A stretch of 64,000 nt of DNA from assembly GCA_963785725.1 (NCBI GenBank), contig CAWAWS010000027.1, positions 32,001 to 96,000 on the forward strand, given 5' to 3'. Below, piece after piece: positions 1-64,000 of this stretch. A program made the translations under genes and the position numbers. Numbering within the stretch: the stretch's first letter is position 1; the number at the start of each line of letters is the position of its first letter. Source of the stretch: an uncultured delta proteobacterium (lineage in GTDB: Bacteria; Myxococcota_A; Polyangia; Palsa-1104). Below the pieces are notes generated by a model. The model saw nothing but the letters and a program-made list of their open reading frames with translations. It was not told the DNA's origin and made no database searches.

Positions 1-695
1 TCGCGATTGTGCGCCGCGCGCGCCTGCAGCATCTCGCGCAAGACGCGGAAGAACGGGGCCAGCCGCTGCACGTTGCCGGCGCGAAACAGCTCCGGCAGCG
101 CGCTCGACACGACGATGCGATTCTCGAGCGCGTAGCCGGCGCCCGTCGGGGCTTGCACGCGATCTTCGACGACGTGGAAGCTGCCGTCGAGCGTCCGCAC
201 CAGATCGGCGCCGAAGATGGGCAGCCAATCGTCCTGCGGCACCGCCATGCCGTGCAGCGGACGCAAAAAGCGCGGGTTGGCGAACACGAGCTCGGGCGGC
301 AGCCAGCGTTCGACGAGCGATCGCTGCGGCCCGTAGAGGTCGGCCAAGAGCGCAGCCAAGAGGCGGCCGCGCTGCTCGAGCGCGTGCTCCAGCTTCGACC
401 AATCCTCGGGCGGGATGACGACCGGCAGCGGCGACAGGCTCCACGGCCGCTCCATGCCTTGCGCGTCGTCGTAAACGTTGTAGCTGACGCCGTTCTCGTG
501 GATGAGCTGGCGCGCCTTGTCCCAGCGACGGGCGAGCTCGGCCTCTCCGAGCGCGTCGAGCTGCTCGATGAGCGGACGCCAAGCCGGCCGCAGCTGACCG
601 AGCGCGTCGACCATCTCGTCGAAGCCGCCGGCGGGCGCCGTGTAGCCGCGCGCCAATCCCGTCGTCGCGGCGGCTGCGTGCAGTGCGTCGATCAT
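1..695 (-). CDS. Circularly permuted type 2 ATP-grasp protein (3' end truncated by window edge)
   Basis: Not in the ORF track. Manual translation from ATG at 695 gives MIDALHAA...GFDEMVDALGQLRPAW...ENGVSYNVY...VVEDRVQAPTGAGYALENR, which are CP_ATPgrasp_2 motifs. It lies downstream of and co-oriented with the transglutaminase gene. Confidence 0.85.
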   Translation of the reverse strand, partial: MIDALHAAAATTGLARGYTAPAGGFDEMVDALGQLRPAWRPLIEQLDALGEAELARRWDKARQLIHENGVSYNVYDDAQGMERPWSLSPLPVVIPPEDWSKLEHALEQRGRLLAALLADLYGPQRSLVERWLPPELVFANPRFLRPLHGMAVPQDDWLPIFGADLVRTLDGSFHVVEDRVQAPTGAGYALENRIVVSSALPELFRAGNVQRLAPFFRVLREMLQARAAHNR

Positions 696-836
696 ACGAA
701 CGACATCATACAGAACGGGGCGGTCGCCGTCGCTGCCCGAGTGCGTTCCGACACGGCGATTTGGGCGAGCGCACGGACGTTCGTCGCCGCGCCCGAGCGG
801 TCATGGTCGATGTTGCGCCGGTGGACAGGGTTGCGT

Positions 837-3800
837 TCAGCCGGGCCGGCGCAGATCGAGCGTGAACGGCAGCTCGAGGCTGCGCGACTCCGGCGGCGGC
901 GTCATCTTGCCCGGCGTGTGACCGAACGGCGCGAAGCGCGTCGCCCGGCGCGCCTCGGCTTCGAGCCCGTTGCGCGGATAGGTGTCGTAGTGACGACCGG
1001 CCGGATGCGACACGTAATACGTGCAGCCACCGACGGCACGACCGGACCAGGTGTCGACGAGATCGAAGGTCAGCGGCGCATCCACGTTCAGCGTCGGATG
1101 CAGCGACGACGGCGGCTTCCACGCTTTGTAGCGCACGCCGGCCACACCTTCGCCGGCGCGACCGGTCGGATGCAGCGGCACGCGCCGGCCGTTGCAGGCG
1201 ACGACGTGACGGCCGGGAACGAGCCCGCGCGCCAACACCTGCACGCGCTCGACGGACGAGTCGACGTAACGCACGGTGCCGCCGCCGCCCGGCTCCTCGC
1301 CGAGCACGTGCCAAGGCTCGATCGCCTGTCGAATCTCGAGGTCGACGCCTTCGATGGCGACGGCGCCGTGGCGCGGAAAGCGGAACTCCCAGTGCGGGCG
1401 GAACCACTCGGCGTCGACGGCGAGGTCGCGGCGGCCGAGCTCGGCGGTGACGTCGGCCAAGTCCTGCCAGACGAAGTGCGGCAGCATGAACCGATCGTGC
1501 AGCGACGTCCCCCAGCGCACGAGCGGCTGCTCGTATGGCGTCTTCCAGAAGCTCGCCACCAACGCGCGCACGAGCAACTGCTGCGCGCAGCTCATCCGCG
1601 CATCGGGCGGCATCTCGAAGCCGCGCATTTCCAACAGGCCGAGCCGTCCCGTCGCCGAATCGGGGCTGAACAGCTTGTCGAGGCAGAGCTCGGTGCGATG
1701 GCCGTTGCCGGTGACGTCGACGAGCAGGTGGCGGAACAGCCGATCGACGAGCCACGGCGGCGCCGGATTGTGGCTCGCGGTGAGCGCGGCGAAGGCGGCT
1801 TCCAGCTCGTACAGACTGTCCTGGCGCGCTTCGTCGAGCCGCGGCGCCTGGCTCGTGGGACCGACGAACTGCCCCGAAAACAGATAGGACAGCGACGGGT
1901 GATTGATGAAGTACGCGATGAGGCTGCGCAAGAGCTCGGGCTTGCGCAAGAGCGGGCTGTCGGCCGCGCGATCGCCGCCGATGACGACGTGGTTGCCGCC
2001 GCCGGTGCCGGTGTGGCGGCCGTCGATCATGAACTTGTCGGTGCCGAGCCGAACTTGGCGCGCCTCGTCGTACAGCGCGGTCGTGTTGTCGACGAGCTGC
2101 CGCCACGACGACGCCGGCTGCACATTGACCTCGATGACGCCGGGATCGGGCGTGACCGACAGCTTGTGCAGCCGCGGATCGCCGGGCGGCGCATAGCCTT
2201 CGAGCCGCACCGGCAGGCGCAGCTCGGCCGCGCACGCTTCCACTTTGGCGATGAGATCGAGGTAATGCTCGAGATGACCGACCGGCGGCAGGAACACGTG
2301 CAGCCGACCGTTGCGCGGCTCGACGCACAAGGCGGTGCGCACGATCGGCCGCGCCGCGACGCCGCGCTGCATCGGCACGCCGCGACGGATCGTGCCCGGT
2401 CGCGACTGCTCGAGCGCGCGCCGCGGCGGCAAGGGCGGCCGCTGCGCGAACGGATCGCGCTCGGCGTCGGCCAACAGCTCCTCGGGCGTCGTCCACGGCA
2501 GCGTATCGAGCGGCAGACGCAGGCCCATCGGCGAATCGCCGGGGAAAAGATAGAGCCGCTCGTCGCGCAAGAGCCAGGCGCCGCTCTGCCATTGCGTGCC
2601 CGCGGGCGCCTCCTCGGCGCGCAGCGGCAGCGTCCAGCCGACCACCTTGCCCAGCCCTTGGCCGAAGATGCGCCGCAGCCGCGCGCGCTCCTCCTCGTCG
2701 TCGAGGTTGGACTCGAGCGGATCGACGTTCACCGGCAGGCGGCGCTCTTTCCACAGCCAATACCAGACGTCTTCGTAGGCCGGCATCACGTAGCCGTCTT
2801 CGATGCCCAGCTTGGCGACGAGCGCGCGCACGAACGCTCGCGCCTGCTCGCTGCCGTCGTTGCGCGGCTGGCTGCCGGCGATGAGCGTCGGATCGCGCCA
2901 CACCGGCTCGCCGTCCTTGCGCCAATAGATCGAGTAGGCCCAGCGCGGCAAAGACTCGCCCGGGTACCACTTGCCGAGGCCGTGATGCAAGAAGCCGCCC
3001 GCGGCGAAGCGCGCCCACAGACGGCGGGCGAGCGCGTCGGCGCGCGCCTCTTTGTCGGGCCCGGTGGCGGCCGTCGACCACTCCGGGCTCTCCATGTCGT
3101 CGACGGAGACGAAGGTCGGCTCGCCACCCATCGTCAAGCGCACGTCGCCGGCCACGAGCGCGCGCTCGACGGCGTCGCCGGCGGCCAAGATCGCCTGCCA
3201 CTGCTCGTCGGTGTACGAGCGCGTCGGCCGCGGCCGATCTTCGACGCGCGTCACCTGCATCACGACGTCGAATTCGCAGCCGAGCTCGTCGCCCTCTTCG
3301 CGCTTGTCCCACGAGAAGCTGCCGGTGATGGGCGCGGCGGCCGACGGATCGGCGGTGCAGGCCAGCGGAATGTGCCCTTCGGACGCGAACAGGCCGCTCG
3401 TCGCGTCGAGGCCGACCCAGCCGGCGCCGGGCAGATATGTCTCGGCCCAGGCGTGCAAGTCGCAGCAGTCCTCGCTGACGCCCGCCGGACCGTCGAGCGG
3501 CTTTTGATCGGGCGTCAGCTGGATCGAGTAGCCGCTGACGAAGCGCGCGGCCAAGCCGATGCTGCGCAGGAGATTGACGAGCAGCCAGGCGAAGTCGCGG
3601 CACGAGCCGTGCCCGCGCTCGAGCGTCTCTTCGGGCGTGAAGACGCCCGGCTCCATGCGAATTTCGTAGCGCAACGCGCGGTGCACGAGCCGATTGATGT
3701 CGACGAGCACGTCGACCATGCGCCGGCCGGGACGCGCGATGTCGTCGCGCACGCGGCCGACGAGCTGCGCAAAGCCGGGCCCCGCGTCGACGACTTCGAG

Positions 3801-4151
3801 ATAGGTCGTGAGGTCGTGCAGCACCGTCGCGTCGTAAGCGAACGGAAAATGCTCGACCGACTCCTCGAGGAAAAAGTCGAAGGGATTGATGGTCGTCAGC
3901 TCGGCGATCAAGTCGACGGCGACGGTAAACTCCTTCGACTTCTGCGGGAACACGAGGCGCGCCACGTGATTGCCGAAGGGATCCTGCTGCCAGCCGACGA
4001 ACTGCTCGGACGGCGTCACCTTCAGCGAATAGGCGAGAATCGGCGTTCGACAATGCGGCGCCGGCCGCAAGCGCACGAGCTGCGGCGACAGCTGAATCTC
4101 GCGATCGTAGACGTAACGGGTGACGTGATGGAGCGCGACGCGGGTCGCCAT
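837..4151 (-). CDS. Transglutaminase-like protein with C-terminal DUF2126 (putative amidoligase) domain
   Basis: N-terminal HHVTRYVYD...LRPAPH (Bact_transglu_N); catalytic GSCRD, DLHAW and LDAT motifs; LTMGGEPTFVS, VTPDPGVIEVN and TGTGGGNH typical of DUF2126. Confidence 0.9.
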   Translation of the reverse strand: MATRVALHHVTRYVYDREIQLSPQLVRLRPAPHCRTPILAYSLKVTPSEQFVGWQQDPFGNHVARLVFPQKSKEFTVAVDLIAELTTINPFDFFLEESVEHFPFAYDATVLHDLTTYLEVVDAGPGFAQLVGRVRDDIARPGRRMVDVLVDINRLVHRALRYEIRMEPGVFTPEETLERGHGSCRDFAWLLVNLLRSIGLAARFVSGYSIQLTPDQKPLDGPAGVSEDCCDLHAWAETYLPGAGWVGLDATSGLFASEGHIPLACTADPSAAAPITGSFSWDKREEGDELGCEFDVVMQVTRVEDRPRPTRSYTDEQWQAILAAGDAVERALVAGDVRLTMGGEPTFVSVDDMESPEWSTAATGPDKEARADALARRLWARFAAGGFLHHGLGKWYPGESLPRWAYSIYWRKDGEPVWRDPTLIAGSQPRNDGSEQARAFVRALVAKLGIEDGYVMPAYEDVWYWLWKERRLPVNVDPLESNLDDEEERARLRRIFGQGLGKVVGWTLPLRAEEAPAGTQWQSGAWLLRDERLYLFPGDSPMGLRLPLDTLPWTTPEELLADAERDPFAQRPPLPPRRALEQSRPGTIRRGVPMQRGVAARPIVRTALCVEPRNGRLHVFLPPVGHLEHYLDLIAKVEACAAELRLPVRLEGYAPPGDPRLHKLSVTPDPGVIEVNVQPASSWRQLVDNTTALYDEARQVRLGTDKFMIDGRHTGTGGGNHVVIGGDRAADSPLLRKPELLRSLIAYFINHPSLSYLFSGQFVGPTSQAPRLDEARQDSLYELEAAFAALTASHNPAPPWLVDRLFRHLLVDVTGNGHRTELCLDKLFSPDSATGRLGLLEMRGFEMPPDARMSCAQQLLVRALVASFWKTPYEQPLVRWGTSLHDRFMLPHFVWQDLADVTAELGRRDLAVDAEWFRPHWEFRFPRHGAVAIEGVDLEIRQAIEPWHVLGEEPGGGGTVRYVDSSVERVQVLARGLVPGRHVVACNGRRVPLHPTGRAGEGVAGVRYKAWKPPSSLHPTLNVDAPLTFDLVDTWSGRAVGGCTYYVSHPAGRHYDTYPRNGLEAEARRATRFAPFGHTPGKMTPPPESRSLELPFTLDLRRPG

Positions 4152-4198
4152 AGTCGTTCATCCATATCACCGACTGCGGGTCGAGTCCGGTAAACGTT

Positions 4199-5809
4199 AT
4201 GTTTCCATTGCGTACAAACGACGTAACTGGAGGGAATCGCCCTATCGCGAAGCCCGCGAACGCGCTTAAATCTTCATTCGTGCCTGTCGCGCGACCTTCG
4301 CAGAGTCAGTCGCAGTCGTCGGCTAATCCCGGCCCGTCGTCGCTGCTGTCGGCCTATCGCCCACTGTCGAGCAGCTGGGACGAGCTGGTCGCGCCCGACG
4401 GCCGACCGCGCTCGCACGCCCAGCAGACCTTCGACATGCTGGGCGCGCTCGGCGCCGCCGATTTCGCACGCTATCAATCGCTGGCCGAGCTCTCGTTATA
4501 TAACCAGGGCATTACATTCTCGGTCTATTCCGACCAGCGCGGCACCGAGAAGATATTTCCCATTTGCCTCGTTCCGCGCGTCATCGACGCCGTCGAATGG
4601 GCCGCCGTCGAAAAAGGGTTGGTGCAGCGGGTTCAGGCGCTGAACCTCTTTCTCGACGATCTGTACGGCGAGCAGCGCATCCTCAAGGACGGCTGCGTGC
4701 CCGCCGATTTGGTGCTGGGCGCGAAGTTCTACTTGCCGCAGCTGCACGGCATGAAGCCACCGGGCGGCGTGCGCATTCCCATCGCCGGCATCGACCTCAT
4801 CCGCGGCCCCGACGGCATCTTGCGCGTGCTCGAGGACAACGTGCGCACGCCGTCGGGTGTGTCGTATGTCGTCGAGAATCGGCTGGTGACGAAGCGAATC
4901 TTCCAGCACTCGACGGAGATCTCGGGCGAGATGTCGAGCATCCGGCCGGTCGAGCAATATCCGATCGAGCTCGCGCGCACGCTGCGTTCGATCGCGCCGA
5001 CCGAGAGCGACGACATTCGCGCGGTCGTGCTGACGCCGGGATCGTTCAACTCGGCCTACTTCGAGCACACGTTCTTGGCGCGCCACATGGGCATCGAGCT
5101 GGTCGAGGCGAGCGACCTGTTCGTCGAGAAAGACGCGGTGTTCGTGCGCACGACGCAAGGGCCGAAGCGCGTCGACGTCATCTATCGCCGCATCGACGAC
5201 GCTTACCTCGACCCCGAGTTCTTCCGGCCCGACAGCATGCTGGGCGTGCCCGGCCTCATGCGCGCCTACGCCGCCGGCAACGTCGCGCTCGCCAACGCGC
5301 CCGGCAACGGCTGCGCCGACGACAAGGCCGTGTATGCGTTCGTGCCCGATATGATTCGCTATTACCTCGGCGAAGAGGCGCTGCTGGCACAAGTCGACAC
5401 CTACGCCTGTGCGCGTCCCGACGATCTGGCGTATGTCGTCGATCATCTGTCGCGGCTCGTGGTCAAGTCGGTCGACGAAGCGGGCGGCTACGGCATGCTC
5501 ATGGGCCCGCAAGCGAGCGCCGACGAGATCGCGACCTTCCGCAAGCGCATCATCGCCGAGCCGCGCAAATACATCGCGCAGGAGCGCATCGAGCTGTCGA
5601 CGTGTCCGACGTGGGATCCGGCGCGGCAGGCGTTGGCGCCGCGGCGCGTGGATTTGCGGCCGTTCGTGCTCACGCGTCCCGACGGCGCGTGGGTCTTGCC
5701 CGGCGGCTTGACGCGCGTCGCGCTCGTCGAAGGCTCGTACGTCGTCAACTCGAGCCAAGGCGGCGGCAGCAAAGACACGTGGGTCCAGCGCGCCGACGGT
5801 GGCGCATGA
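4199..5809 (+). CDS. Circularly permuted type 2 ATP-grasp protein (DUF404-type); true start may be downstream
   Basis: QGITFSVY, VLEDNVRTPSGVSY, LTPGSFNSAYFEH, VDVIYRRIDD and VVNSSQGGGSKDTWV motifs. Confidence 0.92.
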   Translation: MFPLRTNDVTGGNRPIAKPANALKSSFVPVARPSQSQSQSSANPGPSSLLSAYRPLSSSWDELVAPDGRPRSHAQQTFDMLGALGAADFARYQSLAELSLYNQGITFSVYSDQRGTEKIFPICLVPRVIDAVEWAAVEKGLVQRVQALNLFLDDLYGEQRILKDGCVPADLVLGAKFYLPQLHGMKPPGGVRIPIAGIDLIRGPDGILRVLEDNVRTPSGVSYVVENRLVTKRIFQHSTEISGEMSSIRPVEQYPIELARTLRSIAPTESDDIRAVVLTPGSFNSAYFEHTFLARHMGIELVEASDLFVEKDAVFVRTTQGPKRVDVIYRRIDDAYLDPEFFRPDSMLGVPGLMRAYAAGNVALANAPGNGCADDKAVYAFVPDMIRYYLGEEALLAQVDTYACARPDDLAYVVDHLSRLVVKSVDEAGGYGMLMGPQASADEIATFRKRIIAEPRKYIAQERIELSTCPTWDPARQALAPRRVDLRPFVLTRPDGAWVLPGGLTRVALVEGSYVVNSSQGGGSKDTWVQRADGGA

Positions 5810-6786
5810 TCTCGCGGGTCGCCGATCACTGCTTCTGGTTCGGCCGTTACGTCGAGCGCGCCGAGTCGAGCGCGCGGCTTTTGCAGGCAACGCGCGCGCT
5901 CGTGTTCGACACCGAGCTGCCGGTGACGCAATGCTGGACGCCGCTCGTCATCGTCTCCGGTGAGTACGACCACTTCTGCGAGCGCTATGACGCCGAGGCC
6001 GCCGGCGACGGCGAGCGCGTCCAGGAGCACCTGACCTGGAGCGACTCGGGCGTGAGCCTCTTGACGTCGGTGCGGGCGGCGCGTGAGAGCGCGCGCGTCA
6101 TCCGCGACGTGCTGTCACTCGAGACGTGGGAAGCGATCAACGAGCTGTACCTGTTTCTCGGCCGCGACTCGACGGAGCAGCTCTATCGCGAGCATCGCGA
6201 GGAGCTCTATCGCACGGTGCGGCGCTCGACGCAGCTGGTGCTCGGCCTCGTGCGCTCGACGATGCTGCACGACGAGCCGATGAGCTTTCTGTGGCTGGGC
6301 GCGATGATCGAGCGCGCCGGACAAGTGGCGCGCATGCTCGACATGCATCACCACACGATGGCGCGCGAGCATGCGCATTACATCGTGCAAGTGGCCCTCT
6401 GGCTTTCACTCTTGCGCGCGTCGTCGGGCTACGAAGCGTACATGAAGAAGCACCAAGGGCGCGTCACGGTGCAGTCGCTGGCGTCGTTCCTGCTGTTCGA
6501 GCCGAGCTTTCCGCGTTCGCTCGGCTACTGCTTGAAGTCGTCGCGCTCGCTGCTCGGCAACATCTGGCCCGACGCGCCCGCCGACGGCCAGCCGCGCGAG
6601 TCGTTGGCGCGGCTCGACGCGCTGCTCAACTGGCTCGACGAGCAGAAGACGCGCGGCATCGAAGGCACCGACTTCCACGAGCTGCTCACGCGCGTCGTCG
6701 ACGAAACCGCGGAGATCTGCGGCCAAGTCTCGACCGAGATCCAAGGCCCGGTGCATCCCAAGCCCGCCGCCGCCGCTACCGGCTGA
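5806..6786 (+). CDS. Alpha-E domain protein (DUF403)
   Basis: Begins MISRVADHCFWFGRYVERAESSARLL; ATGA overlap with the ATP-grasp stop; second ER repeat LGAMIERA; FPRSL motif. It is the C-terminal part of track ORF 4564..6786. Confidence 0.92.
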   Translation: MISRVADHCFWFGRYVERAESSARLLQATRALVFDTELPVTQCWTPLVIVSGEYDHFCERYDAEAAGDGERVQEHLTWSDSGVSLLTSVRAARESARVIRDVLSLETWEAINELYLFLGRDSTEQLYREHREELYRTVRRSTQLVLGLVRSTMLHDEPMSFLWLGAMIERAGQVARMLDMHHHTMAREHAHYIVQVALWLSLLRASSGYEAYMKKHQGRVTVQSLASFLLFEPSFPRSLGYCLKSSRSLLGNIWPDAPADGQPRESLARLDALLNWLDEQKTRGIEGTDFHELLTRVVDETAEICGQVSTEIQGPVHPKPAAAATG

Positions 6787-6840
6787 CGTTCGTCCGCGCT
6801 CTCTCGGCCGCGTCGTGCAGCGCGCCATCGTTCTACTTCA

Positions 6841-6961
6841 AGCCCAAGCGGAGACATGCTGGGCGCCGGCGAGTTGTCTCCCGCAGGCTGTAAGCCGAGG
6901 ACTGTCTGAGCCGGCGCCCAGCATGTCGGAGCGCCGCCGGCGCCCAGCATGTCGGAGCGCC
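6841..6961. repeat. Structured intergenic element family 1, copy A (95 nt), plus a 26-nt tandem duplication of its end
   Basis: Perfect 18-bp inverted repeat 6853-6870 / 6910-6927. 6910-6935 is repeated at 6936-6961. 6841-6935 aligns without gaps to the reverse complement of 8952-9046 (75/95 identical). Confidence 0.9.
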
Positions 6962-6970
6962 GCCGGAGCG

Positions 6971-8182
6971 TCAGTTATTGACGCCGGCGAAGATGTTGGC
7001 GAACTGGAACGTGCTCGTGTCGACGTTGGAGCAAGCGTCGCCGTCGGCGTAACCGCCCGCGCCGCACTTTTCGTCGCGCTGGATGGCCCAGAACGAGACG
7101 AGGCCGAGCTTGACGTCCTTGGCGTGCGCGATGAACGTCTGGGCGTTGGCGAGCGAGAAGACCGAGCTGTCGTCGTTCTTGCCGATCATGGCCGTGCCGC
7201 CGACCATGCGATAGGCGTCGGCGAGCGACAAGCCGGAGATGGCCGACGTCAGCTGCTTCGCGGTCGAGTCCACCGAGTCGACGGGCGTCTTGCCGAGGTC
7301 GGTGCCGTCGCCGTAGTCCATCGTCATGACGTTGACGTACTGAATCGTGACGCCGGCCTTGAGCGCGGAGGTGACGACGGCCAAGCCCAAGTCGTCGAGC
7401 CCGTCGTCATTGACCGGCAGCGTGAACGCGACCTTGATGCCCTTGGACGTCTGCACCGACTTCAACGCGGTGGCGCGCATGGCGTTGATGGTGGCGTTGC
7501 TCGTCGACGAGCCCTGCTCGATGTCGAAGTCGAGGTCGGTGATGCCGGTGGCGTCGACGAAGTCGCTGATGGCCGACGCCAGCGCCGTCGCGCTCGTGCA
7601 CGCGCTCTCCAAGTACGTGCCGTCGGCGCCGCCGAAGCTCGCTTTGACGTGGCCGCCGCCGGCGATGTAGGCCTTGACGTCGGCGAGGTTGTCTTGAATG
7701 TCCGTCGACGTCGTGCAGCCGCCGCCCGAGAGCACGAAGGCGATCGTCACTTCCTTCGGCCCCGACATCTGCTGCATCTGCACGAGCGAGTTGAACGAGT
7801 ACGCGTTGCCGCCCCAGCTCCACGTGTAGAAATAGGGGGCAAACTCGGTGACTTCGGGGTTCGCCGTCGTGCCGCCGCCGCCCGCGGTGCCACCGCCGCC
7901 GGCGCTGCCGCCGCCACCGCCGGCGCTGCCGCCGCCACCGGCCGTCTCGCCGCCGCCGCCGGCCGCGCCGATGCCGCCGCCGGCGCTGCCGCTACCGCCG
8001 GCGCTCGTGCTGCCGCCGGCGTTGCCGCTGCCGCCACCCGCGCTGCTGCCGCCACCGTTGCCCGACGGATCGCCGATGCCGGACGAACCGCCGCAACCGA
8101 CGAGCGCGAGGCAGAGCGCGAACGAAGAAGCCAGACCGACCGAGAGGCGCGTGGATGCGAACATAATGGCGCACATTCGCAA
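6971..8182 (-). CDS. GH18 chitinase-like lipoprotein with Gly-rich linker
   Basis: Lipobox LALVGC; about 70-aa Gly/Ser/Ala linker; FAPYF, SFGGA, catalytic DLDFDIE, VNVMTMDYG and SFWAIQRD motifs. Confidence 0.88.
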   Translation of the reverse strand: MRMCAIMFASTRLSVGLASSFALCLALVGCGGSSGIGDPSGNGGGSSAGGGSGNAGGSTSAGGSGSAGGGIGAAGGGGETAGGGGSAGGGGGSAGGGGTAGGGGTTANPEVTEFAPYFYTWSWGGNAYSFNSLVQMQQMSGPKEVTIAFVLSGGGCTTSTDIQDNLADVKAYIAGGGHVKASFGGADGTYLESACTSATALASAISDFVDATGITDLDFDIEQGSSTSNATINAMRATALKSVQTSKGIKVAFTLPVNDDGLDDLGLAVVTSALKAGVTIQYVNVMTMDYGDGTDLGKTPVDSVDSTAKQLTSAISGLSLADAYRMVGGTAMIGKNDDSSVFSLANAQTFIAHAKDVKLGLVSFWAIQRDEKCGAGGYADGDACSNVDTSTFQFANIFAGVNN

Positions 8183-8318
8183 GTGTCACGCCAAGGAGAC
8201 ACGCATGCATGTAGCTGATTTTACGACTGAACCGATAAGCGCTCGATGAGACTGCGGACCACGGATGTAAACTTCGAGGTGACGAGCATGCCGGCTGTGG
8301 AATGTTACAATTACACTG

Positions 8319-8948
8319 ATGGCTGTTCCACCGGCGCCGCAGCGGCACCCGTTCGCTCCTGGTAGGAGCCCGTTTCACGTCAAGGGCGTCGTTTATCGCA
8401 ACTTCGTCGAGTACATCGATGGCGCGGTCGACGGCGGGATTGCCCGGCTGGTGACGCTGCTCGACGAGCCGGAGCTGCAGACGTTCGCGCAGCAGCCCTT
8501 CTTGGCGAGCAGCTTCTACGACGCGCTGCCGACGGTGCCGCTGTGCGAGACGGCGGCCAAGGCGCTCAATCGTCCGTTCGGTCAGCTGGTGCGCGAGTTT
8601 TCGGCGTACGCGTCCGAGCGCGACACGAAGGGCATCTATCGGCTGCTCTTGAAGTTGGTGTCGCCCGAGATGGTCATGGAGCGGACGCCGGCGGCGGCGA
8701 AGCAGTATTTCGACTTCGTCGTGGTGACGGCAGAAAAAAGCGGGCCCAAGAGCTTTCGCACGATGGTGCGCGGGGTGCCGCGGTTCGTGGCGCCGTTCTA
8801 TATGACGGTGACCGAGGCGTTCTTGAGTCGGGCGTTGACGCTGGCGGGCGCGAAGGAGCCGCGGCACGCGTGGCAGGCGCCGCTGCCGGACGGCGAGCGC
8901 GACGGCGTGCCGCTGGTGCGGCTGCGGCGTGAGGTGAGCTGGCGATAG
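8319..8948 (+). CDS. Hypothetical protein resembling the myxobacterial DUF2378/TIGR02265 family
   Basis: Pattern FHVKG...FLASSFYD...GIYRLLLKLVSPE...QYFDF; normal codon bias. Confidence 0.55.
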   Translation: MAVPPAPQRHPFAPGRSPFHVKGVVYRNFVEYIDGAVDGGIARLVTLLDEPELQTFAQQPFLASSFYDALPTVPLCETAAKALNRPFGQLVREFSAYASERDTKGIYRLLLKLVSPEMVMERTPAAAKQYFDFVVVTAEKSGPKSFRTMVRGVPRFVAPFYMTVTEAFLSRALTLAGAKEPRHAWQAPLPDGERDGVPLVRLRREVSWR

Positions 8949-8951
8949 TCG

Positions 8952-9046
8952 GGCGCTCCGACAAAACGGGCGCGCGCTCGGACAGTGCTCGCCCTACGGG
9001 CTGCGCAAGACAACTCGCGCGCGCCCATTTTGTCTCCGCTCGGGCT
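8952..9046. repeat. Structured intergenic element family 1, copy B
   Basis: 17/18-bp inverted repeat 8960-8977 / 9017-9034; homologous to 6841-6935 in the opposite orientation. Confidence 0.9.
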
Positions 9047-9117
9047 GTGGAAGGCGGAGGCGGAAGCAGACGACGGCGTTCGGTTTGCGGCGCAGCCGTC
9101 GTTCGGCTGCGATTGAG

Positions 9118-9380
9118 GGCGGATGCGGAGGCGAGCCACGGCGGGATGGCGCGCGGCTTCGGCTGAAGGGGCGGATGCGGAGGCGAGGCGTGGCGTGCGT
9201 GCTGTCTGGTGCAACCGTCGGTCGGCTTCGGCTGCGGAGCTGGCGGCGGAAGCGAGCGACGGTGCCGCGCAGTCGCAGTGAGCGCGTGGTCGCGATCGGT
9301 CGTGATCGCGAGGCTGCAGCGCGTGGGCGGCGCGGCGGCGGTCGTAGCTGTGCGGTCGTAGCTGTGCGGTCGTAGCCGTG
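9118..9380. repeat. Strand-skewed low-complexity tract with short direct and tandem repeats
   Basis: GGCGGATGCGGAGGCGAG occurs at about 9118 and 9170; GGTCGTAGCTGTGC occurs about 3 times in tandem at about 9340-9380. Confidence 0.75.
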
Positions 9381-9429
9381 CTGTGGGTGGTCGCGGTGGA
9401 TTTCGGGGGCGGATGGGTTTGGGCGGGGT

Positions 9430-9559
9430 GGCGACGGCGCCCGGGCGCGCGGTGCGCGCGGGCGCTGTCGCTCCGTCGGAGTCGGCCATCGTGTAGTCAG
9501 GCACGCCGATCGATGGCTTATCGCGGGCGCACGCGCTCCGCACCCACGCGCGCCCCCAA
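9430..9559 (-). repeat. Dispersed intergenic element family 2, copy 1 (about 130 nt)
   Basis: The reverse complement matches 20351-20479 (4 mismatches in the first 77 nt, about 90% overall, one indel). Confidence 0.9.
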
Positions 9560-9590
9560 TGGCGGCAGCTCAGCGTGACTTCGCGGGCGG

Positions 9591-10400
9591 CTATGCCGGT
9601 CGCTTGGCGGCTAGGAAGCGCACCTTGTTGCGGGCGCCGCGTTTCTCCATGATCGGCCGCAGCCATGCGAACATGCGCGGCGAGAGGTAGCCGAGCGTCG
9701 CCAGCTTGCCCGACAGCGCGGGGATGTCGATCTCGGCCTCGCCCGTTTCGATCGCGCGCACGACCGCGGTCGCGACCTCTTCGGCCGTCGACATCGGCTG
9801 CGAGAACACGAGGTCCGGCACCTTGGCCAGATCGTCGCCGAAGAAGCCGGTGTCGACGGGACCGGGGCAGACGGTGCAGGCGCGCAGCCCGCGCGCCGTG
9901 AGCTCGACGTCGAGCGCGCGCGTAAAAGCGCGCAGCCCCGCCTTCGACGCCGAGTACGTCGCCTCGTGCGGCACCGGCACCTTGCCCGCGAGGCTCGCCA
10001 GATTGACGATGACGCCGCCCGGTCGCAGCAGCGTGAGCGCCGCCTGCGTCAACAAGATCGGCGCCGTCAGGTTGGTCTCGAGGATCGTCGCCAGCTCGTC
10101 GCTCGTGCGCTCGCGAACCGATCCGCGATGGTTGACGCCGGCGTTGTTGACGATGAAGTCGAGCCGGCCGAAGCGCGCGTCGACCTGCGCCGGCAGCGCC
10201 AACAGCGCCGCGCGGTCGGTGACGTCGAGCGGGAACGCCGCCGCCCGCGTGCCGAGCTCGCGCGCCGCCGCTTCCAGCTTGTCGACCGAGCGCGCGACGA
10301 GCGCCACATGCACACCGCGCTGCACCAGCTCGCGCGCGACCGCCAAGCCTATCCCGCTCGACGCGCCGGTCACGATGGCGCTCTTGTCTGACCACTGCAT
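9591..10400 (-). CDS. Short-chain dehydrogenase/reductase
   Basis: TGASSGIG, NNAG, YSASK and PGPVDT motifs; GGAGG RBS before ATG at 10400. Confidence 0.93.
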   Translation of the reverse strand: MQWSDKSAIVTGASSGIGLAVARELVQRGVHVALVARSVDKLEAAARELGTRAAAFPLDVTDRAALLALPAQVDARFGRLDFIVNNAGVNHRGSVRERTSDELATILETNLTAPILLTQAALTLLRPGGVIVNLASLAGKVPVPHEATYSASKAGLRAFTRALDVELTARGLRACTVCPGPVDTGFFGDDLAKVPDLVFSQPMSTAEEVATAVVRAIETGEAEIDIPALSGKLATLGYLSPRMFAWLRPIMEKRGARNKVRFLAAKRPA

Positions 10401-10699
10401 CGACTTACCTCCAGCCGTCATCGATACTCGGCGGCGCGGCGGCGTCAAGCGAAGTGAGCAGAAAAGGGCTACCCGGCGGCGACGGCGTCTCAGACGCGGG
10501 GGGACACGTTCGACGGCCGCCGCCGGGTTGCGATCGATCGAGAAGCTACCTTCGTGCCAAACGCAAAGGCCCGATAAGACTCGAACTGACGAACGGGTAG
10601 CTGCAAGAAATCCAGACAGGTGTTCGAACTGCGAACACACCGGTTTGATTGCGCCGGCGGCAGGGCTATGATCCCCGGCGTTGGTGGCGGGGGGTGGTG

Positions 10700-12094
10700 A
10701 TGTCGTCAGTTCGCTGGCTGGTGGCGGTGACAGTAGGTGTCGTGGCGAGCTTCGTGGCCTCGACGCTTTACATCCAAACCCGCGTTGCGCTCGTCGACGA
10801 CGAGGTCATGGACATCGTCGGGAACGCGACGCCGAGCATCGAGGAGCTGGCCGCGGCGCGCACCGAGATGCGCCACTTCGAGCTCGGCGTCGGCCGTTAC
10901 ATCGGCGCACGGTTGCAGAGCCTGCCGCTCTCGCGCGAGCGGCTCGTGACAGCGCGCACCGCCATCGACGAGCACTTGGCGGCCTACTCGCACCTGCCGC
11001 AGTTCGACCGCGAGGTCGCCGTGTATCGCCCGCTACTCGCGGCGCGTGAGCGGCTTTACGCGGCCGCCGACATCGTGCTCGACTACGTCGACGCCGGCGA
11101 CATCAAGGCCGCGCGCGCCAAGCTGACCGGCGACTTCGACGAGGCGGCCGAGGACATCGATCGCGCGACGCAGCGCCTCATCGCCTTCAACGCCGGGATG
11201 GCCAACGAGAACGGGCGGGCCATCGATCGTATTCGCCACAGCACGTCGCTCGTCGCCATCGTGCTCGATGGCGCGACGGTGCTGATGGCGGCGGTCATCC
11301 TGATGCTGGCGGTGCGCGCCACGCGGCTGCACGAGCGCATCCTGCTCGCCCAGAACAAAGCGGCGGCGGCGCGCGCCAACGAGCTCGACCATTTCGCGGC
11401 GCGTGTGGCGCACGATCTGAAGGCGCCGCTGACGTCGGTGTTGATGGGCGTGTCGGCGGCGCAGCAGTATCCGCACGACGCGCCGCGGCTGCTCGATCGC
11501 GTGCGGCGCGCATCGGGCACGATGAACAACATGATCGACGCGCTGCTCGACTTCGCGCGCGCCGGCTCGACGCCGCAGCGCGGGACCGCGTCGCAGCTGG
11601 CGCCGGTATTGGACGCGGTGGTCTTGTCGGCGCAGCCCTCGCTCGAAGAGGCGCACGCCGAGCTCGTCGTGGCGCCGGTGCCGCCGGGCTGCATCGTCGG
11701 CTGCAGCAGCGGCGCGCTCGCGTCGGTGCTGTCGAATTTGGTGCAGAACGCCATCAAATACCTCGGCAGCGACGCCAGCGAGCGCCGCGTCGAGATCGGC
11801 GTGACGGCGACCGCGACGACCGTGCGCATCGAGGTGTCCGACAGCGGCCCAGGCCTGCCCGAAGACGTGCACGACAAGATCTTCGAGATGTACACGCGGG
11901 CGCCGACGAGCATCGGTAAACCCGGCCTCGGCTTGGGCTTGGCGACGGTCAAGCGGCTCGTCGAAGCGCACGGAGGGACGCTCGGCGTGCGCTCGCGGCT
12001 CGGCGAAGGCGCCTGCTTCTGGATCGAGCTGTGCCGCGCGAACGCCGTCAAAGCACCGGTCCCGGTGACGCTACCGGCGACCCGCAACGCCTGA
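10700..12094 (+). CDS. Membrane sensor histidine kinase with periplasmic four-helix-bundle domain
   Basis: Two TM segments; H-box VAHDLKAPL; NLVQNAIKY, DSGPG and GLGLGL boxes. Start moved to MSSVRW. Confidence 0.9.
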   Translation: MSSVRWLVAVTVGVVASFVASTLYIQTRVALVDDEVMDIVGNATPSIEELAAARTEMRHFELGVGRYIGARLQSLPLSRERLVTARTAIDEHLAAYSHLPQFDREVAVYRPLLAARERLYAAADIVLDYVDAGDIKAARAKLTGDFDEAAEDIDRATQRLIAFNAGMANENGRAIDRIRHSTSLVAIVLDGATVLMAAVILMLAVRATRLHERILLAQNKAAAARANELDHFAARVAHDLKAPLTSVLMGVSAAQQYPHDAPRLLDRVRRASGTMNNMIDALLDFARAGSTPQRGTASQLAPVLDAVVLSAQPSLEEAHAELVVAPVPPGCIVGCSSGALASVLSNLVQNAIKYLGSDASERRVEIGVTATATTVRIEVSDSGPGLPEDVHDKIFEMYTRAPTSIGKPGLGLGLATVKRLVEAHGGTLGVRSRLGEGACFWIELCRANAVKAPVPVTLPATRNA

Positions 12095-12149
12095 GACAGG
12101 CGCAGCCCGGCCTATCGTCGGAGCAGGTTGATCAACGTTGACGGTCGAA

Positions 12150-12947
12150 TCAACCGGAGCGGCGGCGAGAGGTGCCGGCGCGCTGTGCCAGGCCGGCGAC
12201 GACCATGAGCGCCAGCGCCAGGCAGCGCGCGAGCTCGGTCCACGGCTTCAAACGCGCCGACGAGTGGTTCGCTTCGCCGAGGCCGATGAGGACGTCGAAG
12301 GCCATCCAGCCGAGCTTGCTGAGGACGACGAAGAGCCAGGCCCAAAAGAGCGTGCCGCCGCGCAGCGCGAACGTGACGAGCGCCAGCGGCGCGATGAGGC
12401 AGAACGTCGCGAAGTCGCCCAAGTCGGACGCCAGGTGCTCGAGCGCGCCGCCGTGGCCGTGCTCGAGGCCGCGCAAGTTGACCGACATCGCGAAGCCGGC
12501 GGTCAGCGTCGCCAGCACGACGGCGGTCAGCGTCGCCGCAATCCGGCGGCCGCGCGACTCGAGCTGCCCGAGGCCGGCCGAACGCCAGGTGCCGGCCAAC
12601 AGCGCCATCGCGACGACCGTCGCCAAGTTGCCGGCGATGACGAGCCCGCTGCGCAGCGTGGCGGCATCGGCGGCGCCGCTCCACAGATGCAGCTGCGCGC
12701 CGAAGAGCACGTCTTTGATCAGCAAGAGGACGAGGTTGAGCGCGAACAGCAGCCAGGCGACGAGCATGCGATCGCCTGCCGAATAGCGCAGCGCCGCCGC
12801 CGTGCACGCCAGCGCCGCCAAGACGCGCAGCCCTTCGACGAAGCCGAAATAGACGAGCGGACGCGACGCCGCCGGAGCCGCCGCCAGCGCGACGCCGTAC
12901 GCGATCGCGATCAAAATCGGCACCAGCCAAAAGCGTCCCGGTTTCAT
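12150..12947 (-). CDS. Hypothetical polytopic membrane protein
   Basis: About 7-8 hydrophobic segments; start overlaps the upstream stop (TGATG). Confidence 0.7.
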   Translation of the reverse strand: MKPGRFWLVPILIAIAYGVALAAAPAASRPLVYFGFVEGLRVLAALACTAAALRYSAGDRMLVAWLLFALNLVLLLIKDVLFGAQLHLWSGAADAATLRSGLVIAGNLATVVAMALLAGTWRSAGLGQLESRGRRIAATLTAVVLATLTAGFAMSVNLRGLEHGHGGALEHLASDLGDFATFCLIAPLALVTFALRGGTLFWAWLFVVLSKLGWMAFDVLIGLGEANHSSARLKPWTELARCLALALMVVAGLAQRAGTSRRRSG

Positions 12948-13222
12948 CAGCCGAGCTCCCGGCGCAGGTCGGCGAGCACGGCGTCCGTCTCGCGGCTGCC
13001 GATGAGCGTGCGCAACATCGGTCGCAGCGCCGCCAAGAGCGGCTCGAGATCGTGGTAGCCGAGCTCGTCGGGCGCTTTGTGCACCGACTTTTGCGCGAAC
13101 AATCGCAGCGCGTTCTTCGCCGTGTGGGGCCCGAGATATCGCGTCAGCTCTCGAATCACGACATCTGCGAACACGACCGGCACCCGGGCGGGAATCCTAG
13201 CGCGGCAGTTTCGATCCGACAA
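12947..13222 (-). CDS. Small hypothetical protein; true start probably about 15 codons downstream
   Basis: Helical-looking sequence ELTRYLGPHTAKNALRLF...LRPMLRTLIG; translationally coupled to the membrane protein gene. Confidence 0.6.
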   Translation of the reverse strand: MSDRNCRARIPARVPVVFADVVIRELTRYLGPHTAKNALRLFAQKSVHKAPDELGYHDLEPLLAALRPMLRTLIGSRETDAVLADLRRELG

Positions 13223-13503
13223 TGACGTTCGTCTATCGCACCTTCATAGTCAGTCGCACACTTCACCCACAAACAGCGATAGTCGCGCCGTCGATGAAGC
13301 ACACGACTGTTACAGCCCTTATCGCGTCATTGTCGGACTGTCGCGCTAAGGACGGCAAACGTCCGAGACTAAACGCGCGACCGAGCGCTGGCTTAGCGCA
13401 CTGACTATATTGAAGGAGCACGGCCACTAAGGACGCGCTCGGTTACGGTCGCTCGTCACTCAGTCGATGCGGTATTTCGTGAGGATTTGTGCGGCGAGCC
13501 GCG

Positions 13504-13821
13504 TTACGTCGCGGCGGCCGCGGCGAGCGACTTCTTGTCGCGCGGCGGCTTATCGTCGGCATCGGGCTTGCTCGGCGCCAATACGACGTTCAGCTCCAAC
13601 ACTTCGCAACCGCCCGAGCGATCGACATTGACGCTCACTTGCCCGATGTCGATGAGCTCGTATTTGGCGATCACTTGCAGCAGCTCTTGTTGCAGCTGCG
13701 GCAAATAGTCCGGCGCGTCGCGCAAGACCGAGCGCTCGCGGGCGACGATGATCTGCAGCCGATCTTTCGCGATGGACGCGGTCTTCGGCTGCGAACGCTT
13801 GAAGTAATCGAGGAATCCCAT
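13504..13821 (-). CDS. minE: Cell division topological specificity factor MinE
   Basis: MGFLDYF...TASIAKDRLQIIVARER...YLPQLQQELLQVIAKY...VLELNV; follows minD. Confidence 0.95.
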   Translation of the reverse strand: MGFLDYFKRSQPKTASIAKDRLQIIVARERSVLRDAPDYLPQLQQELLQVIAKYELIDIGQVSVNVDRSGGCEVLELNVVLAPSKPDADDKPPRDKKSLAAAAAT

Positions 13822-13845
13822 GTTCAACCTCGCTTGTGAGTCGGC

Positions 13846-14655
13846 TCAGCCGAACAGGCGCTTCAACAATCCACGCTTCTCCATTTCGATGAAGCGATGC
13901 GGCCGCTCTTCACCGAGGAAGCGATTGACGACGTCGGTATAGGCCTGCGACACCTCGGTCAGCTCATCGAGGATGACGGGCGTGCCCTTATTGGACGCTT
14001 GCAGTACGGCGCGCGACTCGGGAATGACGCCCAAAAAGGGAATACCCAAGATCTCGAGCACGTCGGCGACCGAGAGCATCTCGCCCTTCTGCACTTGCGC
14101 CGGCGAATAACGCGTCAGTAGCAAATGCGTGCGAATCGGCTCGCCGCCGCTCTCGGCGCGATTGGTCTTCGCATTCAATAAGCCGAGCACGCGATCGGAG
14201 TCGCGCACCGACGAGACTTCGGGGTTCGTGACCACGATGGCTTCATCGGCAAAATACATGGCCATTTGCGCGCCCTTTTCGATACCGGCCGGCGAATCGC
14301 AAATGATGTATTCGAAGCCGAGCTCTTTGAGCTCGCTAATGACGCGGCCGACGCCTTCGGGATCGAGCGCGTCCTTATCACGCGTCTGCGAAGCGGGCAG
14401 CATATACAGGTTCTCGATCCGCTTATCGCGGATCATGGCCTGCTGAATCTTCGCCTCGCCTTTGATGACATTGACGAGATCGTAAATGACCCGGCGCTCG
14501 CAGCCCATGACGAGATCGAGGTTGCGCAGCCCGACGTCGAAGTCGATGGCGATGGTCTTGTGGCCGCGGAGCGCGATGCCGGTGGCAATGTTCGCGCTGG
14601 TGGTGGTCTTGCCGACACCGCCCTTACCAGACGTGATGACGATGACTTTCGACAC
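13846..14655 (-). CDS. minD: Septum site-determining ATPase MinD
   Basis: SGKGGVGKTT, DFDVGLRNLDL, DSPAGIE; C-terminal membrane-targeting KRGLLKRLFG; GTG start with AGGAGG RBS. Confidence 0.97.
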   Translation of the reverse strand: MSKVIVITSGKGGVGKTTTSANIATGIALRGHKTIAIDFDVGLRNLDLVMGCERRVIYDLVNVIKGEAKIQQAMIRDKRIENLYMLPASQTRDKDALDPEGVGRVISELKELGFEYIICDSPAGIEKGAQMAMYFADEAIVVTNPEVSSVRDSDRVLGLLNAKTNRAESGGEPIRTHLLLTRYSPAQVQKGEMLSVADVLEILGIPFLGVIPESRAVLQASNKGTPVILDELTEVSQAYTDVVNRFLGEERPHRFIEMEKRGLLKRLFG

Positions 14656-14760
14656 TGGAGACCTCCTGCCGTGGTCGGTTGTTTCTCGTGAGACCGCTTT
14701 TCACCAATTAGCGGCAAGCCCGCGGCTTCCGCAAATTTTCTGCGTACTTTTGTTAGTGAA

Positions 14761-15576
14761 TTAAAGCGGGCCCACTTTGACGGCGCCGTTCTCCAAGTAG
14801 ACCTGTGCCGGACGTCCCAAGAGCTCCTTCGGGATGTCGTCGGCGGTCAGGAACTCGCCGGCGACGGCGATGAGCTCGGCTTCGAGGCACTGGCAGAATA
14901 CGCGGGCGTCGACGTTGCCGCGGGCGCCGGCGAGCGCGCGACCGCGCAGGCGGCCGTAGATGTGAATGTGGCCGTCGGCGATGACCTGGGCGCCGGCGTT
15001 GACGGGCGCGCACACGACGAGATCGCCGTGCGAATACACGACTTGGCCGCCGCGAACGGGCTGGCTCACCGTCATCGACTGCGCGGCCGGCTCGGCGGAT
15101 GTCGCGGCCGCTTTCGGCGCGGCGGCGACGGGCGCGGCGGCCGGCTGCACCGCGCGCACCGCCTGCGGATGCGGCGCCGGCGGCTCCATGAGCGAGCTCG
15201 AGTTGGCGCGCGCGCCGCGGCTCTTGCCGAAGCCGAGCTGCACGATGGCGAGCCCGACTTCGGCCGCCAACGCCACCTGCTCCGGCGCCAAGTGCGCGAC
15301 ACCAATCGGAACCATGCGGCACGCCCGCACCCGCGCCACGATGTCGGCGAGCGGCAAAACGCCGGCGTTGGGATCGATGTCGGCGACGTCGATGACGACG
15401 GGCGCGTTCAGGAACAGCTGCGGCGCCGGATCGACGCGCGCGCGCAGCTCCTTCTCGATGCGCGCAGCGTCGACGGAGCGCAGACAGATCACCGTCACCG
15501 GCGTGATGGTGCCTTTGACCTCGAGCGCCGGTCCTCCCGACGACGGCGCTAACGCCTCCGCAACATTCCTGGCCAT
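14761..15576 (-). CDS. minC: Septum site-determining protein MinC
   Basis: PVRGGQVVY...VNAGAQVIADGHIHIYGRLRGRALAG...LEAELIAVAG beta-helix motifs. Confidence 0.95.
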   Translation of the reverse strand: MARNVAEALAPSSGGPALEVKGTITPVTVICLRSVDAARIEKELRARVDPAPQLFLNAPVVIDVADIDPNAGVLPLADIVARVRACRMVPIGVAHLAPEQVALAAEVGLAIVQLGFGKSRGARANSSSLMEPPAPHPQAVRAVQPAAAPVAAAPKAAATSAEPAAQSMTVSQPVRGGQVVYSHGDLVVCAPVNAGAQVIADGHIHIYGRLRGRALAGARGNVDARVFCQCLEAELIAVAGEFLTADDIPKELLGRPAQVYLENGAVKVGPL

Positions 15577-15719
15577 GGACGTTCTCCCCGATAGCGCTCG
15601 CGTGTCGCCGCCGGATTTGCCGATGGACGGCGGCTCACGAGAGATGCGCTTCTCGCGTCATGTTCTGCCGTCCGGCAAAACGCGCAAGTTTCCTACAGCA
15701 ATCGTCACGGAGAGCCGCG

Positions 15720-17555
15720 CTAAGCAGCGGGGAGCGTGAACCAGAAGATGCTGCCGTGGCCGAGCTCGCTCTCGACGCCGATCTGGCCGCCGTGCGCCTC
15801 GACGATCTCCTTGCAGATGTAGAGGCCGAGGCCGGCGCCGCCGCGCTCGGCGCCGGGCACGCGATAGAAGCGCTCGAACAGGTGCGGGATGAACTCGGCG
15901 GCGATGCCGCTGCCGGAGTCGGCGACCTCGAAGCGGACCTGGCCGCCGCGATGCGGCGCGGCGCGCAGCCGGACCGAGCCGCCGGCGGGCGTGTGCCGCA
16001 AGCCGTTGGTGACGAGGTTGGTGAAGACGAGGTCGAGGCGATCGGGGTCGGCGATGACCGGCCTATCGATCGTCGGCGCGCCCATCTCCAGCGTCACGTT
16101 ACGCTCGCGCGCCTGCGCCGAATGCTGCGCGATGGCGGCGTCGAGCAGCGCCTGGGCCGGCAGCGGCCGCAACGACAGCTCGATGCGCCCCGACTGAATG
16201 CGCGACAGGTCGAGCAGGTCGTCGACGATGCCTTGCAGCCGCTCGCAATCTTCACGCGCCGCGAACAGGAGGTCGGCCTGCTTGGGCAAGAGCGGACCGA
16301 CCGTTTCCTCGACGCACAAGTGAATCGCCATGCGCAACGACGTCAACGGCGTACGGAATTCGTGGGCCACCGTCGCCACGAGATCGTTCTTGAGCTCGTC
16401 GAAGCGGCGCAGGCGCGTGACGTCTTGCAAGACGATCGTCAACGCGGCCACGTCGCCCGCCTCGGCGACGACGGGATGGGCGCGAATGAGCAGGAAGTGC
16501 TGGCCGTCGCGTGCCGCCACCGGCAGCGCGTCCTCGAAGCCTTTGGGCAGCCACGCGCCTTTGCCGGCGCGCACGTGCTCGACGACGTCGGCGACCTCGG
16601 CGCGCAGCGCCGGCTCCAGCACCTCCAAACCGCGGCCCTCCTCTTCGACGTCGAGGCCGAGCAGCTCGCCGGCGGCGCGGTTGGCGTTCAAGAGCTCGCC
16701 CGCGGTGCTCAAGACGATGACCGGATCGCTCAAGCTGTCGATGGTCGCCTGCGCCGCGTGCTGTGCTTGCAAGAGCTCGCCGAGCGAGCTCGAGCGATAT
16801 TGCTGCAGGTGATCGGCCATCAAGTTGAAGTCGCGCGCCACCTCCGCGATCTCGTCGTGACCGCCGACGCGCGCGCGCACCACCAGATCGCCGGCGCCGA
16901 GTCGTCGCGCCGCCTGGCTGAGCACCGACAGCGGGCGCACGAGCCGCGTCGTCAAGATCGTCGTCGCCGCCATGCCGAGCACGAACGCACCCAGCGTCAG
17001 GAGCAGCAGCGCGCCGTTCATGCGCTCGGCGTCGTGACGGGCGCGATCGCTCTTGCGCACCATGGCGTCTTGGTTGACGTTCAAGATGTCGTCGGTGGAG
17101 CGTTCGACGGCGACCAGCGCCGGCAGCAGCGTGTCGACGTAGCGGGCGCCGATGGCGTCGGCCGGCGTGTCGTCGAGCGCCGACAGGGCGGCGAAGAAGA
17201 CGCGCCAATGCTCGCGCAGCGTCGCCGTCAGCTCGCGCTCGCCCAATTCGGTGACGTTGCCCTCTTGAAACTGCAGCTGCTCGGCGAATGCGGCGCTCGC
17301 CGTCGCCTCGGCGGTCGCGTCCATCGTCGCTGTGGGTTTGCCGTGCGCCAGCGCCCGCGCCGCGGCCAGGCGACCGAGCTCGTCGGCGGAGTCGCGCATT
17401 CGCTGCGCCGCGAGCACGCTCTGGTAGTTGTCCTTCAAGATGTCCTGCGACGAGCGATCGAGCGTCGTGATGGTCCCGCGCGAGACATAGCCGACGAGCG
17501 CCAAGGCCAGCGCCAGCGGCACTTGCGCGAGCAGCAGCTTCGAACGCAGCCTCAT
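15720..17555 (-). CDS. Sensor histidine kinase (TM-periplasmic-TM-HAMP-PAS-HisKA-HATPase)
   Basis: Start MRLRSKLL overlaps the upstream stop (ATGA); HAMP DEIAEVARDFNLM; AHEFRTPLT; GAGLGL. Confidence 0.92.
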   Translation of the reverse strand: MRLRSKLLLAQVPLALALALVGYVSRGTITTLDRSSQDILKDNYQSVLAAQRMRDSADELGRLAAARALAHGKPTATMDATAEATASAAFAEQLQFQEGNVTELGERELTATLREHWRVFFAALSALDDTPADAIGARYVDTLLPALVAVERSTDDILNVNQDAMVRKSDRARHDAERMNGALLLLTLGAFVLGMAATTILTTRLVRPLSVLSQAARRLGAGDLVVRARVGGHDEIAEVARDFNLMADHLQQYRSSSLGELLQAQHAAQATIDSLSDPVIVLSTAGELLNANRAAGELLGLDVEEEGRGLEVLEPALRAEVADVVEHVRAGKGAWLPKGFEDALPVAARDGQHFLLIRAHPVVAEAGDVAALTIVLQDVTRLRRFDELKNDLVATVAHEFRTPLTSLRMAIHLCVEETVGPLLPKQADLLFAAREDCERLQGIVDDLLDLSRIQSGRIELSLRPLPAQALLDAAIAQHSAQARERNVTLEMGAPTIDRPVIADPDRLDLVFTNLVTNGLRHTPAGGSVRLRAAPHRGGQVRFEVADSGSGIAAEFIPHLFERFYRVPGAERGGAGLGLYICKEIVEAHGGQIGVESELGHGSIFWFTLPAA

Positions 17556-18703
17556 GGCGCCCGCTCTTCGTCGTCGAAGGAGACGATGTGCAGGTCGAAG
17601 CCGTCGCTGTCGCGGACGAGGCGCAGCGGCACCGAGCGGCCGAGCAGCTGCTTCCACCACGGCTGATGCGAGCGGCCGATCAAGATGTGACCGACGCCGT
17701 GCGAGCGCGCGAAGTCGAGCAGGCAGTCGACCGGATCGCGGCCTTGCAAGCGGACCACTTCGGCGCCCAGCTCGCGCGCCGACTGGATGTTGTCGTGCAA
17801 GTGGCGCTGCACCTCGGCGTCGATGCGATCGGGCGACTCGCGCGGCGTCTCGACGTAGACGACGAACCAGTCGGTCGACAGGCGGCCGGCCATGCGACTG
17901 CCGCGGCGCAACAGCGTGGCGGCGTGCGGCGGATAGGACGACATGCACACCATGACGCGGCCGCCGGCCGACCAGCGCGACGCCGATCCGACGGGCGTGC
18001 GCGCCTGCGCCGTGCGCTCGAGCGACTCGGCCACTTCGCGCAGCGACAGCTCGCGCAGCGCCGACAGGTTCTCTACTTGGAAGAAGTGCTCGAGCGCCCA
18101 GGCTACTTTGTCGGCGGGATAAATCTTGCCGCCTTCCAGTCGCTGTAAGAGGTCCTCGACGGCCAAGTCGATATTGACGATCTGATCGGCCTGCTTCAGA
18201 AAGCCGTCGGGGATGGTCTCGCGCACTTGCACTTTGGCGTTGCGCGACACGATGTCGTTGAGGCTCTCCAAGTGCTGCACGTTGAAGGCGCCGATGACGT
18301 TGATGCCGGCGGCGAGCAGCTCGAGCACGTCTTGGTAGCGCTTTTTGTTGCGCGCGCCGGGGACGTTGGTGTGCGCCAGCTCGTCGACGACGGCGATGGT
18401 CGGCTTGCGCGCCAAGATGGCATCGAGGTCCATCTCCTCGATGCGAACGCCGCGATATTCGAGGGCGCGGCGCGGGACGGTCGGCAGGTCGGCGAGGAGC
18501 GCGGCGGTGTCGGCGCGGCCGTGCGTCTCGATGAAGCCGAGCACGAGATCGACGCCTCTTTGGCGCAGCGCGTGTGCCTCTTCGAGCATGCGATAGGTCT
18601 TGCCGACACCGGCGGCGAAGCCGAGATAGAGCTTGAGCCGTCCGCGCTGCGAACGCTCGACGAGCGCCAGGAAGTCCTCGGCGCGTGTGCCGGCGCGGCT
18701 CAT
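17552..18703 (-). CDS. kdpD: Stand-alone soluble KdpD N-terminal + Usp domain protein
   Basis: GRLKLYLGFAAGVGKTYRML, ETHGR, VDELAHTN, NVQHLESLND and LRELSLR motifs, then a Usp domain; no TM or kinase domain. Confidence 0.92.
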   Translation of the reverse strand: MSRAGTRAEDFLALVERSQRGRLKLYLGFAAGVGKTYRMLEEAHALRQRGVDLVLGFIETHGRADTAALLADLPTVPRRALEYRGVRIEEMDLDAILARKPTIAVVDELAHTNVPGARNKKRYQDVLELLAAGINVIGAFNVQHLESLNDIVSRNAKVQVRETIPDGFLKQADQIVNIDLAVEDLLQRLEGGKIYPADKVAWALEHFFQVENLSALRELSLREVAESLERTAQARTPVGSASRWSAGGRVMVCMSSYPPHAATLLRRGSRMAGRLSTDWFVVYVETPRESPDRIDAEVQRHLHDNIQSARELGAEVVRLQGRDPVDCLLDFARSHGVGHILIGRSHQPWWKQLLGRSVPLRLVRDSDGFDLHIVSFDDEERAP

Positions 18704-18719
18704 CGACGGATGAATTCAA

Positions 18720-18831
18720 TAGCACGGATTGTGCCCGACCACGTCAGGGCGCCGTCGCTGTCCGATCGCGACGACTGCTGCTCGGCTTGCAAAACGAAAG
18801 GGATGAGCGTACCGGCGATTGCAAAGCGCAA
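18720..18831 (-). promoter_or_regulatory. Putative sigma54 promoter for kdpD with two upstream activator-like sites
   Basis: Minus strand GG-CACAATCCGT-GC (GG 18735-18734, GC 18723-18722, correct N10 spacing). TTGCAAAACGAAA at 18787-18799 and TTGCAAAGCGCAA at 18819-18831. Confidence 0.6.
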
Positions 18832-18883
18832 CATGACGCGCTTTTCGTTGAAGCGACCCGGGATCGGCGCTACTTCTCACATC

Positions 18884-20281
<1,398 letters not shown>

Positions 20282-20350
20282 CGCCGGCGTAGCCCGCCGG
20301 TGACGCGCGGAGCTCGGCGCGTGCGGGTGTGCTTGTTTTTGCCGTCGCTG

Positions 20351-20479
20351 TTGGGGGCGCGCGTGGGTGCCGAGCGCGTGCGCCCGCGATAAACCATTGA
20401 TCGGCGTGCCCGACTACACGATGGCCGGCGCGACGAAGCGACGACGCCCGCGCGCACCGCGCGCCCGGGCGCCGTCGCC
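20351..20479 (+). repeat. Dispersed intergenic element family 2, copy 2
   Basis: Homologous to the reverse complement of 9430-9559. Confidence 0.9.
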
Positions 20480-20522
20480 GACTCGCCCAAGCCCCAGCGA
20501 CCGCACGCCCCCACTTCGCCGG

Positions 20523-20775
20523 CCGCAATCCGCGCCCCACGCCGCGCAATCCGCGCCCCCACGCCGCGCAATCCGCGCCCCCACGCCGCACAATCCGCGC
20601 CCACACTCCGCGCAATCCGCGCCCGCACTCCGCGCAATCCGCGCCCGCACTCCACGCTCGCCGCGCCCCACTCCGCGCAATCCGCGCCCACACTCCGCGC
20701 AATCCGCGCCCACACTCCGCGCAATCCGCGCCCACACTCCGCGCAATCCGCGCCCGCACTCCACGCTCGCCGCGC
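20523..20775 (+). repeat. About 22-nt tandem repeat array (minisatellite)
   Basis: Unit CCGCGCAATCCGCGCCC(A/C/G)CAC(T/G), about 10 copies plus 2 variant units (CCACGCTCGCCGCGCC); no unique spacers. Confidence 0.92.
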
Positions 20776-20788
20776 CGCCCGCCGCGCC

Positions 20789-21340
20789 TTACGCGCCGCC
20801 CGCCGCCCCGACCGCCGCCACCAAAGCCGCGACGCTGCGCCGCAGCGTCGCTCGATCCTCGCCGCCCATCGCCCCCTCCGCCGTCAGCCGCTGCGTCAGA
20901 AACGGCGCGAACAGCGAAGCCTCGAGCACGCGCGCCTCGAGGGTCCGCAAAATCTCCGCCAGCTGCGCCTGCGCAAACTGTCCGCCCGCCGACGCATTCA
21001 ACGCCAGCAGCGGCTTGCCCGCCAGCTCGCCGCTCGACACGATCCAATCGAGCGCATTCTTGAACGCGCCCGGCAGCCCGTGCGCATACTCCGGCACCGA
21101 CACGATGAACCCATCGGCCGACCGCAACAGCGCACGCCACTCGGCGACGGCCGGCGGCGGCACGTCACCCTCCTGGTCGAGATCGGGATTGAAGCTGGGC
21201 AGCCCGCCAACGCCTTCGTACAAGAGCGTCTCGATTTCAGCCGGCACGAGCGCAAACGCCGCCCGCACCAGCCCCGCGTTCGACGACTGCGCCCGCAAGC
21301 TGCCCGACAGCCCGACGATTCGCTTCCGCTCGGCGCTCAT
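20789..21340 (-). CDS. NADPH-dependent FMN reductase (flavodoxin-like)
   Basis: GSLRAQSSN and PEYAHGLPGAFKNALDW motifs. Confidence 0.93.
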   Translation of the reverse strand: MSAERKRIVGLSGSLRAQSSNAGLVRAAFALVPAEIETLLYEGVGGLPSFNPDLDQEGDVPPPAVAEWRALLRSADGFIVSVPEYAHGLPGAFKNALDWIVSSGELAGKPLLALNASAGGQFAQAQLAEILRTLEARVLEASLFAPFLTQRLTAEGAMGGEDRATLRRSVAALVAAVGAAGGA

Positions 21341-21416
21341 GAGGTGGAGGCGAGCTTATCTGCACGCGCCGCTTGTCGCTCGAAAATGAGCCGAGCTCGC
21401 GCAAGATCCCGGTGCG

Positions 21417-21743
21417 TCAGCGCGGCGTGAAGGCGATGATGGCCATGCCGACCAACGCCACGGCGCCGCCGGTCAGATCCCAACGATCGGGCCGTTGTCC
21501 GTCGACGAGCCAGAGCCAAGCGAGCGCGGTCGCGACATAGACCCCGCCGTAGGCTGCATACGTGCGTCCGGCGGAAGTGGGATGCAGCGTCAACAGCCAG
21601 ACGAACAGCGACAGACTGAGCGCGGCCGGCGCTATCAATAACGGTGATTGCTGTTTGCGCAGCCATAAATACGGCAGATAGCAGCCGACAATCTCCGCCA
21701 GCGCCGTCGCCACGAACAGTCCCAGCGTGCGTAAGACGATCAT
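21417..21743 (-). CDS. ynfA: YnfA (UPF0060) family small membrane protein
   Basis: [21 protein letters not shown] and PDRWD motifs; ATG overlaps the porin stop. Confidence 0.92.
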
Positions 21744-23179
21744 AGGCGTAAGGTCGCATTGACGATCAACCGATCGTCGCTCTTTTCGAGATCGGGCGTG
21801 AACGTCGGGACCAAAGGCGCCTGAATTCCGCCGGGGCCGGTGATGCCGCCGTGGCCGGCGAAATAGGGCTGATTCGAGGCCCGATGCGAATATTCGAGGC
21901 GGAAGAGCACCCACGGCGACGGCTGAAAGTCGTTGGTGATGCTGAAGCCGCCGAGCAGATAAGGCCCCTTGCTCGGCAGTGAATAGGGATCGCCGAGCGG
22001 CAGCCGCATGATGATTGAGCCGCGCTGGTCGTAAAAGACATCGCCGCGCACCGTCGTCGCCAGCCAGTCGGTCCAGGCGACGCGATGCGCGAGGCTCATG
22101 CCGCCCATCCAGCCGTTGGGCGTCGGCGCGCCGCGCTTCTCGTAGCCGATATCGCCGGTAAACGAAATGGCGGCGCTGTGAATCTTATGGGGGTTGCCGC
22201 CTTTGTAATATTCGATCTGCACGTTGCTGTCGCTCCACGGACGCAGCGAATGCGGGTCGTTCTCGACCTCTTGGCCGATATAGAACGAGTTGACGAGCGA
22301 GAGCCACTGCCGCGGACGCCAGTTGACGAGATAGCCGCCGGCCTTGCCTTCGTGCCATTGACCGAACGTTTGCCAGCCATTGACGAGCCAGAGCTCGACC
22401 TTCAAACGCCGCGTCGCGAAGATTTGTGTCCGTAAGCCAAAGAAGTAATAGGGCGTAAAGTCCGATAAGAACGCGTGCGTATAAGACCAGTTCTCTTGCG
22501 GGAGATAGCTCTCGAGACCGACATAAGAGGGAAAGATGCCGAGCTCGATGTTGAGGCCGTGCAGCAGATGAAAGTGCCAGCCGACCGCCGCTTGCTCGAT
22601 GTATTTGAAGACGCTGGCCGACAAGAAATAGCCGCGCGTCACGGTCGGGTCTTGACCGGCGTCGGTCTCGACGTTGGAGCCGTATTGAATGTAAATGCGG
22701 CCGAGGGGACCGTCCAAACCGGTGACGTCGACGCCGAGAATCCCGAGGTTGAAGGAGATCTCGTTATGGCGCGCCGCGACCGTCGTCGGGAAGATCGTGT
22801 GATCGATGGGCGCGTGGAATTGATAGGCATAATAGGCGTCGATATAGATCGACCACGTGAGCGGCCCCGACACGAGCAGCGATTGCGGCTGATTGTTGTT
22901 GCCGTTGAGCCAGCTGAAGTCGAATTCACCGAAGGTCGGCTCGCGCTCGTCGAGCCGTAACGGCTTGGCCGGCGCGCTCGGTGGCGGCGAAGCCGACGGC
23001 GCGGGCACGCTCGGCGGCGGCGCGGCCAGCTTTTGCTGCAGCGCCTTCAGCTCCGCCTCGAGGTGCAGGATGCGCGCGTGATCGGCGGCGGCGTCAGCGG
23101 CCGCCGGCGACTCTTGCGCCGCGGCGACGGGCGCCACGGCCAGAAAGACCCACACGAGGGCAAAACGGCAGCGCGACAT
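21740..23179 (-). CDS. Outer-membrane beta-barrel porin, BBP2-like
   Basis: Signal peptide and coiled-coil/Pro linker; [18 protein letters not shown]...[14 protein letters not shown] and LVNGW motifs; AGGAG RBS before 23179. Confidence 0.8.
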
Positions 23180-23437
23180 CGCGGTCTCCTTGCGCACGAC
23201 GAGGGCGCGACGATCTCCCGCCGGACGGCCCAGCGTCAACTTTTGTCGACGGCAACCGCAACGGAGCGGCGATTTGCGCGGATTCGTGCGAGCGCGCGTG
23301 ACTCGGCGTCGCAGCCGTTTCCCGACCGTCACGGGATGGCCAGGCTCGCCGGCCCGCGCGGTCGCCGAGCGAGCGAGCGTGGGCTCGGCCGCTAAGTCGC
23401 CCCTTGGCCGTGCGCAATGGCAGGCGCGTCGCGCGTT

Positions 23438-23457
23438 TCTATCGAACGTTCGATAGA
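23438..23457. promoter_or_regulatory. Perfect 20-bp palindrome, candidate operator
   Basis: TCTATCGAACGTTCGATAGA in the divergent porin/phosphatase intergenic region. Confidence 0.55.
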
Positions 23458-23537
23458 CCGACCGCACTAAGCGTGACTCTCGCCGCCCGCTCATTTTCTG
23501 ACTGGCCGAGCGACCGTTCGAGGTCAAACTAAGGGGA

Positions 23538-24158
23538 ATGCGATTTTCGCCCCTCTTGGTCATCGTGCTGGCTACAGTCCTCGTCGCCGGTTGTGCGACC
23601 TACTCAGCGGCGCCGCGGCGAATCTGCGTGGTCGAGCCGGGCTCGAAGCTCCAGGCATTCCAGGCGCTGCAGTCACGGCGCGGGCCGACCCGCTTCGCGC
23701 AGGTGACGCCGACGATCTATCGCGGCGGCGAGCCCAACGAGGAGCAGATGGCGCAGCTGAGCGCGCTCGGCGTGCGCACCATCATCGACCTGCGCAATCG
23801 GCCGCTCGACGTGGCCGCCGAGGCCGCGAGCGCCCGCAAGGTGGGCATCCAGGCGCTCAATTTCCCGTTCAGCGGCCTATCGGAGCCGGACCCGGCGGTG
23901 CTGCAGCACGCGGTGGCGGCGATTCAGGGGGCGTCGTCGGGCTCGGTCTACGTGCATTGCCAGCAGGGCCGCGATCGCACGTCGCTCATCGTCGCGCTCT
24001 ACCGCGTCTGGGTCGAAGGCTGGAATCCCAATGTCGCCTGGCGCAAGGAGGCGCTCGACTTCGGGCACGGCGGCATGCGCGCCATCTTCTTCCGCAAGCT
24101 CGACCGCGTGTTCGTGCGGCTGACCGCGCCGACGGCGACGGCGCCGCATCTCACCTGA
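23538..24158 (+). CDS. Cys-based (tyrosine/dual-specificity) phosphatase family lipoprotein
   Basis: Lipobox LVAGC; IYRGGEP, TIIDLR and catalytic HCQQGRDRT. Confidence 0.9.
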   Translation: MRFSPLLVIVLATVLVAGCATYSAAPRRICVVEPGSKLQAFQALQSRRGPTRFAQVTPTIYRGGEPNEEQMAQLSALGVRTIIDLRNRPLDVAAEAASARKVGIQALNFPFSGLSEPDPAVLQHAVAAIQGASSGSVYVHCQQGRDRTSLIVALYRVWVEGWNPNVAWRKEALDFGHGGMRAIFFRKLDRVFVRLTAPTATAPHLT

Positions 24159-24234
24159 CCTGACGACCTGACGCGCGCCCATCGGCCGCGCGACCGCAGC
24201 ACACCCAACGAATCCTTAAAGCAGCAATGAGCGG

Positions 24235-25863
24235 TTAGTTCGCGCGCAAAAGCTCGGCGCAGCGTTCGCCGATCATCATGCAGGGCGCGTTCGTGTTGCC
24301 GCCGGTGATCGACGGCATGATGGCGGCATCGGCGACGCGCAGCCCTTCGATGCCGCGCACCCGCAGCTGCGGGTCGACGACGGCGCGCTCGTCGGTGCCC
24401 ATGCGGCACGTGCCGACCGGGTGGTAGACGGTGTGGATGCGGTTGGGCAGCTCGGCCGCCATCGCCTCCGCCGACGCGAACTCGGCGCCGGGATGGAGCT
24501 CGCCCGTGACCACCCCCGACAGCGCCGACGCGGCCATGATGTCACGCACCATCGTAATGCCCTCGAGCAAGAGGCGGCGATCGTCACCCTGCTCGAGGAA
24601 GTGCGGATCGATGTGCGGCGCCGCCGTCGGATCGGCCGACACGAGCCGCATTTCGCCGCGGCTCTTCGGGTAAATCAGCGTCGGCATCACCGTCAGCGCC
24701 GGTCGCTTGTCGACGGTCGGACGCACCGGCTTGTCCTGATTCGGCGACGGATACGACCACGGCAGACAGTGAATCTGCAGGTCGGGAACGCCGGCGCGCG
24801 CTTGGCTCGAACGCAGAAAGCCCATGGCGTCGAACACCGTGCGGCCGAACCAGCTGTCGCCCTTGAACGTCTGCGCCAGCATGCCGCCGAAGAAGTGCCA
24901 GGCCGTGCCGCGATGCACCGCTTTCGGCGCCAAAAAGGTCATGGGCACGAAGAGGTGATCGTGCAGGTTCTTGCCGACGGGGAGATCGGCAACGGTCGTA
25001 ATGCCGTGCGCCGCCAGCTCTGCGGCGGGCCCGACGCCCGACAGCATGAGCAGCTGCGCCGAGCCGATGACGCCGGCCGACAAGATGACCTCGCGCCGCG
25101 CCCGAATCGTGCGCGTCTGCCCGTCGGCGATGAGCTCGACGCCGACGGCGCGGCCGCGCTCGATGACGACGCGCGCCACCGTCGCGCCCGTCTGCACGTG
25201 GAAGTTGGCGCGCGCCTTGGCCGGATGCACGTACGCCTCCGATGAGCTGAAGCGACGACCGTCGCGCGCGTTCATCTGGCACACGCCGATGCCCTCCTGC
25301 GACGCGCCGTTGTAGTCGTCGAGGATCGGCACGCCCTGCTGCTCCGCCAGCGCCTGCATGAACGCCGTCGTCGCGGGCACGAGATCCTTCGTCGGCGACA
25401 CGCGAATGGGACCGCCGGCGCCGCGGAATTCGTTGGCGCCGCCCTCCCAATCTTCGAGCCGGCGGAAGCAGCGCAGCGCGTCGGACCAGCCCCAGCCGCT
25501 GCAGCCTTCGGCGGCCCAATCCTCGTAGTTCTGCTTGTTGCCGCGGACGTAGACCATGCCGTTGATGGCGCTCGAGCCGCCGAGCACGCGGCCGCGCACG
25601 TACGGGATGCGGCGGCCGGCGGCGTTCGACTGCGGCGCCGTGTAGTAGCCCCAGTCGAAGCGCTTCTTGACCTTGGGCTCGGTGTGGATGATCGACACCA
25701 TGCCGGGAATCGTGCACAGCTTGGTGCGGTCGCTGCCGCCGGCCTCGAGGAGCAGGACTTCCGTGCCGGCGTCCTCCGACAGGCGGCTGGCGACGATGCC
25801 GCCCGCCGACCCGGCCCCGACGACGATGTAGTCCACTTCCGCGACTTCGGATGACGCTTTCAT
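24235..25863 (-). CDS. GMC family FAD oxidoreductase
   Basis: VGAGSAG, GRVLGGSSAINGM, VGKNLHDH, YHPVGTCRMG and GGNTNAP motifs. Confidence 0.95.
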   Translation of the reverse strand: MKASSEVAEVDYIVVGAGSAGGIVASRLSEDAGTEVLLLEAGGSDRTKLCTIPGMVSIIHTEPKVKKRFDWGYYTAPQSNAAGRRIPYVRGRVLGGSSAINGMVYVRGNKQNYEDWAAEGCSGWGWSDALRCFRRLEDWEGGANEFRGAGGPIRVSPTKDLVPATTAFMQALAEQQGVPILDDYNGASQEGIGVCQMNARDGRRFSSSEAYVHPAKARANFHVQTGATVARVVIERGRAVGVELIADGQTRTIRARREVILSAGVIGSAQLLMLSGVGPAAELAAHGITTVADLPVGKNLHDHLFVPMTFLAPKAVHRGTAWHFFGGMLAQTFKGDSWFGRTVFDAMGFLRSSQARAGVPDLQIHCLPWSYPSPNQDKPVRPTVDKRPALTVMPTLIYPKSRGEMRLVSADPTAAPHIDPHFLEQGDDRRLLLEGITMVRDIMAASALSGVVTGELHPGAEFASAEAMAAELPNRIHTVYHPVGTCRMGTDERAVVDPQLRVRGIEGLRVADAAIMPSITGGNTNAPCMMIGERCAELLRAN

Positions 25864-25918
25864 GCCGGCTGGCCTCCAGGCGACCGCCCTAGTCGCCTAC
25901 GCCTAGTCTGCACGAAAT

Positions 25919-25953
25919 TGAAACTTGTTCTAGTCCTTAAAGAACGCGTTCTA
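25919..25953. promoter_or_regulatory. Two 14-bp palindromic operators resembling the KstR box
   Basis: TGAAACTTGTTCTA (25919-25932) and AAGAACGCGTTCTA (25940-25953), compared with TnnAACnnGTTnnA. Confidence 0.6.
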
Positions 25954-26177
25954 GCGGATGCGCTAGTCGGCCGCGCCACTGCGGCGACCGCGAAGAATGT
26001 CCGTGCGTGAGATGTCGCCGGCGACCGATTCGTAACCGGGCGCGCGCGGTTCGCCGCCAACGACCGCCCGCCTACGTGCATCAACGTAGCGCGCGCTCGT
26101 CGACGACGCGCTCGTCGAGCCGCCACTTGCTAGCCCGAATGTAGTCGTTACATGTTCCGCGACTCTTCGCTGGAGGC

Positions 26178-27341
26178 GTGGTGGTGACTAGGCGGACGAT
26201 CGGCGCGATCGGTTTCCTTCTGCTCTCCGGATGCCGCAAGCCACCGCCACCGCCGCCGCCGGCCGCGACCGTCGTGGCCGACGTGGTGACGACGCGCAGC
26301 GTGCCGCTCGTCAAAGAATATCTGGCGACGATCGAGGGCGCGACGACCGCGCAGATCGAGCCGCAAGTCGCCGGGTATATCCTCGAGGTCAACTACACCG
26401 AAGGCAGTATCGTCCAAAAGGGTCAGCTCTTGTTCACCATCGACCCGCGCCCGCTGGCGGCGGCGCTGGAGAAGGCGCGCGGCGATCACGCGAGCGCGCT
26501 GGCCCAGCTCGACAAGTCCAAGGCCGACGTCGCGCGCTACACGCCGCTCGTGGCGCAGCACGCGCTCAGCCGCGAGCAGCTCGACGACGCCAAGGCCGCG
26601 GTGCTGGAGGCGCAAGGCAACGTCGTCTCGACCGCCGGTCAGCTGCACACGGCCAAGCTCAACCTCGACTGGACGCAGGTGCGCTCGCCCATCGCCGGCC
26701 TCGTCGGCCTGGCGCAGACGCGCGTCGGCACGCTGGTGACCGCGAACCAGGTGCTGACGGTGGTCTCGACGGTCGATCCGATCCGCGCGTCGTTTCACGT
26801 CAGCCAGCAGGAGTACCTGAAATATGCCGACGTGCTCAATCGGCCGGCGGCGCCGGAGTATGCGCGGCTGCGCTACTTCGAGCTCATCCTCGGCAACGGT
26901 CAGCCCTATCCCGAGCGGGCGCGCGAGGTCGTCGTCAATCGCCAGATCGACGTCAGCACGGGAACCTTGACGGTCGAGGCGTTCTTCCCCAATCCGAAGC
27001 GCATCTTGCGGCCGGGGCTCACCGGCAATGTGCGCGTCCACGTCGGCACCGACGTGCCGACGCCGGTCGTGCCCGAGCGCGCCGTGACCGAGCTGCAAGG
27101 GCAGTCGCAGGTGTCGATCATCGACAACGACGGGCGCGTGCAGACGCGCAAGGTCAAGCTGGGCGGGCAGCTCGAGCACTCGTTCGTCGTCGAGAGTGGC
27201 CTTATGGCCGGCGATCGCGTCATCACCGAAGGGCAGCAGAACATCATGCCCGGCGCCAAAGTGAACGTGCGCAACGCGTCGGCACGGGCGCCGTCGTCGC
27301 CGCTGTCGAGCGCGGAAAAGCCGCATCAACAGGAGCCGTAG
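26178..27341 (+). CDS. RND efflux periplasmic adaptor (AcrA-like)
   Basis: Lipobox LLLSGC; EGSIVQKGQLLFTIDP, VRSPIAG and FPNPKRILRPG motifs. Confidence 0.93.
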   Translation: MVVTRRTIGAIGFLLLSGCRKPPPPPPPAATVVADVVTTRSVPLVKEYLATIEGATTAQIEPQVAGYILEVNYTEGSIVQKGQLLFTIDPRPLAAALEKARGDHASALAQLDKSKADVARYTPLVAQHALSREQLDDAKAAVLEAQGNVVSTAGQLHTAKLNLDWTQVRSPIAGLVGLAQTRVGTLVTANQVLTVVSTVDPIRASFHVSQQEYLKYADVLNRPAAPEYARLRYFELILGNGQPYPERAREVVVNRQIDVSTGTLTVEAFFPNPKRILRPGLTGNVRVHVGTDVPTPVVPERAVTELQGQSQVSIIDNDGRVQTRKVKLGGQLEHSFVVESGLMAGDRVITEGQQNIMPGAKVNVRNASARAPSSPLSSAEKPHQQEP

Positions 27342-27344
27342 CCG

Positions 27345-30300
27345 ATGTCCGCCTTTTTCGTGGGCCGACCGATCGTGGCCATGGTCATCTCGCTCGTCAT
27401 CGTCATCGCCGGCGCGACCTCGATGCGCGCGCTGCCGATCGCGCAGTTTCCCGAGATCGCGCCGCCCGAAGTGCAGGTGACGGCGAACTACACCGGCGCC
27501 GACGCGGTGACCGTCGAGCAGTCGGTGGCGACGCCGATCGAGCAGCAGATGAACGGCGTCGAGCGCATGATCTACATGCAGTCCATCAACGGCAGCGACG
27601 GCACCTTCACGCTCAACGTCAACTTCGAGGTCGGCACGTCGCCCGACACCGCCAACGTGCTGGCGCAGAACCGCGTCACGCAGGCGCAGGCGCGCTTGCC
27701 CGAGGCCGTGAGCGCGTACGGCCTGACGGTGAAGAAGGAGTTCGCCTCGCCGCTGTTGGTGCTCGCGCTCTACTCGCCGGGCGCCAGCTACGACAACCGC
27801 TTCTTGGCCAACTACGCGACCATCAACTTGGTCGATCAGCTGCTGCGCGTGCCCGGCGTCGGCGACGTCAAAGTCTTCGGCTCGTCCGACTATTCGATGC
27901 GCGTCTGGATCAACCCCGACGTGCTGGCCAACCTCGGGCTGACCGTGGCCGACCTCGTGCTCGCGCTGCAGCGGCAGAGCACCGTCAATCCCGCCGGCCA
28001 GGTCGGCGCCGAGCCGGTGCCCAAAGGCCAGGAGTTCACATACACCATCCGCGCCAAAGGACGCCTGGTCAGCGCCGACGAGTTCGCCAACGTCATCGTG
28101 CGCGAGAACCTCGACGGCTCGGTGGTGCGCCTCAAAGACGTCGCGCGCATCGACCTCGGCACCGAGACCTACTCCGAGATGGGCCGCTTCATGAGCAAGA
28201 ACGCGGCGGTCATGGTCGTCTATCAAGTGCCGGGCTCGAACGCGCTCGACATCGCCAAGCTGGCGCGCCAGACGATGCAGGTCGCGCAGGCGAAGTTTCC
28301 CAAGGACATGTCCTACTCGGTCTCGCTCGACAGCACCGAGCCGGTGGTCGAAGGCATCCGCGAGATCGTCGTCGCGCTGATCGAGACGCTGGCGCTGGTC
28401 ATCGCCGTCGTCTTCTTGTTCCTGCAGAGCTGGCGCGCGACGCTGATTCCGCTCTTGACCGTGCCGGTGTCGCTGCTCGGCACGTTCATCCTCTTTCCGC
28501 TCTTCGGCTTCTCGGTCAACACGCTGTCGCTGTTCGGCCTGTTGCTCGCCATCGGCCTCGTCGTCGACGACGCCATCGTCGTCGTCGAGGCGGTGCAGCG
28601 ACACATCGAGGACGGCATGCCGCCGCGCGAGGCGACGCTGCAGGCGATGCGCGAAGTCTCCGGTCCGGTCGTCGCCATCGCGCTGGTGCTCGCCGCCGTG
28701 TTCGTCCCCATCGCCTTCGTCGTCGGCATCAAAGGGCGGCTGTTCCAGCAGTTCGCGCTCACCATCGCCGCGTCGGTCATCATCTCGGCGTTCACCGCGC
28801 TCACGCTCAGCCCGGCCTTGACCGCGATGCTGCTCAAGCCGCAAAAGCGCGGTCGCGGCCTCATCGCGCGCTTCTTCGCCGGCTTCGATCGCGTGTTCGG
28901 CTGGACGACCGGCCACTACGTCAATTTGGCCGGCATCCTCGTGCGCAAGACCTTCATCGCCTTCGTGATCTTGGCGCTGTTCGGCGCCGGCGCGGCGCTC
29001 GTGGGCCGGCGGCTGCCGTCGAGCTTCGTGCCCGACGAGGACCAAGGCTTCATCTTCGGCAACCTGCAGCTGCCCGACGCCGCCTCCTTGCAGCGCACCA
29101 ACGAGATGATGGGCAAGCTCGAAGAGATCATGGCGCACACCGACGGCATCGAGTCTTACACGACCGTCGCCGGCTTCAGCCTCCTGACCTCGACGGCGGC
29201 GAGCAACCAAGGCCTCATGTTCATCAAGCTCAAGCCGTGGAAAGTGCGCAAGTCGCAGGCGCTGTCGGTCGAAGGCATCGTCGGCGCGCTCAATCGGCGC
29301 TTCGCCGGCGTCATCGAAGGGCGCGCCTTTACGTTTCCACCGCCGGCCATCCTCGGCATCGGCACGTCGGGCGGCTTCGACATGATGCTCGAAGATCGCG
29401 CCGGCATCTCCGTCGAGGAGCTGGCGACCAACGTCGAGAAGTTCATGGCGGTGGCCAAGCAGCGGCCCGAGCTCGTCCGCCTCAACGACGGCTTCCGCCC
29501 GGTCGTGCCGCAGCTCTATGCGCACGTCAACGAGGCGCTGGCGCTCAAGCAAGGCGTCGACTTGGGTGACGTCTACACGACCTTGGGCAGCTTCATGGGC
29601 GGCCAGTACATCAACGACTTCAACCGCTTTGGCCGCGTCTGGCGCGTCTATCTCGAGGCCGACGGCGACTTCCGCACGCGCCCCGACAACATCGATCGCT
29701 TCTACGTGCGCAACAAGAACAACGAGATGGTGCCGCTCTCGACGCTGGTGACGATCGAGAAGGTCAACGGACCGCTGTTCACGACGCGCTTCAACATGTA
29801 TCGCTCGGCCGAGATCACCGGCTCGGCGGCGCCCGGCTACAGCTCGGGACAGGCGATGGCGGCGCTGGTCGAGGTCGCGCACCAGACGCTGCCGAAGGAG
29901 ATGTCGTTCGACTGGTCCGGCATGTCGTATCAAGAGCAAAAGGCCGGCGGCGTCGGCGGCGTGCTGACGTTGGCGCTGCTCTTGGTGTTCCTCATTCTGG
30001 CGGCGCAATACGAGAGCTGGTCGCTGCCGTTCAGCGTGCTGTTGTCGACGCCCATCGCGCTCTTCGGCGCGCTCGCCGGCCTCTTCATCCGCAAGCTGTC
30101 GCTCGACGTCTACGGGCAGATCGGCCTCATCATGCTCATTGGCCTCGCGGCGAAGAACGCCATCTTGATCGTCGAGTTCGCGCGCGCCCAGCTCGAAGGC
30201 GAAGGCCACGTGACCATCGAGGATTCGGCGCTGGCGGCGGCGCGACTGCGCTTTCGCCCGATCTTGATGACGTCGTTCGCCTTCATCTTCGGCATGACGC

Positions 30301-30545
30301 CGTTGTGGGTCGCGGCCGGCGCCGGCGCCGTGTCGCGCCGCGAGCTGGGCTCGGCCGTCATCGTCGGCATGCTGATCGCGACCGCGTTCGGCGTCTTCGT
30401 CGTGCCGGCGCTGTTCACGTTCGTCGAGTGGGTGGTGCGACGCGGCTGGCGGCACGCGCCGACGCCCGAGAAGCCGCCGACGGCACCGGCGACGCCCGCT
30501 CCGCCGGTCACGCACATCGGCGGCGGCGGGGAGCAGCCGGCATGA
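27345..30545 (+). CDS. RND multidrug efflux permease (HAE1/AcrB-like)
   Basis: [34 protein letters not shown] and RFRPILMTS motifs. Confidence 0.96.
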
Positions 30546-31978
30546 GCCGCCTCGTCGTCGTCGTGCTGGCGCTTGGGCTCGCCGGCTGCCCGCTCGGGCC
30601 CAACTACAAGCGGCCGTCGACGCCGATGACGAGCACCTTTCGCGACCAGGCGGTGGCCGAGGCGACGTCGTTCGCCGACCTGCCGTGGTGGGAGGTGCTG
30701 CGCGACCCGGCGTTGAGCGCGCTCATCCGCGAGGCGCTCGACAACAGCTTCGACCTGCAAGACGCCGTGGCCCGCGTCGACGTGGCGCGCGAGAACGCGC
30801 ACATCGGCACCGACAAGCTGCTGCCGGCGATCGGCATCCAAGGCGGCCCCGGATATCAACAAGTTTACTTCGGCACCTTCCCCGGGTTGAAAGCGGGAAA
30901 CGTGCGCTACGCCAGCTACGAAGCCGAGGCCACCGTCTCGTGGGAGGTCGATGTGTGGGGCCGGCTGCGGCGCTTGCGGCAATCGGCGATCGCCGACTTC
31001 TTCGCCAGCGAGGACAATCGGCGCGCCGTCGTCGTCTCGTTGATCGGCGACATCGCGGAGAATTACTTCAATCTGCTGGCGCTCGATCGACAGCTGCAGA
31101 TCGCGCGGCGCACCGTCGATTCGCGACAGGAGACGCTGGTCCTGTTCCAAAAGCGCGAGACCGGCGGCGTCGGCGACGCGCTCGACACGACGTCCGAGCA
31201 GGCGCAGCTGGCCGACGCGCGCGCCACGCAGGCGAGCGTGGAGCGGCAGATCGTGCAGACCGAGAATCAGCTGGCGCTGCTCATCGGACGGCCGCCGGGA
31301 CCGATCGCGCGCGACATCGCGCTGCTCGACCGGCCGGTGCCCGCCGATCAGCCGACCGGGCAGCCGCTGGCGCTCCTGACGCGACGGCCCGACGTGCACC
31401 GCGCCGAGTCGCAGCTGGTGTCGGGCAACGCGCAGGTCGGCGCCGCGTTCGCCGCGCTCTTTCCGTCGTTCACGTTCAACGGCAGCGCCGGGCTCGAGAG
31501 CGGCTCGCTGTCGAACCTATTCACGTCGACCGCCTTCACGTTCGGGCTCAGCCTCTTGGTCAACTGGATGGCGCCCATCTTGAACGGCGCGCAATATGCG
31601 CATCAATATCGCGGGCAACAGGCCAACTATCGCGCGCTCGTGGCCGACTATCGGCGCGCGGTGCTGAACGCGCTCGTCGACGTCGCCAACGCGCTCGTCA
31701 CCATCCAGACCTATCGCCTGCAGCGCGTGCAGCAGGAGCTGGGCGTCGTGGCGCTGACCGAGCGGCTGAGGCTGGCCAAGGTGCGCTTCGCCAACGGCGT
31801 CGCCAGCTACTTGGATGTCGTCAACGCCGAGCAGGTCCTGTTTCCGGCGGAGCTGGCGCTGGCGCAGACGATGGGCTCGCAGCTCGTCGCCTATACGCAG
31901 CTGTATCGTTCGCTCGGCGGCGGCTGGCAGACCGCGCCGTCGCAGGCGGTCGCAGCGCGGCAGCAGCGCGATCGTTAG
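30542..31978 (+). CDS. RND outer-membrane factor lipoprotein (NodT/OprM-like)
   Basis: Lipobox LAGC then [23 protein letters not shown] and [13 protein letters not shown] overlap with the permease stop. Confidence 0.95.
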
Positions 31979-32005
31979 CGCATGCGCTTGCCGCGACCGC
32001 GTCGG

Positions 32006-33151
32006 TCAGTCGAAGCGCACGTCGGCGAATCCGCGTCCCGGCCGCGCGAAATAAAAGCCCTGCATCAGATCGCACTTGGCCTCGAGCAGCACGTCGCGCT
32101 CGCTCGGCGTCTCCACGCCCTCGACGATGACGCGCATGCCCAGCTGCGCGCACAGCTCGCTCATCGACAGCACGATCCCGCGCTTCGTCGCGTTGGAATC
32201 GACGTCGCGCACGAGCGACATGTCGAGCTTGACGACCTCGGGCTCGACCATCGCCAGCGTCGACAGCCCGGCGTAACCGGCGCCCAAGTCGTCGACCGCG
32301 ATGCGGAAGCCGAGCCGGCGCAGCATCTCCACGCGATCGCCCAAGTGCGGCACGCGCTCGATGCTCGTACGCTCGGTGATCTCCAGCACCACGCGCCGCG
32401 CCAGCGCCGACAGCGGCGACGACGCCGACCACAGCTGCTCGTCCTCGAGGTCCTCGGCGCGCAAGTTGACGAAGATGAGGGCGTCGCTCGGCGCGTGCAC
32501 GGCCGCGCGCGCGACCGCCGCGCGAATCAGGCGGCCGATCTCGGTGACGCGCCCGAGCCGCTCGGCCGCGCTCAGCATCAGCTCCGGCTTCGACATCGCC
32601 GGCTCGTCGCTGCGCAAGAGCGCTTCGTAGGCATAGACGCGCCGCGCCTTCAGATCGACGATCGGCTGAAACGCCATCCACAGCGTCGACATCGCTCGCT
32701 CGAAGCAGTTGGTCAGCGCCGCCGAATCGCCGAGCAGCTTGTCCTCGGCGCCCATCAGCTCCAGCGCCTGACGCTTCAAGCGCGCCAAGTTGTAGAGCCC
32801 GACCGCGCGCTGCACCGTCTGAATGAGCAGCGACGACTCGACCGGCTTCAAGAGCACGCGCGTCGCGCCGTACTGCACGGCCTCGGTGGCGATGCGCAGC
32901 GCCGAGCCGCCGGTCATCAAGATCACCGGCACGTCGAGATCGCGCTCGCGCACGGCGCGCAAGAGCTGCAAGCCCGTCATGCCCGGCATCGAGATGTCGC
33001 TGACGATGGCGTCGAACGGCTGCTCGCGCACCGCTTGCAGCGCGCTCGCGCCATCGGCGGCGGTGACGACGTCGAGCTGCGCCCGCTTGAGCACACGCTC
33101 GTACGCGCGCCGGATCTCCGGTTCGTCGTCCGCCAGCAGGATTCGCCCCAT
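32006..33151 (-). CDS. REC-EAL response regulator (c-di-GMP phosphodiesterase family)
   Basis: REC (LADDE, SDISMP); FQPI, YEALLR, LEITE, DDLGAG, VKLD and VEGVET motifs. Confidence 0.93.
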   Translation of the reverse strand: MGRILLADDEPEIRRAYERVLKRAQLDVVTAADGASALQAVREQPFDAIVSDISMPGMTGLQLLRAVRERDLDVPVILMTGGSALRIATEAVQYGATRVLLKPVESSLLIQTVQRAVGLYNLARLKRQALELMGAEDKLLGDSAALTNCFERAMSTLWMAFQPIVDLKARRVYAYEALLRSDEPAMSKPELMLSAAERLGRVTEIGRLIRAAVARAAVHAPSDALIFVNLRAEDLEDEQLWSASSPLSALARRVVLEITERTSIERVPHLGDRVEMLRRLGFRIAVDDLGAGYAGLSTLAMVEPEVVKLDMSLVRDVDSNATKRGIVLSMSELCAQLGMRVIVEGVETPSERDVLLEAKCDLMQGFYFARPGRGFADVRFD

Positions 33152-33273
33152 ACACCCTCCCGAACCGTCGCAAATCCGCGGTACGCGGTTAGTTTAGCGC
33201 CAATCGAACGCAATTCGCACGCGCCAAATTGTCGCCGGCAATCCGAGCCGCGCGGCCGTTCGTAAATCGCAGC

Positions 33274-34782
33274 ATGAGGATGACGCTGGCGCTCACGCTG
33301 CTCGTCGTCGCCGGCGCGACGAAATCACCCGCCGCCGAGCCGAGCGGCGCCGCCGGCGGCGTCGTCTTTCAGTCGTGGTCGCCGGCGCTGTTCGCGCGCG
33401 CGCAGGCCGAGCATCGCTTCGTGCTGCTCGATCTCGCCGCCGTCTGGTGCCACTGGTGCCACGTCATGGAGGAGACGACCTATCGCGATCCGCACGTCGT
33501 CGCGCTCCTCGACCAACGGTTCGTGGCGGTGCGCGCCGACCAGGACGCCGATCCCGACTTGTCACGGCGCTACGAAGATTGGGGCTGGCCGGCGACGATC
33601 GTCTTTGCGCCCGACGGCTCCGAGATCGTCAAGCGCCGCGGCTACCTTCCGCCGGCGGCGATGGCGTCGCTGCTGCAAGCGATCGTCGACGACCCATCGC
33701 CGGGGCCGTCGGTGCAGCCGGAAGTCGACTGGGCGCCCTCGACGCGAACCCGGCTCGGCGCGACGGCGAAGCAGACGCTCGAGCGCCACTTCGTCGACCT
33801 CTACGACGAGCGTTATGGCGGCTGGGGCAGCATCCACAAATTCGTTGACGCCGAGCCGCTCGCGTACGCGCTCGCCGAGCCCCGCTATCGACCGTGGGCC
33901 CGAAAGACGCTCGACGCCGCGCTCGCGCTCGTCGATCCCGTCGCCGGCGGCATGTTCCAGTACTCCGACGCTGTCGATTGGCGCTCGCCGCATTACGAGA
34001 AGATCATGTCGGTGCAAGCCCAGGCGATCGAGCTGTACGTCGCCGCCTATGCGCGCTGGCACGATCCCAAGCAGCTGCAAGCGGCACGCGACATCGCGCG
34101 CTATCTGTTGGACACGCTGTCGGGCGACGACGTCGGCGGCGCGTTTTACACCAGCCAAGACGCCGACGTGGACCCGACCATGCCGGGCAAAGCCTATTAC
34201 GCGCTCGACGCCGCCGGCCGCGCGACACACGCCGCGCCGCGCATCGACAAGCACGTCTACCCGCGCGAGAACGGCTGGGCCATCGCCGCGCTCGTCTCCT
34301 TGTTCACCGCCACGCACGACGCGCGCTATCGCGATCGCGCGCTCGCCGCCGCCGAATGGATCGAGCGGCGACGGCGCTTGCCGAGCGGCGGCTATCGGCA
34401 CGGCGACGGCGATCGCGCCGGCCCATATTTGGGCGACACGCTGGCGATGGCGCGGGCGCAGTGGCGCCTGGCCACCCTCGATCCCAGCGGGCCCTGGCAC
34501 GACCGCGCCGTCGCGTCGTTGCGCTTCATCGACGCCACCTTCCGCGACGCGAGCGCCGGCTACGACAGCGCGCCCGTCGCCGCCGGCGCCGGCGGCGTCT
34601 TCCGCCGCGCCGCCCGGCTCGTCGACGAGAACATCGAGGTCGCGCGGCTCGCCCAAGCGCTGCAGCAGCCGGACATGGTCGCGCAAGCGATGCACATGCT
34701 GACCTCGCCGACGCTGCTGGAGGTGCGACCGTTTTCGCCGACGCTGCTCGTGCTCGACCGCGAGCTGACGCAAACGCGCTAA
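33274..34782 (+). CDS. Exported thioredoxin-domain (DUF255/YyaL-like) protein
   Basis: Signal peptide; WCHWCHVM, GWPAT, PHYEK and AFYTSQDAD motifs. Confidence 0.88.
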   Translation: MRMTLALTLLVVAGATKSPAAEPSGAAGGVVFQSWSPALFARAQAEHRFVLLDLAAVWCHWCHVMEETTYRDPHVVALLDQRFVAVRADQDADPDLSRRYEDWGWPATIVFAPDGSEIVKRRGYLPPAAMASLLQAIVDDPSPGPSVQPEVDWAPSTRTRLGATAKQTLERHFVDLYDERYGGWGSIHKFVDAEPLAYALAEPRYRPWARKTLDAALALVDPVAGGMFQYSDAVDWRSPHYEKIMSVQAQAIELYVAAYARWHDPKQLQAARDIARYLLDTLSGDDVGGAFYTSQDADVDPTMPGKAYYALDAAGRATHAAPRIDKHVYPRENGWAIAALVSLFTATHDARYRDRALAAAEWIERRRRLPSGGYRHGDGDRAGPYLGDTLAMARAQWRLATLDPSGPWHDRAVASLRFIDATFRDASAGYDSAPVAAGAGGVFRRAARLVDENIEVARLAQALQQPDMVAQAMHMLTSPTLLEVRPFSPTLLVLDRELTQTR

Positions 34783-34820
34783 GTCGCCCGCTGCAGCGCT
34801 CGTCGGGCGGCCAAGAACAA

Positions 34821-34854
34821 TTGACAAGTCATTCGCGAGGGAGAATGATTCTCC
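34821..34854 (+). promoter_or_regulatory. Sigma70-type promoter overlapped by a 7-1-7 Fur/PerR-like operator
   Basis: TTGACA 34821-34826, 17-nt spacer, AATGAT 34844-34849; GGAGAAT-G-ATTCTCC at 34840-34854. Confidence 0.75.
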
Positions 34855-34857
34855 GCG

Positions 34858-35340
34858 ATGGACCGCCGCGCCGCCACCCTCGATCGCCGCGTCGACGAAC
34901 TCGTGCGCCGCTGTCGTGACGCGGGGCTGAACGTCACGCCGCAGCGCTTGGCCGTCTATCGCGCGCTCCTCGAGTCCGAAGATCATCCCAGCCCCGAGCA
35001 GCTCTATCAGCGCGTGCGACCGCTCATGCCCTCGTTGTCGCTGGCGACCATCTACAAGGCGCTCGACGCGCTGCAGGCGCTCGGCCTCGTCGAGGAAGTG
35101 TCGCCTTTGGGTGAGCACAAACGCTACGACGCCAATGATGATCGCCATCATCATTTGGTCTGCACCCAGTGCCACAAGGTGTCCGACTTCTACGACGAGC
35201 GCTTCGACGCGCTGGCGCCACCGCCGAAGCTGGGCGGATTTCACGTGCAGACGCTGACCGTGCAGCTCAAAGGGCTGTGCCGCGATTGCGCGGCGCCTCC
35301 GCGGACCAAGAAGAGTAGCAAAGAGACGAGACGCAGTTAG
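34858..35340 (+). CDS. Fur-family repressor (PerR-like)
   Basis: TPQRLAV, HPSPE, SLATIYKAL, RYDAN..RHHHLVCTQC and GLCRDC motifs. Confidence 0.93.
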   Translation: MDRRAATLDRRVDELVRRCRDAGLNVTPQRLAVYRALLESEDHPSPEQLYQRVRPLMPSLSLATIYKALDALQALGLVEEVSPLGEHKRYDANDDRHHHLVCTQCHKVSDFYDERFDALAPPPKLGGFHVQTLTVQLKGLCRDCAAPPRTKKSSKETRRS

Positions 35341-35351
35341 TGGACCGCCGC

Positions 35352-35366
35352 GGAGAATGATTCTCC
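35352..35366. promoter_or_regulatory. Second identical 7-1-7 operator
   Basis: GGAGAATGATTCTCC between the regulator stop and the diheme gene RBS. Confidence 0.75.
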
Positions 35367-35397
35367 ACGGCCGAACCCTCCAAAGGGGAGGTGCACG

Positions 35398-36699
35398 ATG
35401 CGAACGAGCAGCAAGCTAGTCGCCATGGTGTTGGCGGCGGGCGCCGTGGGAGTCGTCCGGGCCGACGCGCCCAAGCCCGACCCGCTGCCCAAGCCGGGCC
35501 CGCTGGCGCAGCCGGCGCCCAACACGCAGCCGGGCTATCCGCACGATCTCTATCGCGCCACCTTGCCCGCGGACAATCCCGACTCGGCCGACAAAGTGGC
35601 GCTGGGCGAGAAGCTGTTCTTCGACGGGCGCCTGTCGGCCGACGGCACCGTCGCCTGCGCGACCTGTCACGATCCGCAAAAGGGCTTCACCGATCAGCAC
35701 CCGACGTCGATCGGCATTCGCGGGCAAAAAGGGCAGCGCAACGCGCCGACGGTGTTGAACGCGCTGTTCAACGACACGCAGTTTTGGGACGGTCGCGCGG
35801 CCAAGCTCGAGGATCAGGCGAAGCTGCCGATCTTGAATCCGATCGAGATGGGCCAGAAGTCGCCCGACGACGTCATGGCGGCGATCGGCAAAGTGCCCGA
35901 GTATCAAGCGGCGTTTCAAAAGGTGTTCGGTCGCGCGGCCAATTACGACGACTTGGCGCGCGCCATCGCCGCCTACGAGCGCTCGCAAGCGGCGACGGGC
36001 TCGCGCTTCGATCGCTTCATCGCCGGCGACGAGAACGCGCTGACGGCGCAAGAGCGGCGCGGCTGGGCGCTGTTCAACGGCAAAGGCCGCTGCATGTCGT
36101 GCCACGCGTTCAACCCGACGCAGCCGACGTTCAGCGACAACAAGTTCCACAACATCGGCGTCTCGGCGCACAAGCAGAACTTCGTCGAGCTGGCGCGCAA
36201 GGGCTTGAAGCTCGTCGACTCGGCCAGCGCCGAAGCGGTCGATCGCGCGGCCATCGAGACCGACATGAGCGAGCTCGGCCGCTTCCTCGTCACCAAGCAG
36301 CCGAAGGACGTAGGCGCGTTCAAGACGCCGGGCCTGCGCAACCTGCTCGTGACACAGCCCTACTTCCACGACGGCTCGCAGGCGACGTTGTGGGACATCG
36401 TCGATCACTACAACAAAGGCGGCATTCAGAACCCGTTCCTCGACGGTGGCATCACGCGTCTCGGGATGACCGAGCCGGAGATCGACGATCTCGTGGCCTT
36501 CCTGTTCGCGCTGACGAGCGATCGTTACGAGCCGCTGGCGAAGAAGGAGCTGGCACGGCAGCGCGCCCTGGCGCGCACGACGCGGCCGCAGCGCGACACC
36601 GCGGCCGCGACGGCGAAGACGGCGAGCCTGAAGCCGCCCTTCGGCGACATCGCGCCCAATCCGACGCTCAAAGATCCGTCACGAATCGGAGGGAGATAG
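35398..36699 (+). CDS. Diheme bCcP/MauG superfamily protein
   Basis: Signal peptide; LFFDGRLS..CATCH, RNAPTV, QFWDGRA, CMSCH, FKTPGLRN and PYFHDGS..IVDHY. Confidence 0.93.
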   Translation: MRTSSKLVAMVLAAGAVGVVRADAPKPDPLPKPGPLAQPAPNTQPGYPHDLYRATLPADNPDSADKVALGEKLFFDGRLSADGTVACATCHDPQKGFTDQHPTSIGIRGQKGQRNAPTVLNALFNDTQFWDGRAAKLEDQAKLPILNPIEMGQKSPDDVMAAIGKVPEYQAAFQKVFGRAANYDDLARAIAAYERSQAATGSRFDRFIAGDENALTAQERRGWALFNGKGRCMSCHAFNPTQPTFSDNKFHNIGVSAHKQNFVELARKGLKLVDSASAEAVDRAAIETDMSELGRFLVTKQPKDVGAFKTPGLRNLLVTQPYFHDGSQATLWDIVDHYNKGGIQNPFLDGGITRLGMTEPEIDDLVAFLFALTSDRYEPLAKKELARQRALARTTRPQRDTAAATAKTASLKPPFGDIAPNPTLKDPSRIGGR

Positions 36700-36701
36700 C
36701 C

Positions 36702-37850
36702 ATGGCCATTCGCCACAAGAGCGTCGAGACCAAGTTCATGGAGGAGCGCGAAGCGGCGTTGCGCGCGCTCAAAGGGCTCGATCGCCGCACCTTCTTGAAG
36801 ACGGCGGCGGCAGCGGCGGGCGCGGTCATGGCCGGCGGCCTCATCGCGCCCCACTCGTTCCAGCTCGTCAACGTCGCGCACGGCGCGCCCGACAAGGCGC
36901 AAGGCGGGCGCGGAATGGGCGGCAAGACGCCCTTTACGTTCGCGTACATCTCGGACACGCATCTATACGAAAAGGGGCTCAACGAACGCTTCGTGCGCTC
37001 GGCGATGAAGGCGGTCGAGGACGTCAACGCGCTCGATCCGCAGCCCGACTTCGTCTTCTTCGGCGGCGACTTGGCGCAGCTCGGCGCGCCCAAAGAGCTC
37101 GAGCTCGGCGCGCAGATTTTGAAGGAGGTCAAAGCGCCGGTGAAGATGATGGTCGGCGAGCACGACTGGTTCCTCGACATGGGCGACAAGTGGCAGGAGC
37201 TGTTCGGCCCGCCGACCTACTCGTTCGACTGGAAAGGCGTGCACTGCGTCGTGCTCATGAGCGTGCAGGAGCGCGACTTCTGGACGTCGCGCAAGATGAC
37301 GCCGCAGGAGCGCATGCACACCGTGGCCGGGCTCGACAACGGCACGCAGTCGCGCTTCGAGGTCGGCGAGGCCGGGCGCAATTGGCTCAAGAACGACCTG
37401 TCGAAGATTTCGCACGACACGCCGCTCATCGTGTTCTCGCACTCGCCGCTCTATAAATATTATCGCGACTGGAACTTCTGGACCGACGACGCCGACGAGG
37501 TGCAGGCGATCTTGCGGCCGTACAAGCAAGTGACGGTCTTGCACGGCCACACGCATCAGATGCTGTCGAACCGCATCGGCAACATCGACTTCCACGGCTT
37601 TTTGTCGACGGCGTGGCCGTGGCCGTACGCGCCGCAAGGTCTACCGCCGCTGACGATTCAGATGAACCGCGCCGATCCGTTCGATCAGTTCGACGGCTGC
37701 GGCGACGGGCGCGTCAACGTCGGCGACGGCGGCCTCGTCGAGAAAATCTACAACTTGTGGGATCGCAACCCGGTCAGCATCAAGCACAGCTACCTCGCGT
37801 CGAATGGCGGCAAAGACAAGCCCTCGGCGACGACGCGCGGAAGCTACTGA
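36702..37850 (+). CDS. Tat-exported calcineurin-like metallophosphoesterase
   Basis: Tat motif DRRTFLK; SDTH, GGDL, GEHD, FSH and GHTH metal motifs. It is the C-terminal part of track ORF 35391..37850. Confidence 0.9.
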   Translation: MAIRHKSVETKFMEEREAALRALKGLDRRTFLKTAAAAAGAVMAGGLIAPHSFQLVNVAHGAPDKAQGGRGMGGKTPFTFAYISDTHLYEKGLNERFVRSAMKAVEDVNALDPQPDFVFFGGDLAQLGAPKELELGAQILKEVKAPVKMMVGEHDWFLDMGDKWQELFGPPTYSFDWKGVHCVVLMSVQERDFWTSRKMTPQERMHTVAGLDNGTQSRFEVGEAGRNWLKNDLSKISHDTPLIVFSHSPLYKYYRDWNFWTDDADEVQAILRPYKQVTVLHGHTHQMLSNRIGNIDFHGFLSTAWPWPYAPQGLPPLTIQMNRADPFDQFDGCGDGRVNVGDGGLVEKIYNLWDRNPVSIKHSYLASNGGKDKPSATTRGSY

Positions 37851-37860
37851 GGAGCCGAAG

Positions 37861-38563
37861 ATGAGCAAACGACATATTTGGCTCGCGTCGGGCGCGGTCG
37901 TGCTCGGCGCGACGGCGTTCGCGGTGGCCGACCCGGTCAAGCAGCATGACGTGCCGGCGGCGCAGCACGGCGGCACCGTCGTCGCACTGTGCGACGGCGA
38001 GACGACCGTCGAAGTCGACGGCAAGATGACGAAGGACAAGGCGCAGGCGGCGTCGAATCAGCTGATGGCCGAGTGGCGCAAGAAGCATCCCGACGCGCGC
38101 TGGGACGAGGCGGTGGCCGACAACGGCGCAGCGAACCCCGCGAAGCCGACGGGCGCCGGCGCGCAAGCGCAGACGGGCGCGCCCACCGGCAAGACGCCGG
38201 CCGCGCAGCACGACATCTACGGCGCGCTACGACTCGCGCGACGAAATGGTGTGGGCGCAAGAGACGCAGAAGTTCGTCGACGAAGGCAATGGCATCTTCC
38301 ACGACGCCGGCAAGCTCGGCGGCACCATCGCCGTCTCCTGCGACATGTGCCATCCGAACGCGTCGAACACGCATCCCGAGACGTATCCGAAGTTTCAAGT
38401 GCAGCTCGGCCGCGTGGCGCTCCTGCGCGACATGATCAACTGGTGCATCGAGAATCCGGTCAAAGGCAAGCCGCTGCACGACGACGATCGCCGCCTGCGC
38501 GCGCTCGAGGCCTATATCATCGCGCAGCGCAAAGGCACGGCGCTGCAGTACGGCAAACACTAG
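37861..38563 (+). pseudogene. SoxA/TsdA-like monoheme cytochrome c with an apparent frameshift near 38227 (real or sequencing error)
   Basis: The signal-peptide ORF from 37861 reads naturally to ...HDIYGA. The heme domain (YDSRDEMVW...CDMCH...YPKF...LRDMINWCI...LEAYI) continues in the +1 frame to the stop at 38563. Confidence 0.75.
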
Positions 38564-38789
38564 GGGCTGCCCTTGAGCGCGCTCCTAATTACGCGCTAAG
38601 TCCGCGTCTTCGTAGTCGCTGCAGATCTCGCGTCCTTCGATCTCTTCATTCGCTGTTTGCGTTGCGGCTCACATCACGCCGCGCGACGTAATGCACCCTT
38701 CACGCGCACCATGCGCGGGCGCACGATCGTCAAAAACGTTTGAGACGAAATTTGGCGACAAGAAACGCGCAGAGCGCGATTGTGACGAC

Positions 38790-38888
38790 ATGTCGCGTTC
38801 CTCTGTTGGGCTGCTGATCACCGTTGCCATCGCTGGTGCGTTCGCGTCTGCCGTTGCCGTCCTGATCGCCGCGCGCCTCGCCGGCTGA
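38790..38888 (+). CDS. Possible 32-aa single-TM peptide
   Basis: MSRSSVGLLITVAIAGAFASAVAVLIAARLAG; no clear RBS. Confidence 0.3.
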   Translation: MSRSSVGLLITVAIAGAFASAVAVLIAARLAG

Positions 38889-38929
38889 TCGACCGCCGCC
38901 GGCCGATCGCTTCGGTGCCGGCGCGCTGA

Positions 38930-40186
38930 TTATTCGGCGGCGAGCGCGCTCATCAGCGCCGTCGTGCGCGCGCGTTGCAGCGCGGCCGCGTCGTTCGCCC
39001 CATCGTGGTCCTGGCGCGGCGACGGCGTGCGAATGGCGCGCAAGAGCTCGCGCAGCGCGCGCGGCGAACGCGCCAAGCCGACCGACATGAGCGGCAGGAA
39101 TATGAAGCCCCAGTAGTCGTTGCAGGGCAGGCCGATGATGCTGAACGCGAGCATGAAGCCGAAGAGCGTCAGGCCCATGCGGGTCGCGCCTTCGTTGCGC
39201 CAGTCGCCGTAGCCGAAGAGCGCCAGCGGCAGCGCCAGCGCGTTCACGAACGGCGGCAAGTAGTACCAAAGCATGTCCGCGCGCGTCGCCGCGATGAGGA
39301 AGCGCGCGCCGCCGAACGCGAGCCAGCTGCGCGACGGAATCACCAGATCGGCCGGCCCGAGCTGGTGCGCGACGGCGACGAAGTGCAGCGTCAACAGCGC
39401 GCCGTAGAGCGGCAGCGCCAGCGCCCACAGCTTCAGCTCGGCCCAGCGCCGATCGTAGAGCGCGAACAGCACCGCGACGCCGCAAGGCAGGAGCGCGAAT
39501 TCGCGGAACGACAGCGCCGCCAACAGCGCCAGCATGCCCCAGCGCCAACGCCCGGTCGCGTACAGCGTCGCCGACAAGATCAGCAGGCTGCCCGCCCACA
39601 CCTCGTGGAAATAGGTCGCTTCGGTCGAATGTGGCAGCGCGCCGATGTGCAAGACGCAGACGGCCAGCGCCGGCCATTGTCCCCACGCGCCACGCAGCCA
39701 GCGCAGCGTCAGCACCAGCGCGCACACGCCGAACAGCGTCAGGAGGAGCGCCGGAAACGGCAGGTGCGCCAGCACGAACGCCTGCGTCGGCTGGCGCCAA
39801 TTGAACACCGGCCGCGTCGGATAGCCGCGCGTGCGCAGCTCGGTACCCGCGGCCGCGTAATAATTCTGGCCGTCATGCACGCGCGCCGCGATGGCGCGAT
39901 AGAGGTCGTAGTCTTGATCCTGCACGGCGAGCGTGACCTTGTGCGCGGCGACGCGCTGCCCGCCCGTTCCGGTCGCCGCGTAAAACCAGCCCATGGCGAC
40001 GACGAGCAGCGCCAGCACGGCCAGCGCCGGGCCGCGGCGCAAGGTCGCGTAGCGCGAGTCGTCGGACGGCGGCGCCGGCGGCGTCCGCGTCGCGGCCGGC
40101 TCGTCGTCGTCGGCCTCCTCGACATGCGGCGGCCCGTCGAAGAAAGCGCGCTCCACGGCGTCCGTGGGCTCGTGCTCGGAGAACAT
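38930..40186 (-). CDS. Polytopic membrane protein, possibly GT-C glycosyltransferase-like
   Basis: One TM, an acidic/aromatic loop (DYDLY...GYPTRPVFNWRQP), then about 9 TMs with the LSFRE motif. Confidence 0.6.
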   Translation of the reverse strand: MFSEHEPTDAVERAFFDGPPHVEEADDDEPAATRTPPAPPSDDSRYATLRRGPALAVLALLVVAMGWFYAATGTGGQRVAAHKVTLAVQDQDYDLYRAIAARVHDGQNYYAAAGTELRTRGYPTRPVFNWRQPTQAFVLAHLPFPALLLTLFGVCALVLTLRWLRGAWGQWPALAVCVLHIGALPHSTEATYFHEVWAGSLLILSATLYATGRWRWGMLALLAALSFREFALLPCGVAVLFALYDRRWAELKLWALALPLYGALLTLHFVAVAHQLGPADLVIPSRSWLAFGGARFLIAATRADMLWYYLPPFVNALALPLALFGYGDWRNEGATRMGLTLFGFMLAFSIIGLPCNDYWGFIFLPLMSVGLARSPRALRELLRAIRTPSPRQDHDGANDAAALQRARTTALMSALAAE

Positions 40187-40325
40187 GCGGGCCACAAAAG
40201 CAATCGACGTGCCGCGCGCAATCCCAAGCGCCACAAGGCTTTATGCGCGAAACAGAGGCTACCAGCCTCAGCATTGGGGAGCGCGCTCCCGCCTCGACCG
40301 GCCGCGACGCGGCAAGCCGAGGCGA

Positions 40326-42320
40326 CTACAGCTCGATTTGCGCGCCCATTTCGACGACACGATTGGGCGGCAGGCCGAAGAAGGCGGTCGCCGTGCGCGA
40401 GTTGCGCGCCAGGAACGCGAACAAGAGCTTGCGCCAGCGCGGCATGCGCCCTTTGCCGGTCACGAGCAGCGTCTCGCGCCCGAGGTAGAAGCTGGCCGTG
40501 TCGGGATCGCAGCGCACGCCTTGCAGCTGCGCCCGCCTGAGCGTCTTCAAGACATTCGGGTTCTGCATGAACCCATAGTGCGCCGTCACTTTGTAAAAGC
40601 CGTGGCCGAGCTCCTCGACTTCGACGCGCTCGCGGCCGCTGACGACCGGCACGTCCTCGGTCACGACCGACAAGAGCACGACCTGCTCGTGCAGCACTTT
40701 GTTGTGCTTGAAGTGATGCAAGAGGACGGCGGGAATGCCGCCCATCGTCGACGTCATGAAGACCGCCGTGCCGGCGACGCGATGCGGCTGCGTGAGCGCC
40801 AGATCCTCCATGAAGAGGTCGATGGGCATCATCGCGGCGCGCATCTGCTGCGCCAACTCGGCGCGACCGCGACGCCACGTCGTCATGATGGCGAACACGA
40901 TCGTGGCGATGGCGAGCGGGAACCAGCCGCCGGAGACGACCTTGTTGAGGTTGGCGGAGAGGAAGCCCAAATCGACGAAGAGGAAGAGCGCGGTCACCAG
41001 CGACGCCTGCAGCCGCGACCACTTCCAGCGCCGGCGCGCGACCGCGTAAAACAAGAGCGACGTGATGCTCATCGTGCCCGTGACGGCGATGCCGTAAGCG
41101 GCGGCCAAGTTGTCCGACTTGCGAAAGCCGATGACGAGCGCGACGCAGGCGATCATGAGCGCCGAGTTGATCTCGGGGATATAGATCTGCCCGGCCGCGC
41201 GACCCGACGTGTGGACGATGCGCACGCGCGGCCAATAGCCGAGCTGCACCGCCTGCTGGGTCAGCGAGAAGGCGCCCGAAATCAGCGCCTGCGACGCGAT
41301 CACCGTCGCAAACGTGGCGATGACGACCATCGGATACAACGTCCAGCCGTGCGCCAGCGCGTAGAAGGGGTTGCGCGCCACCGCTTCGCCGCGTTCGATG
41401 AGCAGCGCGCCCTGCCCGAAGTAATTACAGAGCAAGGCCGGCATGACGACCGAATACCAGGCGTAGCGAATCGGCTTCTTGCCGAAGTGGCCCATGTCGG
41501 CGTAGAGCGCTTCGCCGCCGGTGATGACGAGGACGACGGCGCCGAGCACGAGGAAGCCGACCTTGCCGTTGCGCACGAGCAACGACACGGCGTAGTAAGG
41601 GTTGGCGGCGCGCAAGACTTCCGGATGCGCGACAATGGCCGGCATGGCGACGGCGGCGATGGAGAAGAACCAGAGCAGCATCATCGGGCCGAAGACGGTG
41701 GCGATGCCGCCGGTGCCGCGCTTCTGCATGATGAAGAGCACGATGAGGATGAAGACGGTCGTCGGGACGACGTAAGGCGAGAACGTGTGCGTGGCGACCT
41801 CCAGGCCTTCGACGGCCGAGAGGACGGAGATGGCGGGCGTGATCATGCCGTCGCCGTACAAGAGCGCGGCGCCGAAGAGGCCGAGCATGAGCAGCGCCAT
41901 CGTGCCTTTGCGGCCTTTGGCGACGTCGCCGCGCGGGTGCACGAGCGCGAACAGCGCGAGGATGCCGCCTTCGCCGTGGTTGTCGGCGCGCATCACCAGC
42001 GACAGATACTTCACGACGACCACGAGGATCAGCGCCCAGACGACGAGCGAGAGGATGCCGAGCACGTTCTCCGGCGTCGGCAAGAGGCCGTGATCGCCGG
42101 CGAAGCACTCTTTGATCGCGTACAGCGGCGAGGTGCCGATGTCGCCGTAGACGATGCCGAGCGCGCCCACCGACAGGGCGGCCATGGCCGAGCGTGAATT
42201 GGCGTGTGGCGAGTGATGATGACCGCCGCCGTCGCCCTCGGGCTGCGCGGCGCCGTCTTTGGCCGCCGGCGACTCCGGCGGCGGCGCGGCGCGATAAGAT
42301 CCAGTCGCGTGGTCGCTCAT
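40326..42320 (-). CDS. kup: KUP system potassium transporter
   Basis: GIVYGDIGTSPLY, DNHGEGG, GDGMITPAISV, EALYADMGHF and GQIYIP motifs. Confidence 0.97.
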   Translation of the reverse strand: MSDHATGSYRAAPPPESPAAKDGAAQPEGDGGGHHHSPHANSRSAMAALSVGALGIVYGDIGTSPLYAIKECFAGDHGLLPTPENVLGILSLVVWALILVVVVKYLSLVMRADNHGEGGILALFALVHPRGDVAKGRKGTMALLMLGLFGAALLYGDGMITPAISVLSAVEGLEVATHTFSPYVVPTTVFILIVLFIMQKRGTGGIATVFGPMMLLWFFSIAAVAMPAIVAHPEVLRAANPYYAVSLLVRNGKVGFLVLGAVVLVITGGEALYADMGHFGKKPIRYAWYSVVMPALLCNYFGQGALLIERGEAVARNPFYALAHGWTLYPMVVIATFATVIASQALISGAFSLTQQAVQLGYWPRVRIVHTSGRAAGQIYIPEINSALMIACVALVIGFRKSDNLAAAYGIAVTGTMSITSLLFYAVARRRWKWSRLQASLVTALFLFVDLGFLSANLNKVVSGGWFPLAIATIVFAIMTTWRRGRAELAQQMRAAMMPIDLFMEDLALTQPHRVAGTAVFMTSTMGGIPAVLLHHFKHNKVLHEQVVLLSVVTEDVPVVSGRERVEVEELGHGFYKVTAHYGFMQNPNVLKTLRRAQLQGVRCDPDTASFYLGRETLLVTGKGRMPRWRKLLFAFLARNSRTATAFFGLPPNRVVEMGAQIEL

Positions 42321-42542
42321 TCGTGAGGCGCTGCGCGCGGGCGCAGCTCGGTCGAGCCAAAGTGGCGCCGCGAAGTCGAATGCATGCCCTTATTGGTAAT
42401 CGATGATGGACGCGCTGGGAACCTTGCATCGGCGGCCACAATGGGAGTCGAAACGCCGCATCCGAGCCGGATCGCAGGCGGACACGAAGTTACGCCCACG
42501 AAATCAGCGGGAAACGCCGGCCGCGCTACGTCTTGAAGTTAG

Positions 42543-42896
<354 letters not shown>

Positions 42897-43028
42897 CGCG
42901 CCACTCACGATATATTCGTAATCGCCGAAGCCATCATTTCACCTTCAATGATGATCTAGTGTAGCGCTCAAATTATTACGATGACGCATTGCGTTGACTA
43001 TGCGTGATGCTGTGTGTCACGAATAGGC

Positions 43029-44045
43029 ATGAGCATGATGTCGAACCGCTACGCCATCGTCTTCGTCCTCGGTTTCGCCCTCGCCGGCTGCAACTCGCCG
43101 TCGACGGCGCGCAGCACCAGCTGCTCGGCCGGCGCCACGCGCGCCTGCACCTGCAGCGACGGCTCGGCCGCCACGCAGTCGTGCACCAACGGTCAATACG
43201 CCGCCTGCGCCTGCACCGCGCCCGGCGCCACCAGCTGCGGCGATCAAGTCTGCAGCAGCGACGAAACCTGCCTCACCTGCGCCGAGGACTGCGGCCAGTG
43301 CACGTCGTGCACGGTGGCGCCGTCGTGCAGCGACGCCGTCGGGGTGCCCTCGTCGACGACGCGCCGCGACGACCTCGACATCAACCCGAGCTCGTCGTTC
43401 GACATGGCCGGCTTCTCGGCGCCCACCGACTCGGGCGACTGCGGCGGCGCGCAGCTGCGCATGCGCGTCGCCAAAGTGACCGTCGCCAAAGACGGCGGCG
43501 AGATCTACTGCATCGTCACCGCCTCCGACGGCACCAACTCGGAAGCGGCGCTGACGCAGAAGACGATCGACTTGAGCGACGGCCAGTCGAACTTCTTCGA
43601 TCCCGCGTTCGGCGTCTTCTGGGGTCAGAAGGACCTCGAGAAGACCGTCGACAACCTCACGATCACGTACGATTGCTACAAGGTCGGCAGCGACGCGTGG
43701 GCCAACGTGTTGAGCGCGCTCGGCACGGCGTCGCAAGCGGCCGGCGGCATCGCCGGTCCGTACGGCTGGGCGTTCGGCGCGGCTTCGGCGGCGGCGGCGG
43801 CAGCGGCGGCGGCGGCCGCGGCGGCCAGCGGTGACGACCATCTCTTCAACGCGCAGCAGACGATCGACAAATCGACGCTGCTCGACCTGACCAACGGCCG
43901 CACCTGGGACGTCCGCGAGAGCGGCAGCTGCGGCCTGCTGTGCTCGTGGGATTGGACGCTGTCGATCGAGAGCTGGGGCTGCGCCACCGTCAAGACGACG
44001 GTCAGCTCGGCCACGCCGCCGCGCCGCCGGCACCACAAGTCGTAA
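43029..44045 (+). CDS. Cys-rich lipoprotein of unknown function
   Basis: Lipobox LAGC; CSAGATRACTC and CGDQVCSSDETCLTCAEDC modules; poly-Ala hydrophobic segment. Confidence 0.75.
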   Translation: MSMMSNRYAIVFVLGFALAGCNSPSTARSTSCSAGATRACTCSDGSAATQSCTNGQYAACACTAPGATSCGDQVCSSDETCLTCAEDCGQCTSCTVAPSCSDAVGVPSSTTRRDDLDINPSSSFDMAGFSAPTDSGDCGGAQLRMRVAKVTVAKDGGEIYCIVTASDGTNSEAALTQKTIDLSDGQSNFFDPAFGVFWGQKDLEKTVDNLTITYDCYKVGSDAWANVLSALGTASQAAGGIAGPYGWAFGAASAAAAAAAAAAAAASGDDHLFNAQQTIDKSTLLDLTNGRTWDVRESGSCGLLCSWDWTLSIESWGCATVKTTVSSATPPRRRHHKS

Positions 44046-44090
44046 CCGACGCGCGCCGAACGAGCGTCGCGCCGGCCGATCTGCTAGCGT

Positions 44091-44735
44091 TTGCAGGTCG
44101 TGACGCGCTTTTCGGTCGCCTTGGCCTTCGCTCTCGGCTGTTCCGCTTGCGGCGGCGGCGGCGCGACGATCCCGAAGCCCGTCGCCCAGTTCCAAGCGCA
44201 GGACTCCGACGTCGCCGACTTTCCCAGCTGGTATTCGCAGCCCTTCATCGCCGATCCGCTGGCCGACATCGTCTATCCGCCCGGCTCGCGCGTCGGCTTC
44301 ATCAACCACGAAGCCGCGCCGGGAACGACCAGCTATCCCATCGGCACCATCATCATCAAAGCCATCGAGAACGACGACGTGCCGGCGCATTGGGAGCTGT
44401 TCGGCATGTCCAAGCGCGGCGGCGACTACAATGCGGCCGGCGCCATCGGCTGGGACTTCCTCTTGATTCGCTACGAAAACGGGGCGCCGCACATCTATTC
44501 GTCGGGGCTCACGCCCACCGTCGACGGCAACCCCGACATGGGCGCGGTCAACGAAGGCAGCTACTTCGCCGGCGGCCAGATCGCCTGCGACGTCTGCCAC
44601 GGCCTGAAGAAGTACGCGCCCTACGACTTCATCATCGACCATCCGTTCGAGCTCAACCGCGACGCCGGCCCGCCCGATCTCAGCGTCAGCGTGCCCGCCG
44701 ACATGAGCGCCGTCGACGGCGGCGCCGCCATGTAA
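44091..44735 (+). CDS. Cytochrome P460/c'-beta fold-like lipoprotein
   Basis: YPIGTIIIK...GMSKRGGDYN..GWDF...C-terminal CDVCH. Confidence 0.7.
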   Translation: MQVVTRFSVALAFALGCSACGGGGATIPKPVAQFQAQDSDVADFPSWYSQPFIADPLADIVYPPGSRVGFINHEAAPGTTSYPIGTIIIKAIENDDVPAHWELFGMSKRGGDYNAAGAIGWDFLLIRYENGAPHIYSSGLTPTVDGNPDMGAVNEGSYFAGGQIACDVCHGLKKYAPYDFIIDHPFELNRDAGPPDLSVSVPADMSAVDGGAAM

Positions 44736-44760
44736 ACCAGCTGATATAAGCTTATTTAGA

Positions 44761-45333
44761 TCAAAAGTCGCTGAGCTGGAAGCCGGGGTCTTGCACGAAG
44801 TCGTTGGCGCGCGCGCCGGCGTGGCAGCCGTTGCAGTCGACGGCGCTGACCGTCGAATAGACGATGCCCACCGGCGGCTGCTGCCCGCGCCACACGATCC
44901 CCGGCGGATCGGTGGTGATGTCGAGCTCGAACCATTCCCAGCCGGTGGCGCCGCTGGAGTTGTAGTTGCCGCCGCGCTTGGCCATGGCGAACGTCTGATC
45001 GAGCGACAAATCGCCGGCGGTCGCCGTCTCGTGGATCGTCTTGACGAGGATCGTGCCGACGGGAAACGTCGTCGAGCCGTGCGGCGGCGCCTGGTTCAGA
45101 AAGACGGTGCGCAGGTCGGTCGTGTGCGGGCTGCCGTCGGGCGGCGGGCCGTCGATGCTGTGCGACTGCCAATGGCTGAAGCCGGCGAAGTCGGTCGCCT
45201 GAGCCTCGAACAGCTGTAGCCGCACGCTCAGGTCCGGCGGCGCGGTCGACTTGTCCGGCGACGACTTGCAGCCCACGGCCGAGACCGGCAAGAGCGCGAG
45301 GAGCACGCCGCAGCAGGCGTTCGCGCGCGTCAC
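44761..45333 (-). CDS. Cytochrome P460/c'-beta fold-like lipoprotein
   Basis: FPVGTILVK...AMAKRGGNYN..GWEWF...CNGCH..A..NDFV. Confidence 0.78.
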   Translation of the reverse strand: MTRANACCGVLLALLPVSAVGCKSSPDKSTAPPDLSVRLQLFEAQATDFAGFSHWQSHSIDGPPPDGSPHTTDLRTVFLNQAPPHGSTTFPVGTILVKTIHETATAGDLSLDQTFAMAKRGGNYNSSGATGWEWFELDITTDPPGIVWRGQQPPVGIVYSTVSAVDCNGCHAGARANDFVQDPGFQLSDF

Positions 45334-47675
45334 AGGCGCTTCAACACGAGCGTCGCGGCCAGCGCGGCCGGCGCTTTGACGGTGGAGATTTCATGCACGC
45401 AGTCATGATCGCGATCGGGGCCGTCGGCCGGCTGCGACAGCTCGCCGGTGAGCGCGCGCTCGCCTTGCTGCAGGCCGGCGCCGGTGCACTCGCTGGGATA
45501 CTGCACGCTGTTGTCGCCGTTGAAGTCATCCCAGCCGTTGGCGACGAGCTTGTTGGTGCGCACGACGCGCGCGAGCACGGCCGCGGCGACGGTCTCGTCA
45601 CCCGATTGCGTGGCGACGAGCTTCCAATACTGCCGCAGCGCGCCTTGGATCGTGCCGAATGCGGTCGGCGTCCAGGTCATGACGTCGTCGACGCCGGCGG
45701 TCGTGCGATAGGCGCGGACGTCGGTCATCCAGAAGCGGGCGTCGAGATCGGCGTAGATGCGCTCGGCGGCCAGGCGATAGCTGTTGTCGCTCGTCGCCAA
45801 GTAGGCTTCGAGCAGGCCGCGAATGGCGCTCGCCTCCGATTCCAGCTTCGTCGCCGACGGATCGGCGCTGCCGGCGGCCAAGTCGTAACCGTTGGCGACG
45901 GCGCCGCTGCCGTCGACGAGCTTGGCGACGATGAAGTCGGCCTGGGCGCGGATGAGCTGCAGCATGCGCGCGGGCAGCGGCGCCGGCGCCCCCGCTTGCG
46001 ACGTGCCGTCGAGCGCGGTGGGCGCGCCGACGACGTCGGGCGTGTCGTTCGAGTAGAGGACGAGCGTCGACGAGATCGAGCGCAACGCCGCGCGCAGCGC
46101 CACGATCGCGTAGGCGGCATCGACGGTCGTGACGGTGCTGCCGGGCGTGGCGACGCCGGCGGCGACCGTCGCCTCGTCGGCGAGCACGGCGTGCTTGGCG
46201 TCGAAGTGCAGCCGATCGAGGTTCACCAGCGCCACTTTGAGGTTGGCGAGCGCGCGATCGTGCGCCGTGTCTTCCCCATCGGCCAGCTGATCGTCGGCCG
46301 GAAACGGATCGCCGTCGAACGTCGCCAGCGCGCTCGCCTGCCCGCCGACCGACGCGTTGTTGGCGTCGGTGAGCGCGAAGAATTCCGCGAGCCCGCCGAG
46401 GAGGCCCGTCAACCCTGTGAGCGTCGACGTCGCCGTCTGCACCGCGAAGAACGTCGGCTGCGGGAAGTATTGCCACGCATTTCCCGCGGCCGGCGGCGTG
46501 CCCGCGGTCTCGGTCACGGCGACCTCGGCCGGCCACCAGCGCAACGGCGACGTGTAATCGTAGGCCAACGCCGCGCCCGTCGACGGGAAGGCGCCGGCCG
46601 CGAAGATGCCGTCGCTCGTGAGCAGCGACGTCAACAAGAGCGCCGACTTGTTGTCCATCTCCTCGAGCATGGTCAGGCCTTGCCAGCCTTCGAGCGGAAT
46701 GTCGCCCAAGTACGTGCCGGGCACGCCGTACAACAGGCTCACGCCGGTCGGATCGGCCGGATCGGGATACTGCCCGACGACGGTGTTGCTCGGCTGACCG
46801 ACGCGCGCCAGATCGGCCGGCGCGATCACCGTAATGGCGTTGCCGGCGACGTCATGCAGCGACTGCCAATAATTGATGACCCACAAGCCCTGCTTCCACA
46901 TCGCGAAGCCGAGCGCCGCCGGGTCGAGCACCTTCGTCACTTGCTGATCGCGGTTGGGCAGATTCAGCGAGGTGTAACCGCATTCGTAGCCGCCGACGAG
47001 CTGCGCGCCCAAGCTGCTCGCGGCGTAGCCGGCGTTGATGGCGCAGCCGCGCACCGAGCCGGACACCGGCGTGATGCTGGGATCGAACGACTGGAACTCG
47101 ACGAAGACCGGCCAATAGCCGGACCAGCCGTAGACGTCGAGCGGGTTGTCGACGGGCGCGGGCGAGATGACGAGCGAGGTGCCGGCCGGGCCGCCGGCGT
47201 TGCTCTCGACCGCGAACGTCTGCAGCCGATCGCGCAGGAGCGCGAACGCGGCGTCGCCGCTGACGCCTTGCGGGTTCAGGAGCGGCGCGAACTGCAGCGA
47301 CAGCCCGGCGCCCGACTCGAACGACGTGTTGTTCATCGGCTGCTTGGAATATTCGTAGGACTCGATCGCCATCGAGTAGCTGAGCGGATCGAGCGTCGTA
47401 ATGCCGGTGACGGGATCGGTGTAGAGGTCGGGCGTCGTGCTGTAGCGGTTGTAGCCGGCCAAGTTGCGCCCGAGCAGCTGCGCGAACGGCTCACCCGAAA
47501 TCTGCATCTCCATCGACGCGCGAAAGTGGTCGGCGACGTAAAAGCGGCGATCGGTGAGCGTGGCCGTGAATTCAGGACCGACGGGAGTCGGCGGCGCCGG
47601 CGGCTTCGACTTGGCTGCGCCGCCGCCGCACGCGGATGACAAGGCCAGAACGAAGCCGAGCCAACGGCAGCGCAT
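45330..47675 (-). CDS. Large lipoprotein of unknown function
   Basis: Lipobox LSSAC; 781 aa with coding-like bias; stop overlaps the cytochrome start (GTGA). Confidence 0.8.
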   Translation of the reverse strand: MRCRWLGFVLALSSACGGGAAKSKPPAPPTPVGPEFTATLTDRRFYVADHFRASMEMQISGEPFAQLLGRNLAGYNRYSTTPDLYTDPVTGITTLDPLSYSMAIESYEYSKQPMNNTSFESGAGLSLQFAPLLNPQGVSGDAAFALLRDRLQTFAVESNAGGPAGTSLVISPAPVDNPLDVYGWSGYWPVFVEFQSFDPSITPVSGSVRGCAINAGYAASSLGAQLVGGYECGYTSLNLPNRDQQVTKVLDPAALGFAMWKQGLWVINYWQSLHDVAGNAITVIAPADLARVGQPSNTVVGQYPDPADPTGVSLLYGVPGTYLGDIPLEGWQGLTMLEEMDNKSALLLTSLLTSDGIFAAGAFPSTGAALAYDYTSPLRWWPAEVAVTETAGTPPAAGNAWQYFPQPTFFAVQTATSTLTGLTGLLGGLAEFFALTDANNASVGGQASALATFDGDPFPADDQLADGEDTAHDRALANLKVALVNLDRLHFDAKHAVLADEATVAAGVATPGSTVTTVDAAYAIVALRAALRSISSTLVLYSNDTPDVVGAPTALDGTSQAGAPAPLPARMLQLIRAQADFIVAKLVDGSGAVANGYDLAAGSADPSATKLESEASAIRGLLEAYLATSDNSYRLAAERIYADLDARFWMTDVRAYRTTAGVDDVMTWTPTAFGTIQGALRQYWKLVATQSGDETVAAAVLARVVRTNKLVANGWDDFNGDNSVQYPSECTGAGLQQGERALTGELSQPADGPDRDHDCVHEISTVKAPAALAATLVLKRL

Positions 47676-47793
47676 GCGGCCTAAACGGCGTCACCGAGCC
47701 GGCGGGCCGAGTCGCGATCGCGGACGCCGTGCTGCGACGGGCGTCGTGCCTGCGCCGTCGTCGTCTGTCGCTCGTCTCGCAACCGTCCTACCG

Positions 47794-48270
47794 TCATTCG
47801 TCTTCTTTGACCTGCTGGGCCAAGTAATGCGGCTCGCCCATCTGGCTGATGAGCTCGAGCTGCGTCTCCAGCCAATCGGCGTGCTCTTCTTCCGACACCA
47901 AGATGCGCTCGAGCAGCTCGCGCGTCCCGTTGTCGCCTTCGTCGCGGCACAGCTTGATGCCGTCGTTGAGCCGCTTGACCGAGTCTACTTCGACGGCGAG
48001 GTCGAGCGTGAGCTGCTCCTTGACGGTCTGCCCAATATTCACCTTGTTGTACTTCTGCATATTGGGAATGCCGTCGAGATACAGGATGCGCGCGATCAAA
48101 TAATCAGCGTGCTTCATCTCGTCGATCGACTCGGCGCGAATCTTCTTCCACAAGCGCTCGTAGCCCCAGTGATTGCAGAGCCGGGCGTGAATGAAATATT
48201 GGTTGATCGCGGTCAGCTCGGCGGTGAGCACGTCGTTGAGCAGCGTCAGGATCTGTGGGTTGCCCTTCAT
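47794..48270 (-). CDS. bfr: Bacterioferritin
   Basis: MKG..., [18 protein letters not shown] and EEEHADWLE motifs. Confidence 0.97.
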
Positions 48271-48431
48271 GGTCCCTCCTGGTCGCCGTAGCTAGCCAGA
48301 CGGCGTGGATACGACAGATACGCGGATGAGGGCTCGGATGCCAGCGAAACAGTCATCGACTGTTCGCGGCGGTCTCCGCATCGGTCGCCGCGACGGGCGG
48401 CTGGGCGTGTAACGGCTGCGCGGCGCCTCGC

Positions 48432-48656
48432 TCAGGTGCGCGGCGTACCGAGGCCGATTTGCAGCGGCTGACTGCGATCGTGCGCCGCTTCCAGGCCGCG
48501 CGCGTCCTGCAACATCGTGCACAGCATGTCGCAGCAGCTGCCGCAGTCGGTGCCGGCGCCGCAGGCTTCGCCGATCTCCGACACGGACGCGGCGCCATGG
48601 CGGATGGACTGCTTCACTTCGCCGTCCGAGACGGCGCGGCACACGCAAACGATCAC
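48432..48656 (-). CDS. bfd: Bacterioferritin-associated ferredoxin
   Basis: MIVCVC...GAGTDCGSC; lies upstream of bfr. Confidence 0.93.
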   Translation of the reverse strand: MIVCVCRAVSDGEVKQSIRHGAASVSEIGEACGAGTDCGSCCDMLCTMLQDARGLEAAHDRSQPLQIGLGTPRT

Positions 48657-48702
48657 GAGCGCGCCTCCAGCAACGAGGGTTGGATGTTCGGTTCGTTGAT
48701 AT

Positions 48703-48757
48703 TGAAAACGACTTTCATCTTCACGACAGTTGTAGCCGGATCCAGGCCGCCTGTCAA
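48703..48757 (-). promoter_or_regulatory. bfd promoter with Fur-box-like site
   Basis: Minus-strand TTGACA (48757-48752)-N17-TACAAC; imperfect 7-1-7 TGAAAAC-G-ACTTTCA at 48703-48717. Confidence 0.55.
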
Positions 48758-49003
48758 CCGACCGTTAGCAGCTGCTATCTAGCTGTTACTTATCGCATTT
48801 ACGGAGCCTGCGACCGTCGTCACGGCGCTCGTTCGGCCGGCGCGAGCGAAGCTGTCGGCTGGTGTAATCCTCGTCGCTGGCGTCGCGCTCGGCGGCAGAC
48901 CGCCCGTCGCTGCGACGAGCGGCCGAAGCGACGCGCGGCCTTCCGTCAGCGCGCGGCGCATGCCGCCGTCACGGACGGTCAGCGTGTGCTCGCGGGCCGA
49001 ACG

Positions 49004-49864
49004 TCAGGCGCGCCAGCGGTGTGGGCGCTGGCGCAGCTCGTCGAAGCCGTGACGCGCGCAGAAGGCGGCGAATTCGGCCTCGGGAACCCCGCGCCACGCG
49101 AGCGCGTCCAGGTCTTCGGCGAGCGGCACGTCGCGGCGCAGGCGCGTCAGCGTGCGATAGAGCATGGCGTCGGCGCGGCCGGCGGCGAGCGTCTGCGCCA
49201 GGCGATCGGCGCCGCGTAGACCGGCCGGCCATTTCTTCGGATCGTCGGGAATGTCCTCGAGCCGGCCGAAGCGCGCGAGCACGGCGCCGGCGCTCTTGTT
49301 GCCGAAGCCGGTCAGGCCGGGCACGCCGTCGGCGTCGTCGCCGGTGAGCGCGAGCAGATCGGGGATGCTGGCCGGCGCCACGCCCCAACGGGCGCGCAAC
49401 GCCGCTTCGTCGGTGACCTTGTTGCGGATGCGATCGACCTGCACGACCTTGTCGCCGACGATGCATTGGCCGAGATCCTTGTCCGGCGTCAGGATGCGCA
49501 CCTGGTCGACGGCGTCGGCGAAGCGCGCGGCGGCGGTCGCCAGCGCGTCGTCGGCCTCGAACTCGCGCATCGACCAGACGACGATGCCGAGCGCGCGCGT
49601 GGCCTCTTCGGCGGCGTCGAACTGCGCCAAAATCTCGGGCGCCACACCCTCCTCCGTCTTGTAGCCGGCGAAGAGCTCGTTGCGAAAGCTGCGGATCGGG
49701 TTGTCGAAGGCGACGGCCAGATGCGTGACCGCCTCGTCGCTGTCGGTGAGCAGCTGCAGCAGCGACGCCGCCAGACCGCGCGTGGCCTTTTGCGGCTGAT
49801 CGGGACGCTTGGAGAAGTGCGCGCGAAAGATCTCGAACGTGCCGTCGATCAGATGCAGCCGCAT
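49004..49864 (-). CDS. Stand-alone 5'-3' exonuclease/flap endonuclease (PolA N-terminal-like)
   Basis: LIDG, FRNELFAGYK, FEADD, DKDL and ALTGDDADGVPG motifs. Confidence 0.93.
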   Translation of the reverse strand: MRLHLIDGTFEIFRAHFSKRPDQPQKATRGLAASLLQLLTDSDEAVTHLAVAFDNPIRSFRNELFAGYKTEEGVAPEILAQFDAAEEATRALGIVVWSMREFEADDALATAAARFADAVDQVRILTPDKDLGQCIVGDKVVQVDRIRNKVTDEAALRARWGVAPASIPDLLALTGDDADGVPGLTGFGNKSAGAVLARFGRLEDIPDDPKKWPAGLRGADRLAQTLAAGRADAMLYRTLTRLRRDVPLAEDLDALAWRGVPEAEFAAFCARHGFDELRQRPHRWRA

Positions 49865-49873
49865 GCGCAGAGC

Positions 49874-50782
49874 TTAATTGAAGTCGTAGGCGACTTGCAG
49901 CGTGACCTGCGGACCGACCGACTGCGTCCCTTGCATGACCGTGATGACCGGCGCATCGACGACGACGCGCAACAGCAGATCGCGCCACGGGTTGGTCAAG
50001 AAGGCGCCGACGAGGAAGCCGGTCGTGCCGCCCGAGTTGGGCACGAGGTTGCCGTTGCCGAGATAGTCCGCGCGCTCCCACAAGAGGTCGGCACCAAGCT
50101 GAATCGCGCCCCAGCTCCACGGCTGCAGCTGCAGCACCGCCGTGCCGCCGATGGTGGCGCCGCGCAGGTAGCTGTCGAAGCCGTGCGTCGTCAAGCGACC
50201 GCTCGCCGACGCAAAGAACGACAACAGCTCGCCCGAGAACCAGCCGTAGGTGACGCCGAGATAGGGATCCCACGAGCCGGAGCCGGGGCGATCGTCGCTG
50301 TCGACGGGGAAGCCGTTGGTGTCGCGGCTCTCGCGGCCGGTCGGGAACTTGAGGCCGACGCCGGCCCACAACACGTGATGGGGCGCGAACGACTTCTCCT
50401 GGTACAAGACGACGCGGCCGGCCAGCTCGACGTCGCCGAGGCCGGTCACCGTCGAGCGCGGCACGCCGGCGCGACGAATCCAGCTGGTCATCCAGGGCAC
50501 GACCAAGGCGACGGTGACGCGCTTTTGCGGCGACCAGCTGGCGGCGAGCGACTGGCGCAAGAAGGTGGTGTGCTCGCCGGTGGCGTCGTCGCCGAGGACG
50601 AGCGAGCCGTAGCGCTCTTCGAGCAGCACGCGGATGCGGTTGCGATAAGGCCGCTCGACGCCGGTCGCGGTCAACGTGTTGTCGCCGCAGCCGCACGACG
50701 CGCAGGCGTGAGCCGATTGCCTGCCAAGGCAGCTCATGGCGACGGCGAGGATCAACGAGGCGTAGCGACTGCGAGACGACAT
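49874..50782 (-). CDS. Outer-membrane beta-barrel 'transporter' family protein with N-terminal CxxCxC
   Basis: Signal ending AHA followed by CASCGC; GLGDV, GLKFPTG and PGSGSWD motifs; amphipathic terminal strand. Confidence 0.75.
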   Translation of the reverse strand: MSSRSRYASLILAVAMSCLGRQSAHACASCGCGDNTLTATGVERPYRNRIRVLLEERYGSLVLGDDATGEHTTFLRQSLAASWSPQKRVTVALVVPWMTSWIRRAGVPRSTVTGLGDVELAGRVVLYQEKSFAPHHVLWAGVGLKFPTGRESRDTNGFPVDSDDRPGSGSWDPYLGVTYGWFSGELLSFFASASGRLTTHGFDSYLRGATIGGTAVLQLQPWSWGAIQLGADLLWERADYLGNGNLVPNSGGTTGFLVGAFLTNPWRDLLLRVVVDAPVITVMQGTQSVGPQVTLQVAYDFN

Positions 50783-50786
50783 GCTC

Positions 50787-51335
50787 CTACTTCGCCGGCG
50801 GATATTTGCGCAGCTTGAGCTGCAAGGAGCGACGGTGCAGCCCGAGCCGGCGCGCGGCCTCCGAGATGTTGCCGCCGCAATCGCCGAGGACGCGCTGAAT
50901 GTGCTCCCACTCGGCGCGCGCCAGCGTCGGCGCCGGAAACTCGGCGTGCACTTCGGTCGCGCCTTCGTCGCGCGTCAACGCCGCCAAGATCTCGTCGACG
51001 TCGGCGGGCTTGGGCAGGTAGTGGGTCGCGCCCAGCTTCACGGCTTCGACGGCGGTAGCGATGCTGCCGTAACCGGTGAGGACGACGATGCGCGTGGTGT
51101 CGTCGATGGCCTTGAGATCGCGCACGACCTCGAGGCCCGAGCGGCCCGGCATCTTCAAATCCACGACGGCGAACTGCGGCGAATCGGCGCGCGCCGACTC
51201 CATGGCCGCGTCGTAATCGTGCGCGGCGCGCACGTCGTAGCCGCGATCGGTCAGGGCGCGCGTCATGCGCTTGCGGAAGGCGTCATCATCGTCGACGAGC
51301 AGAATCGACGCGCGGACGTCCTCCAAGTGAGCCAC
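50787..51335 (-). CDS. regA: RegA/PrrA-family response regulator
   Basis: LTGYGSIATAVEAVKLGA..YLPKPA and EWEHIQRVL..CGGNISEAARRLGLHRRSLQ motifs. Confidence 0.93.
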   Translation of the reverse strand: MAHLEDVRASILLVDDDDAFRKRMTRALTDRGYDVRAAHDYDAAMESARADSPQFAVVDLKMPGRSGLEVVRDLKAIDDTTRIVVLTGYGSIATAVEAVKLGATHYLPKPADVDEILAALTRDEGATEVHAEFPAPTLARAEWEHIQRVLGDCGGNISEAARRLGLHRRSLQLKLRKYPPAK

Positions 51336-51347
51336 GACTATGAATTA

Positions 51348-52631
51348 TCAGACAACGGGCGGCGCGCCGATGCGATCATTCTTCGCAGGGGAAATAGTCC
51401 CCGCACCGGCGGGTAGAGTCACCAGCGCGCGCGTGCCGCCGCCTTCGCGCGCCGACAGCGCCAGTTGGCCGCCGAGCTGCTCGACCACGGTGCGCGTGAG
51501 GAACAGGCCGAGGCCCATGCCGCGACCGGGCTCCTTCGTCGTGAAGAACGGCTCGCCGGCGCGGGCCAAGATGGCTTCGGCCATGCCGCTGCCGCGATCG
51601 AGCACCTCGATGCGGACCTCGACCTCCGTAAATGACGCCGAAAGCTGCACCGGCGTATGCGTTTGCGAGGCGTCCTGCGCGTTCTTGAGCAGCGACTTGA
51701 CCGCTTGCGCGACGGCGCGCGGCGGCACGCACAGCTTCTGACCATTGATGGTGCTCAAGTCGACTTCGATCGGCGGCTCGGCGCGCAGACCGTCGACGGC
51801 GAGGCGCAGGAGGTCGGCCACCGGCACGTCGCGCGAGGGCTCGCCGGCCGACTGCCCCGCTTCGGCGGCCATGCTGTCGAGGATGCCGCGGCAGCGGCTC
51901 ACCTGCGCGCGAATGAGCTGCACATCCTCGACGGCGTCGGCGTCGGCGAGCGAGCCGAGGCGCCGTTCGAGCTCCTTGGCCGCCAGCGCGATGGTGCCGA
52001 GCGGCGTCGCCAATTCGTGCGCGGCGCCGGCGGCCAGCGTCGCCAGCGAGGCCAGCCGCTCTTGGCGCGCGCCGCGGCGCTGCGCGGCGACGAGGTCGAG
52101 CTCGCGCGCCTCCAAGTCGCGGCGGACGCGCATGAGGAAGTAGACGATGAACGTGGCGGCGACGCCGAACGCCACCCACATGCCGCGCAAGTGCAGCTGC
52201 ATGTGATCGCCGCGCGACGTCAGCGCCTCGCGCGGCCCGACGAACAGCGCGCCCGAGCCGACGAGCGACACCAGCACCAGCGTCCACGTCCAGCGCGCGC
52301 GCAAGATCACCGCCGCCAGCGCGATCTCCACCAAATACAGGAACGAGAAGGGGTTGAACGGGCCGCCCGTCAAATGCAGCAGCGCCGTCAAGAGGAGCAC
52401 GTCGAGCGTCATGACGAGGCCGCACCACCACTCGGGCGGCGTGCGCCGGCGCGCGGCCACGACGCACACGATGTTGCTGACGAGCTCGACGGCGATGACG
52501 GCGAACAGCGCGGTCAACGGCAACTCGACGCCGACGACGCGGGCGACGCCGAGGATGGTCACGATCTGCCCGGCAATCGCGCCCCAACGCAGCTTGATGA
52601 GCCAGGAGAAGTTGATCGCTTCGCGCGTCAT
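51348..52631 (-). CDS. regB: RegB/PrrB-family redox sensor kinase
   Basis: LRWGAIAGQ, GGPFNPF, AAHELATPL and RCRGIL motifs. Confidence 0.93.
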   Translation of the reverse strand: MTREAINFSWLIKLRWGAIAGQIVTILGVARVVGVELPLTALFAVIAVELVSNIVCVVAARRRTPPEWWCGLVMTLDVLLLTALLHLTGGPFNPFSFLYLVEIALAAVILRARWTWTLVLVSLVGSGALFVGPREALTSRGDHMQLHLRGMWVAFGVAATFIVYFLMRVRRDLEARELDLVAAQRRGARQERLASLATLAAGAAHELATPLGTIALAAKELERRLGSLADADAVEDVQLIRAQVSRCRGILDSMAAEAGQSAGEPSRDVPVADLLRLAVDGLRAEPPIEVDLSTINGQKLCVPPRAVAQAVKSLLKNAQDASQTHTPVQLSASFTEVEVRIEVLDRGSGMAEAILARAGEPFFTTKEPGRGMGLGLFLTRTVVEQLGGQLALSAREGGGTRALVTLPAGAGTISPAKNDRIGAPPVV

Positions 52632-53206
52632 GAGCCGATCTTGAAGCTATACGATCGACTCAAATAAGGCCCGAACTGCTGGATGTTGGCCGAGATCGTC
52701 ATGCGGTAGAAGTCGATGCTGACGGTGTGGCCTTTCCAGGCGGCCCATTGCGCGTCGGGCGGCGTCCACTCTTGCAACGTCGTGATGATGCGCCAGACGT
52801 AGGCGCCGTCGACGAAGACGTGCAGGTCGTAGATGTCGCCGGTCTGCACCGGTAGATGCAGCGTCGTGAGCGCGCCCGCGTTGAACTGCGGGCAGCAGGC
52901 GTCGCAGTTGGCGGTGCCGTCCATGTAGGGCACGTCGCCGGTGGGCGCGCCGGCGCTCGTCGGCGACTGGTTCCACTGCACGATCGCCTTGTCGGCGAAG
53001 GCGATGGTGGCGCCGTCGCTCGGCTGCGTCATCTGCGGCGCGTTGACGAGGTCGGGCTGCAGGTTGGGCGCGGCGTCTTCGGCGTCTTCGAGCAGCCGAT
53101 ATTGCTCGTCGCCGCCGCAGCCGGTGTATTCATCGGCCGCGCGATGCGCCGCCGCTCCGCCGCAGCCGCCGCACACGACGCAGGCGACGAGCGCGAGCCA
53201 CTTCAT
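52628..53206 (-). CDS. Hypothetical lipoprotein with a CDACC motif
   Basis: Lipobox-like CGGC; ATGA overlaps on both sides. Confidence 0.75.
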   Translation of the reverse strand: MKWLALVACVVCGGCGGAAAHRAADEYTGCGGDEQYRLLEDAEDAAPNLQPDLVNAPQMTQPSDGATIAFADKAIVQWNQSPTSAGAPTGDVPYMDGTANCDACCPQFNAGALTTLHLPVQTGDIYDLHVFVDGAYVWRIITTLQEWTPPDAQWAAWKGHTVSIDFYRMTISANIQQFGPYLSRSYSFKIGS

Positions 53207-54333
53207 TGGAACGGATCCGAGAAGTCGGGATTGGTGAGCAGATCGTCATCCGTGAGCGCGGACAAGAAGGCCTTCAAGTCGGCGCGCTCGTCGTCGGAGA
53301 GCGTGAAGCCTTTGACGAGCGGATCGCGGTGCGGGCTCGTGCTGCCGTCGCCGGCGTAGGGCTGACCGGCGGGGATGAGGCGGCCGCCGTGCGCGTAGCT
53401 GTCGATGACGTCGTCGATCGTGGCCGCGCTGCCGTCGTGGAAATAGGGCGCCGTCTGCATGATGTTGCGCAAGGTCGGCACACGGAACTTGCCCATGTCG
53501 TTGTTGAACAGCGTGAAGCCGTAGAGCCCCGTGTTGTTGGGCGGGAAGCCGCCGGCGCCGTCGATGTTGTAGATGGCGTCGTTGCGGAAGTCGCGCGGCG
53601 CCGTCGGCGTGTTGACCGAGACGAACGCGGTCGTGAACGTGGGCGCGGCGTGGCAGTGGTAGCAGTCGAGCTTCTCGGCGAAGAAGGCGTCGCGACCGCG
53701 CACGGCCGAGTCGCTCATCGCCGTCGAGTCGCCGGCTTCGTAGCGGTCGTAGGCCGAGTTGCCGTCGATGAGCGTGCGCTCGAACGAGGCGATGGCGTAG
53801 ATGACATTCTGGATCGTGAACAGCTCGCCCTGCGCCGGGAACGCTTCGGCGAACATCTGTTGATACATGGGGTCGGCCTTGAGCCGGGCCAAGGCCGCGT
53901 CCGCCAAGTCGCCGAGACCGAGCTCGATGGGCGCGTCGCCGAACATCGGCACCAGCATCTGCTCCTCGATCGTCGTGATGAGCGGATTACCCCAGGTCAA
54001 ATAGTTGTAGTAGGCGACGTTGCCGAGCGGCATCGAGTTGCGCGCCAGCTGCGCGCCGGTCGAGCCGAGCGGCGTCGTCTTGCCGTCGGTGAACGCGAGC
54101 GACTGCACGTGGCAGGTGCCGCACGAGAACGTCTGATTGCCCGACAGGCGGTTGTCGTAAAAGAGGTAGCGGCCGAGCTTGACCTTCTCGTTCGTCATCG
54201 GGTTGTCGGCGGGCACGATCGGCGCCGGGAAGCCGACCGGCAGCTTGAAGCTGAACTGCGTGTCGGGCTGCCCTTGCGAGCAGCCGATGACACTGGAAAG
54301 CAGCGCGACACCAATGATTACGCGCGTCATCAT
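53203..54333 (-). CDS. MbnH-like diheme enzyme
   Basis: LPVGFP..VPADNPM..KVKLGRYLFYD, CGTCH, CYHCH and PYFHDGS..VIDSY; adjacent to the MbnP-like gene. Confidence 0.9.
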   Translation of the reverse strand: MMTRVIIGVALLSSVIGCSQGQPDTQFSFKLPVGFPAPIVPADNPMTNEKVKLGRYLFYDNRLSGNQTFSCGTCHVQSLAFTDGKTTPLGSTGAQLARNSMPLGNVAYYNYLTWGNPLITTIEEQMLVPMFGDAPIELGLGDLADAALARLKADPMYQQMFAEAFPAQGELFTIQNVIYAIASFERTLIDGNSAYDRYEAGDSTAMSDSAVRGRDAFFAEKLDCYHCHAAPTFTTAFVSVNTPTAPRDFRNDAIYNIDGAGGFPPNNTGLYGFTLFNNDMGKFRVPTLRNIMQTAPYFHDGSAATIDDVIDSYAHGGRLIPAGQPYAGDGSTSPHRDPLVKGFTLSDDERADLKAFLSALTDDDLLTNPDFSDPFQ

Positions 54334-55169
54334 TATTGGACCGTGAAGAAGGTTTGCGCCGGCGCGGTGCCCATGTCTTCGAACGCGAGGCCGAGCTTGC
54401 CGTACGGCGCCGGGCACTGCGGATCGCCGTCGAGCGACATGCAGCCGGAGGTGAAGGTCGTCACCTGATCGGGCTGGAGGTCGAGGTTGGAGTCGGCGAA
54501 GAGCGTCGCCAGATCGAGCGCGACCTTGGCGCTCGTCCCCGCGTACGGCAGCGTGATCGTGGCCAGGTTGGGATACTTGCAGTCGATGGTCGTCATGCTT
54601 CCGCCCGAGCAGGTCATCGCACCCAAGTGGAAGAAGTATGAAGGATTCATCGTCGTCTGCACGTCGACCTTGAGGTAGCGATAGCCGCCGAGCCAGCTCC
54701 ACCACATCGCCGGCACGTTGAGCGGCGCGGCCGCCGTGGCCGCGGCGAGGTGGTCATGATCGTTGGGGATGCCGACGGTGAACTGCACCTTCGTGTAGTC
54801 GTCGTGCTCGGCGGCGGTGCCGGTGACGGTGAAGTTCGTCTCGGGTGAGGCCGTGTTGCAGCCGCCGGTGCCGTCTTCGAAGTCGAGCAGCGCGATGTTG
54901 TCGCCCTGCCACATCTTGTCGTCGGTGAGCTCGAGCGGCACCGACTCGCCGCCGGCGCGCACGAGCGTCACGCCCGAGACGTACATGCGGAAATCCTGCG
55001 GCGACAGCGTCGATTGCGTCGTGCCGATGCCGGGATAGGACTGCGTGCAGCTGAAGGGCTGACCGCTGACCAGCGGCACGAAGTCGACGGTGTACTTGGC
55101 GCCGTTGGCACCGCCGCCACAGCCGGCAGCGACGAGCATGAGAAAGCCGAAGCTAATGTTCGCGCGCAT
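54333..55169 (-). CDS. MbnP-like copper-binding protein
   Basis: DFRMYVS, WQ...ALLDFE..C, PLN.PAMWWSWLGGY and FHLG..C motifs; GAGG RBS before 55169. Confidence 0.9.
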   Translation of the reverse strand: MRANISFGFLMLVAAGCGGGANGAKYTVDFVPLVSGQPFSCTQSYPGIGTTQSTLSPQDFRMYVSGVTLVRAGGESVPLELTDDKMWQGDNIALLDFEDGTGGCNTASPETNFTVTGTAAEHDDYTKVQFTVGIPNDHDHLAAATAAAPLNVPAMWWSWLGGYRYLKVDVQTTMNPSYFFHLGAMTCSGGSMTTIDCKYPNLATITLPYAGTSAKVALDLATLFADSNLDLQPDQVTTFTSGCMSLDGDPQCPAPYGKLGLAFEDMGTAPAQTFFTVQ

Positions 55170-55177
55170 GTTCACCT

Positions 55178-55582
55178 CTAATTGTCCGGCGCGCCGCAGA
55201 CGAGCCAGCCGAGCATGGCCTGTCGCTGCGCGGGATCGAGCGCGCCCGCATCGGGCGGCGGCATGTAACAGGAATAGACTTGGGACAGGACGTCGCCGAA
55301 GATCTTGTGCACGCCGGCGTAAGTCGTAAACGGTCGATCGAACGCCAGCCCGCCCGGTTGATGACAGGGCACGCATTTGGCCTCGAAGATCGCTTGCACG
55401 CCGCCGTCCCAGCTCGGCTCCGGCGACGGACAAGCGGCCGGCAGATCGCGCGGACAGGCGGAAACGCCCGCGTCTCCCGTCGCGCTCGCGTCCGGCCCGG
55501 GCAGCACGACGGCCTTGTCCTGCCCGCCGCAGCCGACTCCGAAGGCACCGAACGTGAACGCGAGGAGAGCCACGGCGCGCAC
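55178..55582 (-). CDS. Small monoheme cytochrome c lipoprotein
   Basis: Lipobox GVGC; VQAIFEAKCVPCH; MPP distal Met motif. Confidence 0.85.
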   Translation of the reverse strand: MRAVALLAFTFGAFGVGCGGQDKAVVLPGPDASATGDAGVSACPRDLPAACPSPEPSWDGGVQAIFEAKCVPCHQPGGLAFDRPFTTYAGVHKIFGDVLSQVYSCYMPPPDAGALDPAQRQAMLGWLVCGAPDN

Positions 55583-55585
55583 GCT

Positions 55586-56218
55586 TTACGGGACCTGAAT
55601 GTAGAAGGCGGCGTGGCCGTGCGGCGAGGTCGGCGAATCGGTGCAGTTCTCGAAGAAGTGGAAGCGCACGGTCCATTGGCCGGCGGCGTCGAACGCGACC
55701 GGACCGATCGTGTAGACGCCGGGCGCCGTCAGCGTCGAGACCGTGGCCGAGGTGTTGGCCGGATGCGTGTCGCTCAAGAAGGCCTCGATGCGCACCGTGC
55801 CCGTGTACGTGATGGGCGCCAGCGTGGTCGCGTCCTTCAAGGTGACGTCGAAGCTGACGCCCTCGTTTTCGCAGACGGGCGCGACGGTGTAGCTGACGAA
55901 GTACTTGCAGTCGTCGTCGTTGCCGCTGGTGCCGTACATCGTGGCGCCGAAGTCGCTGCCGCCACCCGAGTCGTCATCGCCGGCGTCGACGTCGCACTGC
56001 GTGGGGTCGTAGGTCAAGAATTCGCCGCCGCCGTCATCATAGCAGTGTCGATCGGCAGGGCCAGTGACGGGACCGCCGCCGTTGGCCGCCGTGCAGGTGG
56101 CAGCGGACAGGTCGGCGCCTGCCGACATGTCGGCGCCGCCCTTGTTCGAGCTGCCGCCGCAGCCGGTGACAGCGACGGAGACTAAAGCACACGCGAGTAG
56201 TCGGTCGAGGTTGGTCAT
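55586..56218 (-). CDS. Lipoprotein with a YtkA/FixH-like C-terminal Ig-type domain
   Basis: Lipobox VTGC; GVY..GPV.F..AGQWTVRFH...PHGH. Confidence 0.65.
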   Translation of the reverse strand: MTNLDRLLACALVSVAVTGCGGSSNKGGADMSAGADLSAATCTAANGGGPVTGPADRHCYDDGGGEFLTYDPTQCDVDAGDDDSGGGSDFGATMYGTSGNDDDCKYFVSYTVAPVCENEGVSFDVTLKDATTLAPITYTGTVRIEAFLSDTHPANTSATVSTLTAPGVYTIGPVAFDAAGQWTVRFHFFENCTDSPTSPHGHAAFYIQVP

Positions 56219-56253
56219 GGCCCGAGAATGCGGGAACGCGCGGCGCGTGAACA

Positions 56254-56418
56254 TGCGATCAATCTTCGCACCCGTGATTGAGACGACGTGGCAGCGGCGC
56301 GCGGATCAGTAAAACTACGAGGCGAGCTGCGAAACGAATGCACGATTCGTTACGGACAAAGCTCGCGTTCGTAGCGGCGAGCCGCGCTTGCGGCCCCCTG
56401 CGATCAATCTTCGCACCC
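56254..56418. promoter_or_regulatory. Exact 20-nt direct repeat pair, RegA-box-like
   Basis: TGCGATCAATCTTCGCACCC at 56254-56273 and 56399-56418. Confidence 0.7.
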
Positions 56419-56478
56419 CGGCATTGCGCTTGTTGGAACGACTGACGCAGCGTAGCCTTGGTCGTAAAGGTAGGGCGA

Positions 56479-57039
56479 ATGCGGTTCATGAACGAGCCAT
56501 GGCGGTTGGCAATCGTGCTCTCGGCGTTCGTCGCCGGCTGCGGCGGCGCCGACAAGCCGAGCACGTCGGGACAGATGACCGGCGCCGACATGAGCGCGCC
56601 GCCGCTCGTCGGCATGCTCTGCGTCGACGCGCGCGCCGACGATTGGCAGCTGCCGCTGACGAAGACGACGACGGGCGGCGCCTACAAAGTGACGCTCGTG
56701 TCGAGCCACGCCGGCATTCCCGTCATCGGCGACTCGACGACGACGTGGACCATCGCCATCGCCGACGCGACGACGGGCGCGCCGGTGCAAGGCGCGACGG
56801 TCGCGGTGTTGCCGTGGATGCCCGATCACGGCCACGGCACGTCGGTCAAAGCGGTCGTGACCGAATCGGCGACCACGCCCGGCCAATACGCGATGGAGCC
56901 GCTCTACTTCTTCATGGCCGGCTATTGGCAAGTGACGCTGACGATCACCGCCGACGGCGGCAATGCGACGAGCGGCGCGGCCGATGGTGGCACCGCCGAC
57001 AAAGTCGTTTTCTCGCTCTGCCTCACTGACGCCACGTAA
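56479..57039 (+). CDS. YtkA/FixH-family lipoprotein
   Basis: Lipobox VAGC; PWMPDHGHG and GQY...L.FFMAGYWQV motifs. Confidence 0.85.
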   Translation: MRFMNEPWRLAIVLSAFVAGCGGADKPSTSGQMTGADMSAPPLVGMLCVDARADDWQLPLTKTTTGGAYKVTLVSSHAGIPVIGDSTTTWTIAIADATTGAPVQGATVAVLPWMPDHGHGTSVKAVVTESATTPGQYAMEPLYFFMAGYWQVTLTITADGGNATSGAADGGTADKVVFSLCLTDAT

Positions 57040-57335
57040 TTCCGCTCAGTCACTGCGCCTCATTGGCAGTCGGCGACTGTCAATCCAACTCACACGTTCA
57101 CGCGTAACGATTGTAATGGGCCAGACGCGCGGCGACTCGACGCGTCAATGAATCGCGCATTCACGCCTCGCGCGGGCGCTCTGTCACCGCGAGTTTCCCG
57201 ACGAGAAACCGCGCTTCGGCGAGTCGCCGATTTGTTGCGCAACGTTTGACGAGGACCACACGACATTGGCGGACGACGTGGTATCTTTCAGTCCTGCGCA
57301 ACTTAAGATTTCGCGCTGATTGTCGAGTAGATTGA

Positions 57336-58313
57336 ATGAACGCTTTGCTTATTCGTGCAGTTGGAATGGTCGTGGGTGGTTTGGCACTGACGAGCTGCAC
57401 GGGCGCCGGGTTGACGGCGCCGCCGCCGCTCGATCTGTCGGCGCCGTCGCAGGTCGACGCGATGGTGACGCCGCCACCGCCGATTCGCATGCGCTTCGCC
57501 GTCATCGGCGACTTCGGCGTCGACACGCCGGACGAGAGCCGCGTCGCCAACCTCGTCAAGCAGCAGCATCCCGACTTCATCATTACAGTCGGCGACAACA
57601 ATTATCCCAACGGCGAAGCGTCGACGATCGATCAAAATATCGGACAGTATTATTCCGATTTCATCGGCGGCTATCACGGCGCGCACGGCAAAGGCAGCCC
57701 CATCAATCGCTTCTGGCCCTCGCTCGGCAATCACGACTGGTATGCGATGAACGGCAATCAGCCCTATCTCGATTACTTCACTTCACTGCCGGGTAATCGC
57801 CGTTATTACGACTTCGTGCAGGGCGACATTCACTTCTTCGCCGTCGACGCCGACGACCATGAGCCCGACGGCAACACGGCCAGCTCCGTGCAAGCGCATT
57901 GGCTGCATGACGCGATGGCGAAGTCGACGTCCTGCTTCAATGTCGTCTTCTTCCATCAGCCGGCGTTCAGCTCGGGGCCGCCGCAGTTCATCGAGCCGCA
58001 AATGAATTGGCCCTTTCACGCGTGGGGCGCCGACTTGGTGTTGAGCGGCCATCAACATCAATACGAGCGACTGCAGATCGACGGCATTCCTTATGTCATC
58101 GATGGATTGGGCGGCGCGCTCAGCCGCTTCATGTTCCCCAATCAGGCGCCGGGCTCGCTCGTGCGCTACAACGACGACTTCGGCGCGCTGCTCGTCGAGG
58201 TCACCGACGGCCAGCTCGACTTCCGCTTCCGCAACGTGCGCGACGAGATCATCGACGCCTTCACGATCAACAAGAGCTGCGCCAACAGCGACGGCGGCGC
58301 CGCCGGTCTGTAG
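57336..58313 (+). CDS. Metallophosphoesterase lipoprotein (purple acid phosphatase-like)
   Basis: GDFG, GDNNY, GNHD, FHQP and SGHQHQYER motifs. Confidence 0.9.
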   Translation: MNALLIRAVGMVVGGLALTSCTGAGLTAPPPLDLSAPSQVDAMVTPPPPIRMRFAVIGDFGVDTPDESRVANLVKQQHPDFIITVGDNNYPNGEASTIDQNIGQYYSDFIGGYHGAHGKGSPINRFWPSLGNHDWYAMNGNQPYLDYFTSLPGNRRYYDFVQGDIHFFAVDADDHEPDGNTASSVQAHWLHDAMAKSTSCFNVVFFHQPAFSSGPPQFIEPQMNWPFHAWGADLVLSGHQHQYERLQIDGIPYVIDGLGGALSRFMFPNQAPGSLVRYNDDFGALLVEVTDGQLDFRFRNVRDEIIDAFTINKSCANSDGGAAGL

Positions 58314-58320
58314 CGCGCGA

Positions 58321-58965
58321 TCAAGCCTGCGGTAGAGCGACGCCGAAGCGGAGCCCGCCGTGTTGGATGACGGCGGCGAGGCAGTCTTCGCCCGGCAGCG
58401 CCACGAAGTCGTGCGCGGTGCCGCTGGCCAGCTCGATCAGCTGGCCGGCGTGGAATTCGCGGCCGTCGTTCTGGCGCAAGCCGCCGGCGAGGACGAGCGT
58501 CGCTTCGGCGCCGAGGTGCTCGTGCGCGGGAAAGCGCGCGCCCGGCTCGAGCCGCAGAAAGCCGGTGTAGGCGCCGGCGCAGGCGGCTCCGGCGCGCGCC
58601 AAGCGGACGCGCAGGCCGGGAATCGGGCCCGGCTTCCAGGCGTCGTCGGCGGCGAGGCGGCCGAGCTGGCGCGCGCTCGCGTCGGCGTCGAGGTCGAAGA
58701 GCGCGGCCAGCGCGTCGACGTGGCGCCACAGCGGGCCCGCCTCCAACGAGCGCGTCAGGCGCTTGCGCATCGCCGGCGGCGGCGCGATCGGCGGCAGCGC
58801 GTCCGCCAAGAGCGCGCCCGCCTCGGCGACGACGACGAGCTGCGCGCGACACTCGGCGCAGCCGGCCAGATGCGCCTCGCCGCGCGCGCGTTCGGCGGGC
58901 GCGATGGCGTCGAGCGCGTGCTCCCACAGATCGGCTTCGTCGAGATGCGCGGATGCGGACGGCAT
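58321..58965 (-). CDS. ChrR-like protein (zinc anti-sigma domain + cupin)
   Basis: HLAGCAEC; LRLEPGARFPAHEH...E.TLVLAG...H motifs. Confidence 0.85.
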   Translation of the reverse strand: MPSASAHLDEADLWEHALDAIAPAERARGEAHLAGCAECRAQLVVVAEAGALLADALPPIAPPPAMRKRLTRSLEAGPLWRHVDALAALFDLDADASARQLGRLAADDAWKPGPIPGLRVRLARAGAACAGAYTGFLRLEPGARFPAHEHLGAEATLVLAGGLRQNDGREFHAGQLIELASGTAHDFVALPGEDCLAAVIQHGGLRFGVALPQA

Positions 58966-59160
58966 GACGCTGCTACGTCGATAGCTGCGCCGAAGGCGAC
59001 GCGCAAGTGGGCTGGCGCACCAAATGACGGAAAACAGTTGAACAATTGACCCGAGACGCAATTCCTATCGGTTCTTCGCGCTAGAGGTTCGCCGACGGGA
59101 AGGAAATCGGGACGGCCGCTTAGCACGACCGCGACCGGCATCGCCGCCGATCGGGGCGGC

Positions 59161-62100
59161 TCAGTCGCCGGCTTGGGCGGCGCGCGACAGGCGTAAATAG
59201 AGCGCGGGCACGATGAAGAGCGTGCCCGGCGTCGAGCAGACGAGCCCGCCGAGCACGGCGATGGCGAGCGGTCGATGCATCTCCGCGCCCGCGCCGAGGC
59301 CGAGCGCCAGCGGCACGAGCCCGACGAGCGTGCACAGCGTCGTCATCAGGATCGGCCGCAGGCGCACGGCGCCGGCCTCGACCAGCGCCGCGGCCAACGT
59401 CGCGCCCGCGGCCCGACTCTCGTCGGCGCGATGGACGAGGAGAATGCCGTTCTTGACGACGAGGCCGATGAGCAAGATGGCGCCGAGGAGCGACGAGACG
59501 TTGAGCGCCGTGCCCGTCACCCACAGCGCGACGACGCCGCCGGCGAGCGCCACCGGCGTCGCCGCCAAGATCGCGATCGGCGCCGCCAGGCCGCGAAATT
59601 GGAAGACGAGGATCAAGAGCACCAGCGCCACCGCCGACGCCAGCGCCAGGCCGAGCTGCAGAAAGGCGCGCGCCTGCGTCAGCCGCTGGCCGCCGAGCTC
59701 GACGCTGTAGCCGCGCGGCATGGGCAGCGCCGTCAGCCGCGCGGCGACGGCGTGCACGGCCGAGCCGAGGCCGGCGCCTTGCAGACGCGCGGTCACCGGC
59801 ACCATCGTGCGCAGGTTCTCGCGCATGATCTCGGCGGACGTGCAGTGATCGTCGACGCGACCGAGGCCGACGAGCGGGACGAGCGTGCCGGCGGGCGTGC
59901 GAATCCGCAGCCGCGCCAACGCCGCGTCGTCGAAGCGCGCCGAGTCGGGCCAACGCACGCGCACGGGCACGAGGCGGTCGGCCTCGGGCAGCGGCGACGC
60001 CTCGGCGCCCCGCAGCGCCGCCGCCAACTGCGTCGCCACGGCGTCGGTGGTCAGGCCGAGACGACCGGCGGCGATCGGATCGACCGTCAGCCGGCGCTCG
60101 GGCGAGCAGGCGACCTGCCCGTCGTACAAGTCGACGAGGCCGGGGACGTCGCGAATCGCCGTCGCCACGCGCAGCGCTTGCCGGCGCAGCTCGTCCTCGT
60201 CGGCACCGAAGATGCGCAGCTCGATGGGCTCGGGGCTGCCTTCGAGATCATCGAGCATGTCCTGCAGCACCTGAATCAGCTCGATGCGCACGCCCGGTGC
60301 GGCGGCGGCGGCGCGCCTGCGCACGTCGTCCATGACCTCTTCGATCGGCCGGCGCGCGCCCGATTTCAGGCGCACGATGTAGTCGCCGCGGCTGGCGTCG
60401 GTCGCCGCCGGCGGGCCCAGCTCGGCGCCGAGGCGGCGCGAGAAGCTCTCGACGTCGGGCGTGGCGGCCAAGACGGCGTCGATATGGCCTGCGAGCGCGT
60501 CGGCGACGGGCAGCGCCGTGCCGACGGGCGTGAAGAAGTCGAGCACGAACGCGCCTTCGTCCATTTCGGGGATGAACCCGCTCTCGACGCGCGTCGCGGC
60601 GAAGGCGCCGATGGCGACGACGAGGCCGGCGACGACGAGCGCGCGCCACGGCCGTTGCAGCGAGCGTGACAGCGCCGCTGCATAGCGCGTGGCCAGCTGT
60701 TGCCCGGCCGGGACGTGCGGCGCCGGGCGCAAGAGCGCGGCCGCCAGCAGCGGAATCACCGTCAGCGCGATGACGAGCGACAGCAGCACCGCGGCGCCGA
60801 GCGCGACGGCCAGCGCGGCGAAGAAGGCGCCGACGACGCCCGAGAGAAAGCCGAGCGGCGCGAAGACCACGACCGTGGTCAGCGTCGACGAGACGACCGG
60901 GCCGGCGAGCTGCGCCGTGCCCGCTTGCGCCGCCTGCCGAGGCGAGCGGCCGGCGCCGAGCTCGCGATCGATCGCCTCGACGACGACGACCGCGTCATCG
61001 ATGACGAGACCGACGGCGATCGCCAACCCGCCGAGCGACATGAGGTTGAGCGAGCCGTGCGTCAGATAGATGAGCGTGCACGCCGCCAACAGCGACGAGG
61101 GGATCGCCAAGGCGGCGATGAGCGTGGCGCGCGTCGAGCGTAGAAAGAGGAGCATCACCAGCGCCGACAGGCCGGCGCCGACGAGGATGGCGTCGCGCAC
61201 GGCGGCGGTCGCGTCGGCCACCAGCGTCGCCTGCTCGTAGACGGGCGTGAGCGTGACGCCGGTCGGCACTTGCCTGGCGAGCGCGGCCAAGGCGGCGCGC
61301 AGGCCGGCGTCGAGCGTGACGACGTCGCCGCCGACGCGGCGGGCGACGTTGACGACGGCCGACGCGCCATGCGGCGAGCGCACGAGCAGCCGCGGATCGG
61401 CAAAGCCGGGCGCGATCGTCGCCAAGTCGCCGAGACGAACCGGCGCGCGCTCGCTGCCACCGACGACGACGTCGGCCAAGCGCGCCAAGCTGCCGGCGAG
61501 GCCGGAGACGACGACGGCATAGCGACGGTAGGCATGATCGACGCGACCGACGGTGACGAGCTTGTTGTCGGCGCTCAGGCGGTCGGCGATGTCGCTGATG
61601 GTGAGGCCGGCCGCTTCGGCGCGTCCGGGATCGACTTGGACCTCGATCTCGCGCACTTCGCCGGCGGTGACGGTGATGGGGCCGACGCCGGGGACGCGCG
61701 ACAACGCCGGGCGCACTTCGTAGAGCGCCACGTCGCGCAGCTGCTCGGGCGGCACGTTGCCTTCGACGCTCACCGTCAGCACCGGGAAGGACGTGGGCGT
61801 GAGGCGCTCGGCTTGCAACGTCGTCGCCGGCGGCAAGTCGCCGCGCGTCTCGCCGAGGCGCGCCTGCACCAGCTGCAGCGCCGTCACCATGTCCGTGTCG
61901 GGCGTAAACTGCAGCGACAGCTCGACGGCCCCGCGAATCGTCCGCGAGCGCACGCGCGTCACGCCGAGCACCGGCGCCAGCGCCTCTTCCAGCGGCCGCG
62001 TCACGTTGCGCAGGACCAGCTCCGCCGTCGCGTCGGGCAGCGTGGCGACGACGATGACGCGCGGAAACGCCAGCTCGGGATAGAGCCCGCGCGGCAGGGC

Positions 62101-62190
62101 GCGATAGGCCGCGGCGCCACCGAGCACGCCCAGCGCGACCGCCAGCGCCACGCCGGCCGCGTGGCGGGCGAGCCAGCCGGACGCGTTCAT
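59161..62190 (-). CDS. RND efflux permease (CusA/CzcA-related)
   Basis: LYPELAFP, NLMSLGGLAIAVGLVIDDA, PEMDEG, KNGILL and RLRPILMT motifs. Confidence 0.92.
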   Translation of the reverse strand: MNASGWLARHAAGVALAVALGVLGGAAAYRALPRGLYPELAFPRVIVVATLPDATAELVLRNVTRPLEEALAPVLGVTRVRSRTIRGAVELSLQFTPDTDMVTALQLVQARLGETRGDLPPATTLQAERLTPTSFPVLTVSVEGNVPPEQLRDVALYEVRPALSRVPGVGPITVTAGEVREIEVQVDPGRAEAAGLTISDIADRLSADNKLVTVGRVDHAYRRYAVVVSGLAGSLARLADVVVGGSERAPVRLGDLATIAPGFADPRLLVRSPHGASAVVNVARRVGGDVVTLDAGLRAALAALARQVPTGVTLTPVYEQATLVADATAAVRDAILVGAGLSALVMLLFLRSTRATLIAALAIPSSLLAACTLIYLTHGSLNLMSLGGLAIAVGLVIDDAVVVVEAIDRELGAGRSPRQAAQAGTAQLAGPVVSSTLTTVVVFAPLGFLSGVVGAFFAALAVALGAAVLLSLVIALTVIPLLAAALLRPAPHVPAGQQLATRYAAALSRSLQRPWRALVVAGLVVAIGAFAATRVESGFIPEMDEGAFVLDFFTPVGTALPVADALAGHIDAVLAATPDVESFSRRLGAELGPPAATDASRGDYIVRLKSGARRPIEEVMDDVRRRAAAAAPGVRIELIQVLQDMLDDLEGSPEPIELRIFGADEDELRRQALRVATAIRDVPGLVDLYDGQVACSPERRLTVDPIAAGRLGLTTDAVATQLAAALRGAEASPLPEADRLVPVRVRWPDSARFDDAALARLRIRTPAGTLVPLVGLGRVDDHCTSAEIMRENLRTMVPVTARLQGAGLGSAVHAVAARLTALPMPRGYSVELGGQRLTQARAFLQLGLALASAVALVLLILVFQFRGLAAPIAILAATPVALAGGVVALWVTGTALNVSSLLGAILLIGLVVKNGILLVHRADESRAAGATLAAALVEAGAVRLRPILMTTLCTLVGLVPLALGLGAGAEMHRPLAIAVLGGLVCSTPGTLFIVPALYLRLSRAAQAGD

Positions 62191-63290
62191 CGCGCGACCT
62201 GCACCTGTACTTTGGTCCCGTCGGGCAGCGAGTAGCCGCCGGCGACGATGACGCGCTCGCCGGCCTGAAGGCCACGCGTGACCTCGACGAGCGCGCCGGC
62301 GCCGCCGGAGTCGGGGCCGAGCGTGAGCGTGCGATGGGCGACGAGGCCGTCGGCGCCGACGACGGCGACGTTGTTGGCGCTGCCGCCTTCGCCGGGCAAG
62401 AGCGCGGCGCGCGGCACGGCCAGCGCCGTATGCGACGGGCCCAAGATGGCGCCGCGCGCGAACAGGCCGCCGCGCAAACGGCCGTCGCTGTTGGCGACGC
62501 GGATGCGGACGATGACGGTGTTGGTGGCGCTGTCGACGAGCGGCGCGATGGCCTCGACCTGACCGGCGACGGTGCCGATGCCGTCGACGTCGAGCTCGGC
62601 CGCCTGACCGACGGCGAGCGCGCCCACCTGCCCCGCCGCCACCGGCGCGCGCAAGTCGAGGACGCGCGTGTCGGCGACTTCGATGACCGGCGTCGCGTTG
62701 CCGTCGACGGGCTGACCGGCCGGCACCAAGATCGCGGCCACGACGCCGGCGATGGGCGCCTTCAGCGTCGCGCGGCCGAGGTTGACGCCGGCGATGCCGC
62801 CCGTCGCCTGCGCCTGCTTGAGCCCGCTCTCGGCCGCCACCAGCGTCGCGCGCGCGTCGTCGACCTCTTGCTTGGCGGCGATGCCGTCGCGGAAGAGCCG
62901 CTCGGTGCGCTCGAGCTTGGTGCGCGCGTTGACGAGCGCGGCGTCGGCCTGCTCGCGCTGCGCCAGCGCCTCCGACACGTGCTGCTGCATCTGCTCGGCC
63001 TCGACGTGCGCCAGCGCCTGCCCGACCTGCACGCGGTCACCCTCGGCCACGAAGACGCGATCGACGCGACCTTGCACGAGCGCGCCCACTTTGACGTCGC
63101 GGCCGGGCAAGGGCGCGAGCACGCCGGCGACGAGCGTGCGCGGCGCGATCGGCTGCGGCGCGACCGCCACCACCTGCACCGCCGGCAATACCGCCTCCGG
63201 CTCGGCCTCGCTGTGCTGACAGCCCGCGAGCGCCGCCACGCCGACGCCCACGAGCGCGCGACCGAGATCAAGGAGTCGAGAGCGCGACAC
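62187..63290 (-). CDS. RND periplasmic adaptor
   Basis: GTG at 63290 with GGAGG RBS; lipobox LAGC; EGDRV..GQ and LKAPIAG motifs. Confidence 0.9.
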   Translation of the reverse strand: MSRSRLLDLGRALVGVGVAALAGCQHSEAEPEAVLPAVQVVAVAPQPIAPRTLVAGVLAPLPGRDVKVGALVQGRVDRVFVAEGDRVQVGQALAHVEAEQMQQHVSEALAQREQADAALVNARTKLERTERLFRDGIAAKQEVDDARATLVAAESGLKQAQATGGIAGVNLGRATLKAPIAGVVAAILVPAGQPVDGNATPVIEVADTRVLDLRAPVAAGQVGALAVGQAAELDVDGIGTVAGQVEAIAPLVDSATNTVIVRIRVANSDGRLRGGLFARGAILGPSHTALAVPRAALLPGEGGSANNVAVVGADGLVAHRTLTLGPDSGGAGALVEVTRGLQAGERVIVAGGYSLPDGTKVQVQVAR

Positions 63291-64000
63291 CGCTGGCCTC
63301 CTCCAGATCTGCGCGCGCCGCTTGCACGGCAAAGAGCGCGTCGACGCGGCCGAGCTCGGCGTCGAGGAGCGCGCGCTCGGCTTCGATGAGCGGCAACAGG
63401 CCCGTCTTGCCGGCGGCGAAGCCTTCGCGCGCCATCTGCTCGACCGCGCGCGCCGTCGGCAGGTAGTCGGCGTCGTAAAACCGCGCGCGGGCGACGGCCG
63501 CCGTCAGCTGATCGTGCGCGCTCTTGAGCGCGGCGTCGATGCGGCGATAGGCGGCGGCGCGCTTCCAGTCGGCCAGCTTGGCTTCGGCCTCGGCGCGCGC
63601 GATCGGGCCGCCGTTGAGGCTCAAGACCGGCAATTCGAACGTGAGGCCGGCGCGCGGCCCCCAACACGTACGGCCGCCGTCGTTACAAGTAGACGGGTCC
63701 AGCAATTCGGCGCCGAGATCGAGCTGCGGCGTCGGGCGGCGATCGGCGCGGGCGGCGGCGGCGCGCGCCAGCGCCGACTGCCGCTCGCGCTCGATGGCGA
63801 CGAGGTCGGGATGGCCGGCGAGCGCCGCTTGCAGCGTGGTCAGCTCCGGCGTCGCGCCGACGCGCTCCAGCGGATCGACGAGCGGCGGCGCGCCGCCGTC
63901 GAGGCCAGTCACGCGCATGAGCTCGAGCGCGGCCACGCGCGCCGTCGTCTGGCGGTCGAGCACGTCTTGGCGGGCGCGCGCATGCACGAGCTCCGCCTGC
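63268..64000 (-). CDS. TolC-family outer-membrane protein (5' end truncated by window edge)
   Basis: HPDL, LTFELPV..N.G.IARA and GKTGLLPLIEA motifs; upstream of the adaptor gene. Confidence 0.88.
   Translation of the reverse strand, partial: QAELVHARARQDVLDRQTTARVAALELMRVTGLDGGAPPLVDPLERVGATPELTTLQAALAGHPDLVAIERERQSALARAAAARADRRPTPQLDLGAELLDPSTCNDGGRTCWGPRAGLTFELPVLSLNGGPIARAEAEAKLADWKRAAAYRRIDAALKSAHDQLTAAVARARFYDADYLPTARAVEQMAREGFAAGKTGLLPLIEAERALLDAELGRVDALFAVQAARADLEEASGVALSTP

Follow-up and report, generated by a model that had tools for sequence, protein, structure and literature searches.

Altogether, our analysis supports a model whereby a 95-nt intergenic element, two copies of which lie in the 64,000-nt stretch of DNA examined here (the window), belongs to a family of 23 copies that folds into a rod on one fixed strand and is a non-autonomous mobile element, with a factor encoded elsewhere recognising it in the form of folded single-stranded DNA; we give this reading a probability of roughly 0.55. 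It is based on the copy number, the covariation of the stems, an invariant core, the occurrence of this core in both orders across many phyla, the patchy bursts in which copies appear and the GNA loops that close the hairpins.

The two window copies, at 6841-6935 on the + strand (copy 1) and at 8952-9046 on the - strand (copy 2), align without gaps, and a recount gives exactly the 20 mismatches reported in the initial annotation, at element positions 6, 17-19, 27-28, 40-41, 47, 49, 53, 55, 60, 67, 72-73 and 80-83. Paired positions hold 19 of these 20 differences, position 6 alone lying outside any pair. The seven compensatory pairs that had been described stand (17-19 with 83-81, 27-28 with 73-72, 47 with 55, and 49 with 53), as does the change at 80 that gives a T20.G80 wobble, and the pair suggested as a possible eighth is 41/60, which is C-G in 10 of 17 copies and G-C in 7 of 17. 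Two further mismatches are also pair-related, namely 67 (G33.T or G33-C) and 40, which faces 61 (T-A or C.A). The strand on which the element is written is the folding strand: copy 1 scores 111 bits on + and 33 on -, copy 2 scores 116 bits on - and 30 on +, and the z-scores of the written strands of copies 1 and 2 against shuffles are -3.9 and -3.2 when folded as RNA and -4.6 and -3.8 when folded as DNA.

Each copy lies just past a stop codon, as had been noticed, with a gene converging on its 3' end. The gene facing copy 1 (6971-8182, -), with its stop at 6971, 35 nt away, has a weak GH18 match (PF00704, E 1.5e-6, below the cut-off); the gene facing copy 2 (8319-8948, +), with its stop at 8948, 3 nt away, encodes a 209-aa protein that has no Pfam or NCBIfam family and that has two to five paralogues per genome in five genomes of the genus. 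An Alpha-E gene (5809-6786, +) ends 54 nt before copy 1. The reported absence of a U-tract also holds, and no terminator-like site is found at either copy. Copy 1 is followed by a tandem duplicate of its final 26 nt (6936-6961, +) with a 5-nt microhomology; contigs from three soil runs (X1, X2 and X3) keep the element and are missing the duplicate, with 6926-6964 joined directly. Beside copy 2, positions 9070-9260 form a single-copy GC-rich stretch with short hairpins, including a weak, sub-threshold Rfam narK score at 9070-9137. The window also holds a second, unrelated repeat of ~130-150 nt in mutually inverted copies at 9415-9569 and 20341-20494 (35 BLAST matches on many contigs), the latter adjoining a tandem array with a 22-nt unit (20486-20820).

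At the outer end of the folding strand, two G-C pairs close a GGA/GGA loop (GCGGAG with CGGAGC in 13 of 17 copies; 5' side at 6848-6853 and partner at 6927-6932 in copy 1, +). The earlier description of invariant unpaired segments thus stands for the core loops, which are fixed, but not for the flanks, which are closed around this loop by the invariant pairs 8-92 and 9-91. The 18-bp stem follows, its 5' arm at 6853-6870 and its 3' arm at 6910-6927 (+) covarying over 17 copies. At most one of its pairs departs from Watson-Crick geometry in 21 of the 22 copies scored, and all seven such pairs are G.T on the written strand, none A.C; five of the seven share one position and are probably inherited. 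Inside the stem, a GCGAG/YGAGC block and then G33.T/C67 are present in 17 of 17 copies. In GA motifs, blocks of this kind pair through sheared G.A, and the block here could likewise form tandem sheared G.A pairs. Next come an internal loop rich in pyrimidines, each side of which carries TGTCT, and the pairs 41-60, 42-59 and 44-57, and the rod ends in a 4-bp hairpin with a GTA cap (6886-6896, +; CGTAG in 12, TGTAA in 4 and CGTGG in 1 of 17 copies).

The core of the rod consists of two strands. In copy 1 (+), strand S1 lies at 6869-6886 in a long form, GCGAGTT plus a 5-base insert plus CCGCAG, and strand S2 lies at 6896-6911 (CGAGGACTGTCTGAGC); in copy 2 (-), they lie at 9001-9018 (S1, the G41 variant) and 8976-8991 (S2, the C60, C67 variant). 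The 5-base S1 insert sets the second TGTCT opposite the first, and the core of this subtype varies at pair 41-60, so that the C-G pair of the core is revealed by covariation through the G41-C60 variant of the source genome. The long-S1 subtype with its insertion and in-core covariation is new, and it is useful because this core variation fixes the pairing register and offers natural variants for probing.

The element is not confined to the two copies first described. An iterated nhmmer search finds 23 copies and one fragment on 13 contigs of the 8.9-Mb assembly of the source genome (G000), 19 of them 94-96 nt long. Of the other four, three reach 119 nt and have an extended apical arm, and one has an internal deletion. 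One more long variant, with a short S1 (L054:1500-1570; G000:C7:264734-264856), comes from a pattern search; it abuts a tRNA gene within a cluster of tRNA and SRP RNA genes. The 17 gapless copies, the six gapped ones being left out, gave a covariance model that recovers the copies of the family and yields no third copy in the window. Of the 459 pair cells in the alignment of these 17 copies, 98% are paired, and in 15 of the 27 pairs both partners vary, while none of 500 shuffles matches the observed pairing or covariation and partners slid out of register pair in 25-53% of cells; C40.A61, in nine copies, accounts for all the unpaired cells. The element has well-defined ends near positions 1 and 95. 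No target duplication was found among the 17 copies, the longest shared flank word averaging 4.4 nt for own flanks against 4.0 nt for swapped ones, a comparison to which old, decayed duplications would contribute little. Several copies carry nested tandem repeats of their own 3' end. A gene converges on the 3' end of 14 of the 19 standard copies, in many cases at 10 nt or less (a count that includes a tandem pair and one copy within an ORF), and its mRNA would therefore carry the complement of the structured strand. Three copies in the source genome supply the stop codon of a neighbouring gene. The copy within an ORF (L019:1499-1593; G000:C3:40299-40393) occupies a central, in-frame position in a 608-aa CoA-transferase ORF and possibly joins two subunit genes.

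Beyond the source genome, S2 by itself, scanned against a single genome per species, gives at least 129 loci. S1 lies within 130 nt on the same strand in 117 of the 136 distinct S2 matches listed, against 1 of 136 in a reversed-window control, and these 117 show both orders of the core, S1 preceding S2 as in the window in 51 (order A) and following it in 66 (order B). By record titles, the first 80 two-strand loci listed come from about 14 phyla: Gemmatimonadota, Pseudomonadota, Spirochaetota, Actinomycetota, Cyanobacteriota, Patescibacteria, Bacillota, Omnitrophota, Myxococcota, Planctomycetota, Latescibacterota, Campylobacterota, Nitrospirota and Bacteroidota. The core is nearly unchanged across them, and the stems on both sides are free to vary. 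The long-S1 subtype is narrow, being present in the source genus and five metagenome loci. Distribution is patchy at close range as well: genus mates hold 0, 3, 26 and 77 matches to the two-part pattern, mostly with a shorter S1, the mate without copies being the 99%-complete G003, and in a sample of the phylum S2 matches occur in 47 of 301 genomes, mostly singly and near control level, with six or more in only 3 of 301. G004, G061 and G062, unlike the source genome, hold inverted doublets, whose two copies are separated by about 200 nt. Many order-B loci, as well as L057 and L059, carry a triplex-like pyrimidine-pyrimidine-purine tract and a small hairpin ~60-100 nt downstream of the core; the available part of PMC4666352 treats triplex repeats resembling this tail and holds nothing on the core. 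The core is undescribed in the full-text literature searched, motif letters included, with a listing in the supplement of PMC5737381, in bioRxiv supplements or in the database of 10.64898/2026.10.21.760802 being possible, and its letters are absent from the files searched among the supplements of three Geobacteraceae/Pelobacter papers (12 of 15 and 12 of 19 files where only some were covered). The view that the element is not a named family is upheld, as neither the window nor the element in any of 17 related loci has an Rfam score that reaches the gathering threshold or a useful E-value. The repeat probably represents an undescribed cross-phylum superfamily of non-autonomous elements that fold as single-stranded DNA.

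Several features of the loops and stems point to DNA. Among the matches listed, c-GNA-g closes the stem in 50 of 94 short closing segments, against a shuffled mean of 5.9 and 1 on the opposite strand, whereas GNRA occurs twice and UNCG not at all; all four bases occur at N (GAA 21, GTA 17, GCA 12 and GGA 2 occurrences). Kinship of the genomes inflates these counts, and among distinct segments the ratio is 27 of 70 for c-GNA-g versus 2 for GNRA. The GCGNAGC mini-hairpin is exceptionally stable in DNA, related RNA hairpins being much weaker, according to the text available from PMC13037366, and the excess of c-GNA-g over GNRA and UNCG therefore points to single-stranded DNA rather than RNA. Stem wobbles across phyla comprise 27 G.T against 11 A.C in the core-bearing loci among the matches listed. 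The opposite strand has five GNRA and six UNCG loops, and an RNA-level role of some kind may exist. As the accessible portion of PMC5737381 notes, motifs in single-stranded DNA and RNA are hard to separate by comparison alone. The initial annotation had offered either a structured ncRNA or 3'-UTR motif or a single-stranded DNA substrate of REP/REPIN type. A structure with fixed loops is confirmed and the single-stranded DNA option fits best; an ncRNA or 3'-UTR fits poorly because the wobbles, the tandem G.A and the GNA loops lie opposite the strand of the converging mRNA (14 of 19) and because the loops are not GNRA or UNCG.

In the family of G061, 3 of 30 hisA-hisF spacers hold the core, each with different stems. 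In one such spacer (L225), three 5' halves of differing element versions are stacked and one resembles the copy at the same locus in another genome (L226), an arrangement that suggests repeated insertion or conversion at one site. Copies also persist: at one orthologous locus, where the source genome has no copy, a long-S1 copy is retained by four relatives whose flanking sequences are 80-87% identical; the 5' arms of these copies agree at 7-17 of 22 letters, yet in three of the stems 27-29 of 30 positions still pair, against 17 in the fourth, scored in ungapped register. Neighbouring genes are unrelated and often of housekeeping type (Pfam scan of 110 of 125 called neighbour proteins), and when 1400 open frames close to cores were compared all against all by BLAST, the shared neighbours among the matches listed were only ubiquitous families and one IS4-like DDE transposase; the latter lies between two inverted order-B copies (L139:2501-4212) and has inverted ends of its own. 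A RAYT gene beside the copies had been proposed as a point to check, and none accompanies them: of 11 core-bearing genomes, 6 have no PF01797, the richest included (G000, 88% complete; G002, 53% complete; G017, G061, G062 and G063, two of the six being incomplete), and the core is absent from the 20 Y1 loci examined out of 49 matches. G012 and G001 hold 27 and 13 matches to Y1 transposases, none core-linked in the loci examined. Reverse transcriptase (PF00078) was found in three of five genomes, once below the cut-off, and not in G002 or G061, with no core at three RT loci. A search for a clean empty site gave none: the source-genome orthologue of L076 is a deletion remnant (C5) of an element intact in a close relative, the soil contigs retain copy 1, and other orthologues are too diverged. 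A circular form of the element was not seen.

Taken together, the dispersal of copies, the gain in hisA-hisF spacers, the in-ORF copy, stop-codon donation, inverted doublets, GNA loops, one-strand wobbles and unrelated neighbours support a mobile element acting as single-stranded DNA. In such a model, the written strand of transiently single-stranded DNA would form the 18-bp stem, the tandem sheared G.A, the core loop and the GNA mini-hairpin, and a trans-acting protein, other than a linked RAYT or RT, would bind the core and place copies of the rod in other intergenic regions, for the most part directly at the ends of genes. The stems would drift and be re-perfected through template switching, while the unpaired core would be held by the need for recognition. 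The two orders could arise if the rod passes through a closed form, either a dumbbell or head-to-tail, that can be opened at either end. Persistence at an orthologous locus in four relatives counts against this model because it also fits a host function, and the model is weakened by the lack of a mobiliser, a clean empty site, a target duplication or a circle, and by a core fixed across phyla, unlike REPs, which change along with their RAYT. We further speculate, giving the idea little weight, that the 30-nt two-strand core is a new kind of natural folded-DNA module that either processes itself in the manner of a deoxyribozyme or serves as the docking site of a host protein conserved universally, letting gene-less rods replicate through closed dumbbells in most phyla with no dedicated transposase.

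A possible, if unlikely, alternative is that the element is a structured RNA module, such as a small RNA, a K-turn-like protein site or an undescribed ribozyme, that moves via an RNA copy of itself, the two orders then being explained by RNA circles as in retrozymes. Small ribozymes typically show a circularly permuted two-strand core with free stems, as seen here, and RNA would accommodate the G.T/G.U wobbles and the tandem G.A pairs as well; the core itself covaries at 41-60, and the nested 3'-end duplicates behind several copies are what aborted reverse transcription could leave. Against it, GNA triloops outnumber GNRA and UNCG, Rfam gives no match, no RT was found in G002 or G061 or near any core, promoter- or terminator-like sites were not found at copies, and the duplicate in the window, with its 5-nt microhomology and its absence from related contigs, is as slippage predicts. 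We regard as rather improbable a domesticated chromosomal signal, that is, a folded single-stranded DNA site for a host machine that is universally conserved (primase/PriA loading, SSB exclusion, topoisomerase or nucleoid binding) that is amplified in some lineages. Such a signal would be in agreement with a core invariant across ~14 phyla and kept at orthologous loci with its stems replaced, with a nearly chromosome-only distribution (no BLAST matches in plasmid and phage collections, at low sensitivity for a 30-nt core, and 3, 0 and 0 core loci in three viral scans) and with the mini-hairpins at phage priming sites and N4 promoters described in available text of PMC13037366. Yet most genomes have no copy, G003 included, copies decay through deletion as in the C5 remnant, and on long contigs of G002 the strands of copies alternate with no replichore pattern evident by inspection.

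The element would very improbably be a 3'-end hairpin that stabilises the mRNA of the adjacent gene or aids its termination, or an inert MITE remnant whose covariation is purely template-switch mutation. The convergence of genes on 3' ends at close range and the folding of the 18-bp stem on the reverse strand as well agree with these possibilities, as do two copies (C36:2826 and C3:72594 of the source genome) whose outer loop has turned into a perfect palindrome and which look like products of template switching. However, gene orientation outside the source genome is mixed (order A 12 versus 10, order B 26 versus 15, by crude gene calls), the non-canonical features lie on the non-mRNA strand, and neither a U-tract nor a target duplication is seen. 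Template switching also qualifies the initial claim that compensatory changes imply selection. One switch can give block changes such as TGC/GCA to AAA/TTT, as described in parts of 10.1101/2021.04.15.439925 and PMC5941160, and because this explains part of the compensation in the long stem, the claim is too strong there. The same process would close and erase inner loops, yet these are fixed across phyla, and selection on the conserved unpaired core is therefore the firmer inference and a real signal. Thus, covariation in long perfect repeat stems need not mean a functional RNA.

Among known systems, the element lacks the U-tract behind the stem of an intrinsic terminator and the linked reverse transcriptase of a retron msDNA or other retroelement, the three PF00078 loci examined holding no core. 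It matches no Rfam model of self-cleaving ribozymes, and its partner strands misfit hairpin and twister-sister ribozymes, RNase P CR-I, group I P/Q elements and K-turns. Integron attC sites resemble it in that one strand folds, opposite to the preceding gene, and in their covarying stems, but their consensus has AAC/GTT triplets at the stem base where the element has GAC, GAA, GGC or GAT, and its copies are scattered rather than arranged in cassette arrays. Bacterial MITEs (Correia, RUP, ERIC and Chunjie) are likewise non-coding long stem-loops, of 70-300 nt, that insert in frame and donate stop codons; they differ, in the text available from PMC3184786 and PMC10969869, in that the element has no target duplication and is GC-rich, and its inverted arms are its most variable part and thus probably not conserved terminal inverted repeats. 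DNA mini-hairpin signals (the G4 origin, ssiA and the N4 promoter) share the c-GNA-g loops with sheared G.A (PMC13037366, in part), but lack the 30-nt internal-loop core of the element, which is also multi-copy and chromosomal. The closest likeness is to REP, BIME and REPIN repeats with their RAYT (TnpA-REP, a Y1 HUH enzyme), which are also intergenic, multi-copy, chromosomal, located past stop codons, built on a strand-specific bulged hairpin and, in some genomes, arranged as inverted doublets. These are smaller (21-65 nt versus 95-120 nt here) and, in the available text of PMC6006769 and PMC3733652, carry a GTAG/GTGG (or CGTC) tag on the 5' side of the foot of the hairpin, 0-2 nt away; the element has no such tag, its foot reads AGCCAGA/GCGGA, and GTAG occurs only in its apical loop, where it varies to GTAA. 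REP and REPIN repeats also flank a RAYT, whereas here no RAYT is flanked and the core is fixed across phyla in two orders. Its way of working may nevertheless be most like that of REP/REPIN, though the tag and the RAYT are lacking. Few natural single-stranded DNA structures beyond a hairpin are known, according to parts of PMC5737381. Small bacterial repeats normally change with host lineage and transposase; a core that is near letter-perfect in Patescibacteria, Actinomycetota and Myxococcota alike, occurs in two permutations and has no enzyme linked to it thus implies an undescribed recognition partner or chemistry.
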